The notes under the pieces were generated by a model that worked only from the letters and a program-made list of their open reading frames with translations, did not search any database and was not told the DNA's origin. DNA of 63,531 bases, filler included, from Conidiobolus incongruus B7586 (taxonomy: Eukaryota): assembly GCA_000697335.1 (NCBI GenBank). It is 9 parts of 9 records of this genome, joined end to end, with 100 filler letters (N's around TTAATTAATTAA, not from the genome) between each part and the next. Parts side by side here need not be neighbours in the genome. Positions count along the whole stretch, not along the records: positions 59,336 to 61,056 come from JNEM01006399.1; 8 more parts are not named here. One strand, written 5' to 3'. Shown here piece after piece: positions 1 through 63,531 of the stretch. Position 1 is the first letter of the stretch; each line of letters opens with the position of its first letter. The position numbers were made by a program, and so were the translations under genes.

Positions 1-2022
1 TAAATGTATATTAATTAAATATAATAATATTTTAATTATTCAAAACTTAATAAAATATAAAATTTTTAATAAAATATTTGATTATTTTATAAATCAATTA
101 TTACAAGTTAATGAAAATCAAGTAAAATAAAAAATTTGTGTTAATTGGTAATTGAAAAATAAAAATAATAATTGATCAATTTTTTTTAAATTCTAGGGTT
201 TATATTTATATTATAAAATAATAAATTCAATATTATTAATTGGGAAAAAATCGTCAGATGTAAAAAATAATAAATACTCGAAAATCAAATATTTATTTCA
301 ATATAGATAATATAATTTTACAATATATATATTCTTTTTTAAAAAATTAATATAATTATATAATAAATAAAATTCTATAAAAAAATATAATTGATAAATT
401 TGAAAATAATTTGATATTTGTTTTGTTTTTGAAATATTTGATAATTAATAGTTATAAAAATTATGCATTTCTTAATTAAGAAAAATTAACTTACTGCAAT
501 TATTTTAATCATGTGTAATGGGAAATGGTATTTGACTTTGTTTACTGTTACTAAATTAGTTAATTTTATTAATATAAACGTGTTTAAAATTTTATTATAA
601 TGGATTACCAATATTCAATGCAGGTGATTGTAAAATTCAATTCCAATTGAATATTTATCCTCTTATAATGAATATTAGGGTACTCAAATTGGAATTTATA
701 ATTTCGAACCAATAGGATGAATTATAAGTAAACAATATTTTTATATTTTTAATATAATCTCTATTACAACTCCTTTTTTGGCTCCTTTGATTAGCTTAAA
801 AATTCATTAGCAATTTTTCTTTTTATTTATTTGTAAAAATCAATCAATCCTAACCCAAAACCGCTAATAATTGCTTGAATTATGCTAATGCAATTCCATT
901 CAGATTATAGTCAAATGGAGTTATTAATGTTGAAGTTAGATTTTTTAGATAATTACAGATAAATTTCTACTACTTCAAACAGTAATTGGATATCTTAATA
1001 TATCCAATCAATCAAAAAAATCTAGATTTTCTGATATATTTTATTATAATAGTGAATTATATTCTTCTTATCAGACCAATAAGAACAGGACTGATCAATT
1101 ATCAGAAATCGTAATCAATTACTCCAACTTTCCTTTGTTAAAAATAAATTATAGCTTACTAAAATTTATGGTGAAATTATTGAGGAGATCAAGAAGCTCC
1201 GAAATCTAAAATAAATTAGGAATTTACAATGTAAGAATTTACTACTATAGAAATCCATCATTCATATTTGAACCCCTCAAATTATTCAAAAAAGATCCTT
1301 TAGAGTTAATTTATAGTTACAAAAAACATAATTAATACCAATAAAACAAATGCGGAGTTTGGTTTATTACACAATATATTAATCTATCCAAATTTATAAA
1401 AAGAATAAAAATCAAAATATTATGCTTTATCTTGACTATTGTGTCCTATTTAACACTTAAAACAAGTTGAGATATTTTTAAAATCATAATATTTTTATAA
1501 AAATAGAAACATATTTATATATCAAATTATTTTAAATTTTGGATAAATAAAAATTTAATTAAATAATATATACATTAATTTTTTTTCTCTAATAATTTAT
1601 TATATCAATTTTTTTTCTTTTTTAAGATTAGTTTAAAATAATTTTTAATTAATTTTTATGCATATTTGATAATTTTTTTAAAAACTATTTGAAATTAATT
1701 TCAATCGATCATATCTTGATTGATTATAATTAAAAATAAAAATATTATTTTAGAATGAAAGTTTAACTTATGGTTAGAATTGCGACAATCAATACATTGG
1801 AGTGTGAAGTACTTTGGTTATTGGCCCTAATATATCCTTAAGTTATAAATATTTAACTTTTTTATTTTAAGTATAATTATGATTAACAAATAAATATACA
1901 TCCTTATTATTTTAATTTATATTTTTATATTGATTTTAATATACTCTAATGGAAAAAAATTTGAATTATTTAAAATGAATGTTTAAAAATATAATTAATC
2001 TTGGTGAATTTCTATTACTAAA

Positions 2023-2754
2023 TTGGTATCAAATTCAAAATGTAGTACTAGCTTGGGAATTAGAACAGGATGTGGTTCTAATACTGATTTCCGTCCTAGC
2101 ACTCCATTTGAGAAAGCTCGTCCAGGAATGGCACAATATAAAACACTTTGTGAATTTGCTAATACCTCCCAAACTTCAAATAAATTATCAAAATTTAAAC
2201 TTGGAGATGTTGCAAAAATATACTCAATGCCATGGAGAAGCTATTAGTTTAACTCTTCAACAGAGTAGCATCTATAGTTAAGTTAGTCAAAAGATCTCTA
2301 CATGCACGGATAAGATTTCTCATTCAGTTTCCATTTGTATTAAATGTTGTAAATCATCGGACTTTAATTGTATCCATAGCTGTGTTAGTATATTACAGAA
2401 TGCTACTCAGAACTGTATTGCTGACTTGGCTAACGTGAGCAGACCCGAAATCCATAATATTATCTTGCGCGCAAACAGGTCCCTTATATCTAAAGTTGTA
2501 CAGGCTCTCTTTGACTGTAATTACATATATAGTCAAAAGGTTATAATGGAATGGGAATCAATTCGAAATCTTCCTCCAATTCTAGAATTTTTGGAAGCTC
2601 TGGTGACTCTTGTAGTTCTGGTAAAGCTGGATCTTCAAGCACTTCTGTATCATCAGAATCCAATAGTGGTTCTAGGGATTCATCTGGCATCGCTGCAATT
2701 TCCAGTTTCGGCATCATTGATTATATTTTGCTTAACTATTGTTTCAAATTATGA
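2023..2754 (+). pseudogene. Frameshifted pseudogene of the Cys-rich GPI-type surface protein family (paralog of 3519 and 5764 genes)
   Basis: Pieces in different frames align to the neighbours: PGMAQYKTLCEF, CHGEAISLTLQQSSIYS*, NATQNCIADLANVSR, QALFDCNY, YNGMGINSKSSS and a Ser-rich tail. It has an in-frame stop at 2279-2281, several frameshifts and no intact signal peptide. Confidence 0.85.
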
Positions 2755-3019
2755 TTTAAAGTAAAAGGCTTAATTTATTATATAATAATGATTTATTAAT
2801 AATTATAATTTTTAAATAATATTGTGATCAATATACACATAGACAAGCATACATGATCTCTTTACCAACTTTTTAAAATAGATAATAACTAATTAGTCAT
2901 AATAATTTCATATTCAAATTTTAAGTTTATTTTTATAATAATATAATCAAGTTTCATAATTGACTATTAGATTAATTATAAAATTTGAAAAAAAAGATTT
3001 AATAATAATAAATCTTTTC

Positions 3020-3063
3020 ATTATTATTATTATTATTATTATTGTTATTGTTATTGTTATTAT
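3020..3063. repeat. (TTA)n/(TTGTTA)n microsatellite
   Basis: Directly visible simple repeat. Confidence 0.8.
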
Positions 3064-3518
3064 CAAATTATACAATAAATAACTAAAATCTAATCAAATA
3101 ATTTTTTAATATAATTACTAAAAATGTTAAAAATAAAATTTGATAACTTAAAATTGCATAATTTACATAAGTTTATTGAACTAAAATTTGTAAATAAAAT
3201 CAAATTTAATATTTTAGTAGCTAAATATTAGATTAAATGGTTTAACAATTAGTGGTTATCATCTGGTGTATTATGATTGGATCATATGGATCAATTCTAT
3301 CCTATTTGAGGAATCGGATAATCTCACTGTTGCAAAAAACTGAGGGAATATTGTCATGTTAATTGGAAGATTTGATTAATTCGTGTTCTCACCTTTAATT
3401 TGTTGTTATGTATTGAAATTAAATGGTGGATCTAAATTCATCTAAAATTTCAATTTAAATAGCCTGACAATCGTTCATTGGCTAAGTACTCCAAATTCTA
3501 ATTTAAACTTTTGACAAT

Positions 3519-4307
3519 ATGAAATCTGTATTCTTAACTCTTACTTCTATCACTGCTGTTCTTGCTTCAACTATCAAGTCTGGTTCTGGTTCTACTTCTG
3601 GCTCTGGTTCTCATTCAGATCATAATACTGGATCTACTACTGGATCTACTACTGGATCTGGTATCAGTGGTGGTTCTACAGGTGGTGCTGGAGGTGCTGG
3701 AAGCGCGGAGTGTGCCTCGATGTTCCCAGGCAATAGTTTATATCAAGCCTTTTGTGAAATTGGAAACAATCCAGATGTTCAAGCCAAAGCTGCTAAATGT
3801 GAAATGTCTGATCCCAAATACATCGAGTGTTATGCTAACGCTGTTGGTTTAACTCAACAACAAGCCTCTATTTACGGCCAAGTTGGACAGAAAATCACCC
3901 CATGTACTTCCAAGAGCGCTTCTGCTTCTGTAGAATGCACTAAAGATTGTAAACCTACTGATTCCGGCTGTTTCCAAGATTGTGTTAAAAAAACCACCGC
4001 TTCAGTTCAGAGTTGTATTGCCGATTTAGCTAAAGTCAGTTCTTCAGATATGGAAAAAGCCCAATCCTGTGCCACTAAATGCCCTACCAAAGATATTTCA
4101 GCTTTCTTTGACTGTAATTTCAGTTGTAATGAGAAGATTTACAATGGTTTGGGAATCAACGCCAAGTCTTCCTCATCCTCTGGATCTTCCGGTTCATCCT
4201 CTGGATCCAGCGGCGGTTCCTCTGGTTCCAATGCTATTGCTAATGCTTCTCCATTAGGCTTGTCAATTTTTATGACTGGTTTGGCCGTTGTTTCTAGCTT
4301 TATTTAA
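3519..4307 (+). CDS. Secreted Ser/Gly-rich, Cys-rich probable GPI-anchored cell-surface protein (262 aa)
   Basis: Signal peptide MKSVFLTLTSITAVLA, S/G/T linker, 14-Cys core with four CxxxC motifs, Ser-rich stalk, small-residue omega region (SNA/NAS) and hydrophobic C-terminus LGLSIFMTGLAVVSSFI. Single exon with an AATAAA downstream. Confidence 0.9.
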   Translation: MKSVFLTLTSITAVLASTIKSGSGSTSGSGSHSDHNTGSTTGSTTGSGISGGSTGGAGGAGSAECASMFPGNSLYQAFCEIGNNPDVQAKAAKCEMSDPKYIECYANAVGLTQQQASIYGQVGQKITPCTSKSASASVECTKDCKPTDSGCFQDCVKKTTASVQSCIADLAKVSSSDMEKAQSCATKCPTKDISAFFDCNFSCNEKIYNGLGINAKSSSSSGSSGSSSGSSGGSSGSNAIANASPLGLSIFMTGLAVVSSFI

Positions 4308-5763
4308 TTTTCATTATAGTCACTTGTCATAATAATGTTCATTTTTGAATTAATTAATAAAAAATAGAAAAAGCAAATATTTTGAATACATTTTTACTAA
4401 TGTTGCACTTCTAAGTTAAGGCTAGGTCTGGATTAGATAGTTAAGGTAATGCTATTTGTTAGATATATCATTCACTAAATCAATTATCTAATTAATTTAC
4501 TATCAACCATCTTATTATAAATCACAACACCTATCAATATCTTTATTTGAATTTTAATAAAAAAATAACAAATGATGAATATAATGCTTAATTTGAATAT
4601 TGATTATAAACTTTTTACAAAATTATCATTTTATTTTATTAATTTAACAATCTATAATTAAATAAAAATTGCTTCGGATAATTAAATGGTTTTAGATGAT
4701 GTTACCCCTGCATAAAACATGTTGAAAATTGCTTTATTAACAATCGAGCATTTCAAATGAAAACAGTATTTAACATTAATGGAGTATGCATAAATTTTTT
4801 GGGTTAATATAGTGTTATTAAAGCATATTTATTTTATATAATATATATTCTTTGATATTCAATATTTGTTATATAATTTTACTCAATTTGAACTTAATAT
4901 TTATATAATCAATCCAATTTCCTGATGAATAATTAATTAGATAAGATAGGTTTCAAAATATTATTCAGCATTAATGATTTCAAACAAACAAAAAAATATG
5001 CGATATATTACAGATCTAATCTGTAAAATGAATTTATTTGTTTATGCATTATTTTTTAATAATCACTAAAGAAGATTTTTTTTAATACTTAATCTATCTA
5101 ATACTTATTTCACTCTGAACTTTATTTACTATAAATTAATCTCAATATTTATTAAATACCGATATAATTATTGTTAATGAAATTATATTAATTTTAATAT
5201 ATAAATTTATTTTAATATTCTAATATCTCTTACCAATTAAAGTTATCCAATTTTTGTATATCTATGATTTTAAAATTTTTTATCATATTCCGTATTATAT
5301 AAATAGAAAAATTATATTAAAATTACTAAAATTAACTATATTAACTTTTGTTAAATAATATTTATGGTATTTGAAATTTACACCTATCAACATTCAATTA
5401 ATCAAATAAAACCAAGTTTATAAACAATTTTTGATCTAAAATGTTTAAATAATATGCATGTGATTTGCAACTTAACACTTTAGTCAAAATTCAATGAATG
5501 TAATTCTTTTCGCTGACATTATTATATAAAGTATCTAATTTTATGTTTCGGAAAATCATTCATGCACCAGCTATTATGCCCCTAGAAGAATTATATAAAA
5601 TTAAATTGAATAAAGTACTTATTCATTTTGTGATATTTATTTAGTATTATTTGTCTATTCCACTTAATATATATATATATATACTCTTTAAATAATAGTA
5701 TTTAAACAGATATTTAAACTTGGATTTTTGAAATATTATCTATTTTACATATCTTCAATCAAA

Positions 5764-6555
5764 ATGAAATTTTCATTATTATCTCTCATCTCTATCTCGA
5801 CCATCTTCGCTTCAACAACTAGATCTGGATCCAGTTCAACCACTGGGCACGGTTCTGGTGGTAGTAGCTCTGGCAGTAGCTCTAGTGCTTGTCCAAGTAG
5901 CGGTCTCCGTTCGGGTTCTGATTGTGATTTTACTTGCCCGGGTATGCCGCTCTGTTATGCACTTTGTGAAATCGGAGATGGTCATCAAGTTCCGTCCAAA
6001 GCTTCGAAATGTAAACCTGATTTTGAGGATATGACTAAATATGCTCAATGCTATGGTGAAGCAATCGGACTAGATTCACAACAGGTCAACGTCTACAGTC
6101 AACTCGCACAGAAGATGAAAATATGTAAAGATAAATCATCGGATTCTAGTAATCAATGCTTTAATTCTTGTAAATCTGGTGATAACTGCTGTACTCAAGA
6201 GTGTGTTAAGAAATCAAAAGATGCTACTCAAAACTGTATTGCCGGTCTGGCTAAAGTGAGCAGATCAGACCTCGATAGCGTCAATTCTTGTGCTAATAGT
6301 TGCCCAATCTCGAAAGATGCTCAGGCATTATTCGAATGTAATTATAAATGCAGTGAAAAGATTTATAATGGGATGGGAATTGATCCCAATTCTTCTATAT
6401 CTTCAAGCTCATCAGACAGCTCGAAAAGCTCTGGTACCTCTGGATCTCCTTCAGGGTCCAAGAACGGCTCTGGAGGTTCATCTGGTGTAATGACCACACC
6501 CTTAAATATTATGATGGTAATCACAGGTATAGCCATTCTTTCTGGCTTAATATAG
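5764..6555 (+). CDS. Paralogous secreted Cys-rich probable GPI-anchored cell-surface protein (263 aa from the ATG at 5764)
   Basis: Signal peptide MKFSLLSLISISTIFA. Shares LCEIG, CYGEAIGL, CIAGLAKVS and FECNYKCSEKIYNGMGI with the 3519 gene. Has a Ser-rich stalk and hydrophobic tail. Confidence 0.9.
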   Translation: MKFSLLSLISISTIFASTTRSGSSSTTGHGSGGSSSGSSSSACPSSGLRSGSDCDFTCPGMPLCYALCEIGDGHQVPSKASKCKPDFEDMTKYAQCYGEAIGLDSQQVNVYSQLAQKMKICKDKSSDSSNQCFNSCKSGDNCCTQECVKKSKDATQNCIAGLAKVSRSDLDSVNSCANSCPISKDAQALFECNYKCSEKIYNGMGIDPNSSISSSSSDSSKSSGTSGSPSGSKNGSGGSSGVMTTPLNIMMVITGIAILSGLI

Positions 6556-6849
6556 TTCCAAAACTATTCATTTGTTATAACATTGATCATTAACTCAAAT
6601 AACTAATAAATGTTATTTTATTGCTTCAGCATAATTATCATATATAAATATAATTCCATTCCAATTTTTTTTTTCAAAATATTTTTAGCAATTTTGAATG
6701 TTTTATTAAGTTTTTTAATATTATTCTAAATATATTGTATAATGAATTTTAAATAAAATACGCAAAATAAATAATTTTTATAAATCAATTTTAGAAATAA
6801 ATTATCCAAAATCATTTATAAAAATATATTGATACAAATATAACTTGTT

Positions 6850-8270
6850 TCAACATTAATAACTATATATTTTTAATTTTTAATAATATTTTTTGTAATA
6901 TTGTATCATTTGTAATTAGTCTCATAATACCATATATTTTATATAATAACCAACATTTGAAGTTACTTTGGATATTATCAAGATATAAAGTATTAATGCT
7001 GTTATATATTTCATCAATATATTCTTGATTCTTATTTCAAATTATATATAAATTTTTTTCCTCTTTCAGTTATTGAAATTTTAAAAAATTATTCAGAATT
7101 CAATTTATTTGAATCCTTACAACCCCCAAAAATTTAATATAATGCTTAAAACAAAATTATTTGATTGGATTTTTTAAATTTGAATGGGACTAAACATTAA
7201 TTCAACTTTAGCTCATATAAATTTAATATTAAAATATTTGGTGTTTATATTATATAAATGAATTTTTTTCAAGTTGAATTATATTTTTGCTATTCATATG
7301 TATTTCAATAATTCTAATAATTTGGTTTAGAATTAATAATTTAAGAGTATATTTATTTTCTTAGTTTGAAAATTATTCTTTGAATTAATTTAACAATTGC
7401 ATTGAATCAGAATTAATCAGTTAATTTTAAGAGGATTTGGATCTATGCATTACATAATATTCTTTTCACTCCAATGGTTGGAATTCGAATATATTTTGGA
7501 ATGTTTTTGGTGAATTATGATTTTTTAGTATACTATATTATTAAGTAATGATGAAGTATATATAATATGATATTTAGGTGAAATCCATTCTAAATATTCT
7601 AATGATTACTGTTTTTAATTTTTTAAATGTAATAATAAGGTATAATCAATCTAAGAAATCATTGAAAATAGGGTATATTTGAATAACTAAAAATAGAATA
7701 GTTATAATAATGTAAGATACTTTCATAATAATTATATAATTAATGATTATCAATGATTGTTTTTGAAATTTTTATATATATCTAGCTGAATCTTTAACAT
7801 CGGACCATTTTAATTTATATCCAAAAAAATGACTGAGCTATCAAAACAAACATACCCAATTATAATTATGAATAATTTAAGTATACAAGTATTATTTAAT
7901 GAGCAATATGGACCAAAGCCAAATAATATTTCAAACATAAAAGAATATTTTCAGATTATTTGACTAATAATAGCTTATAGATTAGATTGTAGTAATGGAA
8001 TTTCAAAACTTGAAATAAATCAGAAATATTATGTAACTAATTCTCTTGATATTAAATATAGATAATATCTATTCAAACAGAAAACCCAAAATCAATTAAA
8101 TTTCGAAATCAAAGTTTGAATTGAGTTAAATATATATACAATAGTACACCCAATTTAAAACTATCTTACTAACAATATTCAATCTCCTGAATATGATAAT
8201 TATTCTTATCTAGAGTATATCGTTTAAATAACTCTTACCACACTATTTTAATCTCATTCAATATTCCAAG
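6850..8270 (-). pseudogene. Heavily decayed probable F-box/LRR (RNI-like) gene remnant
   Basis: The minus strand near 8150-8260 gives an F-box-like start (W*ELFKRYTLDK...IVSK) followed by broken Leu/Ile/Asn-rich frames. Boundaries are approximate. Confidence 0.3.
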
Positions 8271-8709
8271 TTATTTTATATAGATATTTTTAACTAATAA
8301 CAATTAATGTTAATTTTAACAACTATTGCATATTTTTAACTCATATATCATAAATCAAGATAATAATATTATAATATAATATTTAATGATTGAATTATAA
8401 GTGTTTACCAATTATTAAATAGATTGAGAGGATATCTTAAATTGTTACAAAGAAAAACAGCTTTGGAGACAAATTAAAATTTGAAGTAATTAATTTTCAA
8501 ATTTTTTGGTCATTTACTAACAATGCGAAATAGTTTGTTAAAGATGGTGACTTTTTTTATAATGCTCTTACTTGGAGTTTATAATATTATTTTTATTAGT
8601 TATATTTATTCCTTTTTATTAATTAATTTTATGGAACCTATTAACAGCAATAAAAGTTACAGTTATTTACTAGCCAATAAGCAATTTTTAAATGACATAA
8701 AGTTTATCA

Positions 8710-9410
8710 TGTTTAAGACGCATGGACCAATTGACCTACGCTGACATCTATGACTAAGATACTGATTTGCTGCTAGATAGTGATGAGGATTGATTTGCTG
8801 CTTATGAAGGTGCAAAGAGTGATCGGCAAAGCCCCCTCCAGGTGAAAATTCACCATATTAAGGATAATGAGCTACCTTCAGAAGATCCAAAGCCTGCTGC
8901 GAGTGCTCCAGTTCAGCCAATTGTCGCTGAAGCTAAAGAGATTGTGAAGGAGAAAATTTCCAAAATTTTTGTCAAATACCAGATATGAATGATAAGTTTG
9001 GAGGTAAGAAAGCTGAAGTGAAGGATCAAGTAATTATTGATAATGTACATTAATTATAATTCAATAACATATAGAATTAAGTTGACACATTGTCCAACGC
9101 TTTAATGGAAATCAAGCTAAAAGATACTAATCTGAATAAAGCGATTCAATTGGATAGCATTTTAAGTACCAGACACTACTATTATAGCATTACCTATGAT
9201 TGTTACTATCAAATTTGTAAATTTGGCTGAATTGGCACAACAAATAGTGTTAGCTGCTCATTTTTCAGAAGATCTTTTATGATATTATGCATTATTGCAT
9301 AAATAACACTTTGTAAATTAAAAGCTACCTTAATTTGCACATTTTCTTTGCCAGAATTTATCCTAGAAAAATATGCATTTATTAAACAATAGTTCATCTG
9401 GCTTATCATT
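8710..9410. pseudogene. Degenerate coding remnant, possibly retroelement gag/protease derived
   Basis: GC-richer island with an interrupted + frame (DTDLLLDSDED*FAAYEGAKSDRQSPLQV...). The minus-strand piece VQIKVAFNLQSVIYAI loosely resembles a retropepsin active-site strand. Confidence 0.25.
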
Positions 9411-9449
9411 TCAATTAATAAACAAGTTTAAATTGATTAAAATATGATT

Positions 9450-9846
9450 ATATTATAGAAATCAATCACTTGATATATTTTAATTCTATATAATTATTAT
9501 ATTAATATTTTAGAAATAAAATTCAAATTTAAAATCTAATAAAAATTATAGAATTAATACTATTTTTATTATCAATAGCTTTTTTATAAATTTTTGGTAA
9601 TTTGTGATATTTACAAAATAGCTTTTTTTATTAAGGACTAATATTTGATATTTATAAATTACCTAAATTTATTAATGAAAATTCTTTTTAATTTAAGAAT
9701 ATTTTTTAATTATTTAGAATAATTATAATTATATAAGTTAAAATCTGATAAATATATTTAATATAATAATTTTTTAATTTATCCTATTTAAAATATTTTT
9801 TATAAATTTAGATTTTAAATTTTATAATATTTATATTTTAAATAAA
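9450..9846 (-). mobile_element. Mariner (DD34D) 3' fragment, highly mutated, cut by a gap
   Basis: Collinear with 61680-61940, e.g. tttttattaaggactaatatttgatattt vs ctttttattaaagactgaaatttgatattt. Confidence 0.6.
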
Positions 9847-9946
9847 NNNNNNNNNNNNNNNNNNNNNNNNNNNNNNNNNNNNNNNNNNNNTTAATTAATT
9901 AANNNNNNNNNNNNNNNNNNNNNNNNNNNNNNNNNNNNNNNNNNNN
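9847..9946. other. Assembly spacer N44-TTAATTAATTAA-N44 (also 19558-19657, 21769-21868, 31762-31861, 41166-41265, 51383-51482, 59236-59335, 61057-61156)
   Basis: An identical 100-nt six-frame-stop linker occurs eight times. It is artificial. Confidence 0.97.
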
Positions 9947-11092
9947 CTTTATTTAAAATTTATGATCAATTTTAATAATATTGAAATAATAATTATTAAA
10001 AGTCTTTTATTTTAATTTAATTAAAACTTATTTATAAACCATTTTATATTATTCAAGCTTTTTAAAAAGCTTATAATTATATTATTATATTGAAATATAT
10101 CATTTACATTAAATTTATTATTTTAAAGCTAAAAAGGATATTGTTTGAAATTTACCTAAATTTAATAATTATTTTCTATAATTACTTTTTTATTAATTGA
10201 TAAAGTAAAAAAAATATATTTAAAAACACCCATTTATTTTAACTAAAGAATTATCTAGGCAATTGGATATTAATAATATAAGTATTTTATATATATTAAT
10301 ATTTAAATTTGGATTAATTAATAACAATCTAAAATATATACCTTATAATTTAATTAAAGCTAAAAAAAACTAAAATAATTATAGCAAAATAAAACTAATT
10401 AAAATATAGTTAAAAACTAAAAATCTATAATAAATTATTATAATTAATAAATTATAGATCCTTTTATATATCCTTTTACCAAAATATAAATCAAGCTGGA
10501 TTAAGCTAAATCAATCACTTTATAAATTATTTTAAATAAATATTTTATTAATAAATAAATTTTAATAAATAAAATAAATTATAATAGCATATATAATTGT
10601 TATTTAATTCTTAAAGGAAAATCAATTAATAATCAATTTTATATTGTTATTTTAAATAAACTTATTTCTAATTAATATTTTTAATATAATTTGAGGAGAC
10701 TTATTATTTTATATAATAATTATAAAATATATAAAGCTAAAGTTATAAAAGACTTTATAATCAAAAATAACCAGAAAAAAATACTATATCTAATATATTC
10801 TTTAGATTATAACCAATGTTATTATAATTGTTTTAGGTAATTATAAAACTAGCTTATAAGAAATAAAATTTCTATAAAAAAATTTTATTAGTTTATAAAG
10901 CTTCAAATTTCTGTCTTTAATAAAAAAAACTGTCTTATAAGTGTTAGGACTTTGCTAAAAATATAGTAAAAAGTTATTAGAAACCAAAGAAGCTATTAAA
11001 CTTATATTATATTGTTATTTTCAATTATTATATATTAAAATGTTTATTTTTTTCATTCACAAAAATTCCTATTATTTAAATTTTAATATAAT
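9947..11092 (+). mobile_element. Mariner (DD34D) transposon copy, highly mutated
   Basis: Decayed transposase: IPYNL (WVPHxL), KGKSINNQFY, LRRLIILYNN (LHDN), YSLDYNQCYYNCF (YSPDxxPxDY), with 34 codons between the 2nd and 3rd acidic positions. A TIR-like 3' end lies near 11055-11092. Homologous to 40184-41165 and 61563-62882. Confidence 0.8.
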
Positions 11093-11459
11093 AAATATAA
11101 TTAAATTAACTATAAATTTTAAAATCAAAGTATTTTAATAAATAATTATAATTAAATATATATATATTTTGAAAATGTTTATTTTTGTATATATTTTATA
11201 TATAAATAATATTTCAATGCTTATAATATGATTGAAAGATCAGAAATTAACAAATTTGCCATTTTTTAATTTACATACTAATAATTCAATATTTTTAAAT
11301 GCATTGAGAATTAGTTGTCATTCTAATATAAATGAATATTTAGTTCACTACCTACTAATGGAGTTTAAAAAATACAGCAATTGTAACAAAGTAAAAAATT
11401 TTATATATTTTTTTAAATAATGACAATCAGTCGAACAATAAAATTGTTTAAGCTCAAAT

Positions 11460-12907
11460 TTCAAAGAAAATGATCATACCAAAACAACCAAAAAGATAAA
11501 TTAGATCAACTACACCTATTAAAATATAAATTTGGAATCAATACATATAAGTGATCAGGGTACGTCAAGGGTATAGAAATACCTAGGCAAATTACCAAAC
11601 AAGTAAGAACAATATGAAGGAAAGAATAAATTTAAAGAGAATAGAGGTGAGGATTGATTTGAGAAAGTTGAATGGTATGAATATTTCACACTTAAAAGAG
11701 TGGTTCGTAAATTAGAATTTCTAGAATATCATTATTTCGTGGGATAAGGGGGTAAAATGACCCCTTCAAGTATAATATAGGAATTATAGTGCCTTTTTCA
11801 TCTTCATATCAGCTGATTGATATAGCCTTTTAATCCCTTGAAGCTTGCAAAAAATCATCATAAGGAATAAATTGTTTTTAACTATATTTTGTTTTCTAAT
11901 TTTGAAAATAAAAAATAATTTAAATCATGTTATTTAACGGGAAAGAAGACATATCAGACTCCCACAATTCGAATCATCCTTAAAACCAGACAGAGATCCA
12001 ACTAAAGGCATAATTAGCAAATATACCTGAGCCACAGAATCAACCATTCCGTCTGACCTTATACAGAATTACATGTAAACACTTCAAAGCAAAGATAGAT
12101 ATATCTAATACAGCGAAGTTGTCACCTCGGTCCTCTTCCAATGGTGTTGCATTACAATCAATATTAAACAATTAACTACTCCCTTTGTACCATCTAACAC
12201 GCACCGTCTCAGAAGAAGACTATTTTACTTAAAATTATTAAACATCTGACTTCCTAGCTAGTGTCAGTATACAGCAATAAGGTACCTATTAAATTAAATT
12301 ACTTAATATTATTGTGGATCGGGAAGTCCGCTCGCCATTCAACTTTATTCAAAACATGATCCACACACAAGTACATTAAAAAACCCTTGTACAATCCGAA
12401 ATTCCGGATAACAACTACAATCGGCGTTCCAGCACATTGGAAAAGGACTGATAGCACTATAAAATCGTCACTGAGCACATATTTGCTCAAAGAATCATCT
12501 CGATTGGGACCAAGACCTACATCTTGATATTTTAATAAAACCCTTTAAAGTATCTCGTTAGCTATTCTTGGCCCATTTTATCGAATATACTTGATACCTA
12601 TTGCAAGGTTTCTTTCCAGCAGACCTACAGTATTCAACTAAAAGGCCTTGAGTTTTTGGAATACAGTATAACAAATGGAAGGGTCGATAACTAATTAAAA
12701 ATAGGGTTCTAATCCACTCTAAAAACCTGTCAGATCATCCTCATTAATGATCTCCTGCCATTTACTGAGCATACCTTTACAATGCTCTCCATTGGTCATC
12801 TGCTGTCTTGTAACAACAACAGAGATAAGCAAAGGGACAATCTGAGATCGGATATCAGCGATGGTACTAATCAAAAGTTTTACATGGACAGGTAACATTT
12901 TGTACAT
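11460..12907 (-). pseudogene. Degenerate multi-copy gene of unknown family
   Basis: One continuous frame 12907-12299 is broken only by TAA/TAG codons (DDLTGF*SGLEPYF*LVIDPSICYTVFQKLKAF*...YIR*NGPRIANEIL*RVLLKY...). Further stop-riddled frames run to about 11460. A second copy is at 29600-29925. Confidence 0.65.
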
Positions 12908-13089
12908 ATTTTTTTCGTCAAACTTAGGTCTATTTAAATAAAAATTTCTGATAGCAGTATAGAAATTAAAAAAAAATTACGTTCCGCAATTTGTAATAAA
13001 TCAATGCTTAAGATATTGAATTGTTTCGAACATTTTTTTAATTTGTATAACACATTATCTAATTAATAAAAAAATTTAATCCTTTAAAG

Positions 13090-14844
13090 TTTTTAATAAT
13101 TATTCAGCAATACGATATTGCTATCAAATTTATTTTTCTCTTTTTATTTTGCAGATATAGGAATATATTTTAAAGTTCTATTGGGGATGCTTGAATGAAG
13201 TTAGCCAAGAAAGGTTCTCAAAGATATCATCTAGAAACATTCAATATAATTTCTTTAATATTTTCATGCTTTGCAACTTCAGTTAAATCAAAATCTTTGA
13301 TTGGATAGTATAAGATAATCAATTTACTGTGCCAGTTCAATTGATAGAGCAGACGACCATTGCCTTTAATCGAGTTAAAATGGAGAGTTAGTTTAGTGAC
13401 ACTTGGGCATTTTCGGATAAAGAAATCCAGCCATCTAACTTCGAGTGGTGAGATTAATATAAGTTCAGTTAAATTATAATTGTGTATAGACAGTCGTTTC
13501 ATTAAAATTGGCGGCTTTTGAATCAATGGTTAATGAGGTTAATTTATCTATCATTAAAAAACCATCGAGTACGTTATGGCTAATCACTCTTAGTCTAATC
13601 CTTGCTTGTTTAAGATTATCTAAATTACCGAAATAATCAGCGTGGTTTTCTAGTAATTTTGAGTACTCAAAATAAATTTCAATTTCCTTTAGGCTGTTAG
13701 AGCATTGGGGTAAATGATAAGCCAAGCCTAAGAAATTAATGCTTAAGGATTCAAGTTCACTATATGTATAAAAGGTAGTGTAAAGCTTCATGGAAAGATT
13801 GTGATTTGGTGGCTGAAACTCAAGATGCTTGAATGATAATGGTAGAGATACACCTTGGATTTCATATTCGGAATCCTTAATTCTCACTTCTTTTACTTTG
13901 AGAACTAAAAGTTGGGAAGCGTTTTTGATTATATTGACGAAAAAATTTAAATGGATCTGAACTTTATCGAGGATTAAGGTCCTTAAATTAGGAGCCAGAT
14001 CTAAAACTTCTTTGAAAAAGAAGATAGTGCTAGTCACTTGTAGTCTAAGCCGATTAGCGTGTCGCAATAATCCCTGTAACTAATTACGATAATCATCTAT
14101 TTGGATAGAAAGAGTTTGATCCGATGATGAGTTCAAGTCTGATATGATCTCATCCAAATTCAGCGGTAAGAAACATGATTGGGATGAGCGAATAGGTAAT
14201 GTCACATTGGATATAAATTTATTGGTTTGGCCTAAATTGAAAACAGTTTGGCGGTCGGGATATTTAAAAATATCATTCGAAAGTATATTGAAAACATTGT
14301 TCCAGCGGTTAGCATTGTAATCAATAGTAAAGGTAGTGGCAGCATTGGGAGCAGAATGATCAGAGACATCATGTAAGTTGGATGTGGAAATTGGAACGAG
14401 GTTTTTATTGGGGACAAAGGCCAAATCTGTAGCTGGTTCAGTGGCAGAGGTTGAAGATACGCTTGTATCTGAGAAATTAATTTCAGGCAATCGGCCAATA
14501 TAAGGAGAAGACGAATTGTTATCTGCTAGAAGCAGATTTGAAGGATTCGATTCTGATGGAGGTGGCAATTGAACGCCATATTACTGAGAAGAGGTTAAAT
14601 TGGTGCCAATTTGGTATCAAGTTATAGAAGAGTCAGATTCAAAAATGATTGAACTTCCAGAACTGATGAAACGCTCAGGGGTGATGGTGTGTTCAGGAAT
14701 AGTGGAGCGTTCGCGAGTGGCAGAATGTTCAGGAGCAGCAGAGTGTTCAGGAGTGGCAGAGTTTTGAGGAATAGAAGAGCACTCCGGAGTGATCGATCTT
14801 GCAAAAGTGGCCAATGTAGGGGAATTTGTCTTGCCGCTCATCAT
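13090..14844 (-). pseudogene. F-box/LRR (RNI-like) pseudogene with Ser/Pro-rich N-terminus
   Basis: ORFs 14844-14617, 14568-14080 and 14067-13474 share one frame, separated by TGA, TAA and TAG. A frameshift near 13500 leads into 13526-13227. F-box-like WNNVFNILSNDIFKYPDRQTVFNLGQTNKFI and LRR units LAPNLRTLIL, LESLSI, LKEIEI, CPSVTKLTL. Confidence 0.75.
14670..14795 (-). repeat. Degenerate 18-bp coding tandem repeat (hexapeptide xxPEHS)
   Basis: ITPECS-SIPQNS-ATPEHS-AAPEHS-ATRERS-TIPEHT-ITPERF. Confidence 0.75.
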
Positions 14845-15059
14845 TTTAAATTTTCAACAAAAAAGTAACAAATTAAATATTATAGAGATTTGAAATATAT
14901 TAATTATTGAGTAATTGCAAGATGCTGCAAATTTAGACTTGAAATGTTCACTTAATCTTCATAATTGACTATCAAATCATAGTTGTTTATTCATTATCTT
15001 AAATTTAGGCTTGCATATAATTTACGGAGGTAAAAAGTTATTGTTTCAAAATAATGCCT

Positions 15060-15500
15060 TGATACTTTTTGGGAGTATTGACTGGGCCACCTATCACTAA
15101 AACCAGTTGAAAGAATAGATTGGGAACCTTGCTCCCTATAGGACCTTGATTACAGGAATTATGGTGACATCTGCATTTGCAAGGCTACGAGTTTTTGATA
15201 AAAAAGCATAACTTCATAATCATGCTATTATTGGATCTTTCCATCGACCAAGCTCAGCTCAATAGGACAATTGCACCTTATTATCAACATAATAAAACTC
15301 TGTTCCTAATATATTGTAGTAATTGTCTACATTTGCTTTTGTCGCCATGATTTCAGGCCCTCTTATTACAGTAGACCCTCAAACGGTGGCATGCACTTCT
15401 CCCTTCATAACACCTTGGCCACCCAGCTAGTCATGTATACTCCTCCCTTGGTTCACATCGTCTCTTAGGCTCTTTTAACTGCTCTATCAAATGTCAAACT
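15060..15500 (+). pseudogene. Degenerate coding remnant, unidentified
   Basis: GC-richer island whose most open frame (FGSIDWATYH*NQLKE*IGNLAPYRTLITGIMV...) is broken by TAA/TAG. Confidence 0.3.
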
Positions 15501-15690
15501 CCTTATTTTGCATTTTATTTATATATATATCAATTTGTAAAAGTAATAAATAACTAAAAGTGATTGATTGAAAAAGTAAAAATAAATAATACTAGTTTAT
15601 TAATTTTTTTTTCATTAGTCATTCAATGCTTTAATCCTTTTTTTATTCTAATATAGCCAAATTATGGGTATAATAATATTAAGCATATAT

Positions 15691-16002
15691 TGTAGCTAAC
15701 AATAACTATTTAATAAACCGGGTATTACTTAAGTATTGCCACGGGTTAGTTGATCCTTTCAACCCTCACAATTTAAATCACTGATTATCCCTAATACAAA
15801 TCCATCTGCATCATGATCAATGAATACTCTCCATCTTAGGAAGCAATCATTTAATCTGATGTAATACCCCAAGGTCAGAAGAATGCATCAATCCAACTAT
15901 AAATATATCGACTATAACTTAGTTTCTAAGTTGACCCTCTTTCTAAGATTCTGTCTTACAATATAATATAATCAACAAACTACCCCTTTATACCATTTAA
16001 CA
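15691..16002 (+). mobile_element. Possible solo LTR
   Basis: About 310 bp GC-richer non-coding island with a TG start, an internal TATAAAT and a TTAACA end. No target-site duplication and no second copy seen. Confidence 0.3.
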
Positions 16003-16346
16003 GATACTGTCTTGGAAGCCAGCTAATTACCTAATTCTATTACAAATCTGATTTTCCATCTGTTGTAAGTATATTTAATTCTTTACATATTGAGTATAAA
16101 TATGGAAAAGCTCGAAACATTTAATTGGCTAATTTATATCATACTTTTCGGAATCAAAAAAATTTAAATTTATCATCAAATGAAAAATATACTTTACTAT
16201 TTGTTTTGATATATAAATGTAAAATTTAAAATATAATAACAATTTCATTTTATAATATTATGTTATACTATAACATATTCAAAAACTTGTTAAATATTTA
16301 AATATCATATATCGATATACTTTTATTAAACCAATTGATAAAATTA

Positions 16347-16677
16347 TATTAACAGGTCTTGGGAAAACCGTGTCCAGAGTAGTTTAAAAACAGAGAGATC
16401 TGGTAAATTTCAGGTAAGTGTTAGGGAGATAAGGGGTTTATTGATTTAAGTCAAATAACTGGGAGGACCCAGATCGAACTCTTCTTGTTGAAGATAGCTC
16501 TAATTCCGGGTTTTATATAGAGTGAGTTGGTTAAGGTGATTCATGAGATTCTCCGGTGACTTGGATCATCAATCAATTAAAAGATATTGCTGGAGCAGAT
16601 GGTATGAGAGGAAATGACTTTAACATTAAGTTGATATAAAAAAACTTGGGGAAAAGGAAGTATCCTGGCTCGTGACA
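16347..16677 (-). mobile_element. Solo LTR, copy 1
   Basis: About 330 bp collinear with 58013-58349. The minus strand starts TGTCAC, contains CTATATAAAA and AATAAA, and ends TTAATA (probably mutated TTAACA). Confidence 0.8.
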
Positions 16678-16728
16678 ATAGTATGATTGGCTAAATTGAT
16701 TATATTCGATTTGGTTATTTGGAATACA

Positions 16729-17100
16729 TTATGGAATTGAGTTTTTAGATGAATTGCCACATGTTTGTGAACTAAGATTTGATGGGACATTCTGATTGGT
16801 TAAAAGACCATTATTTTCTTTCATTTTTTCCAATGTTGATTCGAAATATTCAATTGCAGCATCAACCCTTGATTTTGGTCCTCTTTTCTTTGGTACGCTT
16901 AAATAGGTACAATCAATACCCTTCTTCAAACAACGATTACATTGAATGGCGTTTCTATCACATTTCACTCGATATTTTTTGCATCTATCACAAGGTTTAG
17001 AAGTTTTAAGATCGGGTGTAGCAGTAACTGGAGCGAATGAGTTGGGAATTGAATATGATGCTGGAGGATAGAGAAGCCTATTCTGATTCGTTTTAGGCAT
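16729..17100 (-). CDS. Short Zn(II)2Cys6 binuclear-cluster DNA-binding protein (123 aa)
   Basis: CDRCKKYRVKCDRNAIQCNRCLKKGIDC matches C-x2-C-x6-C-x6-C-x2-C-x6-C. It is followed by KKRGPK and a short helical dimerisation segment. Confidence 0.88.
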   Translation of the reverse strand: MPKTNQNRLLYPPASYSIPNSFAPVTATPDLKTSKPCDRCKKYRVKCDRNAIQCNRCLKKGIDCTYLSVPKKRGPKSRVDAAIEYFESTLEKMKENNGLLTNQNVPSNLSSQTCGNSSKNSIP

Positions 17101-19806
17101 GGCGAAGAATTGAAGTATCAGTTTTATAATTTATTAGAAAAATATTGTTTTTGAAAATGATATCAAACCTTTGTCAACCATTGGCCTCTATATACACCAT
17201 TTAATTACAAAATTCAGCTCATAATTTGGAAAAAGTGGAATATTTTAAATTTCACAAAAAACATATAAAACAAGATTAGCTTTTTCTTTATCAGAAAATG
17301 GATTATCTGTTCCAAATTTTGATGAAAAATTTCCAACCCAACAAACCAATATATGGTGTATATTTGAGTTGATATAGCTCAAAAATTAAACAAGTATTAA
17401 AATATCAAATTACCAGCTAATATTAATTTTCAGCAAATGAAATCACCACTAATTAAATTCAAAAATTGATCAGGTTATCCATTTATTTTAAAACCAGTTT
17501 ATCCTTAAAAAAAGTAACAAATCACATAATTCAGAGAATGAAAAATACTCGAAAATAGTCTTTACGTAATAATATTTGATTGAATATTACGTTGAATTAT
17601 ATATTTTCCTAATATTAATTTAAGTAAATTATTTTTTTTAATTTTAAATATGAAATATAATGCGTAATTATCGTGATATAGTTTGATTAAAAAATATATT
17701 ACCTTTAATTACAACGTCCAAGTATAAATTTTGATAAAAATTTATCAAAATCTATTAATAAATTTTTCGATATATTTAATTAAACCATATTGTAAAAGAT
17801 TATTGAATTATTATAAATTTATTTTATATAAATTTTATCATATTTTATATTTTGGCAAACTAATCATCAATTCACAAAATCGTATTACATTAACCTTAAA
17901 AATAACGGAGCTATGAAGAATTTATTCAAAACAGGAATAGTTTAATATTTCAACAATTATTGATATTGTTTTTTCAGTGGATAATAATAGATATACAGTT
18001 TTCAATATTTCGAGTAATTTTGATATTAAATCCAGAACAAAAGGTTAATAGAATCAACAAGAATAATAGCATCTAGGATAAATTATGGATAAAATCAAAA
18101 TTTAGAATAATTTTCACTCAAGTTATCTTTTTGAATTTGTGTTTATAAAGCTATTGATTTCACGCATATCAATGATCTAATATGTTTATTAAAATCCTAT
18201 ATGGTGTTTTTAAAGTAGACTAATTTTTTTAATTAAGGATTTTCTGATCTATATATATAAAGATATTAATTAATTTGCTTGACCCAGTTGATTACTATCA
18301 AATATTTTAATAATCATTTTTTATATATGATAAAATATATTATTAAATATATTGTGGAATGTTTTATTCATGAATTGATTCTTACTCACTAAGAGATCAA
18401 AACTCAATTTAATATTCATTCTATTAACCATATACTGATAATTGATAGCCTAATAGTTGCTCTAAATATTATAACCTATACACTTACATTTATTTAATTA
18501 CTCTGTATAGATTTTTGTAAAATATTTATTTTTCTATTCACAATGAACAGAAGAGAAATTAAATTATAAATATAAGTTAAATTTTATTCCCTTTATTTTT
18601 TATACTTAAAATAAATATCAAGTATTGATTTTCTGGTAAAACCAACAGCAATTATAGATTTAATTTAATCATAACTATATATATTTTAATAACCGAATTT
18701 TATTAAATCGAATATAGTTTCTATTGTATCTTAATCTTTTGATATATTATTCATAAATCTTTTGCTATAAAATAAAATAAATAAGGTTTTTGTTTATATG
18801 TAATATTTCAACAAGTAAAAGTCACTATCCAAATAAAAAATATTTTAAAAGGATAATTTTTCAATATTAATTATAAATATATCAATCATGATTAATGATT
18901 TGATAGTTTATTAAAATAACATTTTATATATTATAATATTTTATTTAAAAAATTACCAAAGTTAAAATATTTAAAAGGATATTACTTAATTTTTTCAAAC
19001 TTAAATAAAAAGGACTAATCAAAATATATAATTATTAAATGATATTTGCTTTGATTATTTGTTAAAATTAATATTTAATAATTAATTGGTAAATAATATT
19101 AAATTATGATTTTGGGAAATAATTTCTTTAATCCTGTATTAAAATATAATTTAAATTTTTATATATATCAAAATTGTTTTTATTATAACTTTATTATATA
19201 GATTTTTACTCTTATAATAATAAATGTTATAAATACTCTATATAAATAAATAACTTCAAATTAAGTTACTTGGTTAATTTATTAATTTTTTAAATAAATA
19301 TAAATAAATAAGTAATAATAAGATAACTCAAATATAAGCCTATAAAATATTGATAGATATTAATTTTATTGAAAATTAATTTTTAAAATTTTGATATATT
19401 TTTATATGATTTATTTATTTTTAAATTAATTAGAAAATTTATTTTTTTAAAACCAAAATTAAATTTGATAAATAATAATAAATTATCTATTAAATTAAAG
19501 CCTTATTTCATTATTTAATTTTTTATATTTTTTTAATTTTTTTATTATTACTAAAACNNNNNNNNNNNNNNNNNNNNNNNNNNNNNNNNNNNNNNNNNNN
19601 NTTAATTAATTAANNNNNNNNNNNNNNNNNNNNNNNNNNNNNNNNNNNNNNNNNNNNTTATACTTTATATATTATTTCTTAATAAAATGATAAAACTATA
19701 AAATTATAAAGTTATAAAAATAATAATAGAATAATTCTTAAATATTAAATTACAAATATAATTCAGTAATTTTTGATATTAAACTTTACTTAAAATTCAC
19801 CTATTA

Positions 19807-21373
19807 CACTAACCTGCAAAAGTGAGTCATAAAATCCAAAATATATATATTTCAATTATTAATTAAAACAATTGTATATATTAGATTACTTGAAACTATA
19901 ATATATAATTAAGGTATATTATTTAATAATAAATATATTTAGATATATTTAGTAAACTATTAGCAAAAATATTAACCCTTAATATTTAACTAAGGTGAGT
20001 TATAAATTTGCAGGTTTTTGAGATAAGGGGATATATTTAACAATATATTACCATATCTTTTTTCTCTCTTTGCCATTATTTTATATAATATTTTACAAAT
20101 ATACTAAATTTTTTTTATTAGTATCATTATACCTAAATCCCTCTCTAAAAAATCTACTTGTACATTAATTAACTTTATAAAAAAGATAAATCAACTTGTG
20201 ATATTGTTAGAATTACTAGTGTTAGCTAGTCTACTATAGCTATAGTTGTTAAGAATAACAATAAAGAAACATTTAAACTTAAACTTAAGCATGTTAAGAT
20301 TATAAATGAATATGATGAGAAGTATATCTATAGGTTGGTTAATACAAGCAAGTGTAGTATTATTGTAGAAATACAATAGGAACTGTAAAACTATACAGGA
20401 ATATTAATTAGCATTGATACTATTATATGTGTTTTACATTAGCATAGATACCACTTACACTTTAAGAAAAAACACCCCCAACTAAAAAAATCCTATTGTA
20501 AAGCTAGGCAGGAGTTTAAATGTTGCTACTAATATTAAACCAAAACTAATTAAAGTAAGGTTATTTAGTCTAATAAAACAAAAATATACTTTAGTGGATC
20601 TGATAAAAAAGCTAGATGCTTTAGAAAAGATGCAAAACTACTTTGTGACCATTATGTTAATTTTACCCAAAAGTATAATAGTGGGTTAATTATTGTTTAG
20701 GGATGTATATTGTCTTTAGGTATAAGGTATTTTTATAAAGTTAATAGGGGAATTAATACTAAAATATACTAAAGTATTCTAAAAAGTGCATTGAAAAAAA
20801 CCATTGAATAGTATAGGTTAAACAAATCTGATGTTATTTTCTAGTAAGATAATACCCCTTGCTATATTATAGCTTCTACTACCAAATAGCTTAAAAATAA
20901 CAAGATAATAGTTATAAAGTAGCCTCTTTAATTTCCTAACCTTAATCTAATTAAACACCTTTGGGATCAGTTAAAAAAAGCTATTAAAGCTTTCCCCCTA
21001 GCAAAAAATTTAAATTAACTTTAGGAATATATTCAAGAAGCATAGAATAAGATTAACCTTTCTTAGTGTAAGAAGTTAGTTGATTCTATACCACACAAAC
21101 TTAAAGAAGTTAGAAAAGCTAAAGGTAGATATATTAGGTTTTAATTTTTTTTATCACCAAAAACCCACAAATTTATAACTCACCTTAGGTAAAATTTAAG
21201 GGTTTATATTTTAGCCAATTAATAGCTAAATATTATCATTTAATGATATATATAACTATTAAATATAATAGATTTTAATTATTTAATTTAGGCTTATTTT
21301 ATTAAATATTAATCAAGTTATTAGTAAAAATATAAGTGTTTTTGATTTTATGACTTACTTTTGTGGGTTAGTG
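19807..21373 (+). mobile_element. Full-length Tc1-family (DD34E) DNA transposon with ~230-bp TIRs, inactivated
   Basis: TA|CACTAACCTGCAAAAGTGAGTCATAAAATC ... GATTTTATGACTTACTTTTGTGGGTTAGTG|TA, with a TA target-site duplication. The inner TIR ends match (19990-20025 vs 21150-21190). Confidence 0.95.
20129..21144 (+). pseudogene. Tc1 transposase pseudogene
   Basis: One frame 20161-21144: VI*SNKTK (VIWSDETK), IV*GC (MVWGC), F**DNTPC (FQQDNAPC), *PL*FPNLNLIKHLW (WPPQSPDLNPIEHLW), SIPHKLKEVRKAKG. D-34-E spacing. The start is probably ATG mutated to ATA at 20129, with one early frameshift. Confidence 0.95.
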
Positions 21374-22329
21374 TATTTATTATTCAATAGTATCAAATTT
21401 TTAAGAAAAAATAAAAAAAATATTCTATAGTAAAAATAATAAACTTAATTTACCATTATAGAGATTATATATCTTTTTAATATAATAAATGAATTAATAT
21501 ATATTATAGTATATTTATAATGATATTTTAATTTCTATAATTTTTAATAATAAAGCCTTATTTATAAACTTATATAATATTAATTATATATTACTTAAAT
21601 TATAGACATAGTAATTAATAAAGTTTATATAATATAAAGAATTTAATTTAAAATAATATGATTTCAAATATTATATTAATAATATAGAAAAATAATAGAA
21701 ATATAATAAAAGATAATTAAGCTTTATAAATCTAATATTGAATATTAATATATAAAATTTTTTATTAGNNNNNNNNNNNNNNNNNNNNNNNNNNNNNNNN
21801 NNNNNNNNNNNNTTAATTAATTAANNNNNNNNNNNNNNNNNNNNNNNNNNNNNNNNNNNNNNNNNNNNTAAATTTTTAAAATTAACAAATTATTTTAAAA
21901 AATTATATTAAAAATTTACCATTTTTTCTTTTTAAACTAATATTTGATTATATTTATAAAAAACTTGATCATAACAAGCAACAACATTTATATGATAAAA
22001 AAATAGAAAAGTAAATATGATCATCATGGTTCAAGAATTAATATAAAGATTATATAATTAAAATTTGGAAGTTTAATAATATTCAAAATTAATCAATGTT
22101 ATAAACAAAACAATATGTTGTATTTTGTCGAATTTTATGATGAATTTTTTAACTATAAATTGAATTACATATTATTAGTCTTGTTGAATAAAAATCGATA
22201 ATTAGAAATAAAATAATGATGATATTATATCTTTGCTGTATTCATTAAATATATTGGTTTGATGTTGTGAATATAGGTTAAATTTAAAAAGAAAAAGTCA
22301 AAATATAGAATTTAGTGTGATATTGATTT

Positions 22330-22745
22330 TATTAAGACGATATAGACCTTCAATTCTTATAAAGAAGGGCGTACCTATACAAATCAAAAGTTAATATCCA
22401 TCAGTAAACAATAATATAAAGCTATATTAATAATACGATAACATCACTCATCAAAAAAGAATTTAAAAGAGCATATATCAGATAAAAGATTGAGATTCCA
22501 AAGAGCTTTCTCAACAGAGTTTTTGTCTGCTGTCCCTATACTACTTTGTCTCATCATTATACTCCCAATAAAATCCTCTTTATAGAATTGATGTCATCGA
22601 TGACTATTATATATTATAGAAATGATAATTACCTTTGGGCTATAATATTTGAAATAGTTTAAGATTTGATAAGTTGTAAAACTTGATCAAAATAATAATA
22701 AGCTGATTTTAAATGGTGAAATTTTTACACAAATTTATAAAAATA
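22330..22745 (+). mobile_element. Non-LTR retrotransposon (LINE) reverse transcriptase remnant
   Basis: Decayed motifs in the correct order: ILIKKG...YPSVNNNIKLY (LIxKxG..YRPISLxN..YKL), ILFIE...YLWAI (LFIDxxKAYD..LW) and KLILNGE. Confidence 0.55.
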
Positions 22746-23448
22746 TTGAGATATTTGGTGGGTTATGGGATTTGAATTTATATTTGCTACTATTCTAAAT
22801 AAATTTGAAATATTCTCCAATTAATTAATTGAACATTTCATATTGATTAAAAAATTGTTAAATAAATTATAAATATGAACTGAAATTCAGATTGGACATT
22901 TTAATAATTGTTATTATTAATTTTTGTGATTTAATAAAATCAAATCATTATCATATTTGGCATATAAATTTTTAATTATTATATATCTTTGTTAAAAAAT
23001 ATATTGGAGTTGTTTACTTAGTATCATCAATATTATTGGTTTATTTATTTGATATAAAAAAGAAAATTAAAATATTAGACATTCATTTTAGATTTTTCGT
23101 GTATATAACTAAAGGGTTAAAACATAAACTAAATTATTATAGATTTAAGGACATAATTTCAAGAATAATTTGATTAAATATTACGTGTCAATTTTTCCTC
23201 AAAATATTTGGAGATTTTTAAGTGATTAAAAAAAAATGAAAATGTTACATCATTAATAATTCTAGATCCCATAATTTAATTTTTTTAGAATTTATAAAAC
23301 ATAAATAATCTAAGGTTGACGCTTTTAATAAAAATTCACAATTTCAAAATCTTATTAAAATATTCCATTAGCATATATAATTATTAAAATAACTCATATT
23401 AAAGAAATAATAAAATATAATACTACTTCCATATAACATATATTGAAA

Positions 23449-25596
23449 ATGGAAGATATACTACAAAGAATCTCCGCAACCACCCTTCAGAATTACAAAA
23501 CTCAATTAAAGTCCAAAATCCTAATTGTAATACTATTAGGTTTATTTAATTTAATATTTACAAAATTTTCCAGTAAGTTAAAAATAAACCAATTTTCAAA
23601 ATTATTTATATTAATAAAGTTTAGATTTTTTAAGTTTTACTATAAAATCACTAGTATTATTATTTTTGGAAAATTTAATTATTTTTATTAGATTATTAGA
23701 TCCTAAAGGTAATGACTAAAATTTATAGTTTATTCCATATTATTAATTATTTTATTTAGTTGATCTAAAAATTTACGAATCAAAACAAGTTTACTGGATT
23801 TCTAAACTACGCAGTTTATTGAGTATCAATACTGGCTTATACGCTGTTGGTGCTGTTTTGTTAAAATGGATTATTTATAGTCCTTTGGGTCTAAATCGTT
23901 ATTCTGTGTTTAATAATGTATCCAATGGGTAAGATCTATTCAGTTGTTTTATACTCATTATATTAATTAATATGATCTATAGTTATTGGGTTTTGAATGG
24001 TGAATATGTATTTAATCAAATAGTTTTAGTATTATTGATTTGGGATTTAATTTATATCAATTTGATTCGTAATAATTATCAAAATCAATTCTCTTTTATT
24101 GTTAATGAAAGATTGAATTGGAGTTGGGTAATTAAAATATTTATATATCAATTGATAAATATTAAATATATTCTTTAGAGTTTTAATTTCAGTGAATTAT
24201 CTTTCAACTCTTTAAATTGTGTAATTCCCTATTTGGCCAACAGTTCAGTATTTATTGCTTTAGCTTTAATTGCTTTTATTGGCTTACGCTTGGCTATTCT
24301 TGGCACTGGGTTAATTTTCAGGTAATTTTAAATCTATTACCAGATTTTCACACCTGTATTTACTTTTTTTTTCCTTAGCGTTAAATTATTCGCCTATAGT
24401 CTTTTCGATTTGAGCATCTTTACCGTTGTTTTGAATGTTTTGGCTATTGCTATTATTCAATATTTAATTCGTTTGCATGCTGATTTAGTGGATCATTTAT
24501 TATATCAGGTATTAATTTAATATTTATTTTGAGTTAATACAACCAACTGACCTTATTATTAATATTACTATTAGTCTATTGGAATCAAAGATCAAAAAGA
24601 AATCAACCTTAATCTTTGGATTCAAAATATTGATAATGTAAATCCTTACATTCAGGTAATTAATTCAAATTTTTATACCTAAAACTTTTACTAATTTATT
24701 TTTACCTCTTAGATTCAATCATTAGTTCAACTTAAGAGAGAAGTTTATTTCAATGCCCAGCTCCGTAAAAAGATTTATCAAGCTATTCCTCCAGAATCCG
24801 ATCCATCTGCCATCAAACAGTTATTCGGCAAAGTGATTAAATTCTATCAAACTTTGGATCAAAATCTCAATTTGGATGATGAAAAGCTTAAGAAACAATC
24901 TAATCCATTAGGTATAATTATTTCTTAAAACTTTAAATCAAATACTCATCATATTATAGCTGTTTACCATTCCGAGACTTGCAACTGTGCTAAATTAGCT
25001 CATTTCAAACCTATTCTCACTTATGTATGTGACGTTTGGAACTTTATCAAACAAGGTTACAAAGCATCCAAGTTATCAACCAATTTGGACCCTTATTTGG
25101 AATGCGTGTGCTCTTTTTTACAATCCCATACCATTTTCAGTGAGGATTTCAATACTAAGGACCCTCTTTTCAACCTTAAAGTCTGTTTAAATCCCATTGA
25201 CAAATATATTTTTTCAGCTTCAGGTATTTCTAACACAGCTATATAAGCTTGCTGATATTAACTATTGCTTAGTTGTTGCTGATTTGATTCATCACTCCGC
25301 CAAGGAAGATTCTTATGGTCTCGTCCAATATGAAGTACCACAATTCTTACAAGCTCTATTAAAAGTTTACCAATCTCTAACCAAATTAACCAACATTAAG
25401 GATGATTTGACATCTTATCGTATTCAATTAATTCAACCTCTCATCATAGGTAACTTTTTATACTCAATATAAATTCATTGTTTTAACAAGTGTTTTAGAT
25501 ATTGAACAAAGTATCAATCGTTGTTTGATTCACTATGGTAAAGTATTGAACAAAGATCAATTCCCTGAAGACTTGAAAAAATTCATAAAATATTGA
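23449..25596 (+). CDS. NDC1: Nucleoporin Ndc1 (multi-exon transmembrane nucleoporin)
   Basis: About 11 short exons with GT-AG introns (first intron 23573-23624). Several N-terminal TM segments, then QSLVQLKREVYFNAQLRKKIY, the signature DLIHHSAKEDSYGLVQYEVPQFL and a terminal SINRCLIHYGKVL. Confidence 0.8.
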
Positions 25597-25887
25597 ATTT
25601 AGCCAATGGGATTTACATAATAAAGCTGGATATTTTTTCTTATTTATAAACCATTAATATATTATTTTGATCATATATTTTTTTTAAAGTTTTTGAAATT
25701 GATATTTAATTACAATAAAACCTCAATTTATTGGCTAAATTAATTTATTACTATGAGAAATATTTTGCAAATTAGGATAAATTAAAGTGACAGTGAATTT
25801 TATTTAATCTACCCATAATTAAAAATATTTAAAATTATTAAATTATTAACTATTTTAAAAATATAATCAATTGATAATTTATTTAAA

Positions 25888-27440
25888 ATGACTTTATTAA
25901 AAATTGCTTTTATTCATCCAGATTTGGGTATTGGTAATAATCATTATAGCTTATATTATTACTATTTGGAATACTAAATCAATCAATTAGGAGGTGCCGA
26001 ACGTTTAATAGTCGATGCAGCTGTTGGTTTAAAGCAAAGAGGTCATGATATTACTATATTCACTTCTCACCATGACCCTAACCACAGTTTTCGAGAAACC
26101 AACAATAGTAATTATGTATATCTAATTTAATTAATCAATATTAATTCCATAGTAGATACTCTAAAAGTACAAGTCTACGGCGATTTTCTACCCACCAACC
26201 TCTTTGGCAAATTTTTTATTCTCTTCTCCATACTTCGAAATTTGGTACTCATTTTGACATTAATATGGAATAATAACCACTACGATGTAATTATTGTGGA
26301 CCAGTTGTCCGTGGGGATTCCGCTTTTGAAGTGGTGGGGTAAAAAGGTAAGTGTTGTTGTTTTTGAACTAATTAAGTTTTGGTGCTAATAGCTCGAGTAG
26401 GTGTTATTTTATTGTCACTTTCCCGACCTGTTATTGACTAAGAGGGAGACTATTTTTAAAAAATTATATAGACTTCCTATTGATAAATTGGAAGAATTGA
26501 CAACCGGTAAATTTAATATAAATTCTAATTAATTGTTTAATTCATTTTGTCTTTGAAAGGTTATGCTGATAAAGTAGCTGTAAATAGCGCTTTCACTAAA
26601 GAAATTTATAAATCCACGTTTCCTAATTTGAATTCGGACTTAACTATTTTGCACCCCGGTATTCAATTAAAAGCTTACGACGATTTTATCGATTTGACAG
26701 ATCCTGGTGTAAGGGCTCTATCCAGTGACAAAATTACCATTGTAAGTATCAATCGATTTGAAAGGAAGAAGAATGTTGATTTAGCAATTCAGAGTTTTCA
26801 CGCAATGCTTACTGAAAAATATTTAAACCCTAAAGAATTTGAAAATGTAAGATTGATTGTTGCTGGGGGTTACGACGAACGTGTTAAGGAGAATGTCGAA
26901 TATTTGAAGGAATTGATTAACCTTTGCAGACAGTTGGGACTTGTGTACGCTGTTTTGAAGCATGACGTCACAGAACTTAAGAAAGATGTCCAAGTTATTT
27001 TTATTCCATCTTTTAATGATGCTATCCGTACCTACCTCTTGCAAAATAGTTGTTGTCTAATTTATACACCGAGCTTTGAACACTTTGGAATTGTGCCTAT
27101 CGAAGCGATGTACGCTGGATTGCCCGTACTCGCAGTCAATTCTGGAGGTCCTTTAGAAACGATTGTCCACAACGAAACTGGCTACCTATTACCATCTGAT
27201 CCCATTCCTTTCGCTCATCATATGTCCCAATTAGTGCTCGGCAAAGTTGACGCTGCTACAATGGGCCAAAAGGGCAAGCAGCGTGTCATCGACAATTTTA
27301 CTCTCGAGCATTTCATCACCCGCATCAACGACCTCTTAATCAACCTGCATGAACAGCCCCATAATGATCAAATTCAATACCAATTCTTAGGCTTTGTAGC
27401 AATTCTTAGCTTACTTGCATGGACTTGGTTAACCTATTAA
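25888..27440 (+). CDS. ALG2: Alpha-1,3/1,6-mannosyltransferase (GT4), 5 exons
   Basis: [88 protein letters not shown] and a C-terminal TM helix. Confidence 0.97.
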
Positions 27441-28116
27441 TTTAATATATTCTCCTTCTAATATTATATATTTTTCCCTTCTTACAGTATAAATTTTTAA
27501 AAATCAAAATTAACAAAAAGTATAATAAATCAACTGTTATTAATTAATTTTTCAATGTTATTTTGGTATTCATTCCAATTATAAACAAGATAATTTCATA
27601 TTAATTTTGTATTTTATCAAATATTTTTAATCAATTTGCAAAATCTTTAAAATATTTGGTTGAATTTGAAGTATGGTTGATAATTATTGGCTTAATAATT
27701 AAATTAATAAACTAGGGGGAAGAATATCTAAGTTATAAAATATATTCAGATTTTAATAAATATTAATCCTTCCATTAAAAATATCTTCAAAATTTATCCC
27801 AATAAAAATAAAATAATGATATTTGGAGCTTGACAAATTATCAGATAGGTATTAGATTTAAAACATCAAATTTTATCCTTCAAAATTATCAACAAAATTT
27901 TTTAGGTTGAAGTTAGAATTTAGAAAATATTACAAACTATTTAATTGATTGCTTATTTTACATACAATTAAAGTGAATTCAATTTAAATTATAATATATT
28001 GATGTATAATAATACTACTAATCATTATTTCATTAGAAAATATATTCAATTTCAAAATATATATAATTACAAAGTTTAAATAATATTCTAATAATAATAT
28101 ATCATTTATTTAATTC

Positions 28117-29134
28117 TTAAGCTTTGCAAAATATTTCAGTATTAAAAATATTATAAAGATCGGTACCATTCTCCCAGAATTCTACTTTTGACTTAATGCT
28201 ATAGTTAGAAATTTCATCGTGGTATATTTGTTCTAATTTGCGATTTTTACGAATGCACATTATATCTTGACTAAGAAAAATATTTAGTTATGAATATTGC
28301 ATATAATTAATGGTATCTTACCTTCTGAGTTGAACCATTGGGCAGAAGTCATTTTGACCGTCCCCAGTATAAATGATTTTATCGTAGCTATATTTGGACA
28401 TGAGTTGCTTTAGCTCAGTGCCTAAATACTACTATTAATATAAAACTATTAAAAATAATGTTAATGGAACTACCTTTACAGAGATTCAAATTACACAATC
28501 TCCTACCATCCTTCAATTTTAGAGGACAATTGTGAGCTTGGTCCACAGGATGCTTAAAAGGTACCAAATTCAAACTGTTATCATCATTCTCAATCACTCT
28601 GTTAGTCAATATCAAATCAACACAATCTCTCAATTTGTAGTTGGTTAATATTTCATTGATGAAGAGCTCATTTCCGTCGCTAATAATCACTACATCGTGA
28701 TTCAGCTCTTTGGCCTTGGCAATCAATTCAACGACTCTGGGATGAATTGGGAAAGTCTTCAAATTTTTAACTAGATCTTGTTTGGTAAAGCCGTTTTGAA
28801 ATACTTCTTTAAATAGTTCATCCTAATTTACAATATTATTAAATATACTATATTGAGGTAGGTTTATATAGATATTTACCACTGCTAAATATCCTTCCTT
28901 AGTTCCCAAAATATTTAAAAATTTTTGTTTCATTGATTGATTTAAATTACTTATAGCCCAATAATCGCTATAATATTTTATAAATATTTATATTATTATT
29001 TTTATTATTATTACTATTTTGATTAATTTACCTGTCCCCATCTGATAAAGACCTAGTATTAATATTAATAACAGAAATTGATATAATACAGCAATAAATT
29101 ACCAATCGAAATCAAAAACAACTAAATTTTTCAT
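28117..29134 (-). CDS. HAD-superfamily phosphatase, PHOSPHO1/PHOSPHO2 (pyridoxal phosphate/phosphoethanolamine) type, 6 exons
   Basis: Spliced product MKNLVVFDFDWSLSDGDSDYW..., IISDGNELFINEIL, CNLNLCKG, IIYTGDGQNDFCP. Includes a 21-nt second exon near 29032-29052. Confidence 0.92.
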
Positions 29135-29599
29135 GATTAAAAATTAGAACGAAGATCAATACTTGATGAGCTATCATAATGGTGACTTATATTTATACTT
29201 ATTCTCAACAAACATTCAATTACAATACTAAAAATAACTCAAAATTTAATTTATTAAATTTCATATTTAGTTCATCCATTTCCAATCAATTCGAATTTTG
29301 ACACAATGCTAGTGTTGTGAATTTCAAAATCAAGAATTTATCCAAAAATAAAAATAAAAATAGATTTATTTTTAATATCATTACCTAGTTCAATAATAAT
29401 CACTTTGAATACCCAATGAACAAATAATAACCTTAATATTAACATATTTAATATTTTTACTAAATTATCAGATGATTTAAGGTGTCTATTATTGGAATTC
29501 CGCAGTTTAATGTTTACAAAGTTGTACAATTTTTATAGGATATTAATATCCGATATAATTTCAAAAATTTTCAACATTTTAAAAATAATAAACCTATTT

Positions 29600-29925
29600 T
29601 AAATATTATTAGAGCTCTTCTAGAAAGTAGACTTGTAATAAAGGTCACGTAGATTTGATAAAATGGGCCAAGGAAGACTAACGAGATACTTTAAAGGGTT
29701 TTATTAAAATATCAAGATGATCTCTGAGCGAATAGGTGCCCAGTGACTATTTTATAATGTGGTTAGTCCTTTGCCAATGTGTTGAAACTCCAATTACTGT
29801 CATAGTCTGGAATTTTTCATTGCACAAGGCTTGTGTCTGGTATTTGTGAGTGGATTACATTCGTGATCATGACGAACGTTTAAAGTTGAATGACGAGCTG
29901 ACCTCCCGATCCGCGACATTATTAA
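29600..29925 (+). repeat. Dispersed fragment homologous (inverted) to 12300-12620
   Basis: Shared blocks gataaaatgggccaag, ctaacgagatactttaaagggttttattaaaatatcaagatg and taaagttgaatg.cgagc.gac.tcccgatcc. Confidence 0.9.
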
Positions 29926-30203
29926 AAAATTTGAATTATTTTTTAAATAAAATAAAATAGAATGAAATAATATTTTGTAATTTTGTAATACATATAACAA
30001 TATTATAATTATGAAATACTTGGAATGAGGGTTAATTGAATATAATAAATATCAACTAATACCATTCCCAGTTGAAGTAAAAGTATCATTAAAATATAAC
30101 AATCTCAGATAAAGAATAGTATTAATAAGAAAAATGGATAAAAATATTTATTTGTAAAAAATCAGAATGCTTTGAATAATTTCGAAGGATAAAAAGATAA
30201 AAA

Positions 30204-30276
30204 CGATTCCACCAGGGATCGAACCTGGAATCTCTTGATCCGTAGTCAAGCGCCTTATCCATTTGGCCATGGAACC
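30204..30276 (-). tRNA. tRNA-Arg(ACG)
   Basis: GGTTCCATGGCCAAATGGATAAGGCGCTTGACTACGGATCAAGAGATTCCAGGTTCGATCCCTGGTGGAATCG: 73-nt cloverleaf, anticodon ACG, GGTTCGA T-loop, followed by an oligo-T terminator. Confidence 0.97.
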
Positions 30277-30469
30277 TTGTTTTACTCCCTCAATATATTG
30301 ATTACATATTAAGTTCATACTAAAATTATACCCCATACTATTATATATATAATTATATATTTTAATCAATAATTTTACTTGTATTTTCACAATAATTTAT
30401 TTTAATATATAATTTCTTTCCTACCATTTTTTTACTCTTAATACTCTTATTTTTACAAATAATCAATCA

Positions 30470-31255
30470 TCAAATAAGCTCTTACCACAATGATCCTTTG
30501 TCATACAAAAGTTTTGTGTGCGTGGTATAGTTGTTTTATATACTTTCTTTCCGAATGAATATTAGATCTTTACTACAATGACAATTTATAAGCTATATAG
30601 CAATTAATGAGATAGAGTTTAACTTCTCAATGGTAATACCAGACAAAAATCATTCTTGCCATCTCCAGTATAAATAATACGATTGTAATAATTTTTTTGA
30701 TAGTAAGATGTTTGATTCAGTCTCTAAAGCACATATTGATATGATTATTTATTACAATGTACCAGATCATATTTTATTATTTATCTTTACAAATGCTCAA
30801 ATTACACAACTCTCTACCATTGATTAAATGCTGACAGTTGTGGGCTTCAGCTCCAACCAAATCCAAATAAGAGACCAGAGTCAAACTACCATCGGATTCT
30901 CAATGACTCTGTTAGTCACTAACAGATCAACGAAGTTCCTGAGGCCCTTATTAGTCAGTATTTCATTAATGAGCAATTTATTTCCATCACTAATAATTAC
31001 AAAGTAGTAATAAGTTTTACAGCATTAAAATAGTTTTATAATTTTGGGATACATTATAAATGGTTTCAAAATATTGATTATGTATAGTTTGATGGAGCCT
31101 TTGTCATGTAATTGCCAGAATAAATTATTCTGATTGGAGTGTCAATAGGTTAAAATAATGTGAGTTTTGCGAATCCATTATGACTAGACAACAGGCATTA
31201 TCTAAAATATATTGGGATAAATATTTCTCAACTTTTGTGTCCAAAGGACTAAGAA
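30470..31255 (-). pseudogene. Pseudogene paralog of the adjacent HAD phosphatase
   Basis: VIISDGNKLLINEILTNKGLRNFVDLLVTNRVI, AHNCQHLINGRELCNLSICK and IIYTGDGKN align to 28117-29134. It has frameshifts and no DFDW start exon was found. Confidence 0.85.
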
Positions 31256-31399
31256 ATTGACATTAATTTATCAATAAATATATACTTACAAAATTGATAA
31301 TTAATATTATATTATTATAATTTACATATAATAATTTGTAAAAAACCTTAAATGAATTATCTTAATTTAATATTATTTTAATTCATTAAAAAATATTAT

Positions 31400-31761
31400 T
31401 ATAAATATTATTATAAAAATTAAATAATAATATAATTTTAAAATTAAAATTATTTATATAAATTTTGATATATAATATATAAAATTATAAAAATAATATA
31501 AAAATAATATACTTTTATCATTAATAACTTTTTGTTATATATTCAACATTCTTTTAAAATTTGAAAAATTATACTTTTTATTAAGAATTGAAATTTGATA
31601 TTTTATAAACTAATTAATTTTTTTGCAAAAAATTTTGTTTATAAGTTGATTTTTGAATTATTTAAAAAAATTATAATTATATAACTTATAATCTAGTTAA
31701 TATATTAAATTTAATAGTTTTTTCTAATTATTTTTAATAAAAAAATTCTTTATAATTATAT
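31400..31761 (-). mobile_element. Mariner 3' fragment, highly mutated, cut by a gap
   Basis: Collinear with 61680-61920 (gaaatttgatatttt...aaactaattaattttttgcaaaaa...ttataatctag). Confidence 0.7.
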
Positions 31762-33279
31762 NNNNNNNNNNNNNNNNNNNNNNNNNNNNNNNNNNNNNNN
31801 NNNNNTTAATTAATTAANNNNNNNNNNNNNNNNNNNNNNNNNNNNNNNNNNNNNNNNNNNNTTTTCTATCTTTTAAATAATAAATTAAGATATTAGTAAG
31901 AAATTTTAACTTTTTAAATAACTTATAATGAATTTAAATAATATTTGAATAAAACCAATATTATGTATTATATTTGTATTTAAATTATAAAACAATATTA
32001 TATATCAAATATATATTTTAAAATTATCAATTCCTTTATTTATACTATATATAATGTACTTTTATAAAATTAAAATATATTTTAAGGATTTGAAATTAAA
32101 AGAAATCTCATTCATTTATTCTTAGGTTGTATTATTAATTACACCAAAAAGAATTACTATCAAATATCTATTTTTAATTATCGATTTATAATTATAATTT
32201 CATATTAATTCCAGCTATTGTCCAAAAAAATTAATTAATTAATATATTTCAATTAGTTAAACTTTAAATTATTGGAAATATTATATTAAGTAAAGATTAT
32301 TAAATTTATAAAATATTTAAATTGATAAAGAATTATATATAAATATTAAAATATATATTTAATTTTATTCACATTCAATTTATAAATTATATCTTATATG
32401 AAAAGTTCGAAAAGGATCCTATTAAACAATTATAATTTGAAATTGTAATTATTCAAATTGTTAAAATGCATTCAAATCATATATTTCAACTTTGGAACAT
32501 ATGATATTTTCAGAATTATATTGAATTTGTTATTTTCAATTATTGAAACTCATTTTAATTATGTTTATATTTTAAAGTAAAATTATTTTCCTAATATTAT
32601 TTGAATAGTAACCAAATTACTCTAATTGATTACATTATATCAATATATTATCTTATCTTATCCATATTTCGTTATTCTTCTTTCATTTCTCAGTGTATAT
32701 CTTAGATAATTTTAGTTAAATTTATACTTTAAACTTGAAATTGATCCTATGCAAATTAAATTGATTTAAAGTGAGTATTTCGATTTGTAATAATGAAACA
32801 TATTTTTGAAAACTTCAGTTTTATTAATATATTATATATTACTGATCATATTTCAAATAATATCACGATTTTTAATTATTGGTAGTCTAGTTCAATACAA
32901 TATGGCATTAATAGTATTTTTTATCATAGTTAAATTCTACAACTATATTATTTTCATTAATTTAAAAGTTTATTCAATTATTGATCACGTTTTCAATAAT
33001 ATATTCAACCAGAATATTTTATATTGCAAAATTACATAATGTTAAACAATAGTGATAATAACAATAATATCAAAATAATTTTAATTAAATAAAACTGAAT
33101 ATGGGTTATAATATTTTAACATAATAATTTTCAATTCCATTTATAGATCCTTATAGTTAATTGATAAATAAAATATGAAAATAATCCGATCCCTAACAAT
33201 TCTTTGAAATTTACCTAGAATTTGATTTAGTATTAATGAAACATAATAAAGTTAAACTCAATTTCAATTACCTATCTCT

Positions 33280-33990
33280 GTTTATATGAAATCATTATCA
33301 ATTCTCCAATAATCACTAGTCTTTAATTATTAATTAAACTTCCGTGTTAAATATCATCATTTTACTATCAACTATATTAATCATTCCAAGAATTTATCAA
33401 ATTCTATCACTTTGCTGTGCTATTCTTTGTTAAATTTGACTCCATTCAAATAAATAGGTTAAGATTGATTATAAAAAATTTAATCAGAAGTTAGAACTTG
33501 CATTTTAGCTTTGTTGTGAACTTGATTCAAGTAATGACAATAACAATATCAATGAAAAATGGACCAATAATACTACTAAAACTTGAAAACACCAGAATAT
33601 GGAACCCACATTCCAAAAACCACCAAGACTTAGTAAAAGGAGTAGGGGCCTTAGTTCCAAGTGTTAAAATTCTGCTAATAAAATTGAAAAGTTTGTGATT
33701 GTCCTATATTGGCAACATTTAAAAAATTTTAATGTATCACTGATATTGTATAGGCTTTTAAGGCCAATAATCGTATCACATACAATGTCCACACTGATAA
33801 TTCGCATTAAAGATTGAGTATAGTAGTGACTTAGGTATTAGGACAGAGTTGAAAACATTCCAAAAGTCATCAATCCCTTAGTATAGATATTAAAAGTGAC
33901 AACTTATTTACACCAATACAGGGCCTAATATTACTGACAATTGATAATTCATTACAACTAAACAATATACTAATTTGTTACAATTAATCT
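33280..33990 (+). pseudogene. Decayed intron-containing gene remnant, unidentified
   Basis: Exon-like frames (CCELDSSNDNNNINEKWTNNTTKT*KHQNMEPTFQKPPRLSKRSRG; AFKANNRITYNVHTDNSH*) with premature stops. Confidence 0.3.
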
Positions 33991-35450
33991 AATAATTAAA
34001 CGTTGCATTAATTCCTAGTAACAAATGAACCGAATATAGTCATAAAATTTGATATTTTTAGTTTGTTGAACATTTTGAAATCAAGTTTCAAATTTTATAT
34101 TTTGAAAATTTTACTTTTGTTTTTTCTTGTGAGTGTTATATCATAATTATATTTACAATCTCATTGAAAGAATAATTATATTTGAAAAATACGTACGAAA
34201 AAGCTGTAATCTGTTTTGGGAGGAGGATTAACCCTATTATTCTAATTTTAATTTATGATTAAGGAGTTAATTGAAGGAGGAGGAGCTGATTATAATTTAG
34301 GAATTAAACCAATTACCTTTTACAAATCGATAAATAAAAACATTAAAATAATCGGTAAAATTGTATAGTTATAGATATTTTGAATGAACATATTTCAAGG
34401 TTATGATGATGATATATCTCAAACTAAAATCTAGTCTATATCCTTAATGAAAATAGACTAGTATTAATATCGAAGATTACTAATAGTTATTGATAGATAT
34501 TAATTGCATGTTTATTATTAAATTTTGGAGTTGTTATTCAATATTCTAAACAAAGCTTTAAGGACTCTTACTTATTGATGTAATTATTGGGAGTCGTTGA
34601 ATATTTATTAATTATTACCATATAGATCATGATTTTAAAGAACTTACATAATAATTATATTTTAGGCGATGTGATGGTATTGAAGTTACTATGCATATTC
34701 AATGGTCACTATATAAACTAAAATAGCTTTACTCTCCAAGAAAATGCTATTAAACTAAAACTGAATGTATCAATTAGATCGGATTGGACAAAATTAACAA
34801 TTTAGCAACAAACGCCCAATGCAACACGAAAATCAAAATTTAAAAGTTTCACCAAGTATTTTTACTTGATTTTATAGCCCCTAACCCTCTCTCTCTGATT
34901 ACCACTTAAAAATCCCATTTATTAACCACTTTCCAAAACTTGAAGTAGTATAAATACATTATCAAGTGCATACAAATTTCAATTTTTTTTATTTTTGGTA
35001 GTTTTTTGAACTGGCATAAAATTTAATTGTGGACTGATTGATTTTGGATCAAAAATTTTTTAAAGGCAATTCATTTAATTACTCGGTCCATTACACTTCC
35101 AAGTATTCATTTAGTATATATTCATTCGGTTGATTCCAGTTTATATCACTTTTTCTCTGATATTCTTATTATTTCAGGTTTTTAATTATAAAGAGTAATT
35201 TATATTATTCTTATTTACATATATAAATCTTTATTTATCAATTAACAATAATATATTGATTTGGTGAGAAAATATATCTTACCTTCGCATATATCAATTA
35301 TTTTACTGGCGTGTTAATTGGTATCCTCACTTATTGATGAATTTTTAGTTTTTTAATTATCCACTACTTAATCATAAACTGAATCTTTTTTTCATCTTTA
35401 ATTAATTAATTTCATAAATATTGGTGGTAATATAGTTTAGTTAGTGGACT

Positions 35451-37703
35451 ATGTTACCGTGTATTTTGCCCAGTGCTTCAGGTCTTTTTCTCATTATTTT
35501 GGATGCTATAGCTATTATCACTGTTGTCTATTGGTTCTTTTTAACTTATGGTGTCAAGGACTTGACCGCTGTAACGGTTGGTGCCAAATCAAATGTTTCG
35601 TTGTTGTCGAGATCGTTTAGCTCAAATAAACCGCCAAGTCCAACCCTGAGTCCAGGGAGTTCCAGTACAAGGGAGTCCCCAGAGTTGAGAGATACGAGGT
35701 CCAGTGAGAATTTAAACACCCCCAAGGTGCTACCACCCCAGAAATCACTTTTGAGGTTGCTCATCTTCTTATTAACATTGGCGAGTGCTCTTTTACTGGT
35801 GGGGCATCTCAGCTTCACATTTTTACAGAGTTATGGCAAGTGTCACCAGTCGTTCTTGAAGGCTTTTCCCAATTTAGAAGACTCGCAACAGCAGGCGAAT
35901 ACTACAAGTATTGACAGTTGGGAAGATTTTAAGAGTGAATACGTCGAGGGTCCCACAAATAATGTAGCCTATCCCAGTTCAATGATGCTGGATATTGCTA
36001 GAGCTACTCTTGTGGTTGCTCTAGTACTCTTGGTATGTGATTATCCAGGTGCTGTCCATCGCCACCTGTCAGCTTCAGTTAGTAAGAATTATTTTAAACA
36101 CTGGTGGGACTGGTTCACAAGGTTGGGTTATCTGTATGCTATCGTTTCGTTCTTCGTAACGATCGTTGTGAGGACTTTACTGTCTCCTTCAAGTCCTAAC
36201 CTTGCTTTGGTTGTGGTGAATTTATTACTTGATGTGGAACTTATAGTGTTAGCTTTGATTTTCTTTGTATACTTTATCATATTCTTGATCAAGAGGAAAG
36301 TTAAATCACCCCGAGTGCATGTATCTGTTACTTCCCCAGCCGAAGTGAATGAGCGTGCTAAAAAGAGTATGGCAAGATTGGTCGCTAAACCAATTTCATT
36401 ATTATTCGCAGAAACTTCTATGGCACTTACTATTCTACTATTGGCGCAAGCCATTACAGATATTATTCTTTTAGTTTTTTATGCGTTTGGAGACCGACCC
36501 AACACTTCAATGCCAAGAATTTCATTTTATGCACTTTATTTTATTCACTATTTGACCATTATTATTATTTTTGTGGTGATTATGTTTGTTATGTACCCAA
36601 GGTATGATCCTAATACCGGTCAACCAATTCCTCACCAACTGCCTCCTGGTGTTTCTGACAGTTGGTTGCGGTCAGAAGGCTCTCGTGGTGATTTCAGAAG
36701 ATATTCAGTTCCTACAACAATGATGCATAGAGCACCTGATGAGAGTTTTGCAGCTAATTATCTGCCCACAAATTGGCAGAATATGCAAGGAAGGATGGTG
36801 AACACAGAACGTGTAGCTAGGACACGATCAAGAGCATTGAATGATATGAGAGCTGTCAAAACCTTTAATCAATTCCCAGCGCAGAATGTAGAAACTTCTC
36901 CATCCCCTCAACCTCAGCAGCCGATAGATAATCCATTTGCCCTCCTCACTAATGTGAGCCCCAATCGAATGTCATATCCTCATCCCTACAGAAAGCGTGC
37001 ACGCAATCCAAAACACTGGAGCGTTCCTATTCATCATCAGGATGATCATGAGCATCTATCCAACCGTACGTCACAATTCACAGAATCTACAGCAACTGAG
37101 CGTGCAGGCAATTCATCCACGAACCCAATACTCTCACCAGCCTCTACACAATTCATCCCAATCGAATCACGACGCTTTGATCAACCCTCTGCACTCGGGT
37201 TGGATATTGAGAAGCCATCTCCCGCAATGACACCCCCACCACGCAAATCTAGAGGATCGATCGTCGACGACTCCTCCATCGCCATTCTCTCATCCTACGG
37301 CTATCCCATTGGCTCCTCTAAATCTCACGATGCAGAACCTAGCATGCTGCACTCGACAGTGCCAATCCGTACACGACCCCAATCGGCCGCGCATATCGAA
37401 CTCCCGCGCGAACTCCGCCTAGAACCCTCCCACCAACGTCTTTCCCTCGGGGTGATCTCGGACGCGGATAATGCCTCCTGTAGTTCGTCTCAATCTCAAA
37501 TCCGTAGCAACTACCCAGAATTCCATCCCGGCCTCCCACTCCCCAGTGCTAGTGAGCTTGCGCAACAGTTTTCGACTCCCACCCCAGACGTGAATAATAA
37601 TCCACCGAGTCCGACGGAATCTAACAGCCGATCGGACAGATCTCAGACTTTCGCGAGTCCATTTCTCAAAAGACCGATTCACGCTAGTTTTACCAAAGGC
37701 TAA
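35451..37703 (+). CDS. Orphan seven-transmembrane protein with a long disordered Ser/Pro-rich C-terminal tail (750 aa)
   Basis: Single-exon ORF with seven hydrophobic segments in the first ~385 aa, ending IIIIFVVIMFVMYP, then ~365 aa of polar low-complexity tail. Confidence 0.88.
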   Translation: MLPCILPSASGLFLIILDAIAIITVVYWFFLTYGVKDLTAVTVGAKSNVSLLSRSFSSNKPPSPTLSPGSSSTRESPELRDTRSSENLNTPKVLPPQKSLLRLLIFLLTLASALLLVGHLSFTFLQSYGKCHQSFLKAFPNLEDSQQQANTTSIDSWEDFKSEYVEGPTNNVAYPSSMMLDIARATLVVALVLLVCDYPGAVHRHLSASVSKNYFKHWWDWFTRLGYLYAIVSFFVTIVVRTLLSPSSPNLALVVVNLLLDVELIVLALIFFVYFIIFLIKRKVKSPRVHVSVTSPAEVNERAKKSMARLVAKPISLLFAETSMALTILLLAQAITDIILLVFYAFGDRPNTSMPRISFYALYFIHYLTIIIIFVVIMFVMYPRYDPNTGQPIPHQLPPGVSDSWLRSEGSRGDFRRYSVPTTMMHRAPDESFAANYLPTNWQNMQGRMVNTERVARTRSRALNDMRAVKTFNQFPAQNVETSPSPQPQQPIDNPFALLTNVSPNRMSYPHPYRKRARNPKHWSVPIHHQDDHEHLSNRTSQFTESTATERAGNSSTNPILSPASTQFIPIESRRFDQPSALGLDIEKPSPAMTPPPRKSRGSIVDDSSIAILSSYGYPIGSSKSHDAEPSMLHSTVPIRTRPQSAAHIELPRELRLEPSHQRLSLGVISDADNASCSSSQSQIRSNYPEFHPGLPLPSASELAQQFSTPTPDVNNNPPSPTESNSRSDRSQTFASPFLKRPIHASFTKG

Positions 37704-40183
37704 CCCATTTAAATTATTGAGCAATTGTATATATATATATATTATTAACCCAGAAATTAATTATTTTTTGATATAATATTAACGTATTAAATTTTGGAAT
37801 AATCATATAAATTGGATATAAAATCAATCAAAATAATAAAATATTTAAATATATTATAATTTAATATATAGTATAATTTGTACGACTTTCTAATAATTAT
37901 TTGTTAAAATTATTTTTTTTATCCTATCAATAATTGAATTAAAAACTATAACATTATTTATTAACATATATTCATTAATCTAATTAATAAAATATCACAA
38001 CTTTAATATATAATTAACTTTTTAAAAAAATTTTATATAATTCAAATTTCTAATTATTTTAAGATTAAATATTTAATAAAAAAATTTATTAATTAATAAA
38101 ATCTTTTAATCTTGATATTTTTACCTTTTATCGTTATTATTATTATTTGTTATTTATTTTTGAACATTGAGAATTATTTGAATTTTGTTGTTGATGTGGT
38201 TTTTGAACTGCAGGGGTTGCAAAATTTAGACTTGATGGTACTGAAACCTGGAGTGTTAGACTGGGACCAGTGGTATATTTGGAGTTAGGGTGATAGTCAA
38301 CGAATTGAAATTAAGGTTTTATCTGAATCCAAATTATCCATTAAAATGTTAATATTTAAGGTTGATATTTATTACTTGTGATTTTGATATGTTTTACATA
38401 TATATTTTAAGGAGGTATTAATATGATTTAACTACGTAAAAGTAGATTGAATTAATGAGATCCTTAAAAAATTTAAGTATGATATTTCTTGGTAAATTTG
38501 GATACCTTTGATATAAATATAGTAGTATTATTATAAATTATCTCTATTTTAATATAACAATATTATTGAACTGTAAATATATATCTCATAATATTTTTAT
38601 GCCTAGCATTCTATTTATCCAACATAGCTATAACTATACAATTTTTCCGATTTCTTATAGTGCTAATATTTATAAACCTAATTACCAACCTATAAAAACT
38701 TTTAATAGGGTGAGCTTCTTCGAATAAAGCTCCTGAATTTCAAACTACATTTATCATAATAAGGTTAAATCTAAGCGAAAACTACAATTTTTTTTGATTA
38801 TTCAATCATTTAACTTTTATGTTTAAATCAAAATAAAGAATTTTAAATATGAAATAATAATTATAATAATAAAAAATAATATTTATTTGAAACATATATT
38901 TAAATTTATCATCTTATTGAAATCATTAAATTATAAAAATAATATTTTTAGGCTATTTTATTACTAGAATTTAATGCAACATTAAAGTTTTAAATTATAT
39001 GTAACAAATTATTAACTCTGAATAACATTTACGAATTTAAGACAGTATCTATTTTGTATTGAAAGCTGATTTGCCACAATTAATTCCATGCTAATTGTTG
39101 ACTGTTAGAGTATTTCGAATAATTTATTATGATCCTAGCACCAAGTCACTGCCTACGAGTGGATATGTAAACAAGCATATCTACTATGAAGTGGATACAT
39201 TATGCAAATTGATTATTAATGCTAAAACCCAATATTGAGTGCAACATTAAAATTTCTTTCATAGTTGCCATTATCGGACTACAAGTTTTTGAATGTCATG
39301 ATGGCATTTAATGCTTTATAATTCGAGATCCTAGCACTAAACCTTGGTGAATTTTCAGATTTAGGCCTGCTGTACTTAAAAATCCAAAATATTGAATTAT
39401 TCAAACTTTATTGGGCTTTTTTTAAAAAAGAAATAGTATTGCTATTGTTAATATTTTAAATATCATAACTAAGGAAAATAAATCTTAAAATTCTTTAAAA
39501 TTTTATACAAATAAATTTCATATCTTACAAAGAAATTTAGGATCAAACACTACAACATTTAAAAATATATATAAATCTTAGAATTTATTAATAACAATTA
39601 GAAAACTCTGGAAGTATTATTGACAAAAAAATTCATTATGATATAATTATTTAAATATTTTATATATTGAATGATATACACATTTCAATTAATAATATTT
39701 TAATTCGTTTCAGAAACCCAAATATGAATTTTAAATAATTTAATTTGATTGTATCAAATTTGAATTAAAATCAAAATTATTTTATACAATGCATAGGAAT
39801 TTCATACAACAGTTTAAAATTATTGCATTAGTAAATAAATTAATATATATTAATATAATAGTGTGAATTTTATTTTAAAGTTAATATTAATTTAATATTT
39901 AGTTTATGGATTGGTTTTTATTTTGATTATTTTATATCTAAGTTATAAAAATTTTTAATATTCTAAATATAGTATTATATTTGAGTTTATTATTATTATT
40001 TTGTATTTAAAATTTTGAAATAATTCTTGTAAAAGTAATATAAAGCAATATACTTTTGTAATTTGATTTCAATATTCAATGATTTAAATATTTTCCATCA
40101 ATTTAAATATTTATGATAAATCATATTAAATACAAACATATATATATATATATATTTACCATAATATAATTAAATTTCCAAAA

Positions 40184-41165
40184 TATTAGTATGGAAATTA
40201 AAAAATGGCAAATTTTTTAATTTCTGATCTTTCAAATATATTATATATTTTGAAAGATTATTTATATGTAAAATATATAGGAAAATAAATATTTTCTAAC
40301 TATATATATATATATATTCAATTTTAATTAATTTTTTATTAAAATATTTTGATTTTAAAATTTATATTTAAATTTAATCATGTTTAAATCAAATAGTGAT
40401 TATCAAAAGGTGTTTATTTTTATATCTTTAAAACTTAACCATAAACCCTTTAAAATTATTTAAAACTTATAAATAGCTTATAAAGATAGTATTTTATCTA
40501 AAACTACCATATATTGCTAGATTTATAATTTTAAAGCTAGAAAGGACATTATTTAAAATTTGCTAAAATCAAAATAATTAATTTCTATTATTATATTTTT
40601 GCTTACTAATAGAGTAAAAAAATATATTAAAAAACACCTTTTTATTTTAATTAGAGAATTATTAAAGCAATTTAATATTAATCATATAAGTATATTATAT
40701 ATGCTTAAGTTTAAACTTAGATTAATTAATAAAAATATAAAATAATTATCTTATAATTTAACAAAAACCTAAAAGAAAATTAAAATAATTATAGCTAAAT
40801 TAAACATATTAAGCTATAACTAAAAATAAAGGCTTTTATAATATATACTTATAATTAATAAATTTATATTCCTTTATATTATCCTCTATTAAAAAATAAA
40901 ACAAGGTATTAGGTTAAACCAAATTAATCCTCTTTATAAATTTTAATAAATAAGTATTTTAAATATAAGTAAATATTAACTATTATAATAGATTATAATG
41001 ATATATAATTTTTTTATCTAATACCTTAAGGAAAATCAATTAATAATAAATTATATATTAATTTTTTAAATAATATTATTAAAATTTAAATTTTATCTAA
41101 AATAAGTTATAAATTTGTGTATTTTGATTATAGAAATAAAATTAAAACTTAGTATATCTATTTTT
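40184..41165 (+). mobile_element. Mariner (DD34D) copy, 5' two thirds, cut by a gap
   Basis: The 5' end matches the reverse complement of 62640-62882. ATG at 40380, then AYKDSILSKTTIYC*IYNFKARK (HTH, AYGDxxLSxxTxYRW..FKxG), RELLKQFNINH, K*LSYNLT and KSINN. Confidence 0.85.
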
Positions 41166-41899
41166 NNNNNNNNNNNNNNNNNNNNNNNNNNNNNNNNNNN
41201 NNNNNNNNNTTAATTAATTAANNNNNNNNNNNNNNNNNNNNNNNNNNNNNNNNNNNNNNNNNNNNTAAATATATTTCAATATATTTATTATAGCCTTAAT
41301 ATTATTATATTATAATATTAACTATTATTATAAAAAATAATCATGATTATAAAGAGTTATCAATATTATAATAATATAGTAACTTATTTAGAAAATATAC
41401 TTTTATATTATCCTTAATTTTATTGTATTTATTAATAAGGGTAAAATTATAGATTATATTAAAATATATTATTAATAGAAATTTTTTAATTTATTTCAAA
41501 TTAATAAATTATTTTATATTAATATAACATTTAAAGCAATATATATTTATAATAAATATAATTTAAAAGATATATCAAATGATTTTATAATCAAATATAT
41601 TTTAAATTATTATTTAAGTTGCAAAAATAAGATAGAATATGGAGATAAATGAACAAATAAAAATATAATAATTTGTTATAATATTATATTTATATCTTTA
41701 TAATTTAATATATCAATAATAAAATATATAGAATCTTATTCATTTGTGATTTTTATAGGTTGATTTTTTTATTTTATTAGAATTAAAAAATAATACAATG
41801 ATTAGCAAATATTGAATTATTCATTCTATTACAAATATTATATTTAATTAAAAAATTTAAACTTAATATATATTTCCCAAGTCTTGAAAAAAAATATCA

Positions 41900-43250
41900 T
41901 GAATTTGAATATTTTGGTAAATTCTATATTAATTAATTTTGAATATTAAATCCAAATATAAAACACAGATATATTATATGAAAGGTGTTTGTTTTGAAAT
42001 TATTTGAAAAGATTTATATTTTGAGTTAATTAATTTGATTCATTTGACTATGTTATCAAATATTCATAAATTTTTTTAAAATTAACATTAAAATTTAATA
42101 AGAAATAAATGATACTATTACCTTGGGACATTAAACATTGTTTATACTAATATAATTTAATTAATTCAATATAGATTTCAAAAAGAAAATCGAATACAAT
42201 AAAATGAAAACTTATTTTGGGTAATAAGTACCTTAATTGAAATTAAAAATTGATATGATATCAATAGGTATTCTAAAAATATCAAATTATGAATAAACTT
42301 CTCTTGTAATAAATATTTGTGATCAATGTAAAGTATCCTTAATTGCACTGTTATGTGGTAGTCTACTGATAAACTCAAAAAACTGATAAGATTAATTATT
42401 GGCAATATTAACACATTATTAATTAATTTCTAGAAAATTTTAGTCAAATCATTTTAATTTAATGAATAGGAATTATTTGATTTTTATTAAGAAAATATTG
42501 AAAAGGAAGGAAACGCGAATCAAAGTATATTGATATTGAATAACATAATTACAACTGGTTTATTTTATACCTTTACACAAATTGATGGAAAAAATTAACT
42601 GAAAATATTCACTTTATTCATAAACTCATATTTGTAATGAAAATTTGATGAGATTCCGATATTTGGGCCAATTTTATTTATTCATCAAGTGTGAATTTTC
42701 ATCAAAAAAATTCAATTTTATATATTATATTAAGAACAATATTTCAAATATTTTACTTTTAAGGATTAAATATCAGTATAAAAAGTATTAAATGAACTTA
42801 TCAATAATAGCCAATAATATTGAAAAAAGTATTAGTCTTTCAACAATTAAGAATTAGTTAAATGAGCTAGAATAATTTTATTAGTTTGATTAATCAAATT
42901 TAACAACCATTACTCCAGTTACAATAATACAAAATATAATAACTTGTCTATTCCCCAGTATAAAGAATATTCTAGTAATCAAATATCTTTCCTAACCAAA
43001 TTCAAATGACTGGTTTATCAAATATGATTATTACACCATTCAACAATTGGAGTGCATTCTTTAAAAGACTTTAAAATTGGTTCAATTATAATGTCTAGAT
43101 ACAGTATACTAGGTTTCTAGTTTTTTCTATACAATCCACTAACATTTATTAAGCGTTATTGAGTTCGAAATTAATAACTCGTGCAACTTTAGTTAGATCA
43201 ATTCAATATCAAATTAAATATAAATATAGTAATCTTTATGAATCAAATTT
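41900..43250 (-). pseudogene. Heavily decayed probable F-box/LRR gene remnant
   Basis: Broken Leu/Ile-rich frames (QLRILYID..., NLISFLSLSVDY) and an F-box-like LYRKN.KPSIL near 43100. Boundaries are approximate. Confidence 0.25.
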
Positions 43251-46200
43251 ATTTAATACTTTTATCAATAAATAAAAAATCAAATACATTCATCCTTTGT
43301 TTGAAGATAATAATAAATTTCACATAAATTATGATCAAATATTAAATCATTAAATACAAATGTAATAATAAATTTCCATTTATATCATCATGAATAAAAA
43401 TTATCAAGTCTTATCACTAAAATGGCATTTAATTTTTCTAATATTTGATAATAAAAAAGTATAATAATTGATTTTGAAACTGATAATGTGATAAAAGTTA
43501 TGCGATCAAAATTTATTGTTTGAAAATCTTAATCAAGACAATTTGCCAATCAATTCAACTAATAATATCAAGCATTTTGTATAATTGACTAATTGATATG
43601 AAACTGATGTTTGATTAAATGGGTTTTAGTGATTTTGAAAGTAAAATATCTAATAGTCTGTACTGAGATAATCATTTGGTATTTATTGAGTAATATTAAA
43701 TGTAGGAAAATAAAGTACTTTATAAATATTTCAATGCTATATTCTCGATCAATTGCATTAAAGAAGATTTTTATTGATAATGTTTGCAAAAAATAGTCGC
43801 TATTAAAGCTAAATTTATATGTTGAATTTAAACTTTGAAAAATGATATTTAGATTAAATATTCTTTAAAGCAACTAGTACTAAATTAACTTTATAATAGT
43901 GATATATTTGTATTTTACATATCCAATAATGCATTTGAATAATTATCGCTATACTTAATTATTGCAATCAACTAAACTTGTATATTTGATTAATATGATA
44001 TTAATGAATTTTGATTCTTATATTTAGACAATTGAAATTTTTCCTAAAAACTTTTGTCTAATAACTAAAATTCTCTTATCAATCATTCAGTCAGCAATAT
44101 TTGGCTAACGGAACAATTGAGTACAAATATTTTGGTTATGATATTGATTAAGTATAAATTGTGTTTAATATAATTTTTCAAATAATAGAATATAAAAAAG
44201 GTATTACTATTGATAAGATTATGAAGGAAATTGGCAGCCAAAAATAACCTTAATTATATTTATAGCTAACTTGGCCAACTTTGATCCTCTTAGAATTTGC
44301 AAAACGCCTTCAACCAAGTTATTTCAGCTTTATTAATTAATATATAGATCAAAGAAACAAATTTAATTTAATACTATTTATATTATAATGTAAAATAAAA
44401 TCATTTCAATTTAGTTCCATTTTCTAGTAACTTTAAACATGATAGTACCTAACTATATTAATGTTAACTAAATACTAAATTTTTGTATATTTAGTTAAAT
44501 TAATTCTTATTGTAATTAGGAAAAATATATTATAATTTATCCCTAAAATCATTAATTTTGTAATTTGTTTAAATAATTACTATATAAATAAATATATGAA
44601 TTCTTTTTGATTAATATATTAGTTAATCATTCAATATATATCCATAATTTCTTTTGAATTTTACTTTCAAGCTTCAATTAAATACATGTTACTTTTATTC
44701 ATTACAGTTAGGTATTTGAAAAATTTTAATGAGATTGATTAATTCGCTTTAAAAGGGATAGTTATAATCAATAAACTAATAAATGATTATTGAAAGAGTT
44801 AGAGTGAATGATGTTTATAGTTCAAGTATAAATCTGGTACTATTAAATCCTATATTAAAATATCACAATATTACATTATAGCGAAATTCATATTTAAAAT
44901 ATTTTTTTTGCAAATTTTTTTTTCAATTCGTCATAATTAACACGAATCCAATCATATCTTTAATGTGATCAGATAAATTGGAATTTAAATTCAATAAATC
45001 CAATAAATCCAAAACAATTCAATTCCAAATTAGTGAATCCACAGCTAATTTGAGAACTGTCTCATAATTGCAAGCTTTTTAACCAATAAATATTTTGCGG
45101 ATAAAAAATTTTAACTTCAGTTAACTTTTGACTTTCATACACGTCACCTAGAAGGTTGTAGAGCATACATTGGTGATGTTTCCATTGAATGGAATCTACA
45201 AGTAATTGTGCTCAGATGATTGGAGATGTGAACTGTTTATTGAACGAAATGATTTCATTGAGGCTAATCTCTTTTCTTAATCCAACTACCACATCTATTT
45301 TGAAGCAACCTTGAATGTTTTATTTTGCAATGATTAAAATTTGATAAAATCAATGGTCATTTTTATATCATGTGCCACAGGAGATATCATTCATATCTTA
45401 ATAAAATTTCAAATTAGTTCATCAAGTCGAAAAAAACAAACATTAAATAAAAGAAGTAATATTCGTTTAATCTTCTAAGCATCAGTCCATTAACTTGTTT
45501 GTTAAAGCCCATTACAGCTCTATTATTTCTGTTAGGAGGATAAAGTTGAATTTTAACCTCCTCTAGCCCCTAAATCAAAAGCTCATTTTTCAAATCTTAT
45601 TGAATGAAGATCCAACCACATCTTAATAAGTTCAAAGATTTCATCCTATTGGCTCATATGGTTCAAAATATATTAAATAAAGATTACAATTGGTTTATTT
45701 AAGTTTATATATTTGTTATTTTATCTTTGATTTGATAATTAAAGAGATTAATTGCTAAAATAATAGACTAAACTTAATATTATTACCCAAGAAGAAAAGG
45801 TATGAATAATCAACCACTGTAATAAAAGAGCTACTTGCAATTTTATATTTAATTAATCTTTTTCTAGCCTTTCACCCTTAATCCAATAAAATGATTAATT
45901 AAATCTTTAACCCCTATAGGGCACCAATAAAAACAATTACTAGAATTTGATATAACCCCTAATTTTATGATGTAATAAAGTCTCATTGAAGCTTTATTCA
46001 TTGAATGAAAAATATTTTGATATGATATGATATAATATTAAAATCATTCAAAGAAGGTTTAAAGATAATAATTGTGAAAAATTAAAGAAATAGATTAAAT
46101 AGTTTGAAAGCCTTCATCTATTACAATAATTTTATCATCGCCACACTTTATCGCTTATCTTTAGGATTTATTCAAATTAGACCATCTAAAGTTCTCATCT

Positions 46201-46579
46201 GTTCTAATTCTAGTTTATCTATTCACCACATTTGGAATTTTATGCTTAACAATAGATGATTAGGTTAGAGAAAACTAGGCGTAAAAGATAGGATGTGAGT
46301 TTCCTATTGGATTAAAGCACTTATATATCCAATCAATGTTGCTAGATCACCTAGATCATCAATATGATACCAAAAGAACTTAATTGAAACATAATTATTC
46401 TCCAACTTGGTGTCAAGTTTAGTCGTCATAACTTATTTAGATTTTTGTTTTGTGACTTTAATTTCCAAAAATGACACTTGCCCAAAATTGAAATCAATAA
46501 TAGTAAATTTCAATCTCAAATAGTTTGATTTGATAGCAATTTACATCATTCTTCAATCACCTATTTGGCAATAAACTGC

Positions 46580-46700
46580 AAAATAACATCCAATTATCCA
46601 ATCATATTAGCCTTTGTTTCATCATCCACACCCCATGATCCGCACTTCTGATTGGCTGGTTGGATTTTGTTGATGTTTTTGAAGAATTATAAAAAGAAAT
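46580..46700 (+). promoter_or_regulatory. Probable promoter of the 46816 gene (CCAAT boxes and TATA)
   Basis: CCAAT motifs at ~46590-46605, CTGATTGG at ~46648 and TATAAAA at ~46688, about 125 nt upstream of the ATG. Confidence 0.4.
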
Positions 46701-46815
46701 GGGTTCTCAGCCAAAACCATTAAATTTAACCAGGGTTTCCATACATTCTAGGACTTGGTCGATTCTCTTCTGCGATTATTTCCGTATTTCGAATTCGGTG
46801 GTCTGATTATTCAAA

Positions 46816-47580
46816 ATGCTTAATATTTCTTCTAATTCCTCTCTTGTAAAACCTACTTCTCAGCCAATTATAGGCCACTACAAAGATACCAATGCCTTGA
46901 GCAAAGCCACCAGCAAACCTTCTACCCCTCGCCCTTCTACTCCATTATGTCCCCCGATATCTATTGATTCCTTTTTAGAAGATGATAATGTTTCATCATC
47001 TGTTTCAACTGCTAGGATTACATACTTCTTTGATGATAGTCGTGGTGGTAGCTTCCTTTCTATTCCCCATTTAGGTCGCTCAGGATCTGCTTCAACTGCA
47101 GGAATTACAAGGATATTGGAAACTTGGCTAAGTGAAAAAATTGCTAACCCTGTAAATTCAACACAAGCATCTTCTTCAATAATTCCAATCCTTGAAGAAC
47201 CCATTCAACAAGTAACGGATTCTATCACGAATCAACTTCAAGCCCATGCTGCAAAATATCTTTCAGCTTTATCCAAAGTATATATTCAAGTACAAACTGG
47301 ACATGTGTTTGATCTTTCAAAGTGCTGTGATGATTCTGATGTACTATGGGCTGCACAAGAATTTTACCAACAGTATCCACTGTTCTTGGACTTGACGATT
47401 TGGACTCGTTCTTTACCCAATCCAGGCGAAGCATGCATTAGCAAACCTCTTCCAGCCACATCTTCTACAATCAGTAAGAGCTCATATTCATCGACAACTT
47501 ACTCCAAGATGGTATTTGATTCTCCATCACAACATTCTACTGAGCTTTTACTCCATTTCCTCAAAACCTACCACCAATGA
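46816..47580 (+). CDS. Hypothetical protein (254 aa)
   Basis: Intact single-exon ORF with coding-like composition in an AT-rich background. It has Ser/Pro-rich ends and a globular-looking core (ARITYFFDD...KVYIQVQTGHVFDL...DLTIWTR). Family not recognised. Confidence 0.8.
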   Translation: MLNISSNSSLVKPTSQPIIGHYKDTNALSKATSKPSTPRPSTPLCPPISIDSFLEDDNVSSSVSTARITYFFDDSRGGSFLSIPHLGRSGSASTAGITRILETWLSEKIANPVNSTQASSSIIPILEEPIQQVTDSITNQLQAHAAKYLSALSKVYIQVQTGHVFDLSKCCDDSDVLWAAQEFYQQYPLFLDLTIWTRSLPNPGEACISKPLPATSSTISKSSYSSTTYSKMVFDSPSQHSTELLLHFLKTYHQ

Positions 47581-48029
47581 CCAATTTAATTGATGTGAAC
47601 CGCGATATGTCAACAATTCAGTTCTTCGAAACAACTTCTGATTGATTCAGACTTAAACCACTTCATAGCCTTGCTTTAATTATTATTATTATTATTATTA
47701 TTATATCTCAACAACATTATATTCACTTATCATGTTTTATTCAACGCCCACTCTTCCCGCCAAGCCAAGGTTTTTATTGTATTATTATAACTGCTCAAAT
47801 GTTCCTTTGTCACAAGAATCAATTATATTCTTCGATTCATTGCTCTTTTAAGGATTTATCACTTTAAAAATTAATAAAGTTGTTTCAAAATAATGGATTT
47901 TTCATTTGAATTTTTTTTATTTATTTCAATCCATCTATTATAGGGGCAACTTGTGATAATATTACATTAAGTTTCTTATCTATCAAAATCAAATTTTTCA
48001 TAATTCAACTTAAAGTTCTACAATTCTAA

Positions 48030-48950
48030 TCAAGATATGAATAAAGGAGCTTATCCAATCAAAAGATCCTTTATTAACCCTCTCAATCTCACTTCCAATT
48101 AACCTTTAACTGAATAGCTCTATATAATCATTGGTTATAATCAAAGTGTCTGGTGATAAATCTAGAAGTTATTATGTTGATAATGAATTTTTGGGATTAA
48201 TACTTTGGAAATTTTCCTAAATTAAACCATTACAATAATTAATACCAATTCACCATTTGGAGATATTTCCTATAAGCAGTTTATTGAACCCAATCAAATT
48301 ATTCGTGAAGTACTCTCATTCCCGAAGTTCTGTTATTCTCCTTCTCTCCTGAAGATCAATCACATTTAATATTGCTCAGTTGACATCCCAATCAATGTAT
48401 CACATATCTATTCCTTTAGATCCATCCATTTCCATGGAAACCATGCTAATTAATATATTTTACATTGCTATATATGTTACAAATATTTAATTCATAAAAG
48501 TCGTACTATTATCCAATATATACATGTGATTGAAATTAAAAAAAAAACTTAAATCTTAGCATATCCAGATAAAATTCAACAAAAATTTATACAGTTTACA
48601 AGTTTAATTGATCTTATGTCAAGTATGAAATCATTCAAGCTTCACTAATTCCTCTTGATATCTTTAAAAGGTGAAAAATTAGTTGAAATAAAGGGTATTA
48701 AACTAAATGACAACAAACCTATAAACTTTAAATTATGCAGTAAAATTAAACATTGATCATCTTAATGAAACCACTTTAGCAAATGTCATTCAACTATAAA
48801 CTGAACTCTCTTTTAAAATCAAATCCAGCTACTAAAGGTTATATTTCAATTAGTTTAAATAATGATATCATATCCTTGGTATCTTTAGTTCAAGATGTTA
48901 AAGTTAAGGGGATTATCTTTATAATGGATGAGTTATATTACTAAATGAAG
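48030..48950 (+). pseudogene. Decayed gene remnant, unidentified
   Basis: Coding-like fragments (IKVSGDKSRSYYVDNEF, NSPFGDISYKQFIEPNQIIREV, SLKGEKLVEIKGIKL) broken by stops and frameshifts. Confidence 0.3.
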
Positions 48951-51900
48951 ATTTTTAAATTTTTAATTAATTAATTATTTATTTTATTATATAAAAAATA
49001 AAATTTTTATTTTTTTAAAATATTTTTTAAAAAAAAAAATTTTTTTTAATTAAATTAGTTAAAATTGGTATAATCCAAAAAAATACATACCTTTACTATT
49101 ATTATTTAAATATTATTAATTATTGTAATTAATATTTCATTATAGGAGCACTCTATATTAATAGTCTGATGCTATTTAGTGTACCCCACCTGGTGACTAT
49201 AATATTTTAGTCTATTTCCAGGATATAGAGATTTAATTTGATCATATCCAATTCATAGTCACATTCAGTATATTTTTTTGATAATTTAAACAAGGATAAA
49301 AAAAATTTCCCATACACCAAAATAAATAATATCTTATCTATTGACTTATGTGAATTACCTTATCAAGACTACATATTTCAGTGTTTTGTATTTGTTTCAC
49401 ATCGTATAAGTTAATATTGATTTAGATTAGTAAATGAATTTTTCATAATTGTGATATATTAATTATTTTGGAACAAAATAGTTCAATTTTTAATGGATGA
49501 TATTTATATTTGTTTGGAATTGAATAGTGATAAAATTGATTATAATATCATGAATATATGATAAATCATTAATATAATTGTGTAAATATAATTTATGGAT
49601 AATCAAAGTAGTTCCTGATAAATTATTGATCAATGATATTTTTACCAATAATTTATAGCCAAATACATATCAAGGAAATATCAAAATAATGTTTTTCTAC
49701 TAAAATACAGGGATGGATATTTAATTAATAAGATATAGTGAAAATAGTTATATTGCTAATTATTAAACAAAATATATTAATTGATATTGAATTTGTAAGA
49801 ATTTTTCAATGAAAAATACTGGAAAATATTTTTAATGACCTATTTATGTTGCTGCGAGGTTGGGTAAGTTGAGTATCCAAGTATGTTACTAATTAAAATT
49901 ATTTAAAATTCTATTTGAGAATTGATTTTTTTAATAAATTATTTTAATTCTATATATAATTAATTTTTAATGGCATTTTTTTTTGAAAATTTGAATTTAT
50001 TAAAATGGATGAATCGAATAATAATAATAATAATACTTTCATATATCAAATCTGATCATAATAATCAAAATTTGAAAATAATATTTTAACATCATTTCAC
50101 AATTGTCATATTATTAATTTATGATTCTAAGATTCTAATATTTATTCAACATTTTAAGCCTAAATCCTATTTACACATGTGATGTTTGAAATTGAGATTA
50201 ATTTGATTCTCAACATTAAAGTACCCTGCTTTTGGGCATAATTGAATGTTTGAATTTACTAATCATTTTTTCTTAATATTCAATTAATAGAAAAAAATCT
50301 ACTAGTTATTTCCAAAAAATTGGAGATTATTTCTAATTGATTTGAAACAAAACTATTAAATATTACAAAATCAAATTGTGATTGGATAATCGCACCATCA
50401 ACTTTGTTCAAATATTTCCAATTTCATTTTAAAGAAGCTAGTAAAAAACTAAACCATTTTTACTGGCAAAAAAATGGTATAGTGCTCATGAAATATTTAT
50501 TGCGTTATTTTCTTTAAAGACTTGACCAAATTTTAGAAAAAATAGTTGTACCCAAGTCATATATTTATTTTTCATTCATATTATTAACCTCAGTTTTAGT
50601 TGACAAAAGTGTGAAGCCTTAAAATAATTCTGTTGTGTAAATCTATATTAATATAATTCATTCCAAATTAAAAAATTTATGAATATTAAATTCAATATTG
50701 ATTAAAATTTAAACAAATAAAAAAGAATACTGATAATTCAAACATTCGAAAAATATTTATTTATTAATTTTTAGTATAAAATTATTATATTATATCACAA
50801 TTAAAACAATGGTAATAATAAGGAAATATATAATAAACCTATTGATATATAATTTATCAATTTTTTTATTTAATAAGTAAATTTTAAAAATAAACTTAAA
50901 ATTAATGGTCTTTTGAATATTTTAATTATCAATAGAATATTTCAATTTAATACATAATTATTCTTATATTTATATCAACTATTAAATTTAATATAAGATA
51001 ATTAATTAACTAATAATGCAATTTATGTTTGACTTATTTAGTTATATCTTAAACAATTTTTAAATAAATAGTTATCATTAATTTAATATATTTATAATTT
51101 ATTTTATTTGAATTTTGATTTTTAATTAAGTTATTCTTTTTAAATTCTTATTTTTTATTAATATCAGTATTAATTATTATCTTTTCATATTTGATTTTAG
51201 AAACTTAAAATTTAAATATTATAATATTAATTAATTGCTTATTAATAAATAATAGTTTTGATTATGAATTTAATTTATATATTTCTTACTCAAAATTATG
51301 AATTATGATATATATTAATCATATTATTATTATATAAAAAATTAAAATAAAAATTTTATATTTATTAAATAATTAATTTTGGNNNNNNNNNNNNNNNNNN
51401 NNNNNNNNNNNNNNNNNNNNNNNNNNTTAATTAATTAANNNNNNNNNNNNNNNNNNNNNNNNNNNNNNNNNNNNNNNNNNNNAAGAAATTAAAAATAGTA
51501 TTTTCGGGGTTGTTAATAATAATGATTTATATATAAAGGAACAACAATAAAAAATTATGAAATAATCTATGAATATTTTTATATTATTTTTAAATATTTC
51601 AAAATAATGAAACTTGACAATAATAATTATATATATATATATCAAATAATAATAATGATAATTCGTGTTAATGTCAAAATGATCAGGTATATTATTTATT
51701 TAACCGCACATTTATTCTCATTATTTGAATTTAAATTTTTTCCAATTTTATTCTTGTACATTGTATTATATAAATATACTATAGGTTTTTAATATTTTTA
51801 TCAATCTATTATTTTGTTTTAGAAATAATTTAACTATTTAATATTTTATAGGTATAATCATTCAAACGATATGATATTTGATTTTGAAAATTTCACAATA

Positions 51901-53829
51901 TAAATGGTTTTTCAATGCACCTATTCATTAATACATTATTGATATTGATCAGACCAAATATGCTATATTTAAGCGTAAAAAACATTATTTGAAATTATTA
52001 AAAATTTATATATCATATACCAAATTAACCATTTCCATTATTGAAATTAGTATTAAAAATGTATAAAAATTCTGAAGATTAAGTATAATTGATATAATAA
52101 TAAATATTGAATAGTATTGTGTAATTAGATATTGCTGTATAAATTATCCAATTATTATAAATTATAAAGTTATTAAAATCAATATTGAGATCTCATTATA
52201 TAATAAACAAATAATATATATATATATATATATATATATGGCGAAAAAAAGTTGATCTGGAGAGTAGATTTATGTATCTTATATTATAGCTTGTATTATT
52301 ATACACTATATATTAAACTTAAAAAATAAAAAACAAGTTTGTAATAAATATATAATTATAGAATCAAATAAGTTTTAGACAGTTTCAGTGATATAGTATA
52401 TATAACTTAAGTTTTTTTTTCATTTTTAATAACTTTATAATATAATCAAATTCTAATTGAGAGTATATTTGAAATAAAAATTCCTTAATTTTAAAATATT
52501 TTTTAAAACAACTCAAAGTGTTATTAACATTATATTTGTTACCTAATAAAAAAATAGCTTTAATATTAAAAGTATTATAAAAAAATTTATATAATTAAAA
52601 CGTATAATATATTAATTATTTGAATAAATTTATATTCACTATTATTTAGATATTACAACAATATTAACTGTTCTGATCTTATATATATCAATATCCTTTA
52701 GATCAATATTCATTTTAAGTGATGTTTTGGAATTCGATCAACTTTATATTAAGATAAGTTTTATCAAATATAAAGATATATATTGGAAAATGCGTGTTTT
52801 AATTTGTTTATATTAATTTAGTATGTTTCAACTTTTAATTTGATGATATAGATAGCTAATTATTTAAGATCAAATATCAAATGGATCAATTGGTCTAAAT
52901 ATCGACAAAAAGATATCGTTAAATTTTTATAATATTGATTGTTCAACAAATATATATATAATATTCAAAATTCATTCTCTTATAAGTATACAATATAATT
53001 TGAAAAATGAAGAATATTAAATGATTATAGTCAACAAAATAGTTTTTAATCAATATTATATCATACTCTCTTTAACATTAACACAATATATTTTTGATAT
53101 TTATTATAAAAAATTGAATTAATAATATTATCCAACAAACAATATATTACAACAATTATTTTGTGAAAAATTTTTAAATATTAAGGGATTAAACAATATC
53201 CTTTTTATTAAATTATCTAGGGACTTGACTCATTTAGCAAAAAAGCTATTTTATAAAAATATATTCACTATTTTTATGGAATACTCTTAAGGTGTTGTTA
53301 ATTTATTTTTAATTAAAATTAATTGTATTAAAAAATTTATATAAATAAGTAATAAAAAATAAAGAAATGCCTTTGGATTGTATTTCAATTGATTTGGTTA
53401 TCGAATTTAGTTACTTTAGTATTTGAAGAATTTTGAATTGAGTATTATCCTGAAATAATGATATAAATTTTGAATGTGTGACTAAGTAGATGTTAATGAA
53501 ATAAACAATATTCAACCTATATAAAATAGCATACCATAAAATAAGGTATTAATGTGAGTTTATATATTAATAAACAAAATTATACAGAAGGAAATTCAAC
53601 ATTATTATATAGCATTTATTTTATATAAATTTTAATATACTTAAAGAATCAATTATATGATTTTTGAATATTGAAATTTAAATTTTAATATATTTTTAAT
53701 AAAGAGGCCTAAATATTTTATTTGATGTATATATAAGATATGCACTATCAAATGTAAAATTACGGGGGCTATACTTAATAATAACTAAAAAAGTAATTAT
53801 CAAATACACAAATTCATACATGTCAATCC

Positions 53830-55752
53830 CTAAGAGTGTTTTCGATGTCGAATTTCACTAATTGTAACATATTTTGATAGCATTTTCTTATGCTGAGGAT
53901 TAAATAAGCACCAAAAGTAAGCTGATTGCTGTTCCAATAAAAGATCAATAGGCCGGTGATGAAAGCATATTGGGATGGATTTTAGCAGAGATTTTAAAGG
54001 TAAGGGAATGATTGCTTTGAAAACTTGCTGTAAGAATTCATATTCCGATATTTTTGTCTGTAATTCAGTTTTCAAATCCTTTTCATTATCATGAGCGTCT
54101 GATCTGTTTAGTTGACTTGATTTGGACGAATTGCTGATGGATTTCAAATTTAAGATAGCCTGATCAAGTAATTTGTAAATAGACTGAGCACAAGCCCAAC
54201 CGATAAAAAGCATGTAATTTCGAACTCCTGATCCAATTAAGCTGAACAAGCTTCCTTCAGCCCAGCAAGATAATATCATTGAAACACAACTTGATGAAAG
54301 CTCCCAAAAGATGCTGTCATCAAGGATAAAGGGGTGTTGAATGGAGCTTGAATTGGAAGCTTGGATTACTTCCAAGTAAGGTGTAGTTAAAAATAAAGTC
54401 ACGAAATGACGATATCTAAAAGCTGTAGAAATCAGGGCGTTTAGCTTGATATTTAATCTTCGATCCTTTATGGTATGATTGAAGTCAAAATCCCATCTCC
54501 TTAATTTACATAAAATTTCATTTAACTCAAGTTGCTGTGGGTCTAAATTTGATCTACTTGGTTTAGAGGCCTGGTTGTATGTATTCCTAAACCTGAGGAT
54601 ATCCAATACGATTGGATCAAGTAAATACGTATATCTTAATATTTCCATTTCGGCTTTCTCCGCAAAGCAACGCAGTCGGTCTTCATAAAATAAGATATTA
54701 GTTACATTTGTAATATCGAGTAGTTTACTTTCAACGGGGATTGCAATCGGCATTCCAGCCAACGAGCTTAAAATACAATTGAAAACTAAGATACACCACA
54801 AAACCAAGGATTGCTCCCATTCAAGATATTGGTTTGAGGGTGGTCCTTCCTTAGAGCAAGAAGGCATTGTCTTAAAAATATCTTCAGAACTCCTATTAAA
54901 AAATGAAGTAAATCCCAATTGGTTGGCCATTGCCCACGCGTCAGATAGGCTCGCATTAATTTTAGAATAATTAGAATTACATAATAGGATAGTGGCTTGT
55001 AGCATGTTCATCGAAGGAATATGTTTTAATTCACCAAATAGCTCAAGTGCCTCGTTAAGATAAGTTTCGCATAGCTCAGCAGGATCCGGAGCGCCTGAAT
55101 AGGGTTCAATATGCAGATAGCCAGTTGCAAGACTTAGAACAACTAGTAAAAGGCACCTGAAAGAAGGGTCATTATCTTTAGTGAGTAGTTGACGAAAGAA
55201 CAGTGTTGGGTGAACAACAAAAAAGAAAGGGTTAAAATAGGTAAAATATAATTTTAATAAATTCCATTGTAATTGATGCTGGTTAATTGGTCTATCTTTA
55301 AAGAGATCCTTACGCTTTTTGCTACTCATAGTCGTAATTCCAAGTGCAGAACCTTTATAAAAGGGTAATTTTTGTACTTCATGAATCTTTAAATTTGGTA
55401 AATGCTGCATTAATATTGAAGAACAAAAAGTATCTGAGTGGGGAATTAATTGATGAAATTTAGATATAAAATCAAAGTTGATATTTTCAATGTATGGACT
55501 GCACGTATCGAATAAAAAACTGTGGAATATGTACTGTTCTCTATTTGAAAGTACTGGCTTATAAATTATTTCATTATTTTGATGATTTTGTTCTTGATGG
55601 TTTTGAGAATGAGGTATGTTGCGGTTGTGTAAATATTGAGAACGTGAGGGTAAATAGAGGGATGTATCAACAATGTTGTCGCGACTGGAATCAGTGAAAG
55701 AGTTATTAAAATTATCAATTTGATCAGGGTGTGAAGGTGAATTAGTATCCAT
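53830..55752 (-). CDS. Fungal-specific transcription factor middle-homology-region (Fungal_trans-like) protein with no visible Zn2Cys6 domain (640 aa)
   Basis: LLKLYFTYFNPFFFVVHPTLF, LLLVVLSLAT, YLNEALELF, PSMNMLQATILL, AWAMANQLG and LVLWCIL follow the MHR pattern. Confidence 0.85.
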   Translation of the reverse strand: MDTNSPSHPDQIDNFNNSFTDSSRDNIVDTSLYLPSRSQYLHNRNIPHSQNHQEQNHQNNEIIYKPVLSNREQYIFHSFLFDTCSPYIENINFDFISKFHQLIPHSDTFCSSILMQHLPNLKIHEVQKLPFYKGSALGITTMSSKKRKDLFKDRPINQHQLQWNLLKLYFTYFNPFFFVVHPTLFFRQLLTKDNDPSFRCLLLVVLSLATGYLHIEPYSGAPDPAELCETYLNEALELFGELKHIPSMNMLQATILLCNSNYSKINASLSDAWAMANQLGFTSFFNRSSEDIFKTMPSCSKEGPPSNQYLEWEQSLVLWCILVFNCILSSLAGMPIAIPVESKLLDITNVTNILFYEDRLRCFAEKAEMEILRYTYLLDPIVLDILRFRNTYNQASKPSRSNLDPQQLELNEILCKLRRWDFDFNHTIKDRRLNIKLNALISTAFRYRHFVTLFLTTPYLEVIQASNSSSIQHPFILDDSIFWELSSSCVSMILSCWAEGSLFSLIGSGVRNYMLFIGWACAQSIYKLLDQAILNLKSISNSSKSSQLNRSDAHDNEKDLKTELQTKISEYEFLQQVFKAIIPLPLKSLLKSIPICFHHRPIDLLLEQQSAYFWCLFNPQHKKMLSKYVTISEIRHRKHS

Positions 55753-57050
55753 ATTGTAAATAAACTAATTGAAAATTAATACATTTCATAAATGGGATAT
55801 GATATTATCCCCCTTATATATGCTAAATTGGATCAATTTCATTTGATTATGGGTGTGTTCTTGATTCAATTGATTGTAAATCTTATTCCTAATTTAGGTT
55901 AATAATGTGTCAGGTATCTAAATTGAATAATGTTCAATTAGTGTATCAATTTCAAAAGTATAATTGAAGTGAATAAACATTGTAATGTTGTCAAGTGGTA
56001 CTAGAATACCAATGATCAAAATAGGATAAAGTTAACGTCTGAATATTTGATGTTTGACTTCAATTTTCAATCTATAAACTAATTTGATTTGATTTGAAAA
56101 ATTACCTAAATATTGATCATTTAATTGTTCTTTATTTGTTTAATGTGATAAGTTAAAAATCTAAATATTAAAAAAATATTATATATTTGACGTTAATTTA
56201 ATATATGAGGTATTAGCAATATATATTTAAGATATTAACATTCACATCATAATAATTTTGAAATTAATATAAATTTTCAATAATTCTTAATTACTGTATA
56301 GAACAAATCAAAAGTGTTAGAGTTATAAATAACCGTAATTTGATATATATCAAACTTATTACTAGCAAAATATAATAATTATAATTACGTATTATATTGG
56401 TATCTAATGCCAAATTAGGCTATTATATATTCATTAATAGAGAAATGCGCCTTAATTAATTTTTTAATATTTATTTTTAAATAATATATTGATCATTTGA
56501 TTTTCTTTTAAATTATATTTTTGTCATATTAAAATTCCTAAAATATATAACTAATGAAAGTTTATAAATTTTAGTATCATAGAGTTATTTTTGTTAAATT
56601 TTAAAAATATATAAATAATGGAATAGTATACTAAAAATCAAAATTTTTTTAAGTTAGACAATTTCACCAAAAAAATATTTGTAGTTTATCAAATAACTTT
56701 AGTATTTTCTAGCCCTGAAACATTAATTTATGAAACAAAATTAATTAATATTAATAAATAAACGTCATCCAATACACTAGTTAATTATTATTGTTTGATC
56801 TGTTTAATTATTCCTTATCAAAAGTAACTTTGAGAAAAGCCATTCTTATCCAAGCTTGATATCCTTGGTTCAGGAGTTTAATTTATTGTAATATGGAAAA
56901 TTATTAAAAAATCAGTTTAATTTGTTTAACTAATTAAAAGTTAATATAACTTCAATTCAAATTTTATTATTTATGAGTGATTCCAAAACAGATAACCTTT
57001 CTTTGTACTGAACAAAATTATCATACAAGTTTAAATTTTAATTTCCAAAT

Positions 57051-57329
57051 TTAATCAATAGTATTGTCAACTACCTCTAAGATCCGCCAATGAGGAGCTG
57101 AAGAATTCACCACGAAGTCATCACATTGATGTATAAGGATTCCCCAACTCATTAGTAGACACAAACGCATTATCCAGCGATTACTTCCTGTAGTTAACCA
57201 AGTTCCTCCCCAGCTAACCATTACACATAGCAGGACAAATGTTAATTTGAATACTGATGTCTGAGGTGACTCTGCGAGGGGAACTTCTTTGAATGTTACA
57301 GGAGATAAAATAGAACGTAACAGTACCAT
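57051..57329 (-). CDS. Small two-TM hypothetical protein (92 aa)
   Basis: ATG-initiated ORF in a GC-richer island with two hydrophobic segments (FKLTFVLLCVMVSWGGTWL; WIMRLCLLMSWGILI). Confidence 0.5.
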   Translation of the reverse strand: MVLLRSILSPVTFKEVPLAESPQTSVFKLTFVLLCVMVSWGGTWLTTGSNRWIMRLCLLMSWGILIHQCDDFVVNSSAPHWRILEVVDNTID

Positions 57330-58012
57330 AATGATAGCTAATTAATGTGAATAAAATATTATAACTCTGAGGAACTTATTTATTAATTATTAGATCTGTT
57401 AAAGGAATGACCAGAATAGCTCATCTAGCTATTCTGATGTGTTCTCTTATACTTCTTTTGGCCTTCTTTGTCTTCTTTGTCTTCTTTGTCCTTTTGTCTT
57501 GTAGTGATTATTTCAAGGGAAGTGGAACTTTAAATGTTCCTATTATATCCTATTTTAGGTAATGTCACGTTGACTCGTGACAAGTATATAAATATATAAG
57601 CTATATTATTGATATCTAATTGAAATTTTATTTGGATAAAATTTAAAACTTTTAATGAAAATTGCATATGATTATTTTCAATCTTAAATTTAATATATTT
57701 GAAAAAATCGAATTCAAAAAATTGACAATAAATAAGAATATCTCACATAGAATACTGCTTATAAGCTTCTATTAATAATTCAAAAACAAAAACAAGCATA
57801 AATATATCTTTGATTCTACATAGATAGTACTATATTTACATTTTTTAACAAGTTATTGGAAAGTAATAACAAAATAGCAATCATTCAAGAACTATGTTAT
57901 TATTTTTCTTAATATTTATTATAATAATTCATTAGTGATTTTTTATATGTGCCAATCTATTCAAATTTGTAGATCAATATGAATATTTATTCAAAATAGC
58001 AAATTTTCAATA

Positions 58013-58349
58013 TATTAACTGGGCTTGGAAAAGCCGTGTTCAAAGTAGTTTAAACAAAAGTGAGAGATCTGGAGAATTCCAGGTAAGTGTTAGGGAGATA
58101 GGAGGCTTATTGGTTTAAGTCAAATAGCTGGGAGGACCCAGATCGAACTCCAATCGTTGAGGATAGCTCTAATTCCGAGTTTTATATAGAGTGAGTTGGG
58201 TAAGGTGATTCATGAGATTCTCTTATGACTTGCATCATGGGCCAATTAAAAGATAGAGCGGGAGCAGATGGTATGCTAGGAGGAAATGACTTTAATATAA
58301 GGTTGATGTAAGAGTACTTGTGTAGAAGAGAGTTACCTGGCTTGTGACA
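58013..58349 (-). mobile_element. Solo LTR, copy 2, abutting a (TA)n run
   Basis: Collinear with 16347-16677 (caggtaagtgttagggagata, ctgggaggacccagatcgaactc, ttttatatagagtgagttgg, gtgaca). Confidence 0.8.
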
Positions 58350-59345
58350 ATATATATATATATATATATACCACAAACAATAAAAAGTAATGATGATTAA
58401 AACATTGATTGAGAATATTAAAATTTTACTCATTCTAATTATATATCAAATGCATTATCCAACAACATCTTTGTTCCAAAATAGCGTATTAATAAGCTTT
58501 AGAATCAATATGATTATCTAATATTATAAGCTTTGATTTAATCTTTCATATCTTGTAATCAATTTAAATCAAATTTATATTTATGTGCTTCAGTTGAAAA
58601 ATTAAATGAATTTGTTTAATTGGAAATTTAATGATTATAAATTTTCAATAATAGTCCCATGCTAAGTTATTGTATTCAAATTGAAAATAAGTTAACTATA
58701 AATAGCTCATTATATTTAGGCTATTAATATCATTGTATTTTCAAAATTAATTTTGAAATTTTAATTTACCACTTTATGTAAAACAATTTTGAATTATTTT
58801 ATTATATGCATAAACTTCACATTACATATCGTGGTATTGAGATTATAATCTTTAATAATCATACATTCAATATTAAAAGATTGCATCTCAATGAAGTCAA
58901 ATAAAACTGAAAATGACCAATTTGGGTAGTAATTTTATATTATTTTTTATTTTTACAAAAAACTAAGTCAATTTGAAAGATATAGGTATAAATAATTCTG
59001 ATACTCTTATCAGTTAGATGACCTTTTTTAAATTATTATATTATTTTAAGTCTTATAATATTAATATTGTAATTTAATTTTAATAGATTTAAACTATTTT
59101 ATTAATATAATTTATTTATTATATAATATATTAGTTTGGATTTGAAATATTAAATTTTTTTAAATTAAAAATAAATAAACATTATAATATATAATATATA
59201 AAAATAAATATATAATATAAAATCAATATTCTTTTNNNNNNNNNNNNNNNNNNNNNNNNNNNNNNNNNNNNNNNNNNNNTTAATTAATTAANNNNNNNNN
59301 NNNNNNNNNNNNNNNNNNNNNNNNNNNNNNNNNNNTTTTTTTTAG

Positions 59346-60881
59346 ATTTAAATATTGATACATTAAGAATAATTTATTATAGTCATAAATCACCTAGTTT
59401 ATTAACAACTATTGATAATTTAACCATTAATCATCTTTTATCTCATTTAAATACATAGGATATAAGTGTTCTTTATAATTATACTGATATCCTATTAATA
59501 TTCCATACTTTAAAAGATATGAATCCATTATTAGGAATAATAGGTAAAGGTTTTGGTTGGACATCATTTAAATTAAATAATAAACCAATCAAGGTATAAA
59601 AATATAATATAATATAATATAATATAATATAATATAATATAATATAATATAATATAATATAATATAATATTAATTTAACTATAAATTATAAAATAGATTT
59701 ATCTAAAGTTAACCCATGTATTAAAAGCTATATCCTCTTAAAGAAGCTGGAAAGTACCAACAACTAGTAAAGGGTTACATTTAAGAAAGTTATCTTTAAC
59801 CAAATTATTTAATTGGTTAAAAGAATTAAATACTAAAGATATTGAAGATAGTTTTAGAAGAGTTAGATTAGAAATTAGAGTTGCAAGTTAAACTTTAACT
59901 GATGCAAAAACCTATATTCAAAATAATAATATATTAAAATTAAATAATATTCCAAATATTCAAATTTTAAAGGTAAATATTATGTTTATTTTATTATAAT
60001 ATCTTAATTTAATTTTCTTTAGATTACAAAAATTGACTTTTTAAATCATTTACAATATTTTTGGAATGCTGCATATAATCAACAATTTTGGATTATTAAA
60101 AATTCATCTAAACTCTCTGTTAAGCATTGTCAAATTTTAATTGATTTATTTAATAATTTTGGATGGAATCCAGGTAATTAGGGAAGGATTAAACCAACTT
60201 TAACAGAAGATAAAGCTTGGTGGTTAAACAAATATATTAATAACAATGATAAAATTATTAATATTAATATTGATAATTCAAATGAAATTTTAATTCAACA
60301 ATTTGATGAATTTAGAGTTAAAGGTTTATTATCATGTCCTAAAGAGTCTTGCAAAGGAAATAAGTTTTGGAAACAATCTAGACCAAATAAGAAACTTAGA
60401 GTTAGATGTACCTTATGTCTTAAAAGTTTTGAATCAGATTTTATTGAAGAATGGTTTGAAGATATTATAAACAGTTTGTTATTTTTATTATTTTTTTTAT
60501 TATTATATTTTAATATTAATAATTAATTATTTATATTTAGATCATGTTATTATTAATAATCCTTTAAAAAATATTAATGATTTACCTTTTAATCATTTTA
60601 TTCAAAATCCTCAAGATGTAGTTAATTCAATCCCTTTGATTCCTACTTCAAATGAATCAAGTGATGTTATTATTCAAGATGAATCTATTGAAGATAAAAT
60701 TACTAAAATGGTTGATTGGTTTAAACCTAAATAAAGAATCAAAGTTAATCATAGGAATTGGCAATGGAGAAAAATCAATGGGACTTTAAGTGGTAGATAT
60801 TTAACTCAAAGTTTAGCAATTAAAGTGATATTAAAAATTCATGGAGAGAATTGGGAAACTGAAATTAAACTAATTAAATAA
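59346..60881 (+). pseudogene. Intron-containing putative Rep_trans-like endonuclease plus C4 zinc ribbon gene, five premature stops, 5' end lost in the gap
   Basis: Exons 59346-59593, 59697-59972, 60023-60473 and 60541-60881 splice in frame via GT-AG introns. Motifs IDTLRI, NT*DISV, KIYLK, RVRLEIRV and CPKESC-x17-CTLC. The gene structure is well supported, while the family call is by motif order only. Confidence 0.65.
59601..59670. repeat. (AATAT)n pentanucleotide microsatellite inside an intron
   Basis: About 14 perfect units within intron 59594-59696. Confidence 0.95.
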
Positions 60882-61156
60882 TTTTATTAATATATATAAA
60901 GTAATAATTTTTTAAATTAATTTTGTTATAAAATTCATTTATTTATATTTTAAATTTTTTTATAGTGGATATATTAATATTTTATTGATTTTTATGTTAT
61001 TAATTCATTTATTTATTATTGTTATCATAATAACATCTTTTAATAAGAACACTTGTNNNNNNNNNNNNNNNNNNNNNNNNNNNNNNNNNNNNNNNNNNNN
61101 TTAATTAATTAANNNNNNNNNNNNNNNNNNNNNNNNNNNNNNNNNNNNNNNNNNNN

Positions 61157-61515
61157 ATTTTTTTTAATCTTAAATAATTTTTCCTAGTAATAAATTATTG
61201 ATTTAGATAATATTTAATTATTAAACACTATTTATAAACTTTAAATAGTTTTAAAAAGTTTATAATTAAGCTTTATTAATATTAAAAGAATTTTTAATTA
61301 TCATTATTTAATTTAAATATAACTATATTAAATAGCATTTTATAAAAAATTAATTTTTTAATCAAAAAAATTATTAAATATATATATATTTTTCAAAACT
61401 CTTCATTTACTTATTTGTTTTATATAATTTTTTTTATTTGAAATTGATACTCTATTTGGAAAAAAACAGAAATTAAAAAATTTCCTAGTTTTTCAATTCT
61501 ATAATAATAATAAAT
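61157..61515 (-). mobile_element. Mariner 5' end fragment, cut by a gap
   Basis: Direct repeat of 62530-62885 (aataaattatt.atttagataata, tttttttatttgaaatt, agaaattaaaaaatttcc). Confidence 0.8.
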
Positions 61516-61562
61516 GTTTTAAAATATTATAAAATTTCAATATAATAATCCTTTAATATTGA

Positions 61563-62882
61563 TAATACTTTGTAATCTAATTAATTAGAATTTTTTGTGA
61601 TTGAAAAAAAATAAATATTTTAATATTTATAAAGTAAAAATAAATATATAATATAAAATTAATAAATTTTTTTATTTCTAATAACCTTTTGCTATATTTT
61701 TGGCAAAGATCTAATACTTAAAAAACAATTCTTTTTATTAAAGACTGAAATTTGATATTTCACAAACTAATTAAATTTTTTTGCAAAAATTTTCTTTCTT
61801 GTAAATTGGTTTTTTAATTGCCTAAAGCAATTATAATCATATAGGTTATAATCTAGGGAATATACTGGATATGGTAATTATTTCCAATTATTTTTAATTA
61901 ATTTAGTATTTTATAACTTTAGATTTATATATTTTGTAATTATCATGTAAAATAATTAGTCTTCTCAAATTATATTGAGAATACCAATTAGAAATAATTA
62001 TATTTAAAAAAGAAATATATAGTTTATTATTAATTGATTTTCCTTTAGAAATTAAATAAAAATACCATATGCCATTATAATCTATTGCAATAATTAACAT
62101 TTGCTTATCAATATAGTGTTTATTTAAAAATATTTGTGAAGGGGGTTGATTTAGCTTAATTCAACACTTTGATTTGTATTTTAACAAAGGATTATACAAA
62201 AGAATCTAAAACTCATCAATTGCAATAATTTACTGTAAAAGCCTTGGTTTTTAGTTATACCTTAGTAAGTTTTGTTTAGCAATAACTACTCTAGCTTTTT
62301 TAAGCTTTAGTTAAATTATAAGGTACCTATTTTATATTTTTATTAATTAATTTTATTTTAAACTTTAATATATATAAAATACTTATGTAACTAATATTAA
62401 AGTGTCCTGATAATTCTCTAGCTGAAATAAAAAGATATTTTTCAATATAATTTTTCATTTTATTAATAATTAAAAAAATAAGAGTTGAAATTAGTTTTTT
62501 AGATTTTGATAGGTTTTGGGTAATTTCTTTTCTAGCTTTAAAGTAATTTACCCAGCAATAAATTATTAATTTAGATAATACTTCATTACCAAAAGCTGCT
62601 TGTAAATTTTAAATGATTTTAGAGGGTTTGTGGTTAAGTTTTATTAATACTAAATAAAAGACTATTGATGGTTATTATTTAGATTAAGTATGATTAAATT
62701 AAATAACTAATTTTAAAAAATAAATTTTTTGATCAATAAAATTATTATATATATATATATATATAATTCAAAACTATTTATTTTCCTATTTATTTTGTAT
62801 ATATTTTTTTATTTGAAATTAATAATATTTTTGAAAAATTAGAAATTAAAAAATTTCCCATATTTTTGATTCCAAGATAATA
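61563..62882 (-). mobile_element. Near full-length (~1.3 kb) mariner DD34D transposon, inactivated
   Basis: AAFGNEVLSKLIIYCWVNYFKA, SARELSGHF, K*VPYNLT, IIAIDEF*ILLYNP, KQMLIIAIDYNGI, GKSINNKLY, IILHDN and PYPVYSLDYNLYDYNCFRQLK. Degenerate ~30-bp TIRs at both ends. Confidence 0.9.
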
Positions 62883-62963
62883 TTAATATTATTCAGATAT
62901 AGCTAAAAACATAAATTAAAAAATAAAGTTAAAATTATAAGTATTATATTTAATAAGATTATT

Positions 62964-63362
62964 TGTAAGCGTAGTGGTAGTTAAACTAATATAGTGCAGA
63001 GGAAGACTTAATATAAAAGTAGTGTGGCGTAGAACATGGTAATATAACGTGGCTGTAGCGTGCAAGTGTAAACAAAGTTTAATTAAGCTTCGAACTAGGA
63101 TGAGTCACCGATATATTAAGATTTATATTAGGTAGTGCCAATATCCTACAATATTGACAGAATATAGTCTCAATCTTAGAAATAGTGTAAAAGTAAAAAT
63201 AGTAAGAATTGAGAGGAAAAAAGAGGAATTTAGTTTATTAGATAATTCAATGCTATTTATACAATTAATTTAGCTATAAAAGTATAAATTAATCATATAA
63301 TTTATAGTTAATTAAATTATATAAAAATATATATAAGAATTTAGAGAACTAGTCTCTTAACA
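62964..63362 (-). mobile_element. 3' LTR (399 bp) of a Ty3/Gypsy chromovirus
   Basis: The minus strand reads TGTTAAG...CTTACA, immediately preceded by the polypurine tract AGGGGAG (63363-63369). Confidence 0.88.
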
Positions 63363-63531
63363 CTCCCCTAGTAGGTCTCTTAGAGGAGACACACTCCCTA
63401 ATTTTTTGCAAATAGGTATGATAGGCTGAGGTATTCTTAATATTTTCTAGAGGTTCCCATGTAGCTTCTTCAATAGGATAACCCATCCATTTTACATAGA
63501 AGTAAGGCTTGTTCCTAATAGATTTGGATCT
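63349..63531 (-). mobile_element. Chromovirus pol C-terminus (chromodomain), runs off the window
   Basis: RSKSIRNKPYFYVKWMGYPIEEATWEPLENIKN matches the chromodomain YxVKWxGY..TWEP consensus. Confidence 0.92.

Follow-up and report, generated by a model that had tools for sequence, protein, structure and literature searches.

The Rep_trans family (PF02486, MOB_T), to which pT181 RepC, pC221 RepD/RepDE (4CWC) and RepSTK1 (4CIJ) belong, is recognized by its fold, a TBP-like curved sheet of 10 strands with a clustered active site, and by its activity, a metal-dependent nicking that leaves a 5'-phosphotyrosine adduct at a hairpin origin. These enzymes were formerly thought to be confined to bacteria and have been extended to archaea, according to the available portion of a 2026 paper (PMC13107129). 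That portion describes the archaeal Rep-Arvir initiators (DUF7845) as Rep_trans-fold nickases that lie beyond sequence detection and carry a fused DNA-binding domain, and it indicates that the Tyr motif may be altered, and the second Asp dispensable, in a genuine member of the fold. Replitrons and Helitrons, which are eukaryotic, intron-containing and multicopy, use HUH enzymes (with GYxxK in Replitrons), and their termini and target duplications are defined, as far as the accessible text of PMC10288648 goes. A literature search that had most subscription papers and the transposable-element databases (Repbase) outside its coverage returned no report of a eukaryotic Rep_trans transposon. Here we describe a spliced gene from Conidiobolus incongruus B7586 that lies on one copy, mutated and no longer coding, of a fungal repeat present many times over. 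The reading that we favor, at a probability of roughly 0.55, is that of a mobile element, now dead, whose enzyme was a Rep_trans-like tyrosine nickase. A mobile-element origin is, by itself, highly probable, and a Rep_trans fold of the protein is somewhat favored; the Rep_trans link is offered as a lead, not as a result.

The window, meaning the whole stretch of 63,531 nucleotides that was analyzed, consists of nine contigs, and the gene lies on the one at 59336-61056 (1721 bases). All eight gaps are identical 100-base spacers (N44, a 12-base stop-codon linker and N44); they are artificial joints, so the order of the contigs holds no synteny information. Matches to Zn_clus and Fungal_trans place the host among the fungi. 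It had been argued in an earlier note on this DNA that the gene contig sits between two gaps like the true transposons of the window. This position is not distinctive, and the argument fails because one linker parts every contig of the window. The features are as follows, with P0005 denoting the one homologous protein, described below.

59346..59593, plus strand: exon 1 of those present, with a mid-codon start; matches P0005 residues 1-87 (pairwise E 2e-7); contains the IDTLRI strand (Asp 59357-59359), the NT*DISV strand (TAG stop 59456, Asp 59459-59461) and GxGFGW
59594..59696, plus strand: intron 1, GT-AG, 103 nt, 3% GC, with a TAATA microsatellite
59697..59972, plus strand: exon 2; matches P0005 residues 97-191 (E 6e-5 library-wide, 2e-14 pairwise); contains the putative catalytic Tyr (59700-59702) in K/IYLK (slash at the exon junction), a conserved HVLK / SW..P / GLH.R block, the RxE strand with Glu 59871-59873, and TAA stops at 59739 and 59889
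59973..60022, plus strand: intron 2, GT-AG, 50 nt, 10% GC
60023..60473, plus strand: exon 3; matches P0005 residues 203-349 (pairwise E 1e-16); contains a helical region with G[FW]NPG..PT..AWW, a four-Cys putative zinc ribbon (60335-60418) and a TAG stop at 60179
60474..60540, plus strand: intron 3, GT-AG with donor GTTTGT, 67 nt, 4.5% GC, phase 1 on both sides
60541..60881, plus strand: exon 4; a low-complexity linker and then a basic, Trp-containing C-terminal segment, with a premature TAA stop at 60732 and the natural stop at 60879-60881
60882..61056, plus strand: AT-rich 3' region, also multicopy
~20260-21138, plus strand: decayed Tc1/mariner transposase (HTH_Tnp_Tc3_2 E 1e-5, DDE_3 E 1e-4, both under the cut-off)
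63352-63531, minus strand: chromo domain (E 4e-10) at the window's end
3507-4307, 5692-6555 and a broken copy at ~1979-2764, plus strand: tandem paralogues

The gene splices cleanly over at least four exons, as had been proposed, with reading phase kept at each junction of the three introns and with no frameshift needed to read the exons. GC content is 21-24% in exons and 3-10% in introns, and the other two plus-strand frames contain 6-34 stops per exon. All five of the TAA/TAG stops reported earlier are present, and the motifs IDTLRI, NT*DISV, K/IYLK and RVRLEIRV follow one another in that sequence. The end of the gene, which had been placed at 59972, had to be moved to the stop at 60879-60881. 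Exon 1 opens mid-codon at 59346 behind an AG, so that the contig lacks one upstream exon or more. A match of exon 3 to an MJ0042-type zinc finger was weak (E 0.052, below the cut-off), and exon 4 gave no homologue and no family match in profile searches.

A phmmer search with exon 2 as the query against 1.84 billion representatives returned a sole protein, P0005 (361 residues), which is a singleton "hypothetical protein" encoded by an uninterrupted 361-codon open reading frame on a JGI metagenome contig of 7428 bases. P0005 is colinear with exons 1, 2 and 3; exons 1 and 3 were matched in order even though they lay outside the query, and the splice model is thus confirmed for exons 1-3. The blocks common to the two sequences are [VI][ND]TLR, NT[W*]D and GxG[YF]GW in the N-terminal part; K-I-Y-x-[RK]-L-x-H-V-L-K, SW..P...GLHxR and R[ML]E[VI]RV in the middle; and G[FW]NPG..PT..AWW with the four cysteines in the C-terminal part. 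The earlier note had cautioned that the codon before the second Asp is a stop, and this stop (59456) aligns with a Trp of P0005; the Arg of an RxD motif is therefore not concealed under it, and that explanation was rejected. For the suggestion that IYLK arose from IYPK (CTA from CCA), P0005 offers support in having IYPR, while the codon has no read variant among the 40 of 70 variant places shown.

Searches for further relatives covered proteins of up to 632 residues in the P0005 protein searches and were otherwise negative. Word-based protein searches gave no usable candidate among 2159 for exon 3 or among 174 for exon 2, and P0005 alone among 5521 for alignment A2. Locus scans of viral contigs and metagenome contigs confirmed no relative; degenerate DNA patterns picked out 5 and 12 viral loci and 21 prokaryote loci, and at none of them did tblastn extend the similarity past the pattern (best E, 0.061). 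The phage scan gave one chance match (E 0.4), the plasmid scan gave none, and PDB sequences matched exon 2 no better than E 0.09. A single match (E 0.006) in 351 genomes of one bacterial phylum was dismissed as a solute-binding protein. The unnamed Atlas clusters nearest to whole P0005 (0.87-0.88) hold hypothetical proteins of 377-418 residues, mostly from Bacteroidota where the source is known; these could be a bridging family.

The proposal that the element was mobilized by a Rep_trans-fold nickase found moderate and mixed support. Its favorable side consists of neighbors in the Atlas language-model search, the conserved Y-x-K/R and R-x-E motifs, and the presence of RepSTK1 among 30 weak structural matches. 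With residues 1-195 of P0005, 22 of the 30 Atlas matches listed among named clusters were in Rep_trans, Phage_CRI and Rol_Rep_N sets, a count to be read knowing that one-third of shuffled proteins also get ten concordant family matches and that Atlas rates were not measured on protein parts such as this query. The Rep_trans-type clusters scored 0.92-0.93, with a family share of 10-29% within clusters; the other eight matches listed, including the best at 0.94, had no common family. When P0005 was scanned with BLOSUM-smoothed blocks built on 27 proteins of Rep_trans and 14 of Phage_CRI, Y98 and E165 came first among about 194 positions with either family; in the same test, which used narrower blocks, rank 1 also went to the first Asp and the Glu of the window. 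The ordered block score of P0005 was reached by 3 of 500 shuffles (narrower blocks, second version of the test), on a best path that ran through D60 and not through D36, which ranked 14th-18th. A four-motif pattern, composed post hoc, matched 25 of 41 Reps, 0 of 360 background open reading frames and 6-16 of 5000 shuffles. The expected R/K-x-Y-x-K is seen as K/IYLK in the window and as KIYPR in P0005, with a strand predicted at P0005 residues 93-97 by a low-confidence model, and R-x-E is conserved as RLE and RME, at rank 1 in both sequences. Strand and helix order, as predicted by that low-confidence model, fits the C-terminal half of the RepSTK1 sheet, for which we used the topology given in the available part of PMC4797284.

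On the unfavorable side of the proposal are a degenerate RxD strand and blank results from Pfam, hhalign and the strict PSSM test. The PF02486 profile, which the earlier note had suggested as a check, was not matched in Pfam by the exons (E<=1) or by P0005 (E<=10), and neither the gene nor P0005 matched Rep_trans or Phage_CRI in Pfam, NCBIfam or PHROGs. In hhalign the core obtained probabilities of 0.1-0.4% against Rep profiles, no better than shuffles, and the reversed core scored higher against Rep_trans (24.7%) than the true core did; the controls worked (Rep_trans against Phage_CRI, 96.9%; single CRI proteins, 71-73% in three of four). The first, stricter PSSM test was null, with the score reached by 168 and 37 of 300 shuffles and with Y98 not ranked first. 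Whole P0005 in Atlas placed its best Rep_trans cluster only at rank 23 (score, 0.80). Foldseek against PDB and BFVD, the other suggested check, gave no match at E<=0.001 with either of two low-confidence models; a second look among Foldseek chains produced one unrelated row, and the low-confidence model of full-length P0005 gave 50 listed rows that were unrelated, RepSTK1 not among them. With models this poor, the protein may still have a Rep_trans fold.

At the residue level, the gene and P0005 keep from the R-x-D-x-A-x-D strand of Rep_trans its first Asp (NT*DISV in the gene, NTWDVG in P0005), which ranked 2-3 in the window exon and 14-18 in P0005; they have Thr in place of the Arg and lack the last Asp. 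The D/D/Y/E set is conserved in P0005 for Tyr, Glu and the second Asp and is not conserved for the first Asp, which is Asn (VNT, against IDT in the window exon, where it ranked first). By motif correspondence, which is not a significant alignment, the gene and P0005 have counterparts of RepD D142, Y191, K193, R212 and E214, with R189 replaced by Lys, A144 replaced by Gly or Ser, and E196 aligned with His. Equivalents of R140 and D146, which are among the strictly conserved residues of RepD in the available text of PMC4797284, are absent from both. The candidate counterpart of D46 is Asp or Asn and lies 34 residues from the second acid, compared with 96-107 in Reps, a short spacing that had been noticed earlier, in a gene whose upstream exon lies outside the contig. 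Because the profile and RxD tests were negative, we do not file the gene as a PF02486 member. Given the precedent in the available portion of PMC13107129, such departures in motif lower the case for family membership more than the case that the protein works like one.

Like Rep_trans proteins, the gene has two acidic strands in succession, then K/R-x-Y-x-K/R, R-x-E and a helix, and its spacing from the second Asp to Tyr (46-62) is close to theirs (49-63). Unlike them, it has neither an Arg two residues before the second Asp nor an Asp four after it, has about 35-45 extra residues between Tyr and Glu, carries a C-terminal four-Cys cluster and spliceosomal introns in a eukaryotic host, and has no detectable profile similarity. 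Phage_CRI proteins (PF05144, M13 gpII-like) have a similar IDT-like first strand, which ranked first in both versions of the block test, as well as YxK and G-x-x-R-x-E, the Gly of which is present in P0005 and in the majority allele of other copies; in the compared set of proteins, Tyr and Glu can also be parted by long inserts, of as many as about 50 residues. The gene differs from them in the missing RxD, in giving no profile match and in not being in phage. Rep-Arvir, which the available text places in archaeal viruses and plasmids with a wHTH, is likened here by description and not by sequence, and the Cys cluster distinguishes our gene from it. Replitrons and Helitrons, as described in the accessible text of PMC10288648, are matched in eukaryotic host, introns and copy number; here the tyrosine nickase is putative, the gene has no HUH or Helitron match, and it is known from a contig cut at both ends.

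That the locus is a dead copy of a multicopy element was borne out for the copies and their decay, by aligned contigs and the mutation spectrum, while mobility is inferred, since neither ends nor empty sites turned up. The contigs that aligned to the stretch numbered 371, 252 and 339 in three DNA runs from a single sample, where contig depth is not equivalent to copy number; a soil run (X5) gave three short contigs and no more. Identity among the 371 contigs of run X2 was 99% or higher for 76, 95-99% for 144, 90-95% for 108 and under 90% for 43, so 151 were less than 95% identical, and many copies were at 80-95%. Allelic variation was rejected as the source of the variants, as the contigs are too many and identity falls to under 90%. 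The changes among copies were transitions at all 63, 37 and 47 places listed in the three runs. Among the 40 of 70 variant places shown, 3 were synonymous, 27 changed a residue and 10 involved stops, and the sites were CpA, CpT and CpG, with CpC at none of the 40. The copies are decaying by C-to-T change, and these contexts, together with the CC/GG enrichment described below, suggest a repeat-directed cytosine mutation process broader than CpG decay. Three of the five premature stops are read as sense codons in other copies or a relative: stop 60732 is a sense codon in most of the contig depth, stop 60179 in some copies, and stop 59889 only in one short contig of the soil run. At 59465 and 59859 the majority allele of other copies gives Gly, the same residue as in P0005.

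The earlier report of no CpG in the gene contig was correct (0 observed against 15.4 expected in 1721 bases), and three ordinary genes of the window have observed-to-expected ratios of 0.69-0.96. The sole other CpG-free contig, 19658-21768, is that of the decayed Tc1 transposase; short length and absence of CpG are the features that it shares with the gene contig, and nothing more. Alike sequences near both of its ends may be long terminal inverted repeats. In the repeat contigs 59336-61056, 19658-21768 and 61157-63531, CC/GG is about twofold enriched and CG is absent or nearly so.

Joints within aligned contigs, which leave out 280, 936 and 57 bases, are suggestive of deletion derivatives. 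Repeat finding over the contig, which is cut at both ends, gave no terminal repeats, and folding of the 3' region (60882..61056) gave no hairpin above chance (z = 0.0). Two contigs per run switch to another flank at 61053, too few to define a terminus, and several contigs match only from about 60894-60918, preceded by unrelated DNA. These starts and exits may mark 5'-truncated copies and a 3' end, or may be chance matches in AT-rich DNA.

Several other identities for the protein were considered. A DDE transposase was rejected for want of a family match, and a tyrosine recombinase was rejected because GLHxR is not the HxxR motif of those enzymes and no Pfam match was found; HUH-type and helicase families were matched by neither the four exons nor P0005, with the gene's upstream exon lying outside the contig. 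The multicopy gene might still encode a protein unrelated to Rep_trans, such as an unnamed nuclease or an accessory or cargo protein of a larger element whose transposase lies outside the 1.7-kb contig. We regard this as possible and rather doubtful, since the Rep_trans-related families were the only named families that Atlas returned for the core (among 30 matches listed), the Tyr and Glu strands ranked first for both families, and the exons and P0005 gave no DDE, HUH or tyrosine-recombinase match.

The copies themselves could have other origins. Known Rep_trans proteins are replication initiators or relaxases (available portions of PMC4797284 and PMC13107129), and P0005 is an uninterrupted reading frame on a metagenome contig unassigned to kingdom, which would fit a Rep_trans-like initiator, not a transposase, from a virus- or plasmid-like replicon that integrated, acquired introns and underwent amplification. 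Long nuclear residence is indicated instead by the three spliceosomal introns and by the many copies, which look dispersed and carry deletions and decay, and the viral, phage, plasmid and prokaryote scans were without a relative, so we consider such a replicon improbable. A host gene family that was duplicated and then inactivated without ever moving itself is likewise improbable in our view: repeat-directed C-to-T mutation in fungi strikes any duplicated DNA and termini were not demonstrated, but the contig variants number in the hundreds, 10 of the 40 places shown involve stops, the exon 2 query found no close intact fungal orthologue among the 1.84 billion representatives, and the Tc1 contig bears the same mutation signature.

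Under the dead-element reading, a single spliced gene likely encoded, judging by its motifs, a Rep_trans (TBP-like) tyrosine nickase followed by a putative zinc-ribbon DNA-binding part. To the gene, its copies and their decay we add a scheme of which we infer all the catalytic and transposition steps. The acidic side chains of the IDT, xxD and RxE strands would hold a metal; the Tyr would nick one element end and stay joined to the 5' phosphate; host replication, together with a helicase of the host, would displace the strand; and a second round of nicking and joining would put it into a new site. This copy-and-paste step is modeled, by analogy, on IS91, Helitrons and Replitrons, in which HUH enzymes do the work. 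That so few residues part the first two acids might mean that the protein lacks strands 2-5 of the RepSTK1 sheet, on which none of the listed catalytic residues lie, or that these strands were encoded by the upstream exon now lost. Cytosine deamination by the host would have inactivated the copies. Whether this amounts to a group of eukaryotic DNA transposons that moves by a Rep_trans/TBP-fold tyrosine nickase, rather than a DDE, HUH or tyrosine recombinase enzyme, with a trimmed sheet and a zinc ribbon, we put at even odds. If the reading is true, the Rep_trans fold, of which reports have so far come from bacteria and archaea only, extends to eukaryotes. If the fold holds, eukaryotic transposition would have a further chemistry that repeat classifiers have missed, and a prokaryotic replication initiator would have been recruited as a transposase on a path that parallels the HUH route. 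Should the fold fail, this is still an unclassified multicopy spliced gene family invisible to open reading frame tracks and Pfam.

Elsewhere in the window, the chromo domain at 63352-63531 is probably the end of a Ty3/Gypsy integrase. On the same contig, 62327-62608 (minus strand) contains by eye a mariner-like helix-turn-helix fragment, with no Pfam match, and the contig start (61157-61500) resembles 62580-62900, as if an element end had been duplicated. A GC-richer island of 330 bases at 58016-58350, which ends in TGTGACA and adjoins an AT microsatellite, looks like a solo LTR. The three tandem paralogues at 1979-6555 (plus strand) are Cys-rich and Ser/Gly-rich, with a signal-like start and a hydrophobic tail, and are possibly GPI-anchored surface proteins.
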